Shown here: piece after piece, positions 1 through 64,000 of the stretch | Numbering within the stretch: position 1 is the first letter of the stretch | How the letters are laid out: every line of letters begins with the position of its first letter | Assembly: GCA_943787795.1 (NCBI GenBank) | Contig: CALSNU010000006.1 | Span: forward strand, 32,001 to 96,000 | Length of the DNA stretch: 64,000 nucleotides | DNA from: an uncultured bacterium | Lineage (GTDB): Bacteria; Planctomycetota; UBA1135; GCA-002686595 | Direction of reading: 5' to 3' | Notes under the pieces: model-generated | Seen by the model: the letters and a program-made list of their open reading frames with translations, nothing else | Databases searched by the model: none | What the model was told of the DNA's origin: nothing | Translations under genes and position numbers: made by a program

Positions 1-1155
1 GGCCTCGACCCTGCGTGCGTTGCCTCTCCAGGTCAGCTCGCGCTCCTCGATGGTGCGCCTCGCGGCGCTCCCCATCGCGCCGCGGAGCTCCTCGTCCTCC
101 GCCAGGCGCGACAGCGCCGCGATGAGCGCGGGGCCGTCCCCCGGTGGAACGAGCAGGGCGTCTCTGCCGTGCTCGAGGACCTCGCGGAGGTTGGGCTGGT
201 CGGGGGCCACCGTCGGGAGCCCCGCGGCCATGTATTCGTGGAGCTTGAGCGGCGAGGCGTACGGGTTGATCGCGGGGACGAGGCCGACGTCAAACGCCGG
301 CAGGATCCCGGGGATTGCGCCGTGTGGCCGGGTGCCGGCGAAGTGAAGGCGGTCCTCAACGCCCAGCTGCCTGGCGCGGGCCCGCAGGGCCTCCTCCGCG
401 GGGCCCTTGCCCACGAGGACGAGGTGCGCGGTGGACAGGGCCTCCGTGGCCATCCCGTCCAGAACGAGGTCGAGGCGGTGCCAGTCCCGGTAGTACCCGA
501 CGAAGCCCAGGACTGGCCCGCGGGTGTCCTCGATGCCGAGGTCGCGCCGGGCGGCGTCGCGGTCCAGATCGGCGTAGAGCTCGGGGTGAACGCCGTTGGG
601 GGTCACGAAGATCCGATCGGGATCCACGCCCAGCTCGGCCACCATGCCCTTGAGCACCTCGGTGACCACGCAGACGCGGGTCGCTCGCTGGAAGATCCGA
701 TTCTCGATCCGTCGGGCGAGGCCTGGAAACGCGAGGCCGCGAGTTCGGCTGAGCTCGAGGACGAGGGGTGAGTTCACCTCGAGGACCAGGGGGATCTCGA
801 GGGCCTCGGACGTGGCGACCCCCGCCGTGTTGCCGAAGGCGTAGCGCTCGTAGATGAAGTCCGGCCTGAACTCTCTCGCGGCGCGTCTGAGGCGACGGCT
901 CGCGTGCAGGCTGTAGCCGTACTCCGCGAGCTCCTTGACGAAGCCGGGGAGCAGGCCAAAGAGCGCCCAGGGAGACCAGCGCCGAGCCGCTTTCGTCGTC
1001 TCTGGCTGCGGAGAGGCCGCGGCCTCGTTGCTGCGCTCCACCAGGGCGACCTCACGGACCTCGTGACCCTCGCTCTGGAATGCCTCGATGAGGGAGCGGA
1101 TATGGACCGCCTGGCCGTCTTCGGCCTGGGTCCGGTGGTGGTAGAGGATCTTCAC
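1..1155 (-). CDS. Glycosyltransferase family 4 (GT-B), runs off the window edge
   Basis: Not in the ORF track because it has no stop inside the window. The minus strand reads GTG-start MKILYHHRTQAEDGQAVHIRSLIEAFQSEGHEV..., and later a GT4-like C-terminal stretch (AINPYASPLKLHEYMAAGLPTVAP). Confidence 0.85.
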   Translation of the reverse strand, partial: MKILYHHRTQAEDGQAVHIRSLIEAFQSEGHEVREVALVERSNEAAASPQPETTKAARRWSPWALFGLLPGFVKELAEYGYSLHASRRLRRAAREFRPDFIYERYAFGNTAGVATSEALEIPLVLEVNSPLVLELSRTRGLAFPGLARRIENRIFQRATRVCVVTEVLKGMVAELGVDPDRIFVTPNGVHPELYADLDRDAARRDLGIEDTRGPVLGFVGYYRDWHRLDLVLDGMATEALSTAHLVLVGKGPAEEALRARARQLGVEDRLHFAGTRPHGAIPGILPAFDVGLVPAINPYASPLKLHEYMAAGLPTVAPDQPNLREVLEHGRDALLVPPGDGPALIAALSRLAEDEELRGAMGSAARRTIEERELTWRGNARRVEA

Positions 1156-1442
1156 GTAGGAGGCGGAGGACCGGTCGGGCCATGAGCCTAGCACGGGGGG
1201 GCCGGCGAAGCGGCATGCGGAGTCGGCCCAGGGTCCGCGCGTCGGGTTGGGGCGTTGGGCTCAGGCGGTGGGCTGGAGGGTGGACTGAAGCGGTGGACTG
1301 AAGCGGCGGACTGCGGCGGCGGTGGCAGTGCAAATCACAGGAGGCGCGGGGGCATCTTTGATCGTGTTCGGATTCGGCGTCAGCGAGTAGTCTCAGGCGC
1401 GCGGTCCTTCCCGCCTCCCCGTCCCTATCGCACCGCCCATCC

Positions 1443-4107
1443 ATGCTGACCTCGAACCTGTTTGCGCCCACCTCATTTGGCCTCTTCCTGCTCTTGGCGG
1501 CCGCTTCGGCTCAGGGCGCTGGGGCTCAGGGCGCTGGGGTTCAGGGCGCTGGGGGCCAGGAAGGTGGAGGGCCGTCGGGGGACGCTAGCGCCTCGCAAGT
1601 CGGCCAAGCGCCGGTGCCGGCCACCGACCTCCACCTGCCGGATGGCTTCGAGGCGGAGCTTCTCTTCACCGTTCCGCGGGACGAGATGGGGTCGTGGGTA
1701 TGCCTCGCCCGTGATGATCGAGGGGGCCTGTTCGCCAGCGATCAGGGGGGGAAGGGGATCTACAGGATCACGCCCGCGCCGATCGATGGCATCGGCGTGA
1801 CCGTCGCCGAGAAGCTCCCCACGGAGGTGTCCGGGGCCCAGGGCCTGCTCTGGGCCTTTGATTCGCTCTACGCCAACGTCAACGGGCAGGGCCTCTGGCG
1901 CATCCGCGACACCGACGGGGACGGTGAGCCCGAGGACGCCACGCACCTCGTGAAGCTCGGTAACGGCGGGGAGCACGGGCCCCACGCGGTCCTCCCGACC
2001 CGCGACGGCAAGGGCATCTACTTCATCGCCGGCAACCACACCCTGTTGCCTGAGATCCAGGGCTCGAGGGCTCCGTCCAACTGGGGCGAGGACCTCTTGC
2101 TGCCTCGGCAGTGGGATGCCCGCGGTCACGCCCGTGGGCGGCTGGCGCCCGGCGGCTGGATCGCGAGCTCCGGACCGGACGGGGAAGACATCGAGGTCGT
2201 GAGTAGCGGCTACCGCAACCAGTACGACATCGCCATCAATGACGACGGCGAGATGTTCACCTACGACGCTGACATGGAGTGGGACGTCGGCATGCCGTGG
2301 TACCGGCCGACCCGGATCTGTCACGCCACCAGCGGCAGCGAGTTCGGATGGCGCAGCGGCACGGGCAAGTGGCCCGAGCACTACGAGGACTCCCTGCCCC
2401 CGACCTACAACATCGGGCCCGGCTCCCCCACGGGGCTGCTGTTTGGCACCGGGGCCAAGTTCCCGGCGCGCTACCAGCGGGCGCTGTACGCCCTCGATTG
2501 GACCTTCGGGACCATCTACGCCTTCGAGCTCGTTCCGGACGGCGCGAGCTACCGCGCCGTGCGCAGCGAGTTCGCCTGGTCGAAGCCCCTGGGCGTGACC
2601 GACGCGACCATCGGCGCGGACGGCGCCATGTACTTCACGGTCGGCGGGCGCGGGGCCCAGTCCGCGCTGTACCGGGTCACCTACACCGGGGCTGAGTCCA
2701 CCGCTCCGGTGAGCGGGGCGGACCCCGAGGGCGCCGAGGCGCGCGCCTTGCGACGCTCACTCGAGGCCTTCCACGGCGCCCCGAACCCCGCCGCCCTCGA
2801 CGCCGCCTGGGGGCACCTCGGCTCCCAGGACCGCTTCATCCGCTTCGCCGCGCGGATCGCGGTGGAGAACCAGGAGGTCTCCAGCTGGGTCGCGGCAGCG
2901 CTCGCTGAGTCGGCGCCGCGGGCGGCGACCACGGCGCTCCTGGCCCTCGCCCGTCAAGGGCGCGAGGACGACATGGCCCCCCTCCTGGCTCGGGGCCTCG
3001 AGCTTTGGGACGCCGGTCTCGGTGGCGAGGACCGGCTCACCCTCCTGCGCGCCTTCGCGGTCGCGATGGCGCGGAACGGAGGCCCGGAACGGGGTCTGCG
3101 CGCCGAGCTCGCGAAGCGCCTCGTGGCTTATGCGGCGGCAGGCCCGGCCGACGGGGGCAGCGCCGCGCTCGTGGACGTCGAGGTCGCTCGATTGCTGACC
3201 TACCTGGGTGAGCCGCGCGCGGTGACCTTCGGCATGGAGATGGTGCGGGCGCCCGGCGGGGACGAGGAACTACCGCTCTGGGTGGAGCTGCTGGATCGCA
3301 ACGACCGTTATGGCCCGCCGATCAAGGCCATGATCACGGATCGGCCGCCGATCCGCGGCATGGAGGTGGCCTTCATCCTGCGCAACGCGGAGCAGGGATG
3401 GACCCCCCGAGCTACGCCGGGAGTACTTCGCGTTCCTGAACGAGGCGGCGGGTCACTCGGGGGGCGCGAGCTATCCGGGGTTCCTCGAGAACATGCGCGC
3501 GGACGCCGCGGATCGACTGACGGTCAAGGAGCGCCAGTCTCTGGCGGAGCTCCTCGGGCTGTCGCTGGTGGCCGGTCCGCCGGAGGGCGTCACGCCGCCG
3601 AAGGGACCGGGACGCAAGTGGACCACCCAGGACGCCGTGGCTGCGGTGGAGGGGCACCTCACCGACCGTGACTTCGCGGCCGGAGTCAACCTGTACCACG
3701 CCACCTCGTGCAGCTCGTGTCACATGTTCGCGGGGAAGGGGGGCGCGATCGGACCCGACCTCTCGACGGTTGGGAACAAGTTCGCGCTCAAGGACCTCCT
3801 CGAGTGCGTCATCGAGCCGAGCCTCGCGATCTCCGATCAGTACGGGTCTCAGCTCCTGATGGACCATGAGGGCAACATCGCCGAGGGCATCGTGGTGGAG
3901 GAGGGCGACGAGTACGTGGTGTACCCGAGGGACCCGGGCGCGGACGCCCTCGTCTTTCACTGCGACGAGGTCAAGGTGCTCAAGGAGTCGAAGGTCTCTC
4001 AGATGCCCGAGGGATTGGTGGACGGCCTGAACGTGGAAGAGCTGCGCGATCTGGTCGCCGTGCTCCTCTCCGGCGGCAACAAGAAGGCCAAGTACTTCAA
4101 GCAGTGA
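1443..4107 (+). CDS. PVC-type membrane-bound dehydrogenase / heme-binding protein (propeller + HEAT-like + cytochrome c CxxCH), split by one frameshift near 3403-3408
   Basis: Signal peptide, LPDGFEAEL start, GYRNQYDIA motif. ORF 3493..4107 carries CSSCH and GPDLS. Removing one C from the C6 run at 3403-3408 joins GWTP to ELRREYFAFLNEA...MRADAAD. Confidence 0.85.
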
Positions 4108-6704
4108 GGTCGATCAGCAGAGAGGCATCGGCGGCAGCCCGCCTCACGGCGAGCCTCCTCACCTGGGTCACCGCAGCCCTGTTCTGGGCGTGCCCCGCGC
4201 TCGCCGTGGGCGGTGAGGCGCCGGAGGTCGCGGGCGCCGCCGGGCGCCCCAATGTCCTGCTCCTGATCTCCGATGACCAGGCGTGGTCGGACTTCGGCTT
4301 CATGGGTCACGAGGCCATCGAGACGCCGCGCCTTGACGCGCTGGCGGCGGAGGGGCGCACCTTTCCGCGAGGCTACGTGCCGACCGCCCTTTGCCGGCCG
4401 AGTCTGGCCACGATCATCACGGGCCTCTATCCGCACCAGCACGGGATCACGGGGAACGACCCGCCGAAGGGCGTCGCCCGCGAGGAGATGCTCCAGCTGA
4501 TCGCCGCGACCGAGACGCTGCCTGATCTCCTGCGCCCGCTCGGCTATGAGAGCCTGCAGACGGGCAAGTGGTGGGAGGGCAACTGCCAGTGCGGTGGCTT
4601 CAGCGAGGGGATGACCCACGGGGACCCTGGACGCGGCGGTCGACATGGAGACGTGGGCCTCGACATCGGGCGCAAGACCATGGCGCCGGCGCTCGACTTC
4701 ATGAGCCGCTGCGCGACTTCGGACACGCCCTTCTTTCTTTGGTACGCGCCCTTCCTCCCGCACCGTCCGCATAACCCGCCGACGAGGCTCTTGGAGCGCT
4801 ACCTCTCCGAGGGCGTCCCCGAGCCCATCGCCAGGTACCGCGCCATGTGCACCTGGTTCGACGAGACCTGCGGCGAACTGCTCGATCACGTGGACGCCAT
4901 CGGCGAGGGCGAGGACACCCTGGTGATCCTCGTCACCGACAACGGGTGGATCCAGCGTCCCGAGGCGCAGGGCTATGCGGCGCGGAGCAAGCGGACCTCG
5001 TACGAGGGGGGCGTGCGGACGCCGATCGTCCTGAGGCAGCGGGGCTCCATCGAGCCCGCGCGCCTGGAGGTCGCAGTGAGCAGCGTGGACCTCGCCCCGA
5101 CCATCCTCCGTGCCTGCGGCGCGGAGGTGCCGGCGCAGCTCCCTGGGGTGGACCTGCTCGCCGAGGGCGGCCCGGCACCGCGGCCGCTGTTCGGGGCGGC
5201 CTTCACCCATGACGTGGTCGAGGTCGGCGTGCCCGCGCGGAGCGTGCTCTCCCGCTGGGTGATCGACGGGGAGCACAAGCTCATCGACCACAGCGACGGC
5301 GACGTCGCGGACGAGCTCTTCGACCTCGCCGCGGATCCGTGGGAGCGGGAGGCGCTGCGGGATACGGCGCTCAGCGATCGGCTGCGCGAGAAGATGAACG
5401 GCTGGTGGGACCCGCCCGCCGCGCGCCCCAACCTTCTCGTGGTGGTGACGGACGACCAGCGCTTTGACCAGCTCGGCGCGGCGGGACACCCGCACCTCAA
5501 GACCCCGGTCATGGATGGCCTGGCCGCCCGAGGGCTGCGCTTCGAGAACGCCTTCGTCACCACCCCGATCTGCGCGGCGAGCCGCGCGACCATCCTCACC
5601 GGGCGCCGCGAGGGCCGGCACGGCTACACCTTCGGGACGCCGCCCATGGGAAGGGCCCTTGCGGCGGACTCGTTCCCCAGGCAGCTGCGCGCCTCGGGGT
5701 ACCGCACGGGCTTCGTCGGCAAGTGGGGCGTGCGCTTCGAGGAGGGGGTCATGGACGGCGCGTTCGACCTGTTCAGGCCCATGGGCCTGCCCTATCGGCG
5801 GGAGGGGAAGGCGCACCTGACCGAGCGGATCGGGGAGGCCGCGGAGTCGTTCGTCTCCGAGGGGGGCGAGGAACCCTTCTGCCTGATGGTGTCCTTCTGG
5901 GCGCCGCACGCCGAGGACAGCCACCCGGACCAGTACCTGCCGGCCGCGGACCTCGCCGGGATGTACGACCACGTGGACGTTGACCTTCCGCCTTTGAGCG
6001 ACGTGGGCTTCGGGGCGCTCCCTGAGTTCTTGCAGCGCTCACTCGGGCGGAAGCGCTGGCGTTGGCGCTTCGATGATCGGGTGAAGCAGGTGCAGCGGAC
6101 CCGGGACTACTGGTCCCTCATCTCGGGCGTCGATCGTGCCCTCGGGGGCATCCTTGACGCGGTGGAGGCCACGGGGGCCGCGGACGACACGGTCGTGCTG
6201 CTCATGGGCGACAACGGCTACTTCCTCGGCGAGCGGGGGCTGGCAGGCAAGTGGCTCATCTACGAGGAGTCCATCCGTGTCCCGTTGATCCTCATGGATC
6301 CGAGGGCGCCCGAGGGGAGGCGCGGTGCGGTGGTGACCTCCACGGCGCTGAACGTGGACGTGGCGCCCACGCTGCTGGAACTCGCTGGCGTTGAGCCCCC
6401 GAAGGGGTATGGCGGAGCGAGCCTCGCTCCCTTCCTCGATGGCGCCGGCTCGCATGAGCCGAGACCGTTCCTGGTGGAGCACCGCTTCGCCCACCCGGAC
6501 ATCCCGACCAGCTACGGCGTGCGCGGTCCCCGCTGGGTCTACGCCTGCTATGACGGACAGGAGCCGCCCTTTGAGCAGCTCTTCGATCTCCAGTCGGACC
6601 CGCAGCAGCTGAAGAATCTCGCGGATGATCCTGCCCACGCCAAGGTCCTTGAGGCGCAGCGGGCTCGGTGCGAGGCGCTCCAGGCTCGCCAGGTTGGCGA
6701 GTAG
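4104..6704 (+). CDS. Tandem double-domain sulfatase
   Basis: Two PN-x-x-x-x-x-x-DDQ starts (PNVLLLISDDQ, PNLLVVVTDDQ) and two active-site motifs (CRPSL, CAASR). Each half has GKW and DNG motifs. Confidence 0.9.
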   Translation: MRSISREASAAARLTASLLTWVTAALFWACPALAVGGEAPEVAGAAGRPNVLLLISDDQAWSDFGFMGHEAIETPRLDALAAEGRTFPRGYVPTALCRPSLATIITGLYPHQHGITGNDPPKGVAREEMLQLIAATETLPDLLRPLGYESLQTGKWWEGNCQCGGFSEGMTHGDPGRGGRHGDVGLDIGRKTMAPALDFMSRCATSDTPFFLWYAPFLPHRPHNPPTRLLERYLSEGVPEPIARYRAMCTWFDETCGELLDHVDAIGEGEDTLVILVTDNGWIQRPEAQGYAARSKRTSYEGGVRTPIVLRQRGSIEPARLEVAVSSVDLAPTILRACGAEVPAQLPGVDLLAEGGPAPRPLFGAAFTHDVVEVGVPARSVLSRWVIDGEHKLIDHSDGDVADELFDLAADPWEREALRDTALSDRLREKMNGWWDPPAARPNLLVVVTDDQRFDQLGAAGHPHLKTPVMDGLAARGLRFENAFVTTPICAASRATILTGRREGRHGYTFGTPPMGRALAADSFPRQLRASGYRTGFVGKWGVRFEEGVMDGAFDLFRPMGLPYRREGKAHLTERIGEAAESFVSEGGEEPFCLMVSFWAPHAEDSHPDQYLPAADLAGMYDHVDVDLPPLSDVGFGALPEFLQRSLGRKRWRWRFDDRVKQVQRTRDYWSLISGVDRALGGILDAVEATGAADDTVVLLMGDNGYFLGERGLAGKWLIYEESIRVPLILMDPRAPEGRRGAVVTSTALNVDVAPTLLELAGVEPPKGYGGASLAPFLDGAGSHEPRPFLVEHRFAHPDIPTSYGVRGPRWVYACYDGQEPPFEQLFDLQSDPQQLKNLADDPAHAKVLEAQRARCEALQARQVGE

Positions 6705-6710
6705 GGCTTG

Positions 6711-7283
6711 TCAGTTCAGGGAGGCGTCCTTCCAGAACTTCGTGCCGCGCAGGTTCGCGCGGAGCGCTAGGCCGGTCTCGGTGAGCTGATAGATGGCGAC
6801 CCCATCGTTGAAGCTCGCGGCTCCGGTCGCGGAGGCTCCGCTCCCATCGGCCTCTGCGGCGGCAGAGGCCTCGACGCTCGCGTCCCAGCCGCCCTCGAGG
6901 AATTGCTGGAGGCGGTCGTTGTTCTCGAACACGAACACGGCTCGGAAGTCGCGTGCGCCGAGGCCGATACCGACGCCGGCCTCGCCCATTCTCATGTAGG
7001 TTCGTTCTCCTGCGGGGAGCTGGACGGCGACGCCGTAGCCGCCCCCTCCCCCGACCAGGAAGAAGTCGATCCCGAAGTTGCTGAAGACCGCGTACCCCGC
7101 GGCTCTCTCCACCTGCGCTTGGGCGGAGGGCGACTCCTGGAAGAGGCGGTCGAGCACCTCTTCGGTGCGTCTGTCGATGGTCGCGCGCTGGTCAGCTGGG
7201 GTCTCGCCAGTGGCGGCACAGGCAGAGAGAGTGGCGGCACAGGCAGAGAGGAGGATGGCGGCGAGCGGGAGTGCGAGTCTCAT
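6711..7283 (-). CDS. YSC84/SYLF-related lipoprotein
   Basis: Lipobox LSAC; AGYAVFS, GGGGGYG, GVGIGLG, V-AIYQLTETGL and GTKFWKD resemble the Ysc84-like family. Confidence 0.75.
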   Translation of the reverse strand: MRLALPLAAILLSACAATLSACAATGETPADQRATIDRRTEEVLDRLFQESPSAQAQVERAAGYAVFSNFGIDFFLVGGGGGYGVAVQLPAGERTYMRMGEAGVGIGLGARDFRAVFVFENNDRLQQFLEGGWDASVEASAAAEADGSGASATGAASFNDGVAIYQLTETGLALRANLRGTKFWKDASLN

Positions 7284-7370
7284 GGTCCGTGTGGCTGACT
7301 TGGCGGCTGACTTGGCGACTGAGTTGGCGGCTGGGGTCTGGGGCCATGGTGTCCCTGTGCCGGCCCGGCT

Positions 7371-10300
7371 TCAATGCTGGCCCATGACGATCGCCACGAG
7401 CTCCTCCTCGATGGGGGAGGAAGCGGGCAGATCGCCGGTGGCTTGACGTCGCTCGATCGCCTTCGCGAGCATCCACACATATCCGCCGGTCGTCCTTGAT
7501 TGTTCCCGGAGGGCGTTCCGTATCACGGCACGGTGCTCCTCTGCGTAGGCTGCCGCCGCCTCGTGGTCCCCGCGATGTCGCAGCGTGACCCACACAAGAA
7601 GGTGCGGCTCCCTGTTCCACAGGTAATCTTGGGCGTCGAGGCCAGCCGCCAGGCGGGCGCTCACGGCGAGGATGGCGGGGAGGTCCCACTTGTTCAAGGA
7701 CGCGTCCCCGTGCCCGACGGTGGCAAGGATCCTCTCCCCGAAGCGAGCAGCCTCGCCGAAGCCGGCGGTGCGGGCGATGCGAACCAGCTCGGCGGCCTGG
7801 ATCAGGCTGTCGCCGGTGGCACCCTGCCACTTGGACTCGAGGTCGGCGTTGCCCTCGATCAACCCTCTCAGCTGCTCGCTGTATCGCCTGACCTCGTCAG
7901 GTTGGCCGCTGCAGACATTGAGCTCGGTGAGGTACCAGAGGGTGGTCACCGCCGAACTCCTGCCGATGGCGTCTTCTTGCCTGAGCAGCGCCGCGAGCTG
8001 CCACGCGAACTCCTCGATGGCCTCGTCCAACCGGCCCTGATTCCGAAACGCCTCCGCCAGCCCGCGCCTTGGAATGATGGCGTCGTGGTGTTCCGGTCCG
8101 AGGGCCTCGGCGTATGCCGCCGCGACCCTGCGGTAGATCGTCTCGGCCTCTTCGCTCTCGCCAAGGGCGTTCAATGTGACCGCGATAGCCGTCTCCAGCG
8201 ACAGCATGACCGGACTGTCGGGGCGCTCCCACGGGCTGAGCCCTTCCCGCACCGCGCGGTAGTGCAGGAGAGCCTCCTCAACCTGTTGGTCGTGGAGGAG
8301 TGACTCCGCCAGGATCCACCGCGTCACGACGGTCAGCCTGGCCTCAGGGCCCAGGGTCTCCATTGCCGCGGGGTAAAGGAGGGTTGCGAGCTTCAAGCGC
8401 GTCCACTCGGTCTCACGTAGCTCGTAGAGAAGCCCCCAGTTGAGCGTGCGTGCCAGCTGCGTTCCGGCAGTCAGGGTGCGGAAGTCGTACAGCCCGTACC
8501 TGTCGCGCAGCTCGGTGAAGGTCGCCTCGATGATGTCGAAGGCCTCCGTGTAGCGGTGGCGATGGTGGAGGTAGCTGGCGAGGCTGGCGGCCAGCGACAA
8601 TCGGTCGCTGGAGGCGTCCCGCCCGGCGTCATCGCGGAGCTCCTCGATGACCTGCCTGGCCCATACCTCCACGTCTCCATGCTTGGCCTCCAGGCGCTCG
8701 ATGTCGTCCGACGCCTGGAGGGCAGAGTGTGCGTTGATGGCCTCGAGGAGGAAACGACACCGCTGGTTGGGGCTCTCCGTGCCGACGGGATCGTCGAGGT
8801 AAGCGTCGGCGAACTGCCTCGCTTCCGCACGGGCGTGGCTCAAGCGGAGCGCGTTCAGGTGCGAGAGCCGGGCCTGGACCCTGAGCTCGCGGGCCCCCTC
8901 CGCTCCGATTTCGTGCGCGGCCTCGGCCCGCGTGCAGCTCTCGCTAAAGATGCTGACGGCGGCGCTGGCGTGTCCGAGGCGCATGGCGAATTCACCCGCC
9001 GAGAAGAGCTGCCTCGCGGCGGCCATCGGGCGGAGGGTCCCCTGCTCTCGGGCGGAGGATGCCATCGCTTCGACGAGTCCCAGCGACCGGGATCGCTCGA
9101 GGGCGCCTCCGGGGGCGAGGATGGCGAGGGCGTCCTCCGCGGTGGCCAGGGTGCGATCCACGGCGAGCTGCGAGTTCATCAGCGCCCAGTTGCTTTGGAG
9201 GAGCTTGCGCTGCTTGGCTTCGAGGTTGAACCAGGAGAGCCCGGAGATGAGCACGACCGCAGCCGTGGAGAGGATCGCCATGGTCGCCACCGGGCGCCTG
9301 CGGACGAGCTTCGCGAGCCTCCGCAGCGGACTGGCCGGGCGGGCCTTGATGGGACGGTGGCTGAGGAAGTGGTCCAGGTCCTCCGCGAAGGCGGCTGCGT
9401 CGGGGTAGCGGCGGTCGGGGTCCTTCTCGAGGGCGTGCAGGCAGACGGTCTCAAGGTCCCTTGGGATCTCCGGGCGGACCTGCCGTGGGGCGGGCGGGTC
9501 GAGGTGGAGGATCTGGTCGTTGACGGCCTGGGTCGAGCTGGCGTCGAAGGGCCGGCGCCCCACCAGCAGCTCGTACATCGTGACGCCGAGGCTGAACACG
9601 TCGGACCTGGTGTCAAGGTGCTCCGTCTCTCTCACCTGTTCGGGTGATCGGTAGAACGGCGTGCCGGCCCCGCTCCGGGACGTCATCAGGGAGTCCTTGA
9701 CGGCGAGCGTCGCGAGGCCGAGGTCTGCGATGATCGGGTCTCCCGACGGGCGAATCAGGATGTTGGCGGGCTTGAGGTCCCGGTGGATGATGCCCGCCGA
9801 GTGCAGCTCCTCCAGACCGCGGGCAATCTGCTGGAGGAAAGCGAGCGGCCGTGCGGTTGGCGAGCTGGGGGAGCGCCTTGCGCTCCTCCGCCAGGAGATC
9901 CGTGAGGGTGCGGCCGTCCTCCACGTACTCTGTCACGATGAAGTGCACACCGCGGTGGAAGCCCACGTCGTGGAGGGCCAGGACGGCGGGGTGGGCGATG
10001 CGCCCTGCGATGGTCGATTCGCGCTTGAAGCGAGTCAGCTGCCGCTCGGAGAGGCCGAGCTCGGGGAGGAGTACCTTGACGGCGACCTGGCGCTGGATGG
10101 ACTCGTCGAGCGCGCGCCAGACCGTGCTGGTGCTCCCCCGACCGATCACCTCGACGAGCCGGTAGCGGCCCGAGGAGGGCGCCCGCCGTGGGCAGCGCTC
10201 CGAGGGCCTCGCGGTGCCTTCGCAGGCGGTGGACATCCTCGAGCATCTCCTCCAGGAGCTTGCGTGCCTCGGGGTCGAGCCTCCGGAGCTCCTCGGCTGG

Positions 10301-10432
10301 CCCCAGTTGCCCTGTCTCCTGCTCCAGCTTCAGGATCGCGTCGAGGGCCGCGGCGGCGCGCTGGGCAGCCACGGATTCTCGGCGGTTCTCTCCCTCGCTA
10401 TCTCCTGAGGGAGGGTCCGTCACCCCGCTCAT
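7371..10432 (-). CDS. Serine/threonine protein kinase with TM segment and TPR-like C-terminus, split by two frameshifts (~10170 and ~9840-9870)
   Basis: RYRLVEVIGRGSTSTVW and VAVKVL are in one frame; HRDLKPANIL, ADLGLA, GTPFYRSPEQ, SDVFSLG and KDPDRRY are in the next. A TM segment and kinesin-light-chain-like TPRs (LGPEHHD) follow. Either assembly errors or a pseudogene. Confidence 0.85.
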
Positions 10433-11154
10433 GATCTCGCTTCTCCAGGGCCTCTTGCGCTCTGGAGCGCCTTCTCGAACGCGGCCCGAGCGCGATGGAG
10501 ACGTTGCCGGAGCGCGTCCGAGGTGACGCCCAGTTCACTCGTCAGGTCGACGCGAGCCTCGCCATCGATCATGGCGCGGATGAGTCGGCGGTCGCCGCCC
10601 GCAAGACTCAGGATCGCCCTGGAGATCAGGGCCTCGGACTCCGTTTGGATGAGCTCGTTCAGGGGAGTCGTCGGCGTCTCGCCTGGGTCCCCGGCCAGCG
10701 AGAGCTCGTCCAGCTCTCCGGGCAGGGAGTGGGGCACCGGGCCCAGGCTCTTCATGCGGTCCAGTCGCTTCCATCGCAGGCGTTGCTGGATCAGCGAGAG
10801 GAACTGGGCCCTCGAGTTGAAGTACAGCGACTCGAAGCCGGGCAAGAGGTCCCCAACAATCGACTGCATCAGGTCGGTCTCACCCTTTTGGGGCATTCGT
10901 TCCTGAGTCGCCTGAACGCCGGGGGTGGCGAGGCCATAGAGCAGACCCCGGAAATAGGAGAGGAATTCGCCCTGTATCTCCCGGTCCCTCTTGCTCACCT
11001 CGAAGGCGATCTGGAGCAAGGCGTCCAGCTCGTCGGCGCCGCCCGCGCGCGCCGCGTCGAATGCCGAGGCGTACTCCCAATCTGCGAGGATCGCTGCGCT
11101 TTCTGGGCCCAGTTCGCGCTGCGCGAGGGCTCGAAGCTGATCGGGGCTGGTCAT
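10429..11154 (-). CDS. ECF-type sigma-70 factor
   Basis: Region 2-like (ETDLMQS...FLSLIQQRLRWKRLDRMK) and region 4 (LAGGDRRLI...ELGVTSDALRQRLHRARAA). The stop overlaps the kinase start. Start chosen at MTSPDQ. Confidence 0.75.
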   Translation of the reverse strand: MTSPDQLRALAQRELGPESAAILADWEYASAFDAARAGGADELDALLQIAFEVSKRDREIQGEFLSYFRGLLYGLATPGVQATQERMPQKGETDLMQSIVGDLLPGFESLYFNSRAQFLSLIQQRLRWKRLDRMKSLGPVPHSLPGELDELSLAGDPGETPTTPLNELIQTESEALISRAILSLAGGDRRLIRAMIDGEARVDLTSELGVTSDALRQRLHRARAAFEKALQSARGPGEARS

Positions 11155-11438
11155 CTGGGTGGCGAGGCACTCGGCGGGACGGGGAGATGGTGCTCGCCCC
11201 GAGCGCGGCGGGGGATCTTCCCGGAACCCCACCGCCCAAAGGGGCGAGCGCGGGGGCAGGCAGGTCAGTGCAGGCAGTGCAGGCAGAACCCTCTTGAGCA
11301 CAGGAAACCGGCCCCCGGTAGGGAAAGAGCAGCGGGGGCGTCAACGTGACCACAGAACGCGCAGAAACTTGGGCCGCCGCGGGGGTCGGTGTCCACCTCG
11401 GCGCCCCGCCGGCGGAGGATCCCACGTCCTGTGGGGCC

Positions 11439-12725
11439 TTAGACCTCCTGGAGAGGCCCATTGCTGTCCCCGAACGAGGTGGGAGCGCCGTCGATCGCCG
11501 CGAGCAAGCTCGCGTACAGGTTGCAGAGCGGCGTCGGTCGAGGCTGTCGAACGTGACGGCCTCCGCGCCAGGGCCCGCCTGCGATGACCAGCGGGAGGTC
11601 GTCGGGTTGATGTCGGTTCCCGTCGGCGAGCCCGGATCCGAACTGGACCACCGTTCGATCGAGGAGCGTCCCTTCGCCTTCGGCGTGGCTGGAGAGGCGG
11701 CGGACAAGGTACGCGGCCTGCTCGGCGTGCCAGCGATTGATCCGGGCGTACTGGTCCATGCGGTCCGGCTTGCGCTCGTGATGGGAGAGGGCGTGGTGCC
11801 CGCCCTCGACCCCCTCAAGAAACGAGAAGCTCTGTCCGGAAACCGAGTTCCCGAACATGAGCGAAGCGACCCGCGTGCTGTCCGTACGCAGCGCCTCGTA
11901 GATGATGTCGAGCATCAGCCGGACCCGCTCAGGGAAGCCCGGGAGGGCGTCCTGGGAGGGCCTGAGCCCCTGGGGGGCCTCGAGGGCCGCGCGCTCGGCG
12001 GCGGCCAGGCTCCCGAGTCGTGCCTCGAGGTCTCGGACGCTCTCCAGGTACTCCTCCAGCTTCGCTCGATCCGCCCCGCCGAGACGGCGCCGGAGCCCGC
12101 GGGCCTCCTCGAGCACCAGGTCGAGGGCCCCGGGCTCCGCCGCGGCGTTGACGGCTCCGCTCCAGCGGGTCAGCCGTGCGTAGGCTCGGCGGGGGTCGAT
12201 CTCTCGCGGCGCGGGCTGGGTCGGGCTCCGCCATGAGATGTTCGCGCCATAGACCGTGCTGTAGCCCATGTCGACCCGGTTGCGCACCGGCTCGATACCG
12301 AGGACAAGGGAGTGGATCGGGGTCTGGCCCGCGTGGCGGGCTGCGATCACCTGGTCGATGGAGGTCCCCACCCGCAGGTCCCGGCCCCCGGTCCGGTGCA
12401 CGGGGGCGCCGGAGAGCCAGGCCGTCGTCTTGACGTAGTGCCCCTCGCCGGCTCGGCTCGCGCGATGGAGCAGGTTGCCGAGGACCAGCACCTGGTCTCG
12501 ATGGGGAGCGAAGGGAGCGAGCGTCGGCGACCACTGGAAGTCGGCGCCGGTGCCCTCGGGGCGCCAGGCCGCGGGCAGCATGCCGTTGGGGGCGAAGAGG
12601 GCCACGTAGCGCAGCGGCGCGAGCTCGCGGGAGGGCGCCATGGCCTCCAGGAGCGGGAGGGCCAGCGCGGCGCCCGTTCCCCGCAGGAGGGCGCGTCGAG
12701 GGATCGGGGTTCGGAGGGGCCTCAT
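11439..12725 (-). CDS. DUF1552 family protein
   Basis: Tat-like RRALLRGTGAALALPLLEAM; PNGM, SIDQVIA, HHALSHH, GTLLDRT and GNRH motifs. Confidence 0.9.
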   Translation of the reverse strand: MRPLRTPIPRRALLRGTGAALALPLLEAMAPSRELAPLRYVALFAPNGMLPAAWRPEGTGADFQWSPTLAPFAPHRDQVLVLGNLLHRASRAGEGHYVKTTAWLSGAPVHRTGGRDLRVGTSIDQVIAARHAGQTPIHSLVLGIEPVRNRVDMGYSTVYGANISWRSPTQPAPREIDPRRAYARLTRWSGAVNAAAEPGALDLVLEEARGLRRRLGGADRAKLEEYLESVRDLEARLGSLAAAERAALEAPQGLRPSQDALPGFPERVRLMLDIIYEALRTDSTRVASLMFGNSVSGQSFSFLEGVEGGHHALSHHERKPDRMDQYARINRWHAEQAAYLVRRLSSHAEGEGTLLDRTVVQFGSGLADGNRHQPDDLPLVIAGGPWRGGRHVRQPRPTPLCNLYASLLAAIDGAPTSFGDSNGPLQEV

Positions 12726-14554
12726 GGGTTCCGACGGGACGTGAACGCCGGGCTCCCGACGATACCTCGGATGAGTGAGGAGAAGCGATAATCGTCCCCG
12801 GCGGCCTTCAGGAGAGCCGCTCGCAGGTGTTGATCGTCGGCCAGCCCTGGAGGTCGCCCGACGGCGTAGGTGAACAGGGCGTGCTGGAGGGCGACAAGGA
12901 ACCGGTGTGGGTCCTGTCGGAGGGCGATCTTGAGACCCACGGGGCCGTCGACCTCCGCGCCCGAGGGGAGGGTCACGCGCGTCTGGATCGGCGGCTCATC
13001 GGGGCGCCCGGCGCGCCAGCGGCCGATGCCGTCGAAGGCCTCGAGGGCCAGACCGTAGGGGTCGAAGAGCGCGTGGCAGCCGGCGCAGGCGGGCTTGTCG
13101 CGGTGCGCCTCCAGCCGCTCGCGCAGCCCCAATCCATCCTTCTGGCGGTCGTCCTCGGGCAGGACGCCGGCCTCCGGCGGAGGCGGCGGCGCTGCCCGTC
13201 CCAGCAGCCGCTCCATGACCCACTGTCCCCTCTGGACGGGGCTGGTTCTCAGGGGCGTCGAGGTGACCGTGAGGATGGCGCCCATGCCCAGGACACCTCC
13301 TCGGCGACGGTCCGACAGCGGGGTCCGGCGGAGCTCGTTGTGTCCCACCGGCGGGAGGCCGTAGTGCGCCGCGAGGCGGTCGTTCAGGAAGGCGTGGTCA
13401 GAGTCGAGCACCTCAAGCACGCTGCGGTCCTCGAGGATCAGGTCCGTGAAGAAGGCCTCGGCCTCGCGGCGCAGGTCACGGCGAAGGGCCGGCTTGAAGG
13501 CCCGGAACCTGCGGACGTCGGGGGTCACGTCCTCGAGTTCGCGGAAGCCGAGCCACTGCGCGGCGAAGTCCTCGGCGAGCCAGCGGGACCGTGGGTCGCC
13601 CAGCATCCTGGCGGCGGCGGCACGCGCGGCGGCCGCTCCCTGCAGGGCCCCGGAAGCGGCCTCCTCCTTCAGGCCATCGTCCGGGAGGGTGCCCCACAGG
13701 AAGAGCGCGAGTCGACTCGCGAGCTCGTACCCTTCCAGGGGCCAGGGGTCGAGGAGTCCTGGCCGGTCGTCCTCGAGGCGATAGATGAACGACGGAGCCA
13801 GCAAGATAGAGCGCAGGGCCTCTTCCATAGCCGCGTCCACGTCCTCGCCTTGGGCCAGCGCGCGCTCGACGAGCTCCGCCCTCGCGGACACCTCCGCGTC
13901 CGTGGCCGGGCGGCGAAAGGCACGTCCCGCCAACTCGCGGATCGCCGCAGCTCGGTCCATCTCCGTCGATAGGTCTGCGCCTCGGAGGGGGTCCACGCCC
14001 TCGGCGCGGAGTTGGTCGAGGATGGCCTCGACGAACTCAACCCAGCGCTCGAGGTCGAGAGGACCGAGGAAGTGCGCGTCGCCGGTGGTGTCGAAGCCGT
14101 AGGCAGACGCCTCGCGGGGTAGGAACCGGCCCACCTCGAGCTCCACACCCAACAGGTCACGGAGCACGCCGCGCAGCTGGGACCGCGTCAGGCGGCGGAG
14201 GGTCGGGCGTCCCGGGTCGCCGGGCTCCAGCCCTAGCCACGTCTGAACGCCCGCGCGGAGCAACGCATGCTCGTCGGGGTCGAGCGGCTCCTCCGGCGGC
14301 ATCTCCCCCGCCTCGACCCGGCGCACGGCGCGGGTCAGGGTCCCGGTGTGCTGGGTCGGGTTCGCCAGGGCCGCGAGGAGGTCAAGGCCGCCCTCGGACC
14401 GCGAGCCCTCATGGCACTCGAGGCACGTGAGCTCGATGAGGTCCCGCGCCCCTTGGGGCATCGGAGCCGGCTCAACCTCGGAGTCCTGGGCACTGGCCCA
14501 GGCACCGGCTGCGGGCCCCATGACGAGGAGCGCGAGGAGCTGTAGCGAGGCCAT
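12722..14554 (-). CDS. DUF1592/DUF1588/DUF1587-type protein with planctomycete cytochrome c domain
   Basis: CLECH...MPP, LRRLT, YELASRLALFLW, QWLG, RTSPVQRG, CAGCH and DPYGLALE. Usual partner of DUF1552. Confidence 0.9.
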   Translation of the reverse strand: MASLQLLALLVMGPAAGAWASAQDSEVEPAPMPQGARDLIELTCLECHEGSRSEGGLDLLAALANPTQHTGTLTRAVRRVEAGEMPPEEPLDPDEHALLRAGVQTWLGLEPGDPGRPTLRRLTRSQLRGVLRDLLGVELEVGRFLPREASAYGFDTTGDAHFLGPLDLERWVEFVEAILDQLRAEGVDPLRGADLSTEMDRAAAIRELAGRAFRRPATDAEVSARAELVERALAQGEDVDAAMEEALRSILLAPSFIYRLEDDRPGLLDPWPLEGYELASRLALFLWGTLPDDGLKEEAASGALQGAAAARAAAARMLGDPRSRWLAEDFAAQWLGFRELEDVTPDVRRFRAFKPALRRDLRREAEAFFTDLILEDRSVLEVLDSDHAFLNDRLAAHYGLPPVGHNELRRTPLSDRRRGGVLGMGAILTVTSTPLRTSPVQRGQWVMERLLGRAAPPPPPEAGVLPEDDRQKDGLGLRERLEAHRDKPACAGCHALFDPYGLALEAFDGIGRWRAGRPDEPPIQTRVTLPSGAEVDGPVGLKIALRQDPHRFLVALQHALFTYAVGRPPGLADDQHLRAALLKAAGDDYRFSSLIRGIVGSPAFTSRRNP

Positions 14555-14615
14555 GACGGATGGTAACCGACGCCAACGATCACGCGGCCGACGGCCCGCT
14601 AGAGCGCTGAGCAGC

Positions 14616-14861
14616 TCAGTCCGTCGGCTCCGTCAGCGTGGAGAGCCCGAAGTCCGATTCGAGGTCCAGCATGTCGTGGAGCTTGAGGCGGATCTCAGCG
14701 TATTCCTCATCGGTCAGGGCGCCCGCCTCGTGAGCTGCCTGGAGGTCCATGAGCTCCTGGCCGAGGGTGATGTGGCGGTTGATCGTGATGTCGGCTCGGT
14801 TCCCGACGGCGCAGGCGGGGAGGAGCAGGAGGAGGAGTGCGGCGGTGGAGGTGCGGAGCAT
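14616..14861 (-). CDS. Small SHOCT-domain lipoprotein
   Basis: Lipobox LLPAC; LGQELMDLQAAHEAGALTDEEYAEIRLKL matches the SHOCT pattern. Confidence 0.7.
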   Translation of the reverse strand: MLRTSTAALLLLLLPACAVGNRADITINRHITLGQELMDLQAAHEAGALTDEEYAEIRLKLHDMLDLESDFGLSTLTEPTD

Positions 14862-14911
14862 GGTCGTGTTGCCTGGGAAGAGGGAATGTGGGGACGGGCG
14901 AGGCCCGGGTG

Positions 14912-15811
14912 TCACTCGGCCGGCGGGATCAACTTCGGCGTCGTGCGCGGCCAGAGCCTCGCGGTCTCGTCCGGGGCCTTGAGCTTGCCTTCCGGATCCA
15001 CATGGTGGGCTGAGACGAAGAGGGCCAGCGAGGACCCGGGCTCGTTCGCCGGGGCGACGAGTAGGAGTTGGCGATCCTCCGTCAGGAGTCCCTCTGTCGT
15101 CACCCGCTGGAGCAGTGTCACCGGCTGCTGGAGGGTCACCGGAGTCTGGCTCCCCGGCAGGGTGACCTCGCGTTCGGAGGACTCGAGCCGGACGTCGGCG
15201 TAGTTGGCGAGCACGGTGACGCCCATGGCCTGGCTCACGGGGGCCGCCGACAGCTCAACCTCGAAGCCCTCGGTAGCGACTCCAACCACTGGGTCGGCGA
15301 GGAGGGCCGAACCCGAGTCGACCACCTTGAAGGACTCGATGAAGGCCACCTGGTCGGCGACCATGAGGGAGCCCTTGGCCCCGGGGTGGAGCATGAGCTT
15401 GGGGGCGCTCACCAGATCCCCTTGGGTTCGGGCAAGGAAGGCGGGGACCTCGCCGGATGGGACCTCCAGAGCGAAGGTCCGTCCCTCCCTGCCGGTCCAT
15501 CGGGCCAACTCTGCGTTGGAGCACTGGAGGATCTTGCACTCGAGGAGGACCATGCCTTGAACAACGGGGTCGTCCGAGGTCTCCGGCTCGTCCGAGGTCA
15601 CCGGCTCGTTGAAGGTCACCGGCTCAGCCCTCTCGAGGGGTGCACCGTCCTCCGCGTTGCCTTGGGCCTTCCAGATGCCCGAGTAAGCGTTGGCCTCGTA
15701 GGTCACAGGCCAGGTCTGGGAGTCGGAGAGAGGGAGGGCGGACGGAGCGGCGGCCTGGCAGCCGACCGCGAGCGCGGGGAGTACGAGGCCGGCTATGTGG
15801 AAGCGTGACAT
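14912..15811 (-). CDS. Lipoprotein with secretin-like (type II/III secretion C-terminal) domain
   Basis: Lipobox LAVGC; VLLECKIL...LVSAPKLMLHPGAKGSLMVADQVAFI...EGFEVEL...QPV resembles secretin core motifs. Confidence 0.55.
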   Translation of the reverse strand: MSRFHIAGLVLPALAVGCQAAAPSALPLSDSQTWPVTYEANAYSGIWKAQGNAEDGAPLERAEPVTFNEPVTSDEPETSDDPVVQGMVLLECKILQCSNAELARWTGREGRTFALEVPSGEVPAFLARTQGDLVSAPKLMLHPGAKGSLMVADQVAFIESFKVVDSGSALLADPVVGVATEGFEVELSAAPVSQAMGVTVLANYADVRLESSEREVTLPGSQTPVTLQQPVTLLQRVTTEGLLTEDRQLLLVAPANEPGSSLALFVSAHHVDPEGKLKAPDETARLWPRTTPKLIPPAE

Positions 15812-15854
15812 CAGGGGCGAGGGCTGGGGTTGGGGGTGGCAGCCTGATGCCGCC

Positions 15855-17951
15855 CTAGGGGAGGTCGAGGATACCTGTACGCTCCGAGTTCCTGAGGGTT
15901 TCGATCTCCACTCCGTAATTGACGTCCAGGCCGAGCCGCACGTTCCAGGGGACCTCGTCCTTGTCGCAAGCGACGCCGAGGGCGGTGGCGGGCTGCGCGT
16001 GGCCGGACCCGAGGCGCGCGAGGAGGCTCGCGACGCCCGAGCGGTGACCGGCGCGCCCGACGGCGAGGGCCAGCGTGGCGCCATCGGAGGTTGACGACGC
16101 GGCGTCGAGGAGGGAGGCCATCCGGATGAGCTTGCGCGGCGGGGCAATGAGCGCGAGGGCGGCGCCGAGTTGATCAGCGAGCCCGGCGTCACGGTGGCCC
16201 TGCTCGAGAGCCTCGAGCAGGGGGTCGACGGCGCCCGCTGCGCCCATGAGCCCGAGGCCGATGGCGATGTGGCCCCTGGCACGCGCCTCGGAGGTCCCCT
16301 TGAGCTTCTTCAGGAGCAGGGGGCTCGACGGAGCCGCGTGCATCATGCCAAGGGCAAGGGAGATGGCGCCGACGTCGTCGGGGCTCGTGCTTCGACCGAG
16401 GGCGCCCTCGAGCCTGCGCCGGGCGAGTGGGCTGAGGCTCCGTGAGCCCTGCTGTGCGCCTTGGCCGAGGACGCCGAGGGCGAGGGCGGCCCAGTGGGTC
16501 TCTCGACGCGTTCCGCTCACGAGGTGATCGAGGAGCAGACGCTCGGCGGGTTCGAGGTAGGCGAAGGGGAACGGCCCGCCACCCGGCCGGCCAGCCTGGC
16601 GCGCGAGGGCGATCAGGGCAAACCGTCGGGTCAGCTCGTGGGGCGAGCGAGCGCATGCGCTGGCCAAGGCGGCGTGGGTGCGAGCGTTCAGGCCTTCGAG
16701 GGTGGAGCCCTGGCCGCCCGACGTGGCGAGCCGGCCCAGGGCGATGAGGATCGACTGGCGAACCAGCTCGGAGTCCTCGCTTGTCCCCTTCTCCAGGAGG
16801 TTCAGCAGGAGTGAGCCCGTCTCGGCAACCTCGTGCTGCGCCAGCGGACCGCCGGGCGCTTCAGTCAGGAGCCGGGCCAGGGCGGTAGGAATCTGGGCCC
16901 GGGCGTGGGACTGCCTCGTCCGACCGACCCGGCGCCCGTCCCCCTCCAGCGAGCCCCGGAGCCTGCGGAGGAGTTCGGGCCGGGTGAGGCCCGGCTGTGC
17001 GGACGTGGACCGCCACGGAAGACGAGTGAGTCCGAGGCTGGTGATGGCAGCGGCCACAACATCAGGTCGCGCCTCGTCGTCCGCGTCGACCAGGACAAGG
17101 AGCGACCCCGCGATCCTCCGTTGAAGCTCGGGGTCGATGGAGCGCGCCGCGATGAGACCGAGGCCATAGATCGCGAAGGCGCGCAGGCGAACCGGGACGG
17201 TGGAGCGGCCGCAGAGCCGGTGCCCCAGCTCGGAGTTCCACGCGAGGGCCATGAGCGGCTCGGCCCCCCTGTCCTCACCCAGGATCCCGAGCGCCAGAGC
17301 GGCGGATTCGGCCACGGGCAGCGACGGGTGTGGGAGGAACGCCCTCAGCTCGGGGAGCAAGGGCTCGCCGGCTCGAGCGCTCCCGAGCTTGGCGAGGGCC
17401 ATCAGGCTCGCCGAGAGCTCCGCTGAGCTCGGGCTCCCGTGAACGACCCGGAGCAGGGCCGGCGCCACGGCGGCGCGCACGATGCTCGTGGGAATCCTCG
17501 TCCCTTGCGGAGTGACGCGGCCCTGTCCACGCCCGAGGAAGAACTCATCGCCACCACGGTGCATCGCAGCCGGCCCGTACGGCGCTGCGGCGGCGATGAC
17601 GCTGGGCCCGTTGAAACGCCACCACTGAATCCACCTCTGCATGTCCTCCGTGCTGCGGGGAGCGGGGCCAAAAAAAGGCGAGGGTCCAGCAGTCGGCGGG
17701 GCCAGCTCCGGCGTCCTCGGCTTCGGGGACCCGAAGTTGGGCAGCGCGGGCTCGGGCGCCACGGGCGGCGGCGCCGTGTCCGCTGGTCCTGGGGCATCGG
17801 GTGGGACGGTGTCGCCGGCGTTGGCGCGGCTTCCAAAGGTGCAGCCGCCCACGGACTGAGGGGGCGAGGAGGCGCCTGCATCGGCGCAGAGGCACAGGAG
17901 CAGGGCGATACTGAGGGTCGTCCGTGGGCTCGGGCAGGCGATCAAGGTCAT
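15855..17951 (-). CDS. Exported HEAT-repeat protein
   Basis: Signal peptide, Pro-rich linker and repeated AALALG/LIALGR/ISLALG helical units. Confidence 0.75.
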   Translation of the reverse strand: MTLIACPSPRTTLSIALLLCLCADAGASSPPQSVGGCTFGSRANAGDTVPPDAPGPADTAPPPVAPEPALPNFGSPKPRTPELAPPTAGPSPFFGPAPRSTEDMQRWIQWWRFNGPSVIAAAAPYGPAAMHRGGDEFFLGRGQGRVTPQGTRIPTSIVRAAVAPALLRVVHGSPSSAELSASLMALAKLGSARAGEPLLPELRAFLPHPSLPVAESAALALGILGEDRGAEPLMALAWNSELGHRLCGRSTVPVRLRAFAIYGLGLIAARSIDPELQRRIAGSLLVLVDADDEARPDVVAAAITSLGLTRLPWRSTSAQPGLTRPELLRRLRGSLEGDGRRVGRTRQSHARAQIPTALARLLTEAPGGPLAQHEVAETGSLLLNLLEKGTSEDSELVRQSILIALGRLATSGGQGSTLEGLNARTHAALASACARSPHELTRRFALIALARQAGRPGGGPFPFAYLEPAERLLLDHLVSGTRRETHWAALALGVLGQGAQQGSRSLSPLARRRLEGALGRSTSPDDVGAISLALGMMHAAPSSPLLLKKLKGTSEARARGHIAIGLGLMGAAGAVDPLLEALEQGHRDAGLADQLGAALALIAPPRKLIRMASLLDAASSTSDGATLALAVGRAGHRSGVASLLARLGSGHAQPATALGVACDKDEVPWNVRLGLDVNYGVEIETLRNSERTGILDLP

Positions 17952-18165
17952 GGCAAGGGTGCGGTACGAGGGCGGCGGGCAGGGGGCTGCTCCGCGGGGC
18001 ACTCGTAGATGGCAAGCCGCGTGCCAATACCCGCGTTCCGACCCGGGAGGCCAGCTTGGGGTTGCGGCGTTACGTCCCAGGGACACCCGGTGACCTGGGC
18101 TCTCGCGTGGACCCCTGACGGGGCGGCTGCGCCGCTCCCACCGAATTGAGCCGCCCTGGGCCGCC

Positions 18166-18603
18166 TCAGCCAGTCACATGGGCGAGCGTCTCGATCACCT
18201 GTTCGACGGTCTCGGCCCAGGCCAAGGCGCCGGCGTCCACCTCCTTGAGCGCGTGGACGTGTTGTGCGCCGTGCAGGGTGACGTAGGGCTTGCCGAGCGC
18301 GGAGAGGGCGCCGGCGTCGAAGGCGGCGTTCCACTGCCTGTACTCGTCGCCGAAGCGCACCACGGCGAGATCGCACTGCCGTATGAGGGTCGAGGTGCGC
18401 ATGGCGTTGACCCCCGCTGACTTGTGGTCCCGCCAGTAGCCCTCGGCGGCGGGAGGGAGGTGATCACCGGCGGCATCGCTGGCGGCGTGGTCGGTGACGG
18501 CCGAGGTGAAACGTACGGGAAGCTCGCGCTCTGCGGCCTGCCGCTTGAGGTCCTCGCGCCACGCGGTGTGCACCTCCCCGGAGAGGTAGATGGTCCAGAT
18601 CAT
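18166..18603 (-). CDS. YtoQ family protein
   Basis: IYLSGEVHTAWR, HAASD, VVRFGDEYRQWNAAFDAG and HALKEVD are characteristic of YtoQ. Confidence 0.85.
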   Translation of the reverse strand: MIWTIYLSGEVHTAWREDLKRQAAERELPVRFTSAVTDHAASDAAGDHLPPAAEGYWRDHKSAGVNAMRTSTLIRQCDLAVVRFGDEYRQWNAAFDAGALSALGKPYVTLHGAQHVHALKEVDAGALAWAETVEQVIETLAHVTG

Positions 18604-18628
18604 GGGGGCGAGTCTAGACCTCATGGCA

Positions 18629-18663
18629 GCAGGCCGCGCCCCCAGATCGAGGGCGCGGCCTGC
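18629..18663. terminator. Perfect 13-bp inverted repeat (candidate terminator hairpin)
   Basis: GCAGGCCGCGCCC-N9-GGGCGCGGCCTGC, downstream of the 18753..20189 gene. No U-tract. Confidence 0.45.
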
Positions 18664-18752
18664 GCAATCTCCGGTGTCCCCGTCGGGGGCCCGTCACCGA
18701 CCCGCTGGGCAGCGATGGGCACCGGGCTCCAGTCTTCACCGAGTGAAGGTGC

Positions 18753-20189
18753 TCACTGGAAGGTGATGGAGAGCCCGTCGGTGAAGTTGGAGGTCGCCAT
18801 GCCGCCGACGGCGTCCCGGTACCAGGCCTGGAAGTTCCAGGTGTCCCCGGGCTGAACCGAGACGAAGCCGGTCGGCTGGGGCGTCTGGGTCAGGTCAAGG
18901 GTCAGGGCGACCTCACCGGCGGTGCCGGAGTTGACGATCTGCCCCGGCCCGACGTAGCGGCCGATCGCGCCGCCCAGACAGAGGTTGCCCTGGCTCCCGC
19001 CGGGGTTGCTCACATTGCCCTGGGTCTGGCTGATGAGGAAGAAGGCGAAGGAGTTGCTCGGCAGGTCTGCCGCCGCGATGGTCAGGGCGTTGGCCGAGGT
19101 CGTCAGGCTGCCCGAGGCGAGCATGGCGCCCGAGGTGCCGGCGGAGTTCACGGCACCGGGGTCGCAGTAGCGCGTGCCCAGGCTGCCCGAGAAGTACGCG
19201 TCCCGGTGGGCCAAGATCTCGGGCAGAGCGAGCTTCCCGTCATAGACGGCGACCCCTCGGATCCGCCCCTGGTCCATGGGGTCCCACGGAGCCCCGGCAG
19301 GGTTGTAGATCTGACCGATGCCCTGCATGCCCTGCAGCACCGGGGCGTACGGGACGCTGCCGAAGCTCAACCCGTCCACGAACAGCTCCGTGACTCCGAG
19401 GGTCGTGTCGGCCACGAACACGAGGTGTACGTCCTCGCCAGGCAGGTTGAAGCCGCTCGTGTAGTAGAGATCGACGACCCCGAACTGGGTGAGGCCGTAC
19501 TGATCGGAGTTCGCGTACTGCTCGAACTTGATGCCCGCGCTGTCGCCGGTGGGGGTGTTCACTGCCCCCATGAGCGCGTTGCTCAGGCCGTCGTTGGAGC
19601 CATAGACCACGAACTCGTAGGTCATCCCGTTGACGCCCGACGGGGTGCCGATGTCATCGTCGATGGGGCCCTGAAGGTCGGAGTTGGTGTAGGCCGCCGT
19701 GGTCCCGGCGTTCACCGCCGAGAGCCACGAGGAGATGGAGCCTGACGGGCCAGGGATGGTCACCTCGGAGGCGTTCAGCAGGCCCGCTCCGGTGGAGCCG
19801 TTCCAGCCGCCAACCCGGATGAAGAGGCTGTCCCCGGCGTTGAGGGGCGTCGATGCCGAGCTCTGGAGCCCGCAGCTGTCGTCGTTGCAGATCAGCGAGT
19901 TCAGCGCCGCGCAGGAGCCGTCGAACAGCTCGATGGCCGTGTCGTAGCTGCTCCCGCACGTATCGAAGACAAAGGTCCCCGCGTTGGCTGCCGTGAACGT
20001 GTACCAGAGGTCGGGCGCTCCTGTGCCGGCGCAGGGCCAGGCGACGCCGCTCTGGGTCGCCGCAGAGGTGTCGTAGGCGACTGAGCCCAGGGAGAGGGGG
20101 CTCGCGGTGGTGCAATCGTCGTTCTGCGCTACGGCAGCGGCGGTCAGCGCCGATGCGACCGCGAGGAGGGTGGGGAGGCGTCGATACAT
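18753..20189 (-). CDS. Secreted multidomain protein (NDDC beta-sandwich domain, LamG-like middle, distinct C-terminal domain)
   Basis: Signal peptide; QNDDC...DLWYTF...DTCGSSYDT...CNDDSCG; HLVFV...LFVDG...VAVYDGKL; C-terminus GTRYC...NLCLGG...WNFQAWYRD. Confidence 0.75.
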   Translation of the reverse strand: MYRRLPTLLAVASALTAAAVAQNDDCTTASPLSLGSVAYDTSAATQSGVAWPCAGTGAPDLWYTFTAANAGTFVFDTCGSSYDTAIELFDGSCAALNSLICNDDSCGLQSSASTPLNAGDSLFIRVGGWNGSTGAGLLNASEVTIPGPSGSISSWLSAVNAGTTAAYTNSDLQGPIDDDIGTPSGVNGMTYEFVVYGSNDGLSNALMGAVNTPTGDSAGIKFEQYANSDQYGLTQFGVVDLYYTSGFNLPGEDVHLVFVADTTLGVTELFVDGLSFGSVPYAPVLQGMQGIGQIYNPAGAPWDPMDQGRIRGVAVYDGKLALPEILAHRDAYFSGSLGTRYCDPGAVNSAGTSGAMLASGSLTTSANALTIAAADLPSNSFAFFLISQTQGNVSNPGGSQGNLCLGGAIGRYVGPGQIVNSGTAGEVALTLDLTQTPQPTGFVSVQPGDTWNFQAWYRDAVGGMATSNFTDGLSITFQ

Positions 20190-20566
20190 GGCAACTCAGG
20201 GGAAGGGAGAAGGAGAGGGCCGGGGGTGGAGCCGGTTCACGCTCCACGATAGTCCAGTTCTCGATTCTTGCACGGGGTCAGTCCTCGCCATGCAATCAGG
20301 GCGATTCCACGGGTGCCCAGGGCGATTCCTGCGGTGGCCAGGATGCGCCCTGAGGACGGGTCCCTGTCGCTCGGCTCTCGCGCGGAGCCTCGCGACGGTG
20401 CGGATCGTCGGGCTGGGCGCGATGGAGGGCTTCGCTACTGCACACGCGGCCGGGCCAGGGCGCGTCGTTGGACGGGGCTGCGCACAAGGGACCACGGACT
20501 GACTCGGCTCGGCTTGTTAGGCTCGTCGACTCGCGGTGACGCCCTCCTCCCCTCCACAAACTGATC

Positions 20567-21799
20567 ATGATCCACCCCCTTCTCTTCGCACTGCATGGCC
20601 TCTCGATGGCGGCCCCGCCGACCCTCCTCGAATCGAGCGTCGAGGCTGCGATTCCCGCTGCGGGCGAGTGGTTCGACCTCTTCGACGGCTCGACCCTCGA
20701 GGGCTGGACGCAGAAGAATGGAACCGCGAGCTACGAGGTGGTCGACGGCGCGATCATCGGAACGACGAGTGCGAGGAGCCCGAACTCCTTTCTCTGCAGC
20801 GACCGCTTCTACGGGGATTACGAGCTCGAGTTCGACGTCAAGCTCTTCGATGACCAGCTCAATAGCGGCGTCCAGATCCGCAGTCACTCAAACCCCGCGT
20901 ACAAGGGCGGGCGGGTGCATGGGTACCAGGTGGAGGTCGCCACGAACGGCCACGCGGGCTTCATCTATGACGAGGCCGGTCGCGGATGGCTGAGCAAGGA
21001 TCGGGATCAGCCGGCGCGGCGCGCTGCCTTCAAGAAGGGGGAGTGGAACCGGTACCGCGTCATCTGTTTCGGGCAGTCGATCCGTACCTGGGTCAATGGC
21101 GTCCCCGTCGCCCACGTCACCGATGCGGTCTCACCGGCGGGCTTCATCGGGCTCCAGGTCCACTCGGTGGGTGGCGATCCGAAGTGGCGCGTGGGCTGGA
21201 AGAACCTCCGCCTCCGTGAGCTCGGCGACGGCGGCGGCTTCGCCTCGCTCTTCAACGGGCGCGATCTGTCTGGATGGAAGGTCGCGGAACGTCCCGAGAG
21301 CGTCCGTGTGGAGAACGGTGCGATGATCGTCAACGGCGACCGTGCCCACGTCTTCTACGACGGGCCCGTCTACCACCACTCCTTCAAGAACTTCGAGCTG
21401 CGCGCCCTCGTGCGCTCGAAGCCCGGGTCCAACAGCGGGATCTACTTCCACACGCTCTTCCAGGAGGCCGGCTGGCCCTCGAAGGGCTATGAGGTGCAGG
21501 TGAACAACACCCAGGGAGACTGGCGCCGCACTGGCGGGCTCTACGGCATCGACGACCTCCGCGAGCCGCCCGCCAAGGATGACGAGTGGTTCCCGATGCA
21601 CATCAAAGTGGTGGGCCAGCGCGTACAGATCACGGTCAACGGGCGCGGGGTGATTGACTACACCGAGCCGGAAGACGTCGAGCGCCCCGACTCCTTCGCG
21701 GGGCGGCTCGTGGATCGGGGCACCTTCGCGCTCCAGGCCCACGACCCTGGTTCCGAGGTCTGGTACAAGGCCATCGAGGTCCGGCCGCTGCCGGAGTGA
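20567..21799 (+). CDS. Tandem DUF1080 (3-keto-disaccharide hydrolase-like) protein
   Basis: Two repeats of LFDG/LFNG..L.GW, NSG, GY(Q/E)V, W(N/F), G.I/FxLQxH. Confidence 0.9.
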   Translation: MIHPLLFALHGLSMAAPPTLLESSVEAAIPAAGEWFDLFDGSTLEGWTQKNGTASYEVVDGAIIGTTSARSPNSFLCSDRFYGDYELEFDVKLFDDQLNSGVQIRSHSNPAYKGGRVHGYQVEVATNGHAGFIYDEAGRGWLSKDRDQPARRAAFKKGEWNRYRVICFGQSIRTWVNGVPVAHVTDAVSPAGFIGLQVHSVGGDPKWRVGWKNLRLRELGDGGGFASLFNGRDLSGWKVAERPESVRVENGAMIVNGDRAHVFYDGPVYHHSFKNFELRALVRSKPGSNSGIYFHTLFQEAGWPSKGYEVQVNNTQGDWRRTGGLYGIDDLREPPAKDDEWFPMHIKVVGQRVQITVNGRGVIDYTEPEDVERPDSFAGRLVDRGTFALQAHDPGSEVWYKAIEVRPLPE

Positions 21800-21810
21800 C
21801 CGGCGGCCCG

Positions 21811-22959
21811 CTAGGGGTTCGAGGGAGCGGCGAGCTCCGAGAGGCGCAGGTCGACCTGATTTCGGATGGTCCCGGTGAGATCCATGGTCATCAGCCGGAC
21901 GGCGGGATCGGCATCGCCCCAGTCCACCTCGATCCACCCCACGTTGTGTTCAGCGACCGCCGGGCCGACCCGGCGGGAGCTGGGCTCGATCGTGTCCCAG
22001 TCCTGGTTGATCCCGCTCGCCGTCACGTCGTGCAGCGGATAGAGGCCGGCGGCCTGCTGCCGGTTGATCTCACCCCAGTGGACGTCGCCTGAGATGAACA
22101 TCACGCCGCTGGCGGCGGTGTCGCGGATGAGCTGCACCATGCGTCGGCGCTCGGCGGGGATCAGGGTCCAGCTCTCCCAGCCGTTGTAGCTGTGGGCGAA
22201 CTGGATGCTGGTAGCGATGATCCGAAGGTCGGCCGGCTCCCTGAGGCGCGCCTCCAGCCAGCGCCACTGAGCATCTCCCAGGAGGTCGGCGTCGCGGTCG
22301 GGGTTGGGGCGGTACTGGTTCTTGAAGGGCGGGTCCGGGACCTCTCCGTTGGTGATCAGCGGGTCTCGGAAGCTGCGCGTGTCGAGGAGAATGACCTGCA
22401 GCGTCCGACCCCCGTCTTGGAAGCGCTCCGCGTGGTAGATCCCGGGGTGCGCCCGCCGGCTCGATTCGACCGGCTCGCGCCAGAAGTCCAGGAAGATCTC
22501 TCTGGATGCCTCCCGGCCTGAATACTCCGATCCGGAGTCGTTGGCGCCGTAGTCGTGATCGTCCCAGATCGCCAGGGTCGTGCAGTGCTCCCGCAGGGCC
22601 TGAAACTCGGGCCGGGCTGCGAGAGTGCGGTACTTGCCCTCGAGGACGTCCATGTCCTCGGTGTCGCCGTAGATGTTGTCGCCCAGGTAGATGAACAGTT
22701 CGGGGTCCCTGGCGACCACCTCCTGCAGGATGGGCTGGGGCCGCTCCTGATCGGCGCACGATCCGAAGGCGATGCGCGCGGGGAGTCGACTCCCATCGAT
22801 GTTCTGCGGTTCATAGCCGAACCGATCGGTTCCCGTGCTGGAGCAGGCCGCGAGGGCGATGGCGAGGCCGACTGCGAAGCCGGTGGCGAGGCCGGAGAGC
22901 CGGCTGGAGCGGAGCATCATCTGTGGTGGTTCGGGTAAGGGGCTCTTGGCGGTGGTCAT
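21811..22959 (-). CDS. phoD: PhoD-family alkaline phosphatase (lipoprotein)
   Basis: IAFGSC, YLGDNIYGD, IWDDHDYG, LLDTR, LLGDAQWRWL, ESW and ISGDVH motifs. Start uncertain. Confidence 0.85.
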   Translation of the reverse strand: MTTAKSPLPEPPQMMLRSSRLSGLATGFAVGLAIALAACSSTGTDRFGYEPQNIDGSRLPARIAFGSCADQERPQPILQEVVARDPELFIYLGDNIYGDTEDMDVLEGKYRTLAARPEFQALREHCTTLAIWDDHDYGANDSGSEYSGREASREIFLDFWREPVESSRRAHPGIYHAERFQDGGRTLQVILLDTRSFRDPLITNGEVPDPPFKNQYRPNPDRDADLLGDAQWRWLEARLREPADLRIIATSIQFAHSYNGWESWTLIPAERRRMVQLIRDTAASGVMFISGDVHWGEINRQQAAGLYPLHDVTASGINQDWDTIEPSSRRVGPAVAEHNVGWIEVDWGDADPAVRLMTMDLTGTIRNQVDLRLSELAAPSNP

Positions 22960-22994
22960 CTGACGTCGGACTCCGTGCGGGCGGCCCTCGCCGC

Positions 22995-24236
22995 TCAGCG
23001 GTGGGCCAGTGCGAGGTATTGGGCCGCGGCCGCGCTCCACCGGAAGTGCTCGGCGACGTGTGCGCGGAGCGCGCGGCCAAGGGACTCACGGGGCTCGGTT
23101 GCGGCCATGAGCTCGAGCACTCGGGCCGCCAGCGCCTCGGGGTCCTCGGCGGGGACGAGGGCGCCGTTGACACCGTCCTCGATGAGCTCCCCGACGCCGC
23201 AGATGTCCGTGGCCACCACCGGCTTCGCGAGGGCGCCCGCCTCAAGGAGCACGATCGCAAAGGACTCCACCCTGGAGGCCAGGACAAACGCCTCGCAGGC
23301 GTCCATGAGGGCGAGCGTCTGCGGGTGAGGGAGGTTCTCGATCATCCGAACTCGCTCCGCGAGGCCAAGCTCGTCCACCAGCGCCCGGGTGCTGGCGGAG
23401 GTCTCCCCTGCTCGACCGATCATGACCAGGTCGAGCGTGTCCTCCTGTTCGGCGATCAGCTGGAAGGCGCGGAGGAGGACGTCATGGGCCTTCTTGTGCT
23501 CGAAGGTCCCGACGCTGCAGAGATAGGGTCGGGGCCGAGGCGCTGGCGGCGGCGTTTGCGGCGGCGTTTGCGGCGGCGACACGGCGAGCGCCGCGGTGAT
23601 CCGCTCCACATCGATGCCGTTGTGAATCGTGGTCACCGTGCCCACCGGGAGCTGATACTCGCGCGTGACCTCGTCTCGCAGTCCGTCAGAGCAAGCGATG
23701 ACGTGATCTGCCTTGCGGAGCATCCGGCTCCAGAGCCAACGCGTCGGCCCCGAGCGGCCGAAGGTCGAGCGGATCTCGAGGCCGTGGAGGGAGATGACGA
23801 TGGTGTACGCCGGCCCGCCGAAGGAGCGGGCGAGGAACCAGGTCAGCAGGTCCAGGGAAGGGAAGTGGGCGTTGACCACCCGGACGCGCTCCTGGCGCGT
23901 GAAGGCCCTGATCGCGCGCAGGTGTCCAGGGAGCACGGCGAGGTAGCGGAGCGCGCCCGCCAGGCTGAGGCCGGACCGACGCATCGGCGACCGTACGCGC
24001 AGGAAGGCGCGGTCGAGGCCGTCGGCTCGCTCCCGCCGTGGCGCGACGTCGGCCCAGGAATTCACCGCCAGGAGCGGCCGCATGGGGCCGGAGGCGGCCA
24101 TCTGCTCCATCAACGCCCGCACCACCTGGCTGACGCCGCCGATGGCCCCGAGATCCCAAGCGAGCGTGAAGAGGAACGTGTCCCGCTCGTCGCCCTGGGC
24201 CGCGGGCTCCCCCGGACTCCCTCGGGGAGAGTCCAT
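22995..24236 (-). CDS. Glycosyltransferase family 4
   Basis: GGV, VNAHF, IHNGID, VGTFEHKKAHD and ESFAIVLLEAGALAKPVVAT (EX7E). Start uncertain. Confidence 0.9.
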   Translation of the reverse strand: MDSPRGSPGEPAAQGDERDTFLFTLAWDLGAIGGVSQVVRALMEQMAASGPMRPLLAVNSWADVAPRRERADGLDRAFLRVRSPMRRSGLSLAGALRYLAVLPGHLRAIRAFTRQERVRVVNAHFPSLDLLTWFLARSFGGPAYTIVISLHGLEIRSTFGRSGPTRWLWSRMLRKADHVIACSDGLRDEVTREYQLPVGTVTTIHNGIDVERITAALAVSPPQTPPQTPPPAPRPRPYLCSVGTFEHKKAHDVLLRAFQLIAEQEDTLDLVMIGRAGETSASTRALVDELGLAERVRMIENLPHPQTLALMDACEAFVLASRVESFAIVLLEAGALAKPVVATDICGVGELIEDGVNGALVPAEDPEALAARVLELMAATEPRESLGRALRAHVAEHFRWSAAAAQYLALAHR

Positions 24237-24561
24237 GGGACGGTCGGTGGGATCCGAGGGGGTGGAGAAGGCCCGATTCAAGGTGGTGTCTCGCTGAGCA
24301 GTCCGGAGCGTGAGGGATCCAGACCAGCGCCGGGAAGAGCTTACGCGACCGGGATACCTGCCGTACCGCCGACGCGCCTTGATGGCGTGGATCGAGGAGG
24401 TCCCAAGCTGGTCCATGGGCCCGGACCCATCGGCCGAGGTGCAGAGGGCAGTGCACAGGCCGGTTTCATCAGTCGGGTCCATCTGGCCGGCTCACCGAAT
24501 CGGCACCAGCGGCGCGCGCGAGGGGGGGCGGAGGCTCGAGCGGCGGCCTCGCCCGTCGCCG

Positions 24562-26808
24562 TCAGTCGTTACCCGAGGCGTAGCCGAGCTCGGCGAGCTG
24601 CGCGCGGAGCTCGGGGGAGGAGCTCGCTCCGCTCCCTTGCCAGCGGCGGGGGTGGGCCTGCCTCAGGGCCTTTAGCGCCTCGGCGGTCCCTTCAAGGGTC
24701 CACTCGAGGCTCGAGACCCCGGCCTGTTCACCGGGGTCCGACTCGAGGCGGAACATGGTCGTGCTCGGGTTGGTGTCCTCGGGCCGGAGGTCCTCGGGGT
24801 ACCACAGGAGCTTCACGCCGCGGCGCTCGAGCGCGTAGGTCATCTCCTGCGACCCGGACGGCCGATAGAGGACCCAGCGACTGGGGTCTTCGTCGCTGCC
24901 TCCGCGCGGCTCGAGGAGGGAGCGTCCGGACCACCCAGGCGGGACCGGCGCGTCCGCGACCTGGGCGATCGTGGGCGCGATGTCCACGGCCATGGCGGGC
25001 ACGTCGCCGCTGAGTGAAGCGAAGGCGCCGGGGCTCGGCGGGAGGAGGATCAGCGGGACCCTGAGCTGTTCCTCGTACAGGCTGTTGCTGTGGTTGAACT
25101 GGCCGTGCTCGGCGAACTCTTCACCGTGGTCGGCGGTGATGATCACGAGCGTGTTCTCGAGGGCGCCGGACCTGCGGAGGCGGTCCATGAAGTCGCCGAA
25201 GGCGTCGTCGAGCTCGCGGATCTCCGCGTCGTAGAGGTCGCTGAGGTAGCGGGCGTCTTCCGCCGAGTAGTCGTGGGGCTTGTGGGCCGGCGGCACGTCG
25301 CCCACCCGGGCATCCTTGGGGAGTGGTCCGTCGTAGGGGCGCACCAGGAGCTCCCGCGCGGGCCCTTCGGGGTCGTAGGGCGTGTGGACCTTGTAGGTGT
25401 GGACGAAGGCGAAGAACGGCCGTTCACGCGCTTCAATCCAGTCGGCGGCGCCGTCGAAGGTCTGGTCCACCTCGGCGAGGGCGCAACGGAATCGCTGGAA
25501 GCCCTGGGCGAGACCCAGCTCCGGACGGACGTAGCCGGCCTCGGTGAAGGCCGCGGTGTCATAGCCAGCGTTGAACAGGACCTCGGCGATGGTCTCGGCC
25601 TCTTCGGGGAGGCGGACCGACGCGTCGAAGACGCCGTGTTCCACCGCGTGCAGGGAGGAGAAGAGGGACGCGTGGGAGGGGAGCGTCCACGGGGCGGCGC
25701 TCCAGGCCCGCTCGAAGAGCACACCCTCGCGTGCGATGGCGTCGATGCGGGGCGAGGTGGCACGCTCGTAGCCGTAGCACCCGAGGCGGTCGGCCCGCAG
25801 GGTGTCGAGGACCACGAGGAGCACGTTGGGCCTTGGGCGCTTCGTCGGCCTCGCGGCGAGGGCCGGGTCGAGCCAGTACGCCCTCCCCGCGCCGGACGAC
25901 CCCGTCTCGGTGGCGCGGACCTCGAACGTGAGCCTCGCTCCGTTGGCGTGGTCCGGGAGCATGGGGATGCGCGCCTCGTGCACGGCGTCCGCCTGTTCGG
26001 CGGTGAGGGTCGTCTCCCAGAGGGTCTGCCTGGGACGTCCCTCAGCGCTCCAGGCGATGGCGAAGTGCAGGGCTGCGTTGGATTGCTCGTTCACCTCGAG
26101 CATCGGGACGCCCGCTGGCTGGGCCACGGTGCGGAGGCTCCAGCGATCACGGGCGAAGCCGAACTCGAGGGGCCGTCGGGCATCGGCGGGCTCCAGGTCC
26201 CATGAGAGCGCACTCCCTGCCATGGTCCGGACGGCGCGGCGCGCCTCACCGTCGAAGGTCTCGTGGCGGCTCGGGTGGCGGTCTCCGGGGAGGGTGGCGA
26301 TGACGCCGAGCCGCTCGCTGAGGGCAGACGCGCTCGTGGGATAGCATGGACGAAATGCCGGGGGCTTGGCCTGGCGTGACGGGGTCGCCAGGTGCACCCC
26401 GGTGGGGTCCACGAGGACCTCGCCGGGCGCGACGGCGCCGGGCTTCATCGGGGCCTCCAGCTCGAGGCCCTCCTGGCGGGCGCCGGGCCCGGTCAGGTCC
26501 GCGATGCGCGCCAGGAACCCTGGGCCGGAGACGGGCATCGTGGGGACGCCGCGCCATCGTTGCGGGGTCTCATCCGGCGGGGTGGTGGGGAAGACGTTCC
26601 AGGGCTGAAAGAGCTTGTCGAGGAACCACACCTCGTCGGACGCCTCCAGCGCGGAGAGCACCGGGTCAGTGCTCGGGTCCGGGAGGGCCACGTCGGCGAT
26701 GGGGCGGTCCATCAGGCCCCTGGGTCCCTCGCGCCGCGGCGACGCGGGCTCCCCGGCGCACCCGATGACGGCGGCGAGAACGAGGCAGAGTAGGAGGGCG
26801 CGGATCAT
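24562..26808 (-). CDS. Sulfatase-like lipoprotein with N-terminal extension and Thr-type motif
   Basis: Lipobox VIGC; NVLLVVLDTLRAD, APWTLPSHASLF, HTPY, ADHGEEF and C-terminal LAELGY. Confidence 0.85.
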   Translation of the reverse strand: MIRALLLCLVLAAVIGCAGEPASPRREGPRGLMDRPIADVALPDPSTDPVLSALEASDEVWFLDKLFQPWNVFPTTPPDETPQRWRGVPTMPVSGPGFLARIADLTGPGARQEGLELEAPMKPGAVAPGEVLVDPTGVHLATPSRQAKPPAFRPCYPTSASALSERLGVIATLPGDRHPSRHETFDGEARRAVRTMAGSALSWDLEPADARRPLEFGFARDRWSLRTVAQPAGVPMLEVNEQSNAALHFAIAWSAEGRPRQTLWETTLTAEQADAVHEARIPMLPDHANGARLTFEVRATETGSSGAGRAYWLDPALAARPTKRPRPNVLLVVLDTLRADRLGCYGYERATSPRIDAIAREGVLFERAWSAAPWTLPSHASLFSSLHAVEHGVFDASVRLPEEAETIAEVLFNAGYDTAAFTEAGYVRPELGLAQGFQRFRCALAEVDQTFDGAADWIEARERPFFAFVHTYKVHTPYDPEGPARELLVRPYDGPLPKDARVGDVPPAHKPHDYSAEDARYLSDLYDAEIRELDDAFGDFMDRLRRSGALENTLVIITADHGEEFAEHGQFNHSNSLYEEQLRVPLILLPPSPGAFASLSGDVPAMAVDIAPTIAQVADAPVPPGWSGRSLLEPRGGSDEDPSRWVLYRPSGSQEMTYALERRGVKLLWYPEDLRPEDTNPSTTMFRLESDPGEQAGVSSLEWTLEGTAEALKALRQAHPRRWQGSGASSSPELRAQLAELGYASGND

Positions 26809-27058
26809 TGACGTGGAGCTTGCTGGGGCGTCCGCCCCGGATCTCGTTGACCGGGACGCGTGGGCCGGACCTCGGTGGCCGCAGCCTGAGGGCTCGATCC
26901 CGCTGGATGGTAGCGACTGGGGACCCCTGTCCCACGGAGCCGTGCGACGTTCCGTGCTCCCAGGTGCGTCCCGTTTCTCTTGTCGTCCGGCCGAAGGCGC
27001 TTACACTCCGGATTCGAAGTCCAATCTCCACCACGCGCCCCTCCACGGGCCCCATTCG

Positions 27059-27628
27059 ATGCGTCAGCTGCTCCTCTCTCCGCTCTTCGCAGCCTCGCTG
27101 CTGCTCCCCGCCGTGACCTCCTGCGCCGGCATGGCCCATCATGACGGCGACGGAGCGCACCACGAGCACGCGGACGCTGCCGGCTCGCTGGTGGCCGTGA
27201 TGACGCCCACCGCGGGCAACGAGGCTCGGGGCACGGTGACCTTCGCCGCCGCGGGCCATGGCGTGGTCTGCACCGCGACGATCTCGGGGCTCACCCCGGG
27301 AGACCACGCGATCCACATTCATGAGTTCGGCGACATCCGGCTCGACAACGGCAAGGCCTGCGGGGGGCACTACAACCCCGAGGGGCACGACCACGCCCTT
27401 CCCACCTCCGGGATGCGCCACGCCGGCGACCTGGGGAACCTCACCGCGGACGCCGCTGGAAACGCGAGCTACACGATCGCGCTGGACAACGTGACCATCG
27501 ACGGCGACCACAACCCCATCGTCGGTCGCAGCATCATCATTCACGTGGGCCCCGACGATGGAGGGCAGCCCACGGGGAACGCAGGCGCCCGGGTCTCGCA
27601 GGGCGTGATCGGTTACGCCAAGCCCTGA
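27059..27628 (+). CDS. sodC: Cu/Zn superoxide dismutase (lipoprotein)
   Basis: HAIHIHEFGD, CGGHYNP, RHAGDLGNL, GRSIIIH and GNAGARV motifs; signal peptide ending in TSC. Confidence 0.93.
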   Translation: MRQLLLSPLFAASLLLPAVTSCAGMAHHDGDGAHHEHADAAGSLVAVMTPTAGNEARGTVTFAAAGHGVVCTATISGLTPGDHAIHIHEFGDIRLDNGKACGGHYNPEGHDHALPTSGMRHAGDLGNLTADAAGNASYTIALDNVTIDGDHNPIVGRSIIIHVGPDDGGQPTGNAGARVSQGVIGYAKP

Positions 27629-27650
27629 TCCCCGCCGGGCCTCGCTCGAC

Positions 27651-27693
27651 GAAGGGAGCCCCGACCCGCGCAGCGCGGATCGGGGCTCTCTTC
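27651..27693. terminator. Hairpin between convergent genes (probable bidirectional terminator)
   Basis: GAAGGGAGCCCCGACCCGCG-CAG-CGCGGATCGGGGCTCTCTTC: 20-position stem with one mismatch and one GU pair. Confidence 0.65.
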
Positions 27694-27725
27694 ATGGGCG
27701 CCGCGGCGTCGCCGCCGCGGAGAGC

Positions 27726-30068
27726 TCAGTCGGGGTACTTGATCGTCGTCAGCTTCAGCGTCCCGTTGAAGGGGTAGGGCGCGTCGTCGTAGTAGTCCAG
27801 TGAGACCGGGGAGCCGAGGTCGCTACCCAGGTCGAGGCAATCGTTGGCCGTGAACGCGAAGGGCGCGGTCATGGGGACCTGCCCGCCAGCGACCCGCTTG
27901 CCGTTGACCTTGATGGTGATATCCATGGGCGATGCCGGCTTGGCCGCGGCGAGGCGCGAGGACACCTCGATGACCGCGGGGCCTACCGGGATCTTGGCGT
28001 CGCTCGTGAAGCGCGTCCGCTCGATCTCGAAGAGGTTGTACTCGTAGTTGATCTTGCCGTCCTTCAGGTAGACGGTCATGCCGCCGGAGAACGAGCCGAG
28101 TGCGTAGAGCACGCCCTCCGCGTTCTCGGGGATGTCCGCTTCGATGCGGACGTCATTGTCAAACTTGCCCAGCTTGGGCGCCGCGAACTCGGGCATCCGG
28201 TCGATGGTCCCTCGGAACGTCCAGTCCCGGTAGGGGGTCGCGGGCGCGTCTTCGGGGTGGTAGACGACCGACCAGAGGCCGCCGCCGATGGGGAGGTTGT
28301 TGTTCTTGACGGACTCCACCAGGAACATCTGCTTCATCGTCTCCACCTTCTCGGGCATGGCGCTGGCGAGGTTGTCCGCCTGGCTCCAGTCCTCGTCGAT
28401 GTTGTAGAGCTCCCAGACGTCGTTCTCCGGCGACCAGGTCGCGATGCCCTCCGGGAGGCCCGGGAGCCACGGCGTCCGCACCCCGAAGGTCCCGGCGAAC
28501 CACCCGTCGTGGTAGATGCCCCGGCTGCCCATGATGTCGAAGAACTGGGTGTTGCGCTCGCCCGGCGCGGCCGCGTCGTTCAGCGAGTACTTCATGCTGA
28601 TGCCGTCGATGGGGTCCTGGGGGATCCCGTTGACGGTGCGGGGCTGCTGGATATCCAGGAGCTCGTAGACGGTCGGGGCAATGTCGGCCACGTGGTGGAA
28701 CTGGGGCCGGGGCGTGGCCTCGGCCTTGATGCCCTTGGGCCACGAGACCGCGAGGGGCTGGCGGGTGCCGCCGAAGTGGGCACCCACGAGCTTCATGGAG
28801 CGGTACGGCGTGCTGCCGGCCCAGGCCCAGCCGGCGTGGTACATGTTGTCGGTCTTGGGCGTCCCGAGCGCGTCGAGGCCGCCAAGCTCCTCGAGGGCCT
28901 CAAGGTGCTGGTCGATGGTGGTGGGGATCGAGTTCTGGGCCAGGAGCTCGCTGATCGTTCCGTTCTGCCCTTCGCCCGAGGAGCCGTTGTCCCCCCAGAT
29001 GTAGAAGACGAGGGTGTTATCGAGGCGGCCCTGGGCCTCGATCTCGTCGATGACGCGACCGGCCTCATGGTCCGCGTGTTCGACGAAGCCTGCGAAGACC
29101 TCCATCAGGCGGGACTGGAAGGGCTTCTCCGACTCGGGGATGGAGTCCCAGGAGGCGAGGTTGTCGGGGCGCGGGGTGAGCTGGGCGTTCTGAGGGATCC
29201 AGCCCATGCGCTTGGCCCGCTCGTACGTGCGCTTGCGGTACTCGTCCCAGCCGTCGTCGAACTTGCCCGCGTAGCGGTCCGACCACTCCTTCATGATGTG
29301 GTGCGGACCGTGGGCGCAGCCGGTGGCCCAGTACATGAAGAAGGGCTTGTCGGGCGCGAAGGCCTGCTGCTCACGGAGCCAGTGGATGGCGTCGTCCGCG
29401 AGGTCCTCGGTGACGTGGTACCCCTCCCGGTCGATCTCCTCGTGGTGTACCGGGGTGGTGTTGCGCACCATGTTCGGCTCGTACTGGGAGGCCTCGCCGG
29501 CGAGGAAGCCGTAGAAGTGCTCGAACCCGTAGCCCGTGGGCCAGCGGTCGAAGGGACCCTTCGAGGTCGTCTCCTCGGCGGGGGTGTTGTGCCACTTACC
29601 CCAGGCGCCGGTGTTGTACCCGTAGGCCTTGAGGATCTCCGCCATGGTGGCGGAGGACTTGGGGATGGCGCCGCTGAAGCCGTCCCAATCGTTGGCGAGC
29701 TCACAGATCTGACCGTTCCCCACGCGGGTGTGGTTCCGACCGGTCAGGAGCGAGGCTCGCGTCGGCGAGCACATGGCCGTGGAGTGGAACCGGTTGTACG
29801 AGACCCCCTGCTTTGCGATCCGATCGAGGGTCGGCGTGTTGATCTCACCGCCGTAGGTCGAGGCGGTGCCAGGGCCCACGTCATCGATCAGGATGATCAG
29901 GATGTTCGGCGCATCCTCCGGAAGCCGTCGCGTGGCGACACGCTTCTTGTGGACCGAGTCCTTGATGGTCAGCCCAGGGGTAGACGCGCTGGGAGTCGGC
30001 GGAAACGGGAGGGTCTCCTGGGGCGCCGGGAGGGCGGCGGCCATGAGCAACAGGGCGGTGTGTAGCAT
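27726..30068 (-). CDS. Arylsulfatase (long AtsA-like type)
   Basis: PNILIILIDDVG, CSPTRASLLTGR, GKWH, GDNG and WELYN motifs; C-terminal beta-sandwich. Confidence 0.92.
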   Translation of the reverse strand: MLHTALLLMAAALPAPQETLPFPPTPSASTPGLTIKDSVHKKRVATRRLPEDAPNILIILIDDVGPGTASTYGGEINTPTLDRIAKQGVSYNRFHSTAMCSPTRASLLTGRNHTRVGNGQICELANDWDGFSGAIPKSSATMAEILKAYGYNTGAWGKWHNTPAEETTSKGPFDRWPTGYGFEHFYGFLAGEASQYEPNMVRNTTPVHHEEIDREGYHVTEDLADDAIHWLREQQAFAPDKPFFMYWATGCAHGPHHIMKEWSDRYAGKFDDGWDEYRKRTYERAKRMGWIPQNAQLTPRPDNLASWDSIPESEKPFQSRLMEVFAGFVEHADHEAGRVIDEIEAQGRLDNTLVFYIWGDNGSSGEGQNGTISELLAQNSIPTTIDQHLEALEELGGLDALGTPKTDNMYHAGWAWAGSTPYRSMKLVGAHFGGTRQPLAVSWPKGIKAEATPRPQFHHVADIAPTVYELLDIQQPRTVNGIPQDPIDGISMKYSLNDAAAPGERNTQFFDIMGSRGIYHDGWFAGTFGVRTPWLPGLPEGIATWSPENDVWELYNIDEDWSQADNLASAMPEKVETMKQMFLVESVKNNNLPIGGGLWSVVYHPEDAPATPYRDWTFRGTIDRMPEFAAPKLGKFDNDVRIEADIPENAEGVLYALGSFSGGMTVYLKDGKINYEYNLFEIERTRFTSDAKIPVGPAVIEVSSRLAAAKPASPMDITIKVNGKRVAGGQVPMTAPFAFTANDCLDLGSDLGSPVSLDYYDDAPYPFNGTLKLTTIKYPD

Positions 30069-30205
30069 CAGCGATGAGGGGAAGTTGTGGAGTCCCCTGC
30101 GGCCTGGGCCGCTCGGTCTCGAACGGCTCCCGCAAGGGGCGCTGACGCGGTGTCAGCGAGCGCTCCAGATAATCGCCAAGCTGCGACCACTTGCCAACAG
30201 AGTCC

Positions 30206-32099
30206 TTACCCGTCGCTCTCCTCGGGTGTTCCCCCAGTCCCCCGCACTTCGATCTGATGCGGGCCGCGCGGCTCGCCGCTCTCGAGGTCGAGGGTCACCC
30301 TCAGCGAGCACGGCGTCTGCGCGGGCAGGCCTCGAATGACCCCTTCAAGGGTCCTGCCGGGGGCCCCTGCCGCCGTCCAGCGCTCCTCGAGAAGGGGCTC
30401 GCCACCTTCGGCAGTGAAGACCAGGGACGCACCGGTGATCCGCTTCCCGCGGGGCGCGGTGAGGGTCATCGCGAGGTCAGCGGGCTCGTCGAGGGTCACA
30501 CGCCACCGGCCGTTCTTGCCCCAGCCCCGGCGCTCCTCGGCCTCCGGCCTCCAGTCCTGAATGGTGAGGACGACTGGCTCGCCCCCGAGCGTGATGTGGG
30601 GCGGAGCATAGGCCCGCACGCGGTCGGCGTGAGGGGCGTCTCGCGAGCCTGCGCCCACGACCTCGTCGAACCACCGGTCATAGGTGCCGGAGAGCGCTTG
30701 CAGGACTTCGGGGCGCTGACCGGAGAGGTCCTGCTGCTCGTAGGGATCGGCGGCGAGGTCGTAGAGCTCGGGGTCCCAGGCCGGAGGCACCTCGAGCTCG
30801 TCCCATGGGCGGGTCGCCTGGACGAGCTTGTGGTTCCCGAGGCGCACGAAGGCATGGTGGCGATGCAGCGGCGCGTCCCCCCGATGCCACTGGATCACCA
30901 GAGGGCGCGCGGCCGAGGCTTCGGCCGCGCCCGGTTCGTCCCTGAGGAGCGCGAGGGCCGAGATGCCGTCCAGGTCCTCCGGCGCCTCGTTGAGCGCGCC
31001 GCAGGCCTCAAGGACCGTGGGAAAGAGGTCCACGTGAGCTGCGTATCCCTCCGTACGGATGCCAGGTTCCAGGGTGCCTGGCCAGCGAGCAAAGAGCGGG
31101 CTGCGAACGCCTCCCTCGTAGACGCTCCCCTTGGCGCTGCGAAGACCTTGGTTGTAGCGCCGCCCCTGGGGACCGTTATCGCAGAGGAAGAGCAGCAGGG
31201 TGTTGTCCGCGAGCTCAGCGTCCTCGAGGAAGCGACTCAGCTGGCCCATGTTGACGTCGATGTTCTCGATCATCGCGTAGAGCCGGGCGAGCTTGTCCTC
31301 GTCTTTGAACGTCGCCTGGCGACCGGGCTCGCTGGCGAAGCGCTCGGGGCCAAGCTCCATCGCCGCATACTTGGAACGCAGCTCCTCGGGGACGTCATGC
31401 AGGGGCGTGTGCGGCGCGTTGGGCGTGATCACGCAGAGGAACGGGCGGCCGGCGTCGCTGCACGCCGCCATCCACCGCTCGGCCTCCTGGAAGTAGATGT
31501 CGGTGCAATACCCCTCGAAGCTCTCGGGCGCCCCGTCGTTCATCAGGACCGGGTCGGTGTAGCGGCCCTCGGCGCCAAGGGGATCCGAGGGTTGGCCAAT
31601 TCCGCCGCCCCGATGCACGACGCTGCGGCGAAAGCCCTGGTCCATCGGGCGCATGGGGGGCGCGTCGCCGAGGTGCCACTTGCCGAAGAGGCCGGTCTCC
31701 CAGCCCGCCGCCCCGAGGGCCTCGGCGAGGGTAACCTCCTCGGGCCGCATCATCGCCCGTCCGCGATAGGTGTCGATGGCCCCTGTTCTTTGGGGCTGGC
31801 GTCCGGTCATCAGCGCCGCCCGCGTCGGTGTGCAGACGGGGTGTACGTAGAAGTGCCGTAGCTGGACGCTCTCGCTTGCGAGTTGATCGAGGTGCGGTGT
31901 CTGCAGGGCAGGGTTGCCGTGGAGGGAGAGGTCGCCCCAGCCCTGGTCGTCGGTCATCACGAGGATGACGTTGAGCGCGTCGGCTGGAGCGTGGGCGGGC
32001 GGGGCCGGTCCGGTCGCGCCGCAGGCGGTGAGGCCCACGCTGAGCAGGAGGGTGAAGCGTGAGCGTGGGGCGGCCCGTGCCGTGGGGTTGAGGGGTCAT
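30206..32099 (-). CDS. Arylsulfatase (lipoprotein); ATG at 32099/32102 is one base out of frame with the signal peptide
   Basis: NVILVMTDDQG, CTPTRAALMTGR, GKWHLG and DNG. The in-frame upstream sequence RSRFTLLLSVGLTAC is a lipoprotein signal with no in-frame ATG. Confidence 0.85.
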
Positions 32100-32563
32100 C
32101 ATCGTGGTTGTTCCTGGGGGGCGAGGGCGCGCGCAGCCTCCACGGCAGCGCGCAGCTCCTGGGGCATCCTGGTCCCCACGCGAAACCGCTTGCCGCCGAC
32201 CAGGTCGAGCTCCACGGCGCCGAGGCCGTCGAGGTTCCACATCCACCCGAACGGGGTGAGGCGGATCCCGAACCCGTACCACCAGCGATTGCGCACGACC
32301 CGCTGGTCGAGGATGCGCTCCAGCGCGATCGTTCTCCGGGGCCAGCCGGAGCCGTAGAACACGTGGACGCCCCGGTCTCCCACCGCGACGGTCAGGGATC
32401 GAAAGACGAATCCCAGGCCGAAGGTCGCGGCGGAGATGCCGGCGGCGGCCCCGCTGGCTCGGCCGACCAAGGCGAAGCAGAGAACGAGGGCCACAAGGAA
32501 GATCGCCTTGAGCCAGAGCCCCGCGGGCTGGGTGTCCCTGAAGGACTTGGAGGTGGGCTGCAT
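32099..32563 (-). CDS. Two-TM membrane protein with bacterial PH-like C-terminal domain
   Basis: Two hydrophobic helices, then WWYGFGIR...AVELDL..GKRFRVGT..PQEL. Confidence 0.7.
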   Translation of the reverse strand: MQPTSKSFRDTQPAGLWLKAIFLVALVLCFALVGRASGAAAGISAATFGLGFVFRSLTVAVGDRGVHVFYGSGWPRRTIALERILDQRVVRNRWWYGFGIRLTPFGWMWNLDGLGAVELDLVGGKRFRVGTRMPQELRAAVEAARALAPQEQPR

Positions 32564-32812
32564 GCGGTCGAGCCTAGCAGCACGGAGCCCGATTCGTCCC
32601 CGGGGTGGGGGCAGGTGGCGCTGCCCTCGCGGGCTTCGCTTCAGGCAGCGCCGAGGGGGCTCTCGATCCCGGCGACGCGGCCAGGCCATTGAGCGCGACC
32701 TGACGTGCTGCGAGGGGTGGGGCGGATGAAACCGCCTACGGGGTCGTTCGTCGAGGTCGCAGAGGCGTCGGCTGTTCGGCGCCCACACAGGATTCATCGA
32801 GGAGGTACGAGG

Positions 32813-33790
32813 ATGGCGAGCATGTTTGGAGCGGGGCTGAGGCTGGCCCCTGTGGTTGCAGTGATTGCAGCGCTGGTGACGGTGGGGTGTCGCGGTACCG
32901 AGGAGGGCAAGATCGGGATCTCCGTCGTCAAGAATGTGCCGGGGATCGGGCCGGTGGAGTTGGGCTTCAAGGGCGGCTGGAAGGCGGAGTTTGGCAACGA
33001 GGAGTTGTGTGGTTGCGTCATCTTCCTGGGGCCGGATGGGAATCCCCTCAAGGGTGCGGCGGTCGGTGAGATCAAGAACGGCCGGGGGGGCGGTCCGATT
33101 CCCGAGGGGGCGACCGGCTGGCGAGCACTCGTCACGGACGAGGACTGCGACCGCTTGGACTGCTCCACCGCTCCCGGGCTGCTGGGGGCGCCGGGTGCCT
33201 CCCTGTCGGGAGCTGCTGCGTGGCTGGCGGCGCCAACGGGACCTCAGAAGCACTATGTCCTCCTCAGCTCACGCCTCCTTGACGACGATGCCCTGGTCCG
33301 GGTTTCGGACCTTGGGACCTGGCAGCGGGCCTCTTTCCAGGACATGAGCGCGACGGTGATCGCTCCCGACGGAGTCCTCGCCTGGTCGCTCCTGGAGCTC
33401 TGCCTTGACGCAGGGCCCGCCGCGGCTCTCTCTGCAAGTCAGCGGGCGGTCCTGAGCGACCGAGTGACCGTCCATGAGGCCCTCCGGATTGGCTTGGACG
33501 GTCCCGCGCAGGCGCCTGTCGGGTTCGTAGGTGAGGTGGTCCGGACCGGCGGTGTGTTCGGAGCCCAGGTTCTGGTCAATGGCCACAGGGCGTTCTCCGG
33601 GGTCTCCGGATCCACGGGGCTCCCTGGAGCGCTGCCGACGGCCTCATTCGACGTTGAGCTTGGCCTGGTGGACTTCGACCCGTTCCTGGCACGGCGGTCG
33701 GTCAATGAGATGACGGTCCGCTGCAAGGATGCCGGGCAACTGATGTCCACGAGCCGCTTGAAGGTGACCTTTGAGCCAACGGATGGGTAG
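32813..33790 (+). CDS. Hypothetical lipoprotein
   Basis: GGAGG upstream of the ATG; lipobox VTVGC; non-repetitive globular-looking sequence. No family recognised. Confidence 0.65.
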   Translation: MASMFGAGLRLAPVVAVIAALVTVGCRGTEEGKIGISVVKNVPGIGPVELGFKGGWKAEFGNEELCGCVIFLGPDGNPLKGAAVGEIKNGRGGGPIPEGATGWRALVTDEDCDRLDCSTAPGLLGAPGASLSGAAAWLAAPTGPQKHYVLLSSRLLDDDALVRVSDLGTWQRASFQDMSATVIAPDGVLAWSLLELCLDAGPAAALSASQRAVLSDRVTVHEALRIGLDGPAQAPVGFVGEVVRTGGVFGAQVLVNGHRAFSGVSGSTGLPGALPTASFDVELGLVDFDPFLARRSVNEMTVRCKDAGQLMSTSRLKVTFEPTDG

Positions 33791-34325
33791 AAGGGCTCAT
33801 TGGCTGCTGGCGGCGGGGGTGGCAGTCCTCGCCGCCGGCTGTTCTTCCGACCTCGCCTGGTTGGAGCCGTCGATACCGCTGGTCGAGTCCATGGACTCCC
33901 AGGTGGCGTGGGCCCACGGTGTGGAGCCCTTGGGGAAGATCCAGATCAGCCTGATGGAGCCGTGTCCCACCCGGATGGCGAAGGCCATCAAGCCTGGGTT
34001 GATCCTGTTGAGCCCCAGGCTCCAGTTGATGCCACGGAGCGTGACGCTCTGGGCGGTGACCCATGAGCTGGCTCACCTCTACGGGACTCGACTTGATCTC
34101 CCCTGGCCCGTCTCCATCTTCCGGCTCCCCCTTGAGGAGGTGCGGGTGGAACTTCTCACCGGGGATCTGCTCCCTTACCTGGAGCCCGCCGCTCGGCGGG
34201 TTCGGTTTGGCCTGGTGCGCTGGATGGTCGACCAGGTTCACGCGGCGCGGGGTGCTCAGCCGATCAAGCCGTTGAGGGCCGGCTCGCGTCCCCTGCGCTC
34301 TCTTTGGAGCTCCGAGCGTCCCTGA
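33783..34325 (+). CDS. Small lipoprotein with HExxH motif (putative zinc metallopeptidase)
   Basis: Lipobox LAAGC; WAVTHELAH followed by EEVR; start overlaps the upstream gene's 3' end. Confidence 0.55.
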   Translation: MGRRAHWLLAAGVAVLAAGCSSDLAWLEPSIPLVESMDSQVAWAHGVEPLGKIQISLMEPCPTRMAKAIKPGLILLSPRLQLMPRSVTLWAVTHELAHLYGTRLDLPWPVSIFRLPLEEVRVELLTGDLLPYLEPAARRVRFGLVRWMVDQVHAARGAQPIKPLRAGSRPLRSLWSSERP

Positions 34326-34620
34326 GCACCCTCTCCAACTCATTGAGGTATCTCATGAAGGAGCGCCTGCCATGGGCAGAGAGGGTCAGGTGTGTATTCG
34401 AGCCGCGACCACTGCCCGTGCGCCTGGCCTTGAGCAGGTTGGCCTCCTCGAGGACCTTGATGTGTCGACTGAGGTTTCCGTCGGTCAGGCCGCACAGGGA
34501 GCGGAGCTCGGAGAATGATCGACCTGCGCTCTCGCTGGAGAGGGCCGTCAGGATCGACAGCCGCGCTCGCTCGTGGAGGAGGCGGTCAAGGCCGTCGTAG
34601 CTGTAGTCGCGGTCAGTCAT
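34264..34620 (-). CDS. Winged-helix transcriptional regulator (HTH_34-like)
   Basis: LDRLLHERARLSILTAL...FSELR..CGLTDGNLSRHIKVLEEA. Confidence 0.9.
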   Translation of the reverse strand: MTDRDYSYDGLDRLLHERARLSILTALSSESAGRSFSELRSLCGLTDGNLSRHIKVLEEANLLKARRTGSGRGSNTHLTLSAHGRRSFMRYLNELERVLRDARSSKESAGDASRPSTA

Positions 34621-35250
34621 CGAGGGTGCTCGGTCGGTTTGAGGTGGAGCGCTCGTCGTGGGCCGGAGCGACCTGTATCTCTCGCAGGATCGCCGCCGCG
34701 ACCAGCTGCCCTCCGCAGAACGTCAGGCCCATCGGCCACGGGGAGCTTAGGCCCACGTGGGCAGCGTGGGCCATCACGCCACCTGCCGCGACGTAGAAGA
34801 GCCCGAGGAGCCGGATATGCCCCGGGAGGTACGGTGCGGAGGACAGCAGCCCGACGCCGAAGAGCATGGTCCAAATCCCCGGCAGGAGCTCCGCTTGGCC
34901 CCAGAGTAGGGGAGCGATGGCGACGCCAACGCCAAGGGCGGGCACGAGCTGCTGGGTGGCGAGCTTCGCCGATGGCCGCGGGAGCGTTCGCCATCGAAGG
35001 CCGAGGTCGACGAGTGAGGCGAGGGCACAGACGAAGGCGACCCCGAGCCAGATCAGCGCGTGGGTCTGGGGCCCGATGGCCTCCCAAGCCGCCCACTCGG
35101 CAGCTGCCGTGCCGAACGCCAACGCTGCCTGCCCCACGGCGATCTCGGCGCGGTAGCCCCTGAAGAAGGAGGATCGGGCGACCTGGGCGTGGATATCCGC
35201 CACCCGCCGAAGGGCGTCCTCCACCTCGAACTCGGAGCTCCCTCCCATGG
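34613..35250 (-). CDS. Multi-pass membrane protein paired with the wHTH regulator
   Basis: EDALRRVADIHAQVARS..FRGY, about six hydrophobic segments, LPGIW and PWPMGLTF. Confidence 0.75.
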
Positions 35251-35482
35251 TGAGCACGTTCACGGTTCGACGTGGAAGTGTCAAGGGTCCGGAGCCGGGG
35301 CGGCGCGATGTCCCTGACGGCCATGTCCGGTTTCGAGTCCCGGGGACCGGGTGGGCGTCGATGAAGCAGGGCCCCCTCTTCCACGGCCAGCAGGCGAGGC
35401 CCTGACTCTCGAAGGTCGAGCGCTGCGGGGCTCCATGATCGCGGCGCGCAGGTGAACCGGCCTCCTCAGGCGCTGCGGTCCA

Positions 35483-36943
35483 TCAACGGTCGAGCTCGCC
35501 GGACCCGGCCTGCGATGGAGCCTGCGCTGGAGCCCCCGCTGGAGCCCCCGCTGGAGCCCCCGCTGGAGCCTGCCGGTCTCCGGTCTGCTGCGCACCCGCC
35601 CGTCTAGCGCCCGGTGGGGCTCCGCCCAGGAAGACGCCCACGAGCTCCCGGTCGCCGCGCAGGACGAGGGTGCCGTTCCACCCGGCGATCCTTCCCCACA
35701 TGCGCTTGCGCTCCTTGGGCGGGCTCTCGAAGACGTTGGCGGTGACCACCTGTTGGTAGCGATCAGGAGAGGCGACGCAGAGGCGGAGGATGCCGCTCAT
35801 GCCGTCCTGGATCAGCAGGTAGGGGCCCACCTGGATCATGTGTCCGCGTCCGAAGTAGGGGTCGCGCCCCGTGGACCATTGCTCCTCGCCCTCGAGATCA
35901 AAGCAGCGCAGCCCACCCTGTCCGCGCCGGAGACGGGAGACGTTGGTGTTCTCGTTGGCGAGGAGGTAGATGTGCTCACCGACGACCACGGGTGGGTGAA
36001 GCTGGGACCCCTTCTCGATGTGGAAGTCCTCGGAGACCTGGAACTCCCCTGCGTTCGAGCGTCCGAGGTTCATCAGGGTCGTGCCCCCCGCGTAGCCCCC
36101 CGTGATCACGAAGCGGGTCTCGTCCACGGCGACGGGCGGCGGCACTGGCACGTTGGTGAGCAGCGTCTGGCGCTGCCATCGAAGGGTGCCGGTGCGCGGG
36201 TTAAAGGCGCTGATGAGGACCGGCGCCGGGGAGTTCTCACCTGCGCCCTGGGCGTCGCAGGAGATGAACAGGAGAAACTCCTCGCCGCGCAGCGTCATCA
36301 GCACGGGTTGTGACTGGCTGGTGCCGACGCCGGGGGTCCTCCAGCGCACCTCGCCTGTGCCCTGGTCGAGCGCGACGAGCCCGGTCGACTCCCCGAGCGC
36401 TGGCAGGATGACCAGGTCGCCGGAAAGCAGCGGGTCGGCGGAGTACCCGAAGTCGGGCATCTCGCCGCCGAGGTCGTCGACCAGGTGCCGCCTCCATGTG
36501 GCGGTACGCGTGGCGCGGTCCACGCAGTGCACCGTCCCGAAGCCGCTACACAGGAACACCGACCGCTCGCTGACGGCGGGGGCGGTCCGCGACCCTGCGG
36601 ATTGGAGCCGCCCGGGCTCGGGATAGGTGAACGTCCACAAGGGGGCTCCGTCCAGGATGTCGATCACGCGCAGGGTCTCCCCGACACCGATCTCGCGGTC
36701 CAGCACATAAGCCTCTCGATCGAAGACCACCGCGCTGCCATATCCGGGCTCCAGGGGGACGCTCCAGGCGGCGGAGAGGTCGGCGCTGGCGCGTCCGTAA
36801 CCCTCCGTCAACGACTGGTCTTCCACGTAGTCCGCTTCAGGCGGTGCCAGGAACTCGAGGATCTCCCGCCGGTGCGGCCAGGCCAGGCTGATTCCGAGGA
36901 TCGAGAGCGCCAGGAGCGCGAGGGTTCGTCGTCGAGCGATCAT
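35483..36943 (-). CDS. PQQ-binding-like (BamB-like) beta-propeller protein
   Basis: N-terminal anchor; ALDQGTGEVRW, AFNPRTGTLRW and CFDLEGEEQW repeats; C-terminal PAGA repeats. Confidence 0.85.
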   Translation of the reverse strand: MIARRRTLALLALSILGISLAWPHRREILEFLAPPEADYVEDQSLTEGYGRASADLSAAWSVPLEPGYGSAVVFDREAYVLDREIGVGETLRVIDILDGAPLWTFTYPEPGRLQSAGSRTAPAVSERSVFLCSGFGTVHCVDRATRTATWRRHLVDDLGGEMPDFGYSADPLLSGDLVILPALGESTGLVALDQGTGEVRWRTPGVGTSQSQPVLMTLRGEEFLLFISCDAQGAGENSPAPVLISAFNPRTGTLRWQRQTLLTNVPVPPPVAVDETRFVITGGYAGGTTLMNLGRSNAGEFQVSEDFHIEKGSQLHPPVVVGEHIYLLANENTNVSRLRRGQGGLRCFDLEGEEQWSTGRDPYFGRGHMIQVGPYLLIQDGMSGILRLCVASPDRYQQVVTANVFESPPKERKRMWGRIAGWNGTLVLRGDRELVGVFLGGAPPGARRAGAQQTGDRQAPAGAPAGAPAGAPAQAPSQAGSGELDR

Positions 36944-37150
36944 GAAGGTGCGGATTGGCCGGTGCCTATCGTAGACGGATCGCTCAACACGCCAAAGGCT
37001 GGGGCGACTTCCGGTGGGGGAGGTTCTGAAAGACGCCTGGGGGCGCCGGGTCGGGCGCGCGCGCTTTTGCATGGCTGGCTCTGAGATCGACGCTACGCTC
37101 GACGTGTACGAGAAGAGCCACTTGCCCCGTCGCAGCGCGACCGAATTTCC

Positions 37151-38462
37151 ATGAGACGAACCCTCTTCGCCGCCGTCTTCACGGCGCTCTCGGCCCTCCC
37201 GCTCTTCGCGAGCGGCGACTTCCCACGCGAGAACCCCAACCCCGCGAAGGAGGCGCTCGAGGGCCACGCTCCCCCCGAGCTCCAGGTGGACGGTTGGATG
37301 AACACCGGGGGCGCGCCAATGGACTGGGCCTCCCTCGAAGGGAAGGTCGTGGTCCTCGACTTCTGGGGCACCTGGTGAGGCCCCTGTCGTGGTGCGGTGC
37401 CGGGTCTGAAGGACCTGGCGGCGCGCTACGGGGACCAGGGTCTGGTCCTGATCGGGGTGCACACGGCGAACGGCGGCGAGCGGATGGCCGCCTTCGTCGA
37501 GGAGCAGGGGATCGACTACCCCGTAGCGATCGACCGCCCGGGGAAGCCCACGGTGAGCGCCTTCGCGGTGGACTCCTTTCCTGACTACTACGTGGTGGAT
37601 CGCGCGGGCAAGGTCCGGGTCGCGGACCTCCAGAACGGGGCGCTCGAAGCCACGGTCCAGGCGCTCCTCGCCGAGCCCGCGCCCGTCAACCCTTCCGGCG
37701 GAGTTGATCGAAGCCGCCGAGCGCGCGGTTCGCAAGGACAAGAGGCTGCTGGTGCTCTTCGGGAGTGACGGTGATCGGGCCGCCTTCAACAAGGTGTCGC
37801 GGCTTGATCGGGCTCTGCGCCGGGAGATCAGCAACGAGTACGAGGCGGTCTCCGCTCCCCTGGGCGGGTCGCTCGCAGCGGCGCTCGGCGTGACCGCAAC
37901 GGAGCCCACTGCCCTGGCGCTGGACGCTGGCGGCGTCCCCCTGGGATCCATCGCCATGGACGGGCTTGACCGGGAGCGCATGTGGGCCTTCGCGCGGGAG
38001 CACAAGGTGGCGAGCGCGGACGCGGAGGTGATCCTCGCAGGCGCCCTCGCCCAGGCGACTCAGCAGAAGAAGCGCGTCCTGGTTCACCTCGGCGCTCCCT
38101 GGTGAGGCTGGTGCTTCAAGCTCGAGGAGTTCCTCGGGCGCCAGGGGGTCAAGGATCCCATGGAGCGTGACTACGTCACGATCAAGATCGACGTGGAGCG
38201 GAACGCGAACGGCGCCGCCGTGGCCAAGCGCCTTCGCGGAGAGCGGAGCGGGGGCATCCCGTGGATGGTCATCCTTGACGCCGATGGGAAGGAGCTGGTC
38301 TCCAGCGACGCGCCCACCGGAAATATCGGCTGCCCGGTCCAGCCCGAGGAGGTGGCCTGGTTTGGTGAGATGGTTCAGCGGAGCAGCATTCGCCTGGGGG
38401 ATGACGACGTCGCGGGCATCCTGGTGGAGCTCGAGGCTTACGCGAAGACCCAGCGGCGCTGA
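37151..38462 (+). CDS. Candidate exported selenoprotein: TlpA-like UxxC domain + Cys-less thioredoxin-like domain + second UxxC thioredoxin domain; in-frame TGA at 37376-37378 and 38103-38105; frameshift near 37690
   Basis: GKVVVLDFWGTW-TGA-GPCRGAVP continues in frame to FPDYYVVDRAGKV. RVLVHLGAPW-TGA-GWCFKL continues in frame to GIPWMVILDADGK. N-terminal signal peptide. Confidence 0.88.
37382..37440 (+). promoter_or_regulatory. Candidate bacterial SECIS element after the first UGA
   Basis: Apical stem GCCGGGTC/TGAAG/GACCTGGC (37399-37419), extended by CGTGGTGCG pairing with CGCGCTACG. Folded by eye. Confidence 0.5.
38108..38144 (+). promoter_or_regulatory. Candidate bacterial SECIS element after the second UGA
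   Basis: Apical stem CTCGAGG/AGTT/CCTCGGG (38121-38138) with GU in the loop; lower stem CTGGTG pairing with CGCCAG. Confidence 0.55.
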
Positions 38463-38568
38463 GCTCGTGGGCAGGGGCGTCTCGCGGCTGGAGAGGCGGC
38501 GCGGGCCGCGGCACTGAAGGGCCCGGTGACGTCCGCTGGAGCTTCGGGGCGCGCGTGGAGGAGGCAAA

Positions 38569-38600
38569 CGGCGGAGCGGCGCTGAGGCGCCGCTCCGCCG
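38569..38600. terminator. Perfect 14-bp inverted repeat
   Basis: CGGCGGAGCGGCGC-TGAG-GCGCCGCTCCGCCG between the thioredoxin gene and the sulfatase. No U-tract. Confidence 0.45.
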
Positions 38601-38622
38601 CGGGCCCCTGTAGGCTCTGGGG

Positions 38623-40062
38623 ATGTTCAGTCTGATCTTCGCGGCGTGCATCGCCCCCGGCCTCGGCCCCTTGACCGCAGCGGCAGCGGCAGCGCCTCTG
38701 CCGGCGACGCGGATGGTCCAGGAGGACGGCACACCTGGGGCGACAGGGGGCCGGCCTCCCAGCCTTGTGGTGGTGCTCGCGGATGACCTCGGCTGGGGGG
38801 ACATCGGGTGTCAGGGGCAGGAGAAGATCCTGACGCCGTGGATCGACCGCATGGCGGCGGAGGGCATGCGCTTCTCCGCGGGCTACGCTGGCTCGACGGT
38901 CTGTGCGCCCAGCCGCTCGGTGCTCATGACGGGGATGCACGCCGGCCACACGCGGGTGCGCGGGAATCGTCGGGTCCCCTTGCGCGATGAGGACGTCACG
39001 GTGGCGGAGGTGCTCAAGGGCCAGGGCTATCGCACCGCCCTCTTCGGGAAGTGGGGGCTTGGCAACGCCGGGAGCAGCGGGCACCCGGTACGCCAGGGCT
39101 TCGAGCGCTTCTTTGGCTTCTCCGATCAGCTCCACGCCCACAACTCCTACCCGACGCACCTCTGGGACGGGGAGCAGCGAGTGGAGCTCTCGAACGTCGT
39201 CCCAGGCGAGGGGAAGTGGGGCCAGGGCAAGGCCAGTGAGCGTCATGACTGGGCCCCCGCGCGGATTCACCGGGAGGCCATGGGGTGGCTCCGCAGCATC
39301 TCGGATGACGAGCCCTTCTTCCTGTACCTCGCCAGCACGATCCCACACGCCAACAACGAGGCCGGGTCGGACGGCATGGAGGTGCCGGAGCTGGGGGTGT
39401 ACGCCGACCGGCCCTGGCCCAGGCGTCAGCGAGAGCACGCGGCGATGGTGTCTGCGCTCGATCGCCAGGTCGGCGAACTGCTCGAGACGCTCGCTTCAAT
39501 GGGGCGCGACGAGGACACGCTGGTGATCTTCCTCTCCGATAACGGACCCCACCGTGAGGGCGGTAACGACCCTGACTTCGCTGACTCCAACGGGCCCTAC
39601 CGTGGGATCAAGCGTGCCCTCACGGAGGGCGGGATCCGGGTGCCCTTCATCGCGCGTTGGCCAGGCACGGTCGAGGCTGGGGTCGTGAATGACAGCCCGG
39701 TGCACTTCCAGGATCTGTTCGCCACGGCTGGGGCGCTGGCCGGCGCCGAGGTGCCCGCGGGGCTCGACTCACGGGACCTCCTGCCCACGCTCAGGGGCGC
39801 CAGTCCACCGCCGTCGACGCCCCTGTACTGGGAGTTCCACGAGCGTGGTTCAGCCGAGGCCGTGCGCTTCGGAAGGTGGAAGGCGATCCGCTCGCCGATG
39901 CAGACGGGCTCCATTCGCCTCTTTGATCTCACGGACGACCCAGGTGAGGACCGAGACCTCGCCCTGGGGCCAGACTACACGGAGCGGGTGCAGGAGGCGG
40001 CGCGCTACATGGACGCCGCCCACCTCCCCTCAGCCGAGTTCAAGACCCCGGCTGAGCGCTGA
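38623..40062 (+). CDS. Arylsulfatase / GalNAc-6-sulfatase-like
   Basis: LADDLGWGD, CAPSRSVLMTG, GKWGLG, PHANNE, SDNG and EGGIRVP motifs. Confidence 0.92.
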   Translation: MFSLIFAACIAPGLGPLTAAAAAAPLPATRMVQEDGTPGATGGRPPSLVVVLADDLGWGDIGCQGQEKILTPWIDRMAAEGMRFSAGYAGSTVCAPSRSVLMTGMHAGHTRVRGNRRVPLRDEDVTVAEVLKGQGYRTALFGKWGLGNAGSSGHPVRQGFERFFGFSDQLHAHNSYPTHLWDGEQRVELSNVVPGEGKWGQGKASERHDWAPARIHREAMGWLRSISDDEPFFLYLASTIPHANNEAGSDGMEVPELGVYADRPWPRRQREHAAMVSALDRQVGELLETLASMGRDEDTLVIFLSDNGPHREGGNDPDFADSNGPYRGIKRALTEGGIRVPFIARWPGTVEAGVVNDSPVHFQDLFATAGALAGAEVPAGLDSRDLLPTLRGASPPPSTPLYWEFHERGSAEAVRFGRWKAIRSPMQTGSIRLFDLTDDPGEDRDLALGPDYTERVQEAARYMDAAHLPSAEFKTPAER

Positions 40063-40080
40063 CCCCACCGCGCTCGCTCC

Positions 40081-40563
40081 TCAGAGGGTCGCGATGGAGG
40101 TCGCCGAGAGGCGTGCGTTCCCGGCGGCGTCCGTGTGGAGCGTGCCCTTCACGCAGACCGCGGTGAGGTGGTCAAGACCGTGGGCCCCCTTGAGGCCCCA
40201 GGGGGCGGGGAAGTCCCCCTCGAGGAACTCGACGTTGATGGTCGCGGCCGCGACGTCCGTGGGGTCCTCGCAGCAGAAGTCCCAGGGCTCAGGGCACTGG
40301 TCGGTGCACGGCGCGAGTGAGTTGTCCACGAGGCGGAAGGTGGCCAGGTCGCCAAAGTCCTGGAGCTGGCCCTTCACGACGACGACCTCGCCACTTGGGG
40401 ACCGCTTGGCCTGCAGGACGTCCACGGCGCCGCTCATTGGCGCAGCCGCCCAGAGGGATTCGGGCATGGCGGAGGTCTCTTCGGCGGCGGCGGGGGCCTC
40501 CGATGAGCAGCTGGCGGTGGCGACGAGGAGGGCGAGGGCGGCGGTGGCTTGGAGGAGGTTCAT
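40081..40563 (-). CDS. Cys-rich lipoprotein, probable OB-fold
   Basis: Lipobox ATASC; VVVKG...CTDQCPEPWDFCCED...VCVKG. Confidence 0.75.
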   Translation of the reverse strand: MNLLQATAALALLVATASCSSEAPAAAEETSAMPESLWAAAPMSGAVDVLQAKRSPSGEVVVVKGQLQDFGDLATFRLVDNSLAPCTDQCPEPWDFCCEDPTDVAAATINVEFLEGDFPAPWGLKGAHGLDHLTAVCVKGTLHTDAAGNARLSATSIATL

Positions 40564-40657
40564 GACGTTCTGGGTGTTGGCCCGCTGGGGGCGCTTGGGG
40601 ACGAGAGGCAAGTGAGTGACGAGGGGCCGGGGAGCGACCTCACGGCCGCTCTCGCCA

Positions 40658-41797
40658 TCAGTCCTCCACCAGCGCGATGGCGATGGGGAGGCGGACAACG
40701 CGGAGGGCTGCGGGGATGACCCCGAGCAGGGCGATCAGGAGGGCGGATCCGAAGGCCACGAGGACCGCGACCGCGTCCGCCCGTAGCTCGAAGGCGCTCA
40801 TGGCCAGGCTAACCGAGGCGCCCGAGAGCACGAGGCGCCCGAGGGCAAGCCCGGCCAGCGCGCCAGCCGCGGCGATGACGACGGCCTCCAAGAGGAGCGA
40901 GCGCACGATGGACCAGGAGCTGAACCCGAGGGCCCTGAGCGCGGCGAGCTCGCGGATGCGATCTTGGACCGAGGCGATCGCGGTGTTCGCGCCGCCGAGC
41001 AGAGCGGCTAGCCCGATGAGGAGCGAGAGGGCCCAGGCCATGGAGCGGATGGGGCGCATGTAGTCCGCCAGCTCGGCGTAGTACTCCTCGCTCGGCACCA
41101 TCTCCAGCTCGAGGTCCAGGCGCCGATCACAGAAGAGCTTGAGGAGCTTCGCTGTGCGCTCCCCGTCGACGAGGACAAACACGCACGAGGAGTCCTCGCG
41201 CTGGGAGAGGCCGCGGAGGGGTTCCAGCGGTGTCCAGATCTCGGCCTCCAGGGTGGTCCCTGGCGCAGCAAACTGGCCGACGATGATGAGCTCCGCGCCC
41301 TCGATCACGAGCGCGCGCCCGAGCTCGAGCTTCTCCGGGGGGACGCCGGTCTGACCGGCGACGAGCCGTCCAACCATGACCTCACCGGGGCCAGGGAGCC
41401 GGCCGGCCGTGAGCGTCAGGGCTTGGTGCACCTCGTACGCTTCGTCGGTGACGCCGCGCACGAAGCCCGAGTACGCGGCGCGGTCCCCGGGGAGCAGGAC
41501 GGTGGTCCCCATGTGGATCTCGTCCGAGGCGGCGAGGATCCCTGGGACGCTGGCCTGGACCAGGGAGCCGAGTCCAGCCTGGGCGGTGGATCGTACGACA
41601 TCGCGATCGGCCACAGAGGAGAGGAGGAGCGCGGTGCGAGGGTCTGCGGCGCCTGAGAAGGTGGCCTCCAGTCCGCGCGCGAAGGCCACGGTCGCGACGA
41701 GGAGCGCCGCGACCATGGCGCTGGAGACGCCGGCCAGGAGCGTTCGGGTCGGGCGCCGGCCAAGGTTCCGTATCGAGTGTTCGAGCGGGAGTCCCAT
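40658..41797 (-). CDS. ABC transporter permease (MacB/FtsX-like)
   Basis: RNLGRRPTRT, one TM, periplasmic domain, then DRIRELAALRALGF and three TMs. Confidence 0.9.
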   Translation of the reverse strand: MGLPLEHSIRNLGRRPTRTLLAGVSSAMVAALLVATVAFARGLEATFSGAADPRTALLLSSVADRDVVRSTAQAGLGSLVQASVPGILAASDEIHMGTTVLLPGDRAAYSGFVRGVTDEAYEVHQALTLTAGRLPGPGEVMVGRLVAGQTGVPPEKLELGRALVIEGAELIIVGQFAAPGTTLEAEIWTPLEPLRGLSQREDSSCVFVLVDGERTAKLLKLFCDRRLDLELEMVPSEEYYAELADYMRPIRSMAWALSLLIGLAALLGGANTAIASVQDRIRELAALRALGFSSWSIVRSLLLEAVVIAAAGALAGLALGRLVLSGASVSLAMSAFELRADAVAVLVAFGSALLIALLGVIPAALRVVRLPIAIALVED

Positions 41798-41798
41798 G

Positions 41799-42935
41799 TC
41801 AGCTCACCAGGGACTGGACGATGCCGGCGCGTGCGCTGCGGATGGCCGGCAGGACGCCGGCTGCGATGCCCGTGACGAGCGCCAGCAGGAAGCCGTTGCC
41901 GATGAGCCCGGGCGTGACCATGAACTCGATGGAGACGCCCTCGCTGCCGATGGTCGGGTGGAAGGTGGTGAGGAGCAACAACGCGCCGCCGACTCCGACG
42001 GCGGCGCCGGTCAGCGAGAGCGCCAGCGCTTCTCCGAGCACGAGGCTCGCGATGTGGCTCTCTCTGAAGCCGATGGCCCTGAGCACGGCGGTCTCGCGTA
42101 CACGCTCCTGCGCGGCGATGATGACCGTGTTGGCCACGAGGGACAGGACCACCACGATGCAGGCCAGCCCGAGGAGCCGACCGAAGCGCAGGATCTCGCG
42201 GAGGTCCCGGGTGGCGCTCTCGAGGTAGGCGACCCTCGGCCGGGTGTCGGTCGGGGACTCGGCGGTGGCGAAGCCCTCGTCGATCTCGGCGCCGACGACG
42301 GCGGGGTCGGCTCGCTCATGGACCAGCACCTCGAACTGGGTGACCGTGCCGAGGCGATTGACGGGGCCGGCGCGCTGGAGGTACTCGAGGTGCGTCAGGA
42401 CCAGGGACTCCTGGGTGGAGTCGGGGGAGGCGACGATGGCGGCGACCTTCACGTCGATCTCGCCGAATCGAAATCGATCGCCGACGGAAAGACCCTTCCG
42501 AATCGCGAAGGTCTGACCGACCAGGGCCGAGTCCTTCTCGCGCTCGAACGTCGCCAGATCTCCGGAGATCGCCTCGAGGTCGCGCTGGGCCAGGAGGTCG
42601 GCCGCCGGCGCTCCCTGGAAGGTGACGAGGTCCAGGCTCGCGCGGCAGTTGTTGAGGAAGACCTTGACCGGCAGGACCTGCTCGACGCCCTCCACGTCTT
42701 CGATGCGGCGGGTGTAGGACTCCGGCAGGAACGAGGTCTGGGGGCAGTACCTGTTATCCCTGAAGACCACGAGAGTCCGCGCCGCATCGGTGGCGTCCAT
42801 CGCCCTCGACAACCCGGTCCCGAGGCTCTCCACGAGCACCAGGAGGGCCAGCGCGCTGGCCACCCCGAGGACCGTGAGGACCGTTCGGCCCAGGCGGCGC
42901 CGCATGTTGCGGACGACAAGGAGCAGGACCTTCAC
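41799..42935 (-). CDS. ABC transporter permease (MacB/FtsX-like) with periplasmic Cys motifs
   Basis: RNMRRRLGRT and ERVRETAVLRAIGF; NRYCP and NNCRASLD in the periplasmic part. Confidence 0.9.
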   Translation of the reverse strand: MKVLLLVVRNMRRRLGRTVLTVLGVASALALLVLVESLGTGLSRAMDATDAARTLVVFRDNRYCPQTSFLPESYTRRIEDVEGVEQVLPVKVFLNNCRASLDLVTFQGAPAADLLAQRDLEAISGDLATFEREKDSALVGQTFAIRKGLSVGDRFRFGEIDVKVAAIVASPDSTQESLVLTHLEYLQRAGPVNRLGTVTQFEVLVHERADPAVVGAEIDEGFATAESPTDTRPRVAYLESATRDLREILRFGRLLGLACIVVVLSLVANTVIIAAQERVRETAVLRAIGFRESHIASLVLGEALALSLTGAAVGVGGALLLLTTFHPTIGSEGVSIEFMVTPGLIGNGFLLALVTGIAAGVLPAIRSARAGIVQSLVS

Positions 42936-43630
42936 GGGGTCACCTCTTGCGCGGGTTCTGCCTCGACGAGCTTCCCTCGCTCCAGCCGGTAGACGCGGGT
43001 GCCGACCTGGGCCGCCCGCTCGTCGTGGGTGACCATGACAATGGTCTTGCCTTGCTCCTGATTGAGGCGCTGGAGGAGCCGCAGAATGCCCTCGGCCGAC
43101 TCGGCGTCGAGGCTCCCTGTGGGCTCGTCGGCGACCAGCAGCTCCGGGTCAGCGACCAGAGCCCTCGCGATGGCCACGCGCTGCTCCTGCCCACCGGACA
43201 GCTGCTTGGGGAGGTGCGTCGCGCGGTCTGTCAGTCCCACGGCGGCGAGCGCCAGCTCCACCCGCCGGTGCCGGTCAGCGCGCGTCAGCTTCTGGAGCCA
43301 AAGGGGCAGCTCCACGTTCTCATACGCGGTGAGGACCGGGACGAGGTGGGCGCGCTGGAAGATGTAGCCGACGGTTCGGGCGCGCCAGCGCGCGAGCTTC
43401 GAGGCACGCGTGCCGCCCACGTCCTGGCCGCCCACGCGCACGCTCCCCTCGTCTGGCCGGTCAATCCCGGCCAGGAGGTTGAGGAGCGTCGTCTTGCCTG
43501 AGCCTGACGGGCCAAGCAGCACGAGGAAGTCACCGGTCGCGACGTCGAGGTCGACGTCATCGAGGGGGGTCACGGCGTGACCCCCCTTGAGGTAGCGGCG
43601 CGTGACGCCGCGGAGTTCGATGAAGCTCAT
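42932..43630 (-). CDS. ABC transporter ATP-binding protein (LolD/MacB-like)
   Basis: [25 protein letters not shown] and VTHD motifs. Confidence 0.95.
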
Positions 43631-45204
43631 GGTGACTCTCCTCCGGCAGCGGTGCCGGCCTGTTGGTTGAGGGCGATAGGGACGCCCGTTGGTGGGGCGT
43701 CCGCCGGGAGGAGCGCGCGGCCGCCATCAATGAGCTCCATGGTCCAGTCCAGGCCGTCGAGGACCTCGATCAGCCGCTGGCCGTCGGGGCCACGTTGCTC
43801 GGCGCCGGTCCGCACCTGCTGCCGTACGGCCAGGTCGCCGTCGGGCTCGTGGACCCAGATGGCGCCGTCTCGCACGAGCTCGGCGGGGACGGCGAGGCGG
43901 CGGGCGGCGCGCTCGGCCGTGCCCCCTGGGGAGCTGGCCCCAGGGTCCTCGGAGCTCGAGAAGAAACGAACCTGCGCCAGCATGTCGGGGCGCAAGAGGT
44001 CGTCGGCGTCAAGGACGCGCACCTGGACCTCGAGGGTCACCTTCTGGATATCGGCGAGCTGGACGATGCGCAGGATCTGACCCGCGTAGGGAAGGGAGGG
44101 CCGGGAGTCGGCCAGGACCTCCGCCTCTTGCCCTGCGGCCAAGGCGCCGACGTCGGTCTGCGGTACGTCGACGCGCACGCGCAGGGTCGTGGGGTCGTAC
44201 AGGGAGCAGACGGGCCCGCCAGCCTCCAGCTCATCGCCGGTGACCGCGAGGCGCTCCAGGACGATCCCGTCTTGCGGGGCGCGAACCACCATCCGCCCGA
44301 GCGCAAGCTCAGCCTCCGCCAGCGACGCCTTGGCCTCGTTCACGGTGCCCCGGGCGCGGGCGAGTCGCGCTTGGCCCGTGTCGATCATGCGCTGCTCCTC
44401 AAAGCGAAGCTCCAGGTGGCGCTCAGCTCTCGTGAGGTCCGCGGCCGCCTCGATGGCAGCCGCGCTGGCGAGCGCCGCTGCGGCACGCAGGGCCGAGAGC
44501 CGCCCGGAGGCCACCTCTAGGCCCGCGACGGCGATCTCGACCTGGCGGGGCCCTGAGGTCCCCGCGGCCGCCAGCTCCTGCTGGACCACGACCTCGCTCT
44601 CGGCGAGCGACACCTCCGCGAGGCCGCCACGGACGGCGGCAGCGGCCTCCGCCGCAGCCGCCACGCGCCCGGTGTGGCGGGCTCGCGCAGCGTCGCATGC
44701 CGCGGTGACCTCGATGGCAGCCTCGTAGCTCGCCTCGGAGATGCGGAGTTCAGCTGCGGCGAGGTCCACCTCGGCCTCCGCGACAGCGAGCCTGGCGCGC
44801 GCACGGTCCCGCGAGATGCGAGCGTCGTCGTCGATCATCCGGGCGATGGGCTGCCCCGCCTTCACCTTGTCGGATTCCTGCACCAACACCTCGCGGACGA
44901 TGCCCGCAGAGAGCGCCGGTGCGTGCACGGGGAACGGGTCGGGTTCGATCCATCCCGCCGCCTGGGTCAGGAGGGTGCGTTGAGTCACTCTCTCGCCCGG
45001 TCCCTCCAGGCGCACAGGGCGGGTCAAGGTGACGGGGATACGCTCGGTGAGTAGCTCCACGAGGGCGTCACGGAGGATGAAGGCGAAGGCGCCGAGGAGC
45101 GCCAGGGGCACCAAGGCGCGCACCCAGCCCCTTCGCGGGGGCTGGATTGAGGGCACGCTCCGAGAGAGCCCGGCGAGGTCCACGTCTTGATCGACCGAGC
45201 TCAT
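43627..45204 (-). CDS. Periplasmic adaptor / membrane fusion protein (HlyD-like)
   Basis: N-terminal TM, lipoyl half motifs (GIVREVLVQESDKVKAGQ; VRAPQDGIV), long coiled coil and LLRPDM. Confidence 0.9.
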   Translation of the reverse strand: MSSVDQDVDLAGLSRSVPSIQPPRRGWVRALVPLALLGAFAFILRDALVELLTERIPVTLTRPVRLEGPGERVTQRTLLTQAAGWIEPDPFPVHAPALSAGIVREVLVQESDKVKAGQPIARMIDDDARISRDRARARLAVAEAEVDLAAAELRISEASYEAAIEVTAACDAARARHTGRVAAAAEAAAAVRGGLAEVSLAESEVVVQQELAAAGTSGPRQVEIAVAGLEVASGRLSALRAAAALASAAAIEAAADLTRAERHLELRFEEQRMIDTGQARLARARGTVNEAKASLAEAELALGRMVVRAPQDGIVLERLAVTGDELEAGGPVCSLYDPTTLRVRVDVPQTDVGALAAGQEAEVLADSRPSLPYAGQILRIVQLADIQKVTLEVQVRVLDADDLLRPDMLAQVRFFSSSEDPGASSPGGTAERAARRLAVPAELVRDGAIWVHEPDGDLAVRQQVRTGAEQRGPDGQRLIEVLDGLDWTMELIDGGRALLPADAPPTGVPIALNQQAGTAAGGESP

Positions 45205-46592
45205 CGTGAGCCCTCCATGAAGAGGGGGGCGGCCATGGGGCCACGAGACGCCACCAGGTCCAAGGCTGCCAGGTCACTGCGCTCCCAGTCGTCGATGTCC
45301 CATGTGGCCCGCATGGACAGTCGTCGGAGCGCACCGGTCCACTGCTCCAGGGGAGTGCGCTGGACACGGAAGGCGGCCCTGGCTGCCTCCCAATCGCCAA
45401 GCAACGACTTCACGACGTCGGCCGACGCGCCTTCGACGCGTGAGTCCGCCTGGCGTACCCGTGTCAGGGCGTCGATCTCTGCCGTCTGGAGGAGGTGTAG
45501 CTGATCTTCGTAGGCCGCGAGGGCGGCGTCGCGGCGTTCGATTGCGGCGGCGAGCCGACCCTCCCAGCTCGAGGGGAAGGGGACGGTGATTCGCAGGACC
45601 CCGCCGATCTGGGTTGGATCCAGGAACCCGAGGCGTGGGCCCAGAGCGACCCCCGGCCAGGCGTCCGCGGCAGCCTGGCGAACCTGGCTCTCCCGGAGTT
45701 CGAAGGTGCGCTGAGCCACCCGCAGGCTGGGATGGGACTCGAGGTGTTCATCGAGGTCGAACCAGGTGCCCGGCTCGGCCGGGCCCAGAGCTTCGGGCGC
45801 AGGGATCACCGGAGCTGCTCCGGCGAGGTCTCGCTGAGGGTCGAGGCCGACCACGGCGGCGAGGCCGGCGCGGGCGCGCGAGGCCTCGTCCGCCGCGAGT
45901 GAGAGACGCCGGGTGAGCTCGGCGGCCGCTCCTTCGGCCGCCTCCGAATGGGTCCGACCGATGCGGCCCTCACGGGTGAGGATCTGGACTCTTTGGAGGT
46001 CCCTGTCGGCTTGCTGGCCGATTTGAGCGAGGCGGTCTGTCCGTATCGCTGCCGCCTGCCACTGGACAAGCGCTCGTTCGGCGTCGAGCCAGGCGCGCCA
46101 AGCGGCGTCCTCGAGCGCGGCGCGAGCGGCCTCCACCTGGGCCTCCGCGACGGCCTCATCGGCGCCGGAAGGTCCGAGCCCGAGGAGTCCGATCAGGTCG
46201 AAGGCGGCCAGGGCATTCACAAGGTCGGAGTCGCCGCTGAAGTCCTGGTCGATGACCTGGATGCCGACGGGTGCGGGGGCGCCAGCGCTCTGCTGCTCGC
46301 CGCGGGCAGCGGCCAGTTCGCGCCGTGCGGCCCGTACCTCGGGCGCCCAGGCGGCGGCGCGGAGGTACCAGTAGCCTGATTGGTCAGGGCGCGCGCAAGC
46401 CTCGGGTCCCGGGCTCGCAAGCAGGCTCCCGGGGAGATCGGTCGCCAGGGAGAGCTCGAGGGGTGGGCTCGCGTCCGCGCGGGCCCCGAGTGCGGCGCGG
46501 GCGCTCCCCTCGTCGAGGAATACAGGGTCAGGCGTGGCGCAGGCGAGCGCGCTGAGCGCTGCCAACGGGCCGACGATGGTCGGGCGGGTCAT
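45201..46592 (-). CDS. TolC-family outer membrane efflux lipoprotein
   Basis: Lipobox SALAC; two helical repeats (APEVRAARREL; HPSLRVAQ...AWPGVALG); first gene before the adaptor. Confidence 0.75.
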   Translation of the reverse strand: MTRPTIVGPLAALSALACATPDPVFLDEGSARAALGARADASPPLELSLATDLPGSLLASPGPEACARPDQSGYWYLRAAAWAPEVRAARRELAAARGEQQSAGAPAPVGIQVIDQDFSGDSDLVNALAAFDLIGLLGLGPSGADEAVAEAQVEAARAALEDAAWRAWLDAERALVQWQAAAIRTDRLAQIGQQADRDLQRVQILTREGRIGRTHSEAAEGAAAELTRRLSLAADEASRARAGLAAVVGLDPQRDLAGAAPVIPAPEALGPAEPGTWFDLDEHLESHPSLRVAQRTFELRESQVRQAAADAWPGVALGPRLGFLDPTQIGGVLRITVPFPSSWEGRLAAAIERRDAALAAYEDQLHLLQTAEIDALTRVRQADSRVEGASADVVKSLLGDWEAARAAFRVQRTPLEQWTGALRRLSMRATWDIDDWERSDLAALDLVASRGPMAAPLFMEGSR

Positions 46593-46664
46593 CTGGCTAC
46601 GGGTTGAAGAATCGGGACACCTTGGAGGCGAGGCGCATGACAGGTCACGCGCGGGTCCCGAGCA

Positions 46665-47111
46665 TCAAATTCGTAGCGGACGGACGCCGGGTAGCAGCCC
46701 GGCGTTGGGGCGTTCCTTGGGCGGTGGCGGCCGGATGAACCCGCTGCTGCCCCGCAGGGACGACGGCTTGAGAGCGGCGGACGCGACGGTCATCACGCCC
46801 GGCGCGGCGGGGGCGAACTCGCCGACCGGACCGTCCACGGCGGCGAGGAGGACCTCGTCAAGCTCGACCTCCAGGCAGCCACCGCAGTCCCCGGACTCGC
46901 CACAGCAGCCGGCGCTGAGCCAGCCTCCGTCGCATGCCGTCCCGCCCATGCCTGCGGCCTCGCCAGCGGGCGGTGCACCGCAGCAGCTCATCGTCACCGG
47001 TGCCGAGGGCTCTGCGTCGCAGAGGCAGATCACGAAGCCCGAGGCGGGCGTCAGGATCAGCCCTGGCAGGGCCAGGATCAGCAGGGTCAGAGCTCGGAGG
47101 TGCTGCAGCAT
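46665..47111 (-). CDS. Small Cys-rich exported protein / putative leader ORF with RPPP motif
   Basis: Hydrophobic N-terminus, nine Cys (CLC, CC, C, CC, CGGC), Pro/Ala linker and C-terminus RPPPP...PLRI. Confidence 0.7.
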   Translation of the reverse strand: MLQHLRALTLLILALPGLILTPASGFVICLCDAEPSAPVTMSCCGAPPAGEAAGMGGTACDGGWLSAGCCGESGDCGGCLEVELDEVLLAAVDGPVGEFAPAAPGVMTVASAALKPSSLRGSSGFIRPPPPKERPNAGLLPGVRPLRI

Positions 47112-47257
47112 GGGAAAGAGTGCGGACGCATGGGCGGCCGCGCGCCGTTCATCAGGGATAGATCGGCCACGGATGGGTAGCAAGCAGAAACTAGTGCCGG
47201 ATTCGCCACGTGGAGGCGTGGGGCCTCCTGCGGGGGGGCTCGGGGTCCCGATACGAC

Positions 47258-49711
47258 TCAGCGCCGGCTCCGCCGTGAGCCCATGAGCTCCGCCACGGTT
47301 CGGACCTCAGGGGACGCTCCGGCGCTCTCGATGGCGTCGATCGTGTCCACGCAGGCCTGGATCTGCTTCTCGAGATTGCGCGCCTCGCGGTGCGCCCGAA
47401 GGCGCTTCTTGAGATCGCGTAGCTGGGGCAGGACCGGGCGCGCCGCACCCCCGTACTGCTGAAGCGCCTTCATACAGCGGAGGATGCGGTCCTGCTTTCC
47501 CCACTTGTCGATCTCGGTCACGAGGATGCAGAGCTCCATGCCCTCGGCGATGCGGTTCGCTGCCAGGAAGTCGAGGCCGGCGAGGCGGACGCCGTTCGAG
47601 AACATCACGCCGCTTGGGGACGGCGTGCGCACGGCCTCGACGAGCTGGGGAAGGAGGGGTTTGAGCTCCTCGAGGGTCATGAGCTTGAAGATGGTGCCCA
47701 TGGCCCCGCGGGCCCGACCGTCGTCGTTGAGCAGCAGCCGCTCGATGACGGGCAGGAGATCCGAGCGGTCGACGTCCCCGAGGTTCTTGGAGAGCAGGCC
47801 CCGCATTCCGAGCGCGCCGCCGGGATAGAAGAGGCAGAAGGCGAGGTACCTCTGGGTGATCTCGCGCGGGTCCTCGTCCTCTTCCAGCAGCGCCAGCTCC
47901 AGCATGTCTGGGATGGCCTTACGGGCGCGGTTGCCAAGGGCAGACAGGGCGTAGGCGGCCTGGATCCTCAGCCAGACATCGTCTGACTGCAGGCAGCGAC
48001 GAAGCTCTGGGAGCGCGGCCGCGGCCTTCGCACCGAGCTCGGAGATGGCCTGGCAGGCGCCGTACCTGACGTCGAGCCGCCTGGACTTGAGCATCACGCG
48101 CAGCTCGGCGGTTGGCGTGTCGCCGCTGCTGGCGAGGGCCTTGGCCGCCCTTGACCGGACCGCGGGGGACCAGCTCTTGAGGTCGCGCATGAGCTCTGCC
48201 GGTCGCTTCTCGGCGTAGTGCTCCGAGCCCTTGGACCAGGAGTCGAAGCCTCGTCCAGCCTCGATGGTGTCGGTCAGCTCGTCGCCCACGAGTCGGTTCT
48301 TCTTGTTGACCCCCCGTCCGGTGATGAAGAGCTCCTGCTTGTGGAAGGTGTTGGCGAGCACGAAGGCTCCGGTGCAGTCCCACTTGCCGTACTTGTGCTC
48401 CCCGCCAGACATCCCCGCGCCTCCCTGGTAGGGGAAGCTGCCGTCGTGGGCCCTGGCGAGGTCGTAGTACCAGCGCTGCTCACGGAGGAAGGCGCTCAGG
48501 GCCTCCTGGCCCACCCGATTGGCGCCGATGGGGCCCCACAGGAAGCTGAAGTAGTTGCCCGTGTGCCCCTGCTCGCGCTCGTCGTAGGACGCAACCGCCA
48601 TGCGGCCGAAGAAGGCGGCCTCCTCGTCCATGCCCTGGAGGTCGAAGATCAGCGCGGCCAGGGAGTTCTTCCCGTTGTCGTCATGGCTGTCCCAGCCAGG
48701 CCGGTGGTCGCCGTAAGGGATGGCCCCCTTGCCCGTGTAGAAGCTGGCGAAGAGGTTCGCGCGCTGGATGGCCTCGGCGATCTCGCGGTCCTTGACACCG
48801 CACTTCTCTGCGAGGATGAGGGCGAGGTGGCATACCAGGCCGGCCTGGTTGACCGCGCCGTATCCGCCGAGGGACCCGTGTAGCTGCCCGTCGTTGAGGT
48901 CGGGCCATGCCATGCCGTGACCCCAGGTCCCCACGCGGCTCTGGCCGCGAGCGATGGTGCCGGTGTACTCGGCGATGGCGGGGAGCACCTGGCGGTCCTT
49001 GGTCGCGAGGTAGTACTCACAGAGGAAGACCGCCCGGTAGCCCCACTCCCAGGCCAGAAGCCCGGACGTCCTCCCCTCCAGCGTCAGCTCGGTGTCCGGG
49101 CGCCCGACCTTCCTCGCCAGGTCACGCACCGCGCCGGCGTGGCGCCGATCCCCGTTGGCGAGGAGCGCGAGCGCGTTCATCATGCCGTCGATGCCGCCCT
49201 TCATGTTCGCGGCCATGTGGTCGCAGGCGGCGTCGAGGATCTTGCGCGACTTGGCGCAGTCGAAGGGCGCGGTGGGCTCGTACTCGCCCAGGATCGGGAG
49301 CTTGAGTCGGACGGACTGGACCTTGCCCTTCCGCCACCGCTTCAGGTCAAGGCGGCCCTTGCCCTTGGCGGACTCCGCGGCGCCGATAGCCAACCCGAGG
49401 GCGGCCCGGGGGTCGGCGGAGAAGAGCGAGCTGCCCACGCCGACGATCACGTCGCCCGGCTCCAGCTTGCCCTCGGCGGGCGAGCCGCCGGCGACCTCGG
49501 TGATAAGGATCTGCCGTGCATCGGTGGTCTCGAGCTTCCAGCCCCAGATCCACCCGCGGGCGCCGGTGGGTCCGAGGGTCCAGTCGTGCTTGTCGTCCCG
49601 TTCGTCGCCTGCGGTCAGGTCGGGGACCGCAGGCTTGTTGCGCTGAGCGGCGGTCTCTGCAGCTCCGAGGAGCGGGAGGACAAGGAGCAGACAAGTTCGC
49701 AGGTGGACCAT
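47258..49711 (-). CDS. DUF6288-like protein (PDZ + helical barrel + HEAT repeats)
   Basis: Signal peptide; WTLGPTGARGW, GSPAEGKLEPGDVI, GYGAVNQAG, GAIPYGDH and GHTGNYFS; HEAT repeats. Confidence 0.75.
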   Translation of the reverse strand: MVHLRTCLLLVLPLLGAAETAAQRNKPAVPDLTAGDERDDKHDWTLGPTGARGWIWGWKLETTDARQILITEVAGGSPAEGKLEPGDVIVGVGSSLFSADPRAALGLAIGAAESAKGKGRLDLKRWRKGKVQSVRLKLPILGEYEPTAPFDCAKSRKILDAACDHMAANMKGGIDGMMNALALLANGDRRHAGAVRDLARKVGRPDTELTLEGRTSGLLAWEWGYRAVFLCEYYLATKDRQVLPAIAEYTGTIARGQSRVGTWGHGMAWPDLNDGQLHGSLGGYGAVNQAGLVCHLALILAEKCGVKDREIAEAIQRANLFASFYTGKGAIPYGDHRPGWDSHDDNGKNSLAALIFDLQGMDEEAAFFGRMAVASYDEREQGHTGNYFSFLWGPIGANRVGQEALSAFLREQRWYYDLARAHDGSFPYQGGAGMSGGEHKYGKWDCTGAFVLANTFHKQELFITGRGVNKKNRLVGDELTDTIEAGRGFDSWSKGSEHYAEKRPAELMRDLKSWSPAVRSRAAKALASSGDTPTAELRVMLKSRRLDVRYGACQAISELGAKAAAALPELRRCLQSDDVWLRIQAAYALSALGNRARKAIPDMLELALLEEDEDPREITQRYLAFCLFYPGGALGMRGLLSKNLGDVDRSDLLPVIERLLLNDDGRARGAMGTIFKLMTLEELKPLLPQLVEAVRTPSPSGVMFSNGVRLAGLDFLAANRIAEGMELCILVTEIDKWGKQDRILRCMKALQQYGGAARPVLPQLRDLKKRLRAHREARNLEKQIQACVDTIDAIESAGASPEVRTVAELMGSRRSRR

Positions 49712-50023
49712 GGTGACGATTCTCGGGAGGGGGCACTCACGCCAATGGGGCCGTGTGGTGCCCGCGCGAACGGGGATAGTGTGCCCTCTGTCACCGCCCA
49801 CGGTCCAACGCGCACAGCTGCCCCTTCGCGGCTGGCTCCATCGAGCAGGTCCGGTGCGCGGTCGCGTTGGGCCGATCGCGTCCTCGCCTCCCTGGGCCCC
49901 GCGTAGAGTCCTGGCCTCCCCACGGGGCGCCGAGACGGCGCGGAGAGAAGAGGCGCGGGAGAACGAGCGCGGAGAGTAGGGGCGCTGAGGTCGCGCGCGG
50001 GGAGGGGCGTCCAGCGGGCGGAC

Positions 50024-51061
50024 TCAGCGCGGGAGCGTCGGGTCGGGAGCCGCCGTCTGCCGCCCGGTGCCCAGGAGCATCTTGAAGAACCTCTCCCGCT
50101 GGGGGGCACCGATGCGGTTGAACGTGCGATAGCGCGCGTGCTGGCCCGGCGCGAGGCCGTCGAAGTCGATGCCCCACAGGGGCGCGACGGAGTCGGGCAC
50201 CGCGGCGTACCTGAAGTCGCTCACCACCCCAGGGAAGCGGCGGTCCTCGATCAGGTAGCCCGCGCTGAAGAAGCGGAAGCGCTCGAGGTCTCGCCTCTGG
50301 ATGGAGTCGAGCCCGTAGCGGCGGATGAACGAGGCCTCGTCCAAGGCGGGGTGGACGCCCCCCTCCAGCGTTCGGGCCGGCCCGGTCCAAGGCGCCCGGA
50401 CCGCGTCCACGCGGAAGGTCCCATCCAGCTCATAGAAGCCCCTGTAGAGCACGTTGTTCCCGATCGACGGCCGCACCTCGAAGCGGGCCGGGGTGTGCCC
50501 GCGGGCCGCGATGGTCTCGGCGTAGGCCGCCCGGGCGCGGCCGACCTGGAGGGCGCAGAGCCCCATGTAGATGGCGGCGGCGAGCAGCCACCGTCGCGCC
50601 GGCGCCGGGCTCTTGCCCCTGATGGATCGCCAGGCGCCGCAGATGAGGAGGAGGGTGAAGACCGGGTCAACGATCGAGATGATGTTCCAGGCCACGCGGC
50701 CGCCCGTGAACGGCCACAGCAGATGCGTCCCATAGCTCGTGCAGGCGTCGAGGGGGCCGTGGGTCGCCCAGCCCATGGCGGCAGGCAGCAGGAGCGATCG
50801 AAGGCGCCACTTGCGCCGACCGATGAGCCACGTCAGCGCGGCGGCCATGAGGCCACCCACGGGGATGAATGCGAGGGCGTGGGTGAAGTGGCGGTGGTAC
50901 TCCAGGAAGAGAAGCGGGTCCGAAGAGGAGCGGATGAGCACATCCGCGTCCGGCAAGAACCCGCCGAGCCCACCGGCTACGGCGGCTCGGCCCTGGGTCC
51001 CCGGGCGCGACACCGCGAGGGCCGCCACGGCACCGAGCGTGACCTGAGTGAGGGGGTCCAT
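50024..51061 (-). CDS. Metal-dependent hydrolase (YdjM-like, membrane)
   Basis: MDPLTQ, LPDADV, HRHFTHAL, HGPLDACTSYG and IVDP motifs. Confidence 0.9.
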   Translation of the reverse strand: MDPLTQVTLGAVAALAVSRPGTQGRAAVAGGLGGFLPDADVLIRSSSDPLLFLEYHRHFTHALAFIPVGGLMAAALTWLIGRRKWRLRSLLLPAAMGWATHGPLDACTSYGTHLLWPFTGGRVAWNIISIVDPVFTLLLICGAWRSIRGKSPAPARRWLLAAAIYMGLCALQVGRARAAYAETIAARGHTPARFEVRPSIGNNVLYRGFYELDGTFRVDAVRAPWTGPARTLEGGVHPALDEASFIRRYGLDSIQRRDLERFRFFSAGYLIEDRRFPGVVSDFRYAAVPDSVAPLWGIDFDGLAPGQHARYRTFNRIGAPQRERFFKMLLGTGRQTAAPDPTLPR

Positions 51062-51120
51062 GTGGGAATAATAGGTGGAGCCGGTGAAGAGGTTTGGGGG
51101 CGGCAGTCGTGGACGGTGGT

Positions 51121-51164
51121 GCGATCCCGGGCGATCCCGGGCGGTCCCGGGCGGTCCCGGGCGG
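51121..51164. repeat. 10-bp tandem repeat GCG(A/G)TCCCGG x4
   Basis: Directly visible; intergenic, upstream of the hydrolase gene. Confidence 0.85.
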
Positions 51165-51336
51165 GGGCGCGCGGGTCAGGTCGGTCGCCGACGGTCACCG
51201 GCCTGTGGACACCGAGGACGCCGAGGGCACCGGATCCCGGTCCCGCGTCGGACCCTCGCCTCCTGCGACGCCTGTTCGCGGACCGGCCCTGCCTGGGGGC
51301 GAGCCGGCGCCTCTGGATCTCCGGCCGGGGTGCGGC

Positions 51337-52635
51337 TCAGCGCGGCAAGGTCACCTGCGCCTCGAAGCGTCGGCCTGGATCGCAGCTGAGGGCGGACTCC
51401 ACGAAGACCGCCCACGAGGTGGTCGGGATCGCCTTGTACACCTCCTCGCCGTCCACGGTGATCGAGACCTCCTCGTCGAGGTCCAGAAGCTCCGGGGTGA
51501 GGAGGACCGAGAGTCCTTCGACACCGAATCCATCGGTGGTGATGGCGATGGCGTTGGCCTCGGCGTCCACCTCGGCGATGACCAGGGCGTCCATGCGTGG
51601 TGCGGGCCAGTCGAGCCAGTAGAAGCGGGTCTTCCACGGGACCGTGGGCTGCCAGGTGATCTTCGTGGGGTGGGGTTGGCGAACGAAGCCATCGATCCGG
51701 TCCAACAGGGCGTCCGTGCCCCCCTTGGGGTAGCCATGGCCACGGTCGGAGACCTCCCAGTATTCAAAGTCCTCGTAACCGTCCCAGCGGGTCCGCGCGC
51801 GCCTCACGTCCCGGACGGCCGCCTGGTTGACGTCGGGCGGGACGCGCGGATCGTCCGTGCTCTGGAAGACGCACATGGGGAGGTTGCGGAGGTTGGGAAT
51901 GACGCCGGTCTCCATGCCGTAAATGGTCCCGTCGCGGTTGTAGATGGGCGACGGCGCTCCGGCAGAGGGGACCGCCGCAGCGAAGAGGTCGGCGTGGTGG
52001 GCACCCAGGGTCCAGGAGCCGAAGCCGCCCATGGAGTGGCCGCCGATGTAGATCCGGTCCGCGGGCACGCCGTAGGTCCGTCGCGCCTGGTCGATGAGTC
52101 CGACGATCCACTCCTCGGTTCCCGCGTCCACCCAGCCCCGCTCTGTGGCCTCGATGGCCTGTGGGAAGATCGCGACCCAGTCGCGCTTGGCGGCGGCGGC
52201 CTTGAAGGCGCCATGTGCGCCAGAGGCGTCGGCGGAGCCCACGCCTCCCCCGTGGAGGCCGATGAACAGCCCCTTGGGCTTCTTGACCTTGCCTGCCACG
52301 AAGTAGCGGCCCTTCTGCGGCTCGTCCCAGTACCAATACTCGCCCGCCTTCTTCGGAAGCGGGTCCTGCGCTCTCCAGGCCTTCTCGATGGCGGCGAGGA
52401 GCTTCTTGCGCTTGGTCCCCGTCGGGGCCGGCAGCTCCCCATAGGGCGCGAGGCGCGCGCGGACCGCGGCCTGGTCCTCCACGGAGACCGGGTCAAGGGC
52501 AAAGAGCGCTTCGAGCAGGGCGCGCTGGTCGCGGCCGCTGGGCGGCTTGTCCGCCCGCTCTGGCTCCTGCAGGGGAGCGCCTGCCGCGAGCGCGAGCGTC
52601 AGGAGGAGGGACGGGGCACCGAGGGGCGTGGCCAT
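51337..52635 (-). CDS. Exported alpha/beta hydrolase (esterase/peptidase)
   Basis: LHGGG, nucleophile GHSMGG, DPRV (Asp) and RGH (His). Confidence 0.85.
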   Translation of the reverse strand: MATPLGAPSLLLTLALAAGAPLQEPERADKPPSGRDQRALLEALFALDPVSVEDQAAVRARLAPYGELPAPTGTKRKKLLAAIEKAWRAQDPLPKKAGEYWYWDEPQKGRYFVAGKVKKPKGLFIGLHGGGVGSADASGAHGAFKAAAAKRDWVAIFPQAIEATERGWVDAGTEEWIVGLIDQARRTYGVPADRIYIGGHSMGGFGSWTLGAHHADLFAAAVPSAGAPSPIYNRDGTIYGMETGVIPNLRNLPMCVFQSTDDPRVPPDVNQAAVRDVRRARTRWDGYEDFEYWEVSDRGHGYPKGGTDALLDRIDGFVRQPHPTKITWQPTVPWKTRFYWLDWPAPRMDALVIAEVDAEANAIAITTDGFGVEGLSVLLTPELLDLDEEVSITVDGEEVYKAIPTTSWAVFVESALSCDPGRRFEAQVTLPR

Positions 52636-52850
52636 GGCGGGTGGAGGAGGCAGCGGGAGCGGGTTGGAATCGCCATGCTAGCGAGCGGGGACGTCGGCGG
52701 TCATGGCGCCAGCCAATGTTCAGGGGACGTTCGATGGGGCGGACGGCCGCTTCGGTGGGTGTGCGGTGGGCTGTAGATGCTTCGGCCCGTGCTATGTTGC
52801 GGGCTCTCCCAAGCCCGCTTCCATTGATCCCGGCCCACCTATAGACCGCC

Positions 52851-54245
52851 ATGGCTGACCCGACCGCTCACACGAACCCCACACGGCGCGAAGTCCTCAA
52901 GAACTCGAGCTGCCTCACGGCGAGCGCGCTGCTCGCGGGGACTCCGGTGGTGCTGCCGCCCGTCGGCGGGCAGGAGACCATCCACGTGGCCGTGGTCGGC
53001 TGCGGAGGAAGGGGCAGCGGCGCGGCCAAGAACGCGCTGCTCGTGAAGCGTGGCCCCACCAAGCTGGTGGCGATGGCGGACGTCTTCGAGGACCGGATCA
53101 ACTCGAGCTACGGCGCGCTCTCCGGAGAGCTCCCCGATCAGGTGGACGTCCCGGAGGAGCGACGCTTCCTCGGGTTCGAAGGCTACAAGGAGGCCATGGA
53201 CTGCCTGCGCCCGGGGGACGTCGTGATCCTCGCCACGCCCCCCGCGTTCCGGTGGGTGCACTTCACCTACGCGATCCAGAAGGGCCTGCACGTCTTCATG
53301 GAGAAGCCCGTCACCGTCGACGGGCCGAGCAGCCGCCGGATGCTCGCGCTGGGCGAGGAGTCGAAGAAGCGCGGGATGAAGGTCGGTGTGGGGTTGATGT
53401 CGCGCCACAGCCGGGCGATGCAGGAGCTCCACGAGCGGGTCCGTGCGGGAGAGCTCGGTGAGATCATCGCGCAGCGCGGGTACCGCATGCAGGGGCCGGT
53501 GGCCTTCTTCCGCTCCCTGCCCAAGCCGGAACACCTCACGGACCTCCAGTACCAGATCCGGCGCTTCCACAGCTTCCTCTGGGCCAGCGGCGGAGCGTAC
53601 AACGACTTCTTCATCCACATCATCGACCAGCTCGCCTGGATGAAGGGCTCGCGCCCCATCAAGGCGCAGGCGTCCGGCGGCCGCCACTATCGCTACAGCG
53701 ACGCGGGTGAGCGCTACGTGGATCAGAACCTCGACAGCTACTCCGTTGAGTACACGTACGACGACGGCACCAAGATGATGTTCGAGGGTCGCAACATGGT
53801 GAACTGCCAGACCCGCTTCTCGAGCTACATGCACTGCACCAAGGGCTCGGCGGTGGTCTCGGCGACCAGCGACTGCGGCCTGCCCTCGAGCATCCACTCG
53901 GATCAGAGTCTCAGCCGCAAGAGCCGGACCTGGACCTCGCGGGTGCCCGACGGCGAGCGCAACCCCTATCAGAACGAGTGGGAGGACCTCATCGCCGCCA
54001 TTCGTGACGACACGCCCTATCACGAGGTGGAGTACGGCGTCGAGGCCAGCATGCTCTGCAACATGGGGCGCATGGCCGCGCACACGGGACGTGAGATCTC
54101 CTACGAGCAGGCCCTCAACTGCGAGCAGGAGTTCGGCGTGGGCGTGGACCAGTTGACCATGGACTCCGCGTCGCCCCTCATGCCGGGCGAGGACGGGTTC
54201 TACGCGGTCCCCGAGCCTGGCATCAAGATCGACCGCGAGTACTGA
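52851..54245 (+). CDS. Gfo/Idh/MocA oxidoreductase with Tat signal
   Basis: TRREVLK, GCGGRGSGAA, LATPPAFR, HVFMEKP and IHIID motifs. Confidence 0.92.
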   Translation: MADPTAHTNPTRREVLKNSSCLTASALLAGTPVVLPPVGGQETIHVAVVGCGGRGSGAAKNALLVKRGPTKLVAMADVFEDRINSSYGALSGELPDQVDVPEERRFLGFEGYKEAMDCLRPGDVVILATPPAFRWVHFTYAIQKGLHVFMEKPVTVDGPSSRRMLALGEESKKRGMKVGVGLMSRHSRAMQELHERVRAGELGEIIAQRGYRMQGPVAFFRSLPKPEHLTDLQYQIRRFHSFLWASGGAYNDFFIHIIDQLAWMKGSRPIKAQASGGRHYRYSDAGERYVDQNLDSYSVEYTYDDGTKMMFEGRNMVNCQTRFSSYMHCTKGSAVVSATSDCGLPSSIHSDQSLSRKSRTWTSRVPDGERNPYQNEWEDLIAAIRDDTPYHEVEYGVEASMLCNMGRMAAHTGREISYEQALNCEQEFGVGVDQLTMDSASPLMPGEDGFYAVPEPGIKIDREY

Positions 54246-54281
54246 TCCCCAGCGGTTCCCCATCGGGCGGCGCCGAGCCCC

Positions 54282-54376
54282 GGCCCTCAGTCGTCGACCG
54301 GGCTCTCAGTCGCCGACCGGGCCCTAAGTCGTCGACCGAGCCCTCACGCGTCGACACGCCCCTCAGCCGTCGAGGA
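54282..54376. repeat. 19-bp degenerate tandem repeat x5 overlapping the asd stop codon
   Basis: GGCCCTCAGTCGTCGACCG, GGCTCTCAGTCGCCGACCG, GGCCCTAAGTCGTCGACCG, AGCCCTCACGCGTCGACAC, GCCCCTCAGCCGTCGAGGA. Confidence 0.75.
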
Positions 54377-55409
54377 GCCCACGCCGGTGGGCATCCTCGG
54401 CGGTCAGGATCGCGCCGCCGGCGGCGCCCCGGATGAGGTTGTGGCTCAGGGTGGTGAACGTCCACCGCCGCCCTCCGGCGTCGAGGGGAGCGGGGGGACC
54501 CACGCTGATGGCCAGTCCCTGGCCCCGGTCCCGATGCCCTCCCGGTCGCGGGTGCTCGGGTCCGTCCGCCACGTGGATCAAGGGGTGTGGCGCGGAGGGT
54601 AGGTCCGCGGCGCCCTCGAGCCCCGAGTAGGTGCGCCAAGCCGCGCGCATCTCTTCCTCGCTGGCAGCCGCCCCGAGGGTCACGTCGACGCAGAGGGTGT
54701 GTCCGTGGGTGACCGGCACGCGCATGCATGTGGCCTGTACCGTCACGTCGGCGGGCACCAGCGCTCCGCCCGGGTGCCAGCGGCCCAGGATCTTCGGGAG
54801 CTCACTCGCCATCTTGACGGCCTCGCCGGGGATGAAGGGGATCAGGTCGTCCTCGAGTTCCATGATCTCCCCAGCCTGGAGCCCCGCCCCTGATCGGGCC
54901 TGAAGGCTGACCACGCGGGCGGCACCGACGCCGAAGCGCGCCACCAGTGGGGCGATGGCGAGGGCGAGGCCCACGGTGGTGCAGTTGGGGTTGGCCACGA
55001 TGGCGCCGGAGCGGTCCTGCGCCGGGGCCAGAGCCAGGTGATCTCCGTTGATCTCGGGGATCACCAGGGGGACATCGGGGTCCATACGGTGGTGCCCGGC
55101 GTTGGTGAAGACCCACGCGCCATCCTCGGCGTAGGGCCCCTCCAGGCGTGCCGCGGCGCCGGGGCTGAGGCCGGAGAAGGCGACCTGGGTGGTCAACCGT
55201 TCGGGGGGCGACACCAGCCTCAGGTTCGCGACCTCCCCGGGCACTCCCGCCGGGCGCCGCCACCGTACGGCCTCGGCGTAGGGGAGGCCGGCGCTCTCCG
55301 GTCCGGCGACGAGCGTCTCGATCTGAAAGAGAGGGTGCCCCGCAAGGCGTTCACAGAACACCTGGCCCACGAGGCCTGTGGCACCCAAAACAGTCACGGG
55401 GATGGTCAT
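54363..55409 (-). CDS. asd: Aspartate-semialdehyde dehydrogenase
   Basis: GATGLVGQ, HRMDPDVPLVIPEIN, ANPNCTT, RVPVTHGH and HNLIRGAAG motifs. Confidence 0.93.
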   Translation of the reverse strand: MTIPVTVLGATGLVGQVFCERLAGHPLFQIETLVAGPESAGLPYAEAVRWRRPAGVPGEVANLRLVSPPERLTTQVAFSGLSPGAAARLEGPYAEDGAWVFTNAGHHRMDPDVPLVIPEINGDHLALAPAQDRSGAIVANPNCTTVGLALAIAPLVARFGVGAARVVSLQARSGAGLQAGEIMELEDDLIPFIPGEAVKMASELPKILGRWHPGGALVPADVTVQATCMRVPVTHGHTLCVDVTLGAAASEEEMRAAWRTYSGLEGAADLPSAPHPLIHVADGPEHPRPGGHRDRGQGLAISVGPPAPLDAGGRRWTFTTLSHNLIRGAAGGAILTAEDAHRRGLLDG

Positions 55410-55506
55410 GGCATGAGTCTAGGCGGCGGCGGGTCCGTGAGCAGCGGGTGAGACTGTTCCTCGGATCCGGATACCTGGGCCGGGGGCGGAGCTAGACTCC
55501 CTCGCC

Positions 55507-56265
55507 ATGCCCGCTCCCAAGTGTCATCCCCGCCCCCTGGTGCTGAAGTTCGGCGGGTCCATCTTGGGCGCGGAGCGCGGCGTCGAGCTGGCCGCGGAGT
55601 GCGTTCAGCGCGAGCGAGCACGGCACCCAGGGGCCGGCGTGGTGGTCGTGGTGTCCGCGCTTGGCGCCACCACGGACCGTCTCTTCGAAGAGGCGCGCGT
55701 CGAGTTCGGTGGGGATGAGGTGGCGACGGCGGGCCACGTCGGCGCTGGCGAGGCGGACGCGGTCCGGCTCATGGCCGCGGCCCTGGTGGCGCTCGGGACG
55801 CCGGCGCAGGCGTGCTCACCGCAGTGCCTGGGGCTGGTCACATCAGGTAGCGTCCTGGATGGAGATCCGGTGGCCCTGAACGTGGACGGTCTCCGTGACG
55901 AGCTCTACCCCGAAGGGGCTGGCCCGGCGGTGATCGTGGCCAGGGGCTTTGTGGCCCTCGACGCGAACGGACGGCCAAGCCTCCTCGGGCGAGGCGGGTC
56001 AGACCTGACCGCGCTGTTCGTGGCGCACCACCTGGATGCCTGCGATTGCGTCCTGCTGAAGGATGTGGATGGCATCCATGTCGGGGACCCCAAGGCGCCC
56101 GGAGACCGGACCCCCAGGCGATTGAGCGAGCTTGGCTTTGGCGCCCTCGAGGCCTTCGGAGGCCGTGTGCTGCAGCCCAAGGCGGCTCGCTTTGCGGTTC
56201 GTCACCGGCGCGGCTTTTCGCTGGGGAGCCTGGACCGGCCCGCCCTGAGGACACGGGTGGGCTGA
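55507..56265 (+). CDS. Aspartokinase-like protein, catalytic domain only
   Basis: LKFGGS, VVVSALGATTD, LGRGGSDLTA and KDVDG...DPK; ends at 252 aa with no ACT domain. Confidence 0.85.
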   Translation: MPAPKCHPRPLVLKFGGSILGAERGVELAAECVQRERARHPGAGVVVVVSALGATTDRLFEEARVEFGGDEVATAGHVGAGEADAVRLMAAALVALGTPAQACSPQCLGLVTSGSVLDGDPVALNVDGLRDELYPEGAGPAVIVARGFVALDANGRPSLLGRGGSDLTALFVAHHLDACDCVLLKDVDGIHVGDPKAPGDRTPRRLSELGFGALEAFGGRVLQPKAARFAVRHRRGFSLGSLDRPALRTRVG

Positions 56266-56339
56266 GGCCTCTCGACCTCGGCGCGCACGAGTCTCGCAGG
56301 GCCCTTCGGATCCCACCGTGGATCAGGTACAAGGGCGCA

Positions 56340-58028
56340 ATGCTTCGATCGATCGTGCTCGTGTCACTGCTTTCCTGGGCGGCGCTGGGCTGTGCCGACT
56401 CCTCGCTGGAGGCCGCTTCGTACGCTGAAGAGGTGGACCAGGGTGATCGCTCGGCCGGTGGCGCTCCGCGACTGGGCTGGCCTGACCTCGGGCTGCCGCT
56501 GCCGCAGCAGGACGTGGAGCATGGCTCCCCGTCTCTTGGGCGGGCTTCTGAGCTGGCTCCTGGGCTGGCCCCGGAAGACTCTTCGGTGCCAGCTTCAGCT
56601 CAGGCGCTGATCGAGACGGACCCGCGGCTGCCGGCGATCCCTTCCCTCACGGACCTGGACGCGAGGGAGACTCGACCGTTCAAGGGGGACCTTGAGGGGA
56701 TCCGAGAGCGTGAACTCCTGCGTGTCCTGGTGACCCCGAGTCGATCCGATTTCTTCGCCGCAGAGGGGAGGCTGCGCGGCTTCGAGTACGAGCTCTTCCG
56801 TGAGCTGTCAGAAGAGCTGGACCGTGAGCGCGCCGCGGGGACCCCGCCGATCCAGGTGGTGTTCATTCCCATGGAGACGGAGGACCTCATCCCGGCGCTG
56901 CTCGCCGGTCACGGCGACGTGATCGGCGCGTCGCTGACGGTGACCGAGGCGCGTTCCGCCCAGGTCGACTTCACGGAGCCTTACATGGGTGGGGTCCGGG
57001 AGGTGCTCGTCTCCCACGCCGGGGGTGCGGAGCCAGGGACCTGGGAGGACCTCGCGGGTGCCAGGGTCCACGTGGCGTCCGGGACGACGTTCGCAGCTGG
57101 GCTGGAGGCGCGGAGCGCCGACCTCGTTGCTGGCGGGCTCGATCCGATTCAGGTGGTCCCGACCGGCCGTGCGCTGGACGTCGAAGACATGCTGGAGCTG
57201 GTGCACTCGGGAGCGCTGCAGTACACGGTGTGCGATGACTACCTGGCAGGCCATTGGGCGGAGCTCCTGGACGGGCTCAGGGTTCACCCGGACCTCTACC
57301 TGCGGGAGGGCGCGAAGATCGCATGGGCCGTCCGGCCCGGCGCCCGGCAGCTCAAGGCACGGCTCGACGACTTCATCGGTCGGCACCGTCGAGGCACGCT
57401 CATTGGCAACGTCCTCTTCAAGCGCTACTACGGGTCGACGCGGTGGATCTCGAACCCCCTTCGGGTCCAGGAGACCGAGCGACTGACGTCCATCCTCGGG
57501 CCACTCATGGCGCACGCAGAGGCCCACGGCTTCGACTGGCAGCTGATCGCGGCCCAGGCTTATCAGGAGTCCAGGCTGGACCCTCGCGCGAGGAGCCGAT
57601 CAGGGGCTCTCGGGCTCATGCAGCTGCTGCCCGCGACCGCGGCGGACGTGGGGGTGACGAACCTGCTGGATCCCGAGCTCAATCTGCTGGCAGGATGCCG
57701 GTACATGGCGTGGCTCCGTGAGCACTTCGTGCAGGACCCCGACCTGGACGAGGAGGCCCGCATCCACTTCTGTCTCGCGGGCTACAACGCCGGGCCGTCC
57801 CGGGTTCGGCGCTGGAGGGAGGCGGCGGTCGGACGTGGCCTGGACCCGGACCGGTGGTTCGGGAGCGTGGAGCTGCTGGCGCTGGAGGACGTCGGGCTAC
57901 AGCCGGTTCAGTACGTGGGCAATATCTCCAAGTACCGGACGCTCTACTCGATGCTGCTGGACGGGGAGACGAAGCACTCCGAGGCCAGGGCGCGCCTCGA
58001 GCGCGCCCTCGTGGCGAGCGAGCGCTGA
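56340..58028 (+). CDS. MltF-like lytic transglycosylase (SBP_bac_3 + SLT)
   Basis: Lipobox ALGC; GFEYEL and VDFTEPY; AQAYQES, GALGLMQL and YNAGP. Confidence 0.88.
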   Translation: MLRSIVLVSLLSWAALGCADSSLEAASYAEEVDQGDRSAGGAPRLGWPDLGLPLPQQDVEHGSPSLGRASELAPGLAPEDSSVPASAQALIETDPRLPAIPSLTDLDARETRPFKGDLEGIRERELLRVLVTPSRSDFFAAEGRLRGFEYELFRELSEELDRERAAGTPPIQVVFIPMETEDLIPALLAGHGDVIGASLTVTEARSAQVDFTEPYMGGVREVLVSHAGGAEPGTWEDLAGARVHVASGTTFAAGLEARSADLVAGGLDPIQVVPTGRALDVEDMLELVHSGALQYTVCDDYLAGHWAELLDGLRVHPDLYLREGAKIAWAVRPGARQLKARLDDFIGRHRRGTLIGNVLFKRYYGSTRWISNPLRVQETERLTSILGPLMAHAEAHGFDWQLIAAQAYQESRLDPRARSRSGALGLMQLLPATAADVGVTNLLDPELNLLAGCRYMAWLREHFVQDPDLDEEARIHFCLAGYNAGPSRVRRWREAAVGRGLDPDRWFGSVELLALEDVGLQPVQYVGNISKYRTLYSMLLDGETKHSEARARLERALVASER

Positions 58029-58233
58029 GGGCGCGCCGGTGAGAGGGTGCGTGTCGCGGAGCGCTCGCGCACCGCGCGAGCAGGCCACAGGAGGCCTGGA
58101 TCCAAGGCCCATGCCCACCTCTCGCAGTGTCCACCTGGGCGCAGTGTCCACCTCGCGTGCCCCGCGCGTGTCCACCTGGTCGCATCCCGCTGCGGCGGGA
58201 CCGCAGGGCGGCGACGGCTGGCCGGGCCAGGGG

Positions 58234-59046
58234 CTAACCGAAGCGGCCTTCGATGTAGTCCGCGGTCTTCTGATGCTTCGGCGTGAGGAACATCTCGCCC
58301 GTGGCGCTGTGCTCGACCACCTCGCCCATCAGCATGAAGATGCACTCGTCGCTCGCGCGACGCGCCTGGGCCATGTTGTGGGTCACGATGAGGATCGAGT
58401 ACTCGCCGCGCAGCTGCCAGATGAGCTCCTCGACGGCCCGGGTCGCCTTGGGGTCCAGGGCAGAGCAGGGCTCGTCCATCAGGAGCACGCTCGGCTTGAC
58501 GGGTAGGAGGCGCGCGATGCACAGCTTCTGCTGCTCCTCGAGCGAGAGGGCCGTGGCGGCGCGCTTCAGGCGGTCCTTGACCTGGTCCCAGAGGAGCACC
58601 TCCTCGAGGGCCTTCTGCAGGACCTGCTCCTCCTCGTCGCGCTTGATCTTTCCGCCCTTGCTGAGGCGGTAGGCGAAGAGGACGTTATCTCTGATGGAGA
58701 GGGGGAGCGGGTTCGGTCGCTGGAAGACCATCCCGACCGCGCGCCGCAGCGGGGTGAGCTCGACGGCCGGGTCGAGGATGTTCTGGCCCAGCAGCTCGAT
58801 GTTGCCGGTGGTGCGCACGTAGCCCAGCCGCTCATTGATCCGGTTGATCGACCTCAGGAGGGTGGACTTGCCGCAGCCGGACGGGCCGATGAGCGAGGTG
58901 ACCTTGCCGTGGCGGACGTCAATGCCGACGTTGAAGAGCGCCTGGAAGTCCCCGTACCAGAGGCTGAAGTCTCGGACGCGAATGGCGGCCGTCGAGGGAA
59001 CAACGGCTGAGCCCGGTGCTTGAGGAGGTCGGGTGGTGTCAACCAA
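58234..59046 (-). CDS. pstB: Phosphate ABC transporter ATP-binding protein
   Basis: GPSGCGKST, GMVFQRPNP, DEPCSALDP, VTHNMAQA and YIEGRFG; signature variant LSLEEQQ. TTG start inferred. Confidence 0.92.
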   Translation of the reverse strand: MVDTTRPPQAPGSAVVPSTAAIRVRDFSLWYGDFQALFNVGIDVRHGKVTSLIGPSGCGKSTLLRSINRINERLGYVRTTGNIELLGQNILDPAVELTPLRRAVGMVFQRPNPLPLSIRDNVLFAYRLSKGGKIKRDEEEQVLQKALEEVLLWDQVKDRLKRAATALSLEEQQKLCIARLLPVKPSVLLMDEPCSALDPKATRAVEELIWQLRGEYSILIVTHNMAQARRASDECIFMLMGEVVEHSATGEMFLTPKHQKTADYIEGRFG

Positions 59047-59806
59047 AACGTCCCTCGATGTATTGGGTGGTACGGGGGTCCTCGGTCTGACCCTTGAACA
59101 GGGCCTTGGTGTCCCCGACCTCAACCACCTTGCCCTCCATGAAGAACGCGGTGCGGTCGGCGAGGCGCTGGGCCTGCTGGGTGAGGTTGGTGACGAGCAC
59201 GATGGTCATCTCATGCTTGAGCTCCTTCAGTACCTCCTCGATCCGCATGGTGGTGACCGGGTCCACGGCGATGGAGAACTCGTCCAGGAGGAGCAGCTCG
59301 GGATCCTGCGAGAGGGCGCGGGCGATGGTCAGTCGCTGCTGCTGCCCCCCCGAGAGGAGGCTGCCCAGGGAGTCCAGGCGGTCCTTGACCTCGTCCCAGA
59401 GGGCGGCGCGGGTCAGGCAGCGCTCCACGACCTCGTCGAGGTCAGTCCTGCCCTTCACGCCCCGGAGCTTCGCGGCGAAGGCCACGTTCTCGTAGATCGA
59501 CATGGGCAGGCCGACCGGGAGCGGGAAGACCACGCCGATGCGGCTCCGCAGGGCATAGAGGTTTCGCCAGCTGTCCACGGCCCTCCCGTTGAACTCGATG
59601 CTCCCGTGGACCTCCATCCCCGGGGTCATCTCGTCCATGCGGTTGATGGCGCGGATGAACGAGGTCTTGCCGCTGTTGGCCGGTCCGATGATTCCGAAGA
59701 TCTCATTCTCGCGGACGTCGAAGGAGGCGCCCTCGAGTGCGACGGTGGATCCGTAGCGGATGCTCAGGTCCTTGACGCTGAGCTTGATGTCGCTGGCGGT
59801 GCTCAC
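59039..59806 (-). CDS. pstB: Phosphate ABC transporter ATP-binding protein (second copy)
   Basis: GPANSGKT, LSGGQQQR and YIEGRFG; H-loop variant VTNL. Confidence 0.9.
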   Translation of the reverse strand: MSTASDIKLSVKDLSIRYGSTVALEGASFDVRENEIFGIIGPANSGKTSFIRAINRMDEMTPGMEVHGSIEFNGRAVDSWRNLYALRSRIGVVFPLPVGLPMSIYENVAFAAKLRGVKGRTDLDEVVERCLTRAALWDEVKDRLDSLGSLLSGGQQQRLTIARALSQDPELLLLDEFSIAVDPVTTMRIEEVLKELKHEMTIVLVTNLTQQAQRLADRTAFFMEGKVVEVGDTKALFKGQTEDPRTTQYIEGRFG

Positions 59807-60750
59807 CACTTCTTCTTCCCCCTGAGGTAGACCCGGAAGCCGATCGAGGCAGAGTTGAGCACGAGGACCATGAGGATCAGGGCCAGGGCCACGCCATAGG
59901 GGACCTCGGGCGGGACGTCGGGGATGACCGTGGCGATCATGTACAGGTGGAGTGACATCGCCATGGTCTCGTCCAGGACGCCCTGGGGGAGGAACGGCGT
60001 GAACAGCACCGCGCCGGTGAACATCACGGGGGCGGTCTCCCCCACGGTACGCGAGACCTCGAGGATGACCCCGGTGAGGATTCCGCTGATGGAGTTGGGG
60101 AGCACCACCTTGCGGATGGTTTGCCAGCGCGTGGCGCCGAGGCTCCAGCAAGCCATCCTGAAGGACTGGGGGACCGCCTGGAGGGTCTCTCGCGTGGAGA
60201 CGATGACCACCGGGAGGGTCATGATCGCCAGGGTGAGACTGGCCGCCAGGATGCTGGTGCCGAAGTCAAAGAAGAGCACGAACGCGCCGAGGCCGAAGAG
60301 GGCGTGGACGATGGACGGGACCCCCGCGAGGTTGATGATTGCCAGGTTGATCAGGCGAGTCAGCAGGTTGTCCTTGGCGTACTCGCTGAGGTAGATGGCG
60401 GCGGCGACGCCGAGCGGGACCGAGGCGAGCAGCGCGACGATCACAAGCCAGAGGGTGCCCACCAGCGCGGGGAAGATCCCGCCCTCCGTGAACTGGGCCC
60501 GAGGGGGCTCGGTGAAGAACTCCCACGAGAAGGCCGGCGCGCCCTTGATGATCAGCAGGCTCAGGATCGCGAGCACAGGGAGGATCAGCACGACTGACAT
60601 CACCAGGAAGAGCGAGTGGTAGCTCCGCTCCGTGCGTGCGTTCTTGTGGTCGAGGGCCGTCGCAGTGAACAGGGCGCCGCCCTCCGGCTTTCCGCCGCCC
60701 GAGGGGAGCAGCGCCGCCGTGTCGATGGGGTCTCCGGTCTCGTTCGTCAT
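59803..60750 (-). CDS. pstA: Phosphate ABC transporter permease PstA
   Basis: AAIYLSEY, LAGVPSIV, LGATRWQ and GETAP motifs. Confidence 0.93.
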   Translation of the reverse strand: MTNETGDPIDTAALLPSGGGKPEGGALFTATALDHKNARTERSYHSLFLVMSVVLILPVLAILSLLIIKGAPAFSWEFFTEPPRAQFTEGGIFPALVGTLWLVIVALLASVPLGVAAAIYLSEYAKDNLLTRLINLAIINLAGVPSIVHALFGLGAFVLFFDFGTSILAASLTLAIMTLPVVIVSTRETLQAVPQSFRMACWSLGATRWQTIRKVVLPNSISGILTGVILEVSRTVGETAPVMFTGAVLFTPFLPQGVLDETMAMSLHLYMIATVIPDVPPEVPYGVALALILMVLVLNSASIGFRVYLRGKKKW

Positions 60751-61670
60751 GAGCGGTCCGACGCGCCCTTTCGGACGAGAACATCAGCCAGGAGGTTGAT
60801 CACGAAGGTCACGAGGAAGAGGAGGATCCCGAGGCTGAACAGGGCCTTGTAGTGGTCTGACCCCCTGGCCGTGTCGCCCAGCTCCGCGGCGATGGTGGCG
60901 GTGAGCGCTCTGGCCGAGTCAAACGGGCTGGTCGGGATGTTGATCGCGTGGCCCGATGCCATCAGGACCGCCATGGTCTCCCCGAAGCCGCGACCGACCC
61001 CGAGCAGGACGGCCGCGACCAGCCCCTTCGAGGCAGAGGGCAGGACCACCTGACGGATCACCTGCCAGCGGGTCGCGCCCATGGCTTCGGCGGCCTCGCG
61101 GTAGCTGTCAGGGACGGCCTTGAGGGCGTCCTCGGCGATGGTCGTCATGATCGGAGCTGCCATGAGCCCGAGGATGACCCCGGCGTTGAGCACCGTCAGG
61201 CCCACGGGCACGTTGAACAGGTCGATGATGATGGGGTTGAGGATGGTCAACCCGATGAAGCCCCAGACCACCGAAGGGATGGCCGCCAAGAGCTCCACCA
61301 GGACCTTCAGGGTCTCCCGCGTTCGACCCGTCGCGAACTCACCGATGTAGATGGCCACGCCGATGGAGAAGGGGACGGCGATGAGCATGGCGAGCCCTGT
61401 GACGCTCGCGGTGCCGGCGATCAGGGCCAGGCCGCCGAACTCGGCCTTCGGCTCCTGGTCGGGCCGCCACTCGGGTGAGGTGAAGAAGAAGCCCAGGTCG
61501 AGGTCTTGGAAGATGAACCCGAGGCCCTCCCGCGCCACGAAGGCGAAGATGGCGACCACGAAGACGATGGCCGAGATCCCTCCGACAAAGATCACGCCGC
61601 GCGCGATCCTGTCCCAGATCCACGCGGCGTCGATGCCGTCGTCGAGCCTGTCCGGCTGGGGGGAACTCAA
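60747..61670 (-). CDS. pstC: Phosphate ABC transporter permease PstC
   Basis: ELLAAIPSVVWG, GRGFGETMAV and TIAAELG. TTG start overlaps the upstream stop. Confidence 0.93.
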   Translation of the reverse strand: MSSPQPDRLDDGIDAAWIWDRIARGVIFVGGISAIVFVVAIFAFVAREGLGFIFQDLDLGFFFTSPEWRPDQEPKAEFGGLALIAGTASVTGLAMLIAVPFSIGVAIYIGEFATGRTRETLKVLVELLAAIPSVVWGFIGLTILNPIIIDLFNVPVGLTVLNAGVILGLMAAPIMTTIAEDALKAVPDSYREAAEAMGATRWQVIRQVVLPSASKGLVAAVLLGVGRGFGETMAVLMASGHAINIPTSPFDSARALTATIAAELGDTARGSDHYKALFSLGILLFLVTFVINLLADVLVRKGASDRS

Positions 61671-62734
61671 TCGTCGTCCTCGCCCCTGAGGATCTCCATG
61701 AGGTCGCCGAGCTTGTGGACGAGCTGCTGGTAGACGGCCTCGGGGTTCTGGGGCTCCTCCATGGGCCAATTGAGCACCGTGGTATGGAAGGGGATCTTGC
61801 GCAGGTGCTTCCCGAGCCGGCCGCCGAGGTCCACCACGATGTCGTAGTCCGCGATGTGGCCCTTGACGTCGCTGAAGGAGACGGGGACGTCCATGCTGAG
61901 GTCGACCCCCAAGCCCTCCGCGTAGCTGACGAAGGCCTGATCGGGCTCTTCGATGGAGGACCAGCCGGCGTATCGGAAGGTGCCCGCGTCGGGGTAAGCC
62001 CTCCGGCAGTAGTTCGCCGCCAGCAGGCTCGCGCCGTCGCCGCGGCTGTCCACGAAGAGGAAGTCGAAGGTCTTCTCCTCCTTACGCTCGCCCGTCACCG
62101 CGAAGATGGTCTGCTCGCAGATGTTCTTGGCCTGGTGGAGGACCCGCTCCAGGCGGTTGCATATCGCTTCGAGGCTGAAGAGGTCCTCCATCGGGTGGTC
62201 CCGACTTTCGCCAGCGGCCACGAGGTGGGAGAAGACCTGGTCGAAGGTGTCGCCGAACTGGCCGACGCGATTCTTGGTGGCCCGGGCGTCAACGACGCTC
62301 GCCTGGTCGTACGCGGCAAGCGATTGCTGTAGCACCTCGGCGGCGTGCTCGCCGAGCATCTGAATGTCCCGCGCAACCTCGGCCGGGGGCGCCTGGGAGA
62401 GGTGTAGAGAGGCCCGGGCGATGGTCTGGGCGTAGTCACCGATCCGCTCCAGGGTCTTGCTCAGCCGCATTGCCGAGGACACGAATCTCAGGTGCCCGCC
62501 CGTCGGCAGGTGCTTGGCGATGAAGAGGTGGCAGCGGTGGTCCACCTCGCGGTCGAGCCGGTTGATCGGCATGTCGCCCAGCACCGTGGCCGTGGCGAGC
62601 TCGGAGTCATGCTGGAGCGTCGATCGGGTGGCGTTTCGCAGGGCGATGACCACGGCGCGACCCATCCTTCGGATGCGCTTGCGAACCGACTCGAGATCCC
62701 TCTCGAGGCGCGCTTCGTAGAGTCCTCTTGCCAT
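61667..62734 (-). CDS. phoU: PhoU fused to a degenerate LMW-PTP/ArsC-like domain
   Basis: Two PhoU repeats (LERIGDYA; LERVLHQAKNICE) plus about 135 aa beginning FLFVDSRGDGASLLAA. Confidence 0.85.
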   Translation of the reverse strand: MARGLYEARLERDLESVRKRIRRMGRAVVIALRNATRSTLQHDSELATATVLGDMPINRLDREVDHRCHLFIAKHLPTGGHLRFVSSAMRLSKTLERIGDYAQTIARASLHLSQAPPAEVARDIQMLGEHAAEVLQQSLAAYDQASVVDARATKNRVGQFGDTFDQVFSHLVAAGESRDHPMEDLFSLEAICNRLERVLHQAKNICEQTIFAVTGERKEEKTFDFLFVDSRGDGASLLAANYCRRAYPDAGTFRYAGWSSIEEPDQAFVSYAEGLGVDLSMDVPVSFSDVKGHIADYDIVVDLGGRLGKHLRKIPFHTTVLNWPMEEPQNPEAVYQQLVHKLGDLMEILRGEDDD

Positions 62735-62965
62735 GGCATTGACCAGGCGCCCGGTGTGGTGGGGCCAGTGGTGCGGGTGGGGGAGACGGGGCGAGAGGAG
62801 CGCCTCTTTTGAAGCGGTCCCGACCGCTCGGGTCGGGGCTCATCTCGGGAGCGGGCAGGAGTCTACGCGGGCCGATCACAGGTGGGAAGGGGGCGCAGAA
62901 AGCCCGGCCCGCTGCCCCTGCCGTCCGGTGGGGACGCCTGGGTCAGCGGGCCGGGCCTGGGCGAC

Positions 62966-63844
62966 TCAGTCCATGCTGACAGGCGCGTAACCCTTCTTCC
63001 GGATGATCCCCTGGCCCGTGGGGGAGAGGATCCAGTCCATGTACTCCTTGACCGCGCCGGTGGGCTCGCCGTTGGTGTACATCATCAGCGGGCGGGCAAT
63101 GGCGTAGGTGCCGTCCACGGCCGTCTCGACGGACGGCGTCACGGGGTCCTTGCCGCCCATGGAGACGGGGACCAGCTTCACGTGCTCGTTGGCGTACGCG
63201 AGGCCGGAGTAACCGATGGCGCCCGGGGTCTTCTCGACGAGCTCGACCACGTCCTTGGACCCGTGGAGGTCGAGGGATCCCAGCTTGTACTTGCCCTGTT
63301 TGCCAAGCACCGTGTTGCGGAAGTAGACGTAGGTGCCGGAGTTGTTCTGGCGGCTGACCCGGACGATCTCGTCGTTGTCGCCCATGTCGACGCCGAGGTC
63401 ACTCCACTTCGTCGCCTCGCCGTCATCGCCGTAGATGTCGGCCAGCTGCTCGATGGTGATGGACTCGATGGGGTTGTCCTTGTGGACATACACGGCGAGG
63501 GCATCGAAGCCGACGATGTGCTCCACGGGCTCGATGCCGGACTTGCGGGCCATGTCAAACTCGCTGGCCTTCATCTTGCGACTGGCATTTGCGATATCGA
63601 CGGTGCCGTTGATCATCGCGTTGATTCCGGTGCCCGAGCCACCGCCGGTCACGGTGACCACCGCACCACCCGCGACCTTGCTGTACTCTTCCGCCCAGGC
63701 TTGGGCCACGTTGACCAGCGTGTCGGAACCCTTGTTCTTGATGGAGGTCCGGGATGTACCGTCAACGGTACCGCCGCAAGAGCCAAGGGTGAGGGTGAGG
63801 GTGGCGAGTGAGAAGGCGGCGGTGAGGAAGAGTGCGCGTTTCAT
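62966..63844 (-). CDS. pstS: Phosphate ABC transporter substrate-binding lipoprotein
   Basis: Lipobox LGSC; KGSDT, GGGSGTG, IANASR, SRQNNSGT, GAIGY and YAIARPL motifs. Confidence 0.95.
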   Translation of the reverse strand: MKRALFLTAAFSLATLTLTLGSCGGTVDGTSRTSIKNKGSDTLVNVAQAWAEEYSKVAGGAVVTVTGGGSGTGINAMINGTVDIANASRKMKASEFDMARKSGIEPVEHIVGFDALAVYVHKDNPIESITIEQLADIYGDDGEATKWSDLGVDMGDNDEIVRVSRQNNSGTYVYFRNTVLGKQGKYKLGSLDLHGSKDVVELVEKTPGAIGYSGLAYANEHVKLVPVSMGGKDPVTPSVETAVDGTYAIARPLMMYTNGEPTGAVKEYMDWILSPTGQGIIRKKGYAPVSMD

Positions 63845-64000
63845 GGGTAGGACTGGCTGGGGGCCCGGTTGGGCGGTGTGGTGCGGGGTGAAATATCCCA
63901 TGGGTGAAGAGCTGACCTCTTCGTCCCAGGCCCCGGGAGGGTTGTCCTGGGCTCGGGGCCCAGGCGCTGATCATGTCACCGTCGGAGTGTGAAGATTTGA

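Follow-up and report, generated by a model that had tools for sequence, protein, structure and literature searches.

The window analyzed here, a 64,000-nt stretch of an uncultured planctomycete contig, carries one selenoprotein-like gene that translation table 11 breaks into four ORFs on the same strand: 37151..37378 (75 aa), 37397..37768 (123 aa), 37704..38105 (133 aa) and, downstream of a second TGA, 38160..38462 (100 aa). An earlier note on this DNA had pointed to these four fragments and to the TGA codons in DFWGTW--GPC and LGAPW--GWC, and the sequence is as it claimed. Reading through TGA from ATG 37151 gives ...VVVLDFWGTW-U-GPCRGAVPGL..., and in the frame of 37704 ...VLVHLGAPW-U-GWCFKLEEF...; both translations run on past the TGA, as the note had stated, through FPDYY and IPWMV (here GGIPWMV) downstream of the two motifs. 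The gene itself ends in a further TGA, common to all eight three-domain orthologues (coordinates in Table 1).

Public gene calls keep the stretch between the internal TGAs as proteins of 226-239 aa and list the 75 aa before it as a protein of its own; only a rare form with cysteine at both sites carries a name (“redoxin family protein”). The prediction that automated annotation would miss this gene was thus borne out, the public calls splitting the gene into a 75-aa and an approximately 235-aa piece; because of this fragmentation, a conserved and predicted exported enzyme of marine Planctomycetota is invisible to annotation.

Table 1. Positions of the gene and its features within the window.
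Feature	Position	Strand	Description
Whole gene	37151..38462	+	About 436 aa in orthologues; broken in the window by a +1 frame change near 37682-37684
Predicted Sec-type signal peptide	37151..37210	+	MRRTLFAAVFTALSALPLFA, cleavage before SGDF; N-terminus read by eye
TlpA/ResA-like thioredoxin-fold domain (AhpC-TSA / Redoxin)	37274..37621	+	Active site W-U-G-P-C
First in-frame TGA	37376-37378	+	Motif DFWGTW-U-GPC; U76 when decoded as Sec
Candidate SECIS hairpin 1	37388..37430	+	Two stacked stems, apical loop GAA at 37408-37410
C run with one extra base relative to relatives	37682..37684	+	Source of the frame change
Middle domain, degenerate Trx_7-like, CxxC lost	37689..38009	+	LFGSD--GDRAAF replaces GGNWCxWCYKL
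C-terminal Trx_7 (DsbD-gamma / DsbH-like) domain	38010..38459	+	W-U-G-W-C, GGIPW, helical tail
Second in-frame TGA	38103-38105	+	Motif LGAPW-U-GWC
Candidate SECIS hairpin 2	38120..38139	+	GCUCGAGG-AGUU-CCUCGGGC, 8 bp plus tetraloop
True stop codon	38460-38462	+	Likewise TGA

A frame change between the two halves

The earlier note had joined the halves at 37690 into a product of about 436 aa. That length is the one seen in orthologues, but the join itself needs one base to be skipped because the halves lie in different frames (+1). Past the break, frame 1 is arginine-rich junk up to TGA 37766-37768, while frame 2 is open upstream of 37560 and has its first start codon at TTG 37704. The window reads gcgCCCgtc where the two same-genus orthologues aligned (L022 and L023) read gcg-CCg, and contigs of runs X3 and X5, independently assembled in two other studies and about 99% identical to the window, omit one base at 37682. 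Because relatives and two independent assemblies do not have it, the extra C is probably a one-base homopolymer assembly error.

It is less plausible that the extra C is real, in which case this strain would hold a freshly broken pseudogene or make only an exported UGPC N-domain with a junk tail; we consider this unlikely, and it would leave the family a functional double selenoprotein elsewhere. A real base would agree with the CCC of the window sequence itself and with the sole window-identical contig (X1, 0 differences), which ends at 37683 with no X1 bridge over 37684-37800, as is seen where strains differ; moreover, a search of 14 other genomes of the genus (E <= 1e-40) found the gene in 7, so that part of the genus does without it. 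Against it stand the X3 and X5 contigs and both orthologues, which do without the base, and the cluster members 99% identical to the window, nine of 11 of which are continuous 235-aa forms. In addition, the change sits in a homopolymer, both halves are otherwise intact with both hairpins kept, and the genome (8 contigs, 84.9% completeness) would fit an indel-bearing long-read assembly. For full-length alignment, fold and family scans, the same-genus orthologue L023 stood in for the two-frame copy of the window.

Decoding of the in-frame TGA codons

Both TGAs occur in the same gene, as one continuous frame, in 15 other genomes from 7 genera; continuous frames of 435-448 aa with both TGAs are seen at L022-L028 (7 genomes), and a search of 301 genomes of the order returned 13 full-length matches with two TGAs. 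Of the eight three-domain loci translated, seven have TGA at the first site; of 11 related loci, 10 have TGA at the second. The exception at either site is L031 (P0059), which reads TGT and TGC, respectively, and is the one relative with Cys at both. Sec forms of other genera are 48-56% identical to L023 and this Cys form 41%, and clusters among the best 150 representatives are Sec/Sec in 5-6 cases vs. one Cys/Cys. States with two, one and no TGA all occur within one genus. The recurrence of the same two columns in 15 other genomes places the TGA pair beyond chance, and in the alignment of orthologues conservation persists downstream of both TGAs. The earlier note had expected homologues to show either in-frame TGA or Cys at each of the two sites, with conservation running past each TGA, and this is what they show.

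The genome also encodes what selenocysteine insertion requires, again as anticipated, with every component above its curated cut-off: tRNA-Sec (69 bits vs. 47, anticodon tca), selA (456.6 vs. 267.9 bits) and selB (350.2 vs. 242.25 bits), both free of internal stops, and selD (327.2 vs. 125 bits), which contains an in-frame TGA of its own. The tRNA-Sec lies on another contig, ARAGORN having found no tRNA within the window. At the first CxxC position, six further thioredoxin-fold ORFs of the genome likewise carry TGA, which makes this usage systematic. With regard to sequencing error, which the earlier note had raised, independent assemblies show TGA and not TGC or TGT: contigs of X1, X3 and X5 (three studies) keep both codons unchanged, as does an RNA-library contig of X16 for the second. 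The X16 RNA-library contigs span only 37683-38457 and may derive from DNA, and are no firm sign of transcription.

By published description (PMC1088965), a bacterial SECIS element is a stem-loop that directly follows the UGA and has G in its small apical loop, and a candidate hairpin of this kind follows each internal UGA. Hairpin 1 folds at -43 kcal/mol (z -4.36; none of 200 shuffles folded as well). All eight Sec forms have a hairpin at this position, with differing stem sequences, that of L024 reaching only z -0.9, and the Cys form lacks one (-11.4, z +0.9). Since the register slides, RNAalifold gave a weak consensus for the eight sequences after UGA1 (-6.25 kcal/mol, covariation term +0.31), and folding them one by one was more informative. 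Hairpin 2 is nucleotide-identical in 8 of 11 sequences, with two mismatches in the Cys form; 98.9% of 88 cells are paired and 3 pairs are altered on both sides, a level matched by 1 of 500 shuffles, while slid controls were 32-60% paired. L024 is telling here: its protein sequence changes from KLEEFLG to KFQEFLE, yet all 8 pairs are kept, three of them altered (two on both sides, the third from U-G to U-A). As the conserved element here is a hairpin of only 20 nt, several 57-nt stretches after UGA2 scored weakly (z -0.3 to -1.9). Neither hairpin survives in the Cys form. An Rfam scan of 37000-38600 (E <= 10) returned chance matches only and no SECIS family.

The locus combines three of the features by which bacterial selenoproteins are recognized, i.e., in-frame UGA where homologues have Cys, with both flanks conserved; tRNA-Sec, SelA, SelB and SelD encoded in the genome; and a stem-loop at both UGAs (in variable register for hairpin 1). 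Homologues, machinery, hairpins and independent contigs thus uphold the proposal that both UGAs are selenocysteine, and from these sequence data both in-frame TGAs are very probably Sec codons. It is highly improbable that they are true stops that delimit four small genes or mark a dead gene with two nonsense mutations: the four table 11 ORFs and the pieces reported by public gene callers would fit, but the same TGAs recur in the same catalytic columns of 15 further genomes, with identities as low as 48%, conservation is full downstream of both, hairpins follow both, L031 has Cys at both, and the pieces lack starts, signal peptides or half the fold. Less credible still is genome-wide reassignment of TGA (e.g., to Trp or Gly) or miscalling of TGC/TGT, which has nothing in its favor besides the open frame under TGA read-through and runs against the terminal TGA of this gene and of 8 three-domain orthologues, selA and selB without internal stops, a TGA column aligning with Cys and not Trp or Gly, a complete Sec machinery and the agreement of three studies on TGA.

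Domain architecture

Nine N-termini were read by eye, and those of the orthologues share a K/R-rich start, a hydrophobic core and small residues, then a conserved D-F-x-R-E, and residues 1-21 of the orthologue model have pLDDT below 50; the protein is putatively exported to the periplasm. The N-terminal domain (residues 42-159) scores above the gathering thresholds of PF00578 (64 bits vs. 26) and PF08534 (62.2 vs. 26.6), and its best NCBIfam matches are ResA (71.7 vs. 170), DsbE (59.8 vs. 123.15) and TlpA (49.4 vs. 230), cut-offs by which it does not belong to the named ResA, DsbE/CcmG or TlpA subfamilies. All NCBIfam matches fall under cut-off, such that no NCBIfam model claims the protein; among the models of known double selenoprotein families, those considered and set aside are the ResA-like WAxxUGC family (NF041054, 40.8 bits vs. 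300) and TsoB (NF045694, 46.4 vs. 805). Foldseek with the orthologue model retrieved structures of the DipZ C-terminal domain, ResA and DsbE (E 4e-11 to 1e-9), the N-domain matches 2hyx, 5cyy, 1st9 and 3gl3 having TM 0.8 on target; the whole model likewise matched mainly through this domain.

Pfam found nothing for the middle domain alone, and its BLASTP match to P0016 is weak (E 0.017). Its homology to Trx_7 was settled by profile-profile comparison, hhalign matching it to the C-terminal domain with a probability of 96.1% (E 3.2e-9); moreover, it can be aligned to the tandem Cys forms P0011, P0016 and P0018 at their first Trx_7 domain and shows a beta-alpha pattern in the orthologue model. 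The C-terminal domain is above the thresholds of PF13899 (43.7 bits vs. 27) and PF03190 (31.8 vs. 27), and below those of NCBIfam DsbH (25.3 vs. 190) and DsbD (20.3 vs. 330). It has 27 invariant columns, WUGWC and GGIPW being invariant or nearly so, and the proline of GGIPW is presumably the cis-Pro.

The predicted architecture is thus a signal peptide followed by a UGPC TlpA/ResA-like domain, a Cys-less Trx_7 domain and a UGWC Trx_7 domain. This recovers all three domains named in the earlier note: the first through PF00578 and PF08534, the third through PF13899, and the Cys-less thioredoxin-like one between them as a Trx_7 paralogue. Overall, we hold with good confidence that a single gene encodes a protein of about 436 residues, predicted to be exported, in which three thioredoxin-fold domains carry two selenocysteines between them.

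Relation to known systems

Selenoproteins with a UxxC thioredoxin fold have been known since 2005, and such families were predicted from marine metagenomes (PMC1088965, PMC13188914). The protein described here resembles the families reported there in its TlpA/ResA-type fold, Sec at the first CxxC position, marine bacterial origin, the existence of Cys homologues, and a small apical loop with G in the hairpin that directly follows the UGA. Those families, as reported, have one Sec per domain (Prx-like 1~2, UxxU within one motif), whereas in this protein two more thioredoxin folds are joined to that domain and a second Sec lies in a different domain family. The tandem Trx_7 proteins of Planctomycetota and relatives (P0011-P0054, 310-380 aa, called “thioredoxin family protein” or “thiol:disulfide interchange protein”) are collinear with the middle and C-terminal domains at 30-43% identity and share HLGAPWCGWC, GGIPW and GNIGCP. 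They lack a TlpA-like domain, and each of their Trx_7 domains has a CxxC; here, by contrast, the first Trx_7 domain is without CxxC, the second has Sec, and a TlpA-like Sec domain is N-terminal.

ResA, CcmG (DsbE), TlpA and the DipZ C-terminal domain are extracytoplasmic thiol-disulfide reductases with solved structures. The N-terminal domain has in common with them its fold, a W-C-x-x-C type site and a probable extracytoplasmic location; these proteins use Cys, not Sec, and the present gene lacks a cytochrome-maturation context. With TsoB, the C-terminal domain shares a DsbD-gamma-like fold (46.4 bits, profile positions 466-550), but TsoB differs in its UxxxxU motif and other domains. In layout only, the protein resembles protein disulfide isomerase (PDI), an exported protein that also places an inactive thioredoxin fold between active ones; PDI (a-b-b'-a') is eukaryotic, uses Cys and has four domains. 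PDI-like multi-domain chains did appear among Foldseek matches, at TM 0.17-0.19, and carry no weight.

The earlier note did not recognize the two-Sec architecture as described. This holds in part: the fusion of a TlpA-like UxxC domain with a Trx_7 UxxC domain is absent from the 2026 inventory as tabulated in PMC13188914 (Table 1), while the same table lists both domain types as UxxC selenoprotein families and includes bacterial double selenoproteins. Like the latter, this protein has more than one Sec per polypeptide through fusion of Sec-using domains.

Genomic context and proposed function

Sulfatase genes flank the gene in this genus, the downstream one with a C-x-P-x-R motif, and synteny with the sulfatase and a PQQ/BamB-like gene is limited to the genus. 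In six orthologues from other genera, where the longer flank ORFs were scanned (30 of the 61 listed), the flanks encode TPR, HEAT, lysine-decarboxylase-like, beta-CASP, BlaR/BlaI-like, flagellar hook and peptidase S10 proteins, with no neighbor conserved outside the genus. The functional assignment is therefore drawn from domain homology. One DsbD_TM gene lies elsewhere in the genome, at C2:479902-480519.

We propose that SelB with Sec-tRNA(Sec) would decode each internal UGA as Sec, guided by a hairpin starting 12-17 nt downstream, and that translation would stop at the third UGA, at the gene end, which has no such hairpin. A Sec-type signal peptide would then direct the protein to the periplasm, where W-U-G-P-C and W-U-G-W-C may form two selenenylsulfide/selenol-thiol redox centers on either side of the inactive Trx_7 paralogue. 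Judging from the sequence, its role is most likely that of a thiol-disulfide reductase in a periplasmic reducing pathway, in which electrons would pass from cytoplasmic thioredoxin through a CcdA/DsbD-type membrane protein to the selenoprotein and on to oxidized periplasmic proteins. With Sec in the attacking position, the centers may be more nucleophilic and better protected from over-oxidation in oxic sea water.

The same protein might do another job, as a selenium-based scavenger of peroxides or hydroperoxides or as a maturation factor for cytochrome c, copper centers or the many Cys-type sulfatases encoded close by, and we give this some, if rather low, credence. Its N-terminal domain scores on the AhpC-TSA model, its nearest named families are ResA, DsbE and TlpA, and sulfatase genes are its neighbors in this genus. 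However, the peroxidatic motif of peroxiredoxins is given as PxxxTxxC/U (PMC13188914), and the site here is a thioredoxin-type WUxxC; a peroxiredoxin proper was rejected because L-D-F-W-G-T-W before U76 lacks both the P at -7 and the T at -3. Sulfatase maturation is at odds with a synteny confined to the genus, and cytochrome maturation with the neighborhoods examined, in which no such genes were seen.

A bolder and rather doubtful reading is a bacterial selenium-based counterpart of PDI, in which the Cys-less middle domain would hold substrates while the two Se-S centers cooperate, as a relay from the DsbD-gamma-like to the TlpA-like domain or as an isomerase. Counting the six further UxxC ORFs, selenium and not sulfur would then underlie most of the periplasmic thiol-redox chemistry in this lineage of marine Planctomycetota, with selection keeping Sec at both sites.

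With this gene, the few known bacterial multi-Sec proteins gain a fusion in which two different thioredoxin-fold families are combined and two Sec residues are present. The gene also offers a natural test case for how SelB discriminates two Sec UGAs from a terminating UGA within one mRNA, and the genus with two-, one- and no-TGA states provides a way to study Sec/Cys exchange. Alongside the other UxxC ORFs of the genome, it suggests that the organism's periplasmic redox chemistry in oxic sea water depends heavily on selenium.

Recoded reading frame and its interruption

The recoded frame is conserved, Sec and Cys alternate at both catalytic positions among relatives, hairpins track the Sec state and the genome encodes Sec machinery. 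Together, these observations support the proposal of an earlier note that both in-frame UGAs (UGA1 and UGA2, see table) are read as Sec: a genuine gene that annotation has overlooked encodes a two-Sec, three-domain thioredoxin-fold protein with predicted export. Translation of the window (table 11, and with TGA read through) returned the sequence and the four plus-strand ORF fragments as first described, with the frame running through UGA1 as ...VVVLDFWGTW-U-GPCRGAVPGL... and through UGA2 as ...VLVHLGAPW-U-GWCFKLEEF....

Coordinates of the gene, its neighbours and other selenium-related loci of the genome assembly (G000)
Feature	Position	Strand	Remarks
ORF fragment	37151..37378	+	75 aa, table 11
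ORF fragment	37397..37768	+	123 aa, table 11
ORF fragment	37704..38105	+	133 aa, table 11
ORF fragment	38160..38462	+	100 aa, table 11
UGA1	37376-37378	+	read as Sec
UGA2	38103-38105	+	read as Sec
Terminal TGA	38460-38462	+	stop
Hairpin after UGA1	37388-37430	+	loop GAA
Hairpin after UGA2	38120-38139	+	tetraloop AGUU
GNIGCP motif	38319-38336	+	C domain
Three sulfatase genes	27726-32038 and 38623-40062		around the locus
selA-selD	C5:184589-187201		outside the window
Further TGA	C2:496829-496831	-	outside the window
Further TGA	C1:753692-753694		outside the window
Further TGA	C4:789560-789562		outside the window
Further TGA	C1:189924-189926		outside the window
Further TGA	C1:576892-576894		outside the window
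Further TGA	C7:99960-99962		outside the window

The two halves of the gene lie in different frames, so that the join earlier placed at 37690 requires skipping one base. The continuous orthologues bear out the claim that both halves form one gene. Beyond the join, frame 1 is arginine-rich junk as far as the TGA at 37766-37768, while frame 2 is junk 5' of ~37690 and has its earliest start codon at TTG 37704. Alignment places the extra base in gcgCCCgtc of the window, vs. gcg-CCg in two same-genus orthologues (L022 and L023).

This stretch is present in marine metagenome runs from 11 studies, and Logan contigs from four runs were compared with the window. Contigs from X3 and X5 (two studies) cover 37363-38470 with 8-9 substitutions, one base absent at 37682 and a continuous frame; those from X1 show no difference from the window at 37140-37683 and 37801-38470, with a contig ending at 37683; and two contigs from an RNA library (X16) span 37683-38457, including UGA2. 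No letter other than the window's was seen at either TGA in the four runs, independent contigs thus retaining TGA rather than TGC or TGT. The extra C quite probably arose as a homopolymer error when this genome was assembled; alternatively, it may be real, and represent a recent frameshift in the window's strain. Over 37343-37392, many short metagenome contigs of other organisms match VVLDFWGTW-TGA/TGC-GPC and then diverge; as they overlap there only, this active-site DNA motif is common to redoxin genes of many kinds in the sea, including ones that have TGC.

Sec and Cys forms among relatives

The middle and C-terminal part, used as query against 101 genomes of the window's family, gave matches in 82, the top full-length matches to this query having one TGA apiece. 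With TGA read through, loci from seven genomes carry both TGAs in one continuous frame of 435-448 residues, in line with the ~436 aa predicted earlier; two belong to the window's genus (L022, L023) and five to other genera (L024-L028). Site 1 reads FWGTW-U-GPC (FWGKW-U-PPC in L025) and site 2 APW-U-[G/S]WC. One further locus, L031, encodes Cys at both sites (TGT, TGC), and three shorter proteins (L029, L030, L032), which have no N-terminal domain, carry the U of UGWC.

The full-length L023 protein, searched against 301 genomes of the order (E <= 1e-40), yielded full-length two-TGA matches in 13 genomes of five genera, all within the window's family, and found the gene in 7 of the 14 other genomes of the window's genus. 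The frame break splits G000 into two matches there, each with one TGA. With G037 and G022, which the first search contributed, the genomes with both TGAs number 15, in seven genera. Homologues carry in-frame TGA or Cys at both sites, as the earlier note anticipated. Genus g21 contains all three states, which look like a recent Sec/Cys exchange series: two TGAs in G258, one in G080 (in the N-terminal part, since its C-terminal part had none in the first search) and Cys/Cys in G020, the source of L031. In the order's other families, this L023 search found only proteins with either an isolated N domain or the middle and C domains, with one TGA each. In family f10 (G283, G216, G253, G149 and others), N-domain homologues of 57-63% identity with one TGA lie in open frames of 346-927 aa from which the middle and C domains are absent.

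Selenocysteine machinery and candidate recoding hairpins

The G000 assembly (4.71 Mb, 8 contigs, 84.9% complete) encodes the Sec genes that the earlier note proposed to look for, all above cut-offs: tRNA-Sec (Rfam, 69 bits vs. 47; anticodon tca by ARAGORN), selA (456.6 vs. 267.9 bits), selB (350.2 bits with the neighbouring stretch included, vs. 242.25) and selD (327.2 vs. 125 bits). The last contains one in-frame TGA and is thus probably itself a selenoprotein; selA adjoins selD. Scanning the six frames of G000 with HMMs made from the N and C domains revealed further TGAs at the first CxxC position in five TlpA/redoxin-like ORFs (uPPC, three uGPC, uAGC) and one Trx_7-like ORF (uSQC), the fold continuing downstream in each; this position is TGA in 6 of 10 N-domain matches, the studied gene included.

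UGA2 is followed by an 8-bp hairpin, GCUCGAGG-AGUU-CCUCGGGC, whose nucleotides are all the same in 8 of 11 Sec forms despite 48-56% identity of full-length proteins from other genera to L023. Three pairs are altered in L024 (C-G to U-A, G-C to C-G, U-G to U-A), changing the protein as well (KLEEFLG to KFQEFLE), and one in L032 (G-C to A-U). Formally, pairing holds in 98.9% of 88 cells, with three pairs altered on both sides; of 500 shuffles, one scored as high, and slid controls paired only 32-60%. The Cys form (L031) has two stem mismatches and no hairpin.

UGA1 is followed in the window by a long hairpin (-43 kcal/mol, z -4.36, 0 of 200 shuffles as good). A hairpin is present there in 8/8 Sec forms (z -0.9 to -5.6), with the apical loop ~30-36 nt from the UGA, vs. 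-11.4 kcal/mol and z +0.9 in the Cys form. Stem sequences differ between Sec forms and the register slides by one base, which explains a weak RNAalifold consensus. Bacterial SECIS elements are described as having a small, G-containing apical loop a short way 3' of the UGA (PMC1088965); no Rfam model matched either hairpin. As the terminal codon is TGA in the window and in 8/8 three-domain orthologues (L022-L028, L031), one mRNA would carry two Sec UGAs and one terminating UGA.

Domain organization and genomic context

The N domain (residues 42-159) matches AhpC-TSA (64 bits) and Redoxin (62.2 bits), and in NCBIfam it comes closest to ResA, DsbE and TlpA, though far under the cut-off of each. 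Its active site is a thioredoxin-type WUGPC instead of the PxxxTxxC/U of peroxiredoxins. The C domain matches Thioredoxin_7 (43.7 bits) and DUF255/DsbH (31.8 bits), and has another nearly invariant Cys in GN[IV]GCP (alignment A5); three orthologues read GNCGCP (CxC), and some Cys forms have Y or F instead. The middle domain alone has no Pfam match; its columns line up one to one with those of the first Trx_7 domain in tandem Cys forms, with LFGSD--GDRAAF where these have GGNWCxWCYKL, and its profile matches that of the C domain (probability 96.1%, E 3.2e-9), consistent with the Cys-less thioredoxin-like domain first proposed. An AlphaFold2 model of L023 (alignment A3; mean pLDDT 86.9, pTM 0.60) has three beta-alpha domains, with pLDDT < 50 for residues 1-21, and Foldseek matched its N domain to the DipZ C-terminal domain, ResA and DsbE-like structures. 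The N-termini of 9/9 sequences show a basic start, a hydrophobic core, small residues and then a conserved D-F-x-R-E, read by eye as a putative Sec-type signal peptide.

Neighbouring genes encode sulfatases (the downstream one with a Cys-type C-A-P-S-R site), a PQQ/BamB-like propeller and a MacB-type ABC exporter. Synteny, including sulfatase adjacency, is kept only within the genus, and flanks in other genera are unrelated.

Annotation, novelty and possible function

A word-indexed search of public proteins returned 54, of which the closest six are 235-aa ORFs in one continuous frame (79-99% identical) that start directly after the first TGA and stop at HLGAPW, directly before the second; the rest are mostly Cys forms of 310-380 aa with two Trx_7 domains and CxxC in each. 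An exhaustive search by profile recovered 1,220 proteins (E <= 1e-30), about eight among the best 150 of which were inspected. Among these best 150, P0059 is a full-length Cys/Cys form (443 aa, "redoxin family protein [Planctomycetota bacterium]"), P0010, P0103, P0130, P0134 and P0150 are nameless inter-TGA fragments (226-239 aa), and P0194 stops at the second TGA. P0060 (WQDKC) and P0071 (no Cys) start after the first TGA and reach the C-terminal end with a degenerate second motif, which shows that loss of the second redox centre is possible with Sec retained at the first. The P0005 cluster includes a 75-aa member that matches the window's first ORF by length alone. The gene is thus stored as unnamed pieces, only the Cys/Cys P0059 bearing a name, and automated annotation does miss it.

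Predictions of UxxC selenoproteins (TlpA-like, Redoxin, Prx-like, Thioredoxin_2) in marine metagenomes go back to 2005 (PMC1088965, PMC2398784), and a 2026 review covers 119 selenoprotein families (PMC13188914), most having one Sec in its Table 1 and a small subset, including fusion "double selenoproteins", 2-3. The claim of an undescribed architecture therefore holds in part: UxxC kinds and double selenoproteins are known, but no entry of that table combines a TlpA-like with a Trx_7 UxxC, and neither PF13899 nor PF03190 is a term in the review's text. Full-text searches, covering few of the subscription journals, found no paper on the fused two-Sec architecture.

We infer that the protein would be exported to the periplasm and act there as a thiol-disulfide reductase with two selenol/thiol centres, supplied with electrons via a CcdA/DsbD-type protein, Sec being the more reactive attacking residue and more resistant to over-oxidation. 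A single DsbD_TM gene occurs in G000, on a contig other than that of the window. Alternatively, the protein may be a peroxide scavenger, a dedicated maturation factor, or a PDI-like isomerase whose dead middle domain would bind substrate. Whichever its role, the protein adds a two-Sec, three-domain variant to the known UxxC thioredoxin-fold selenoproteins.
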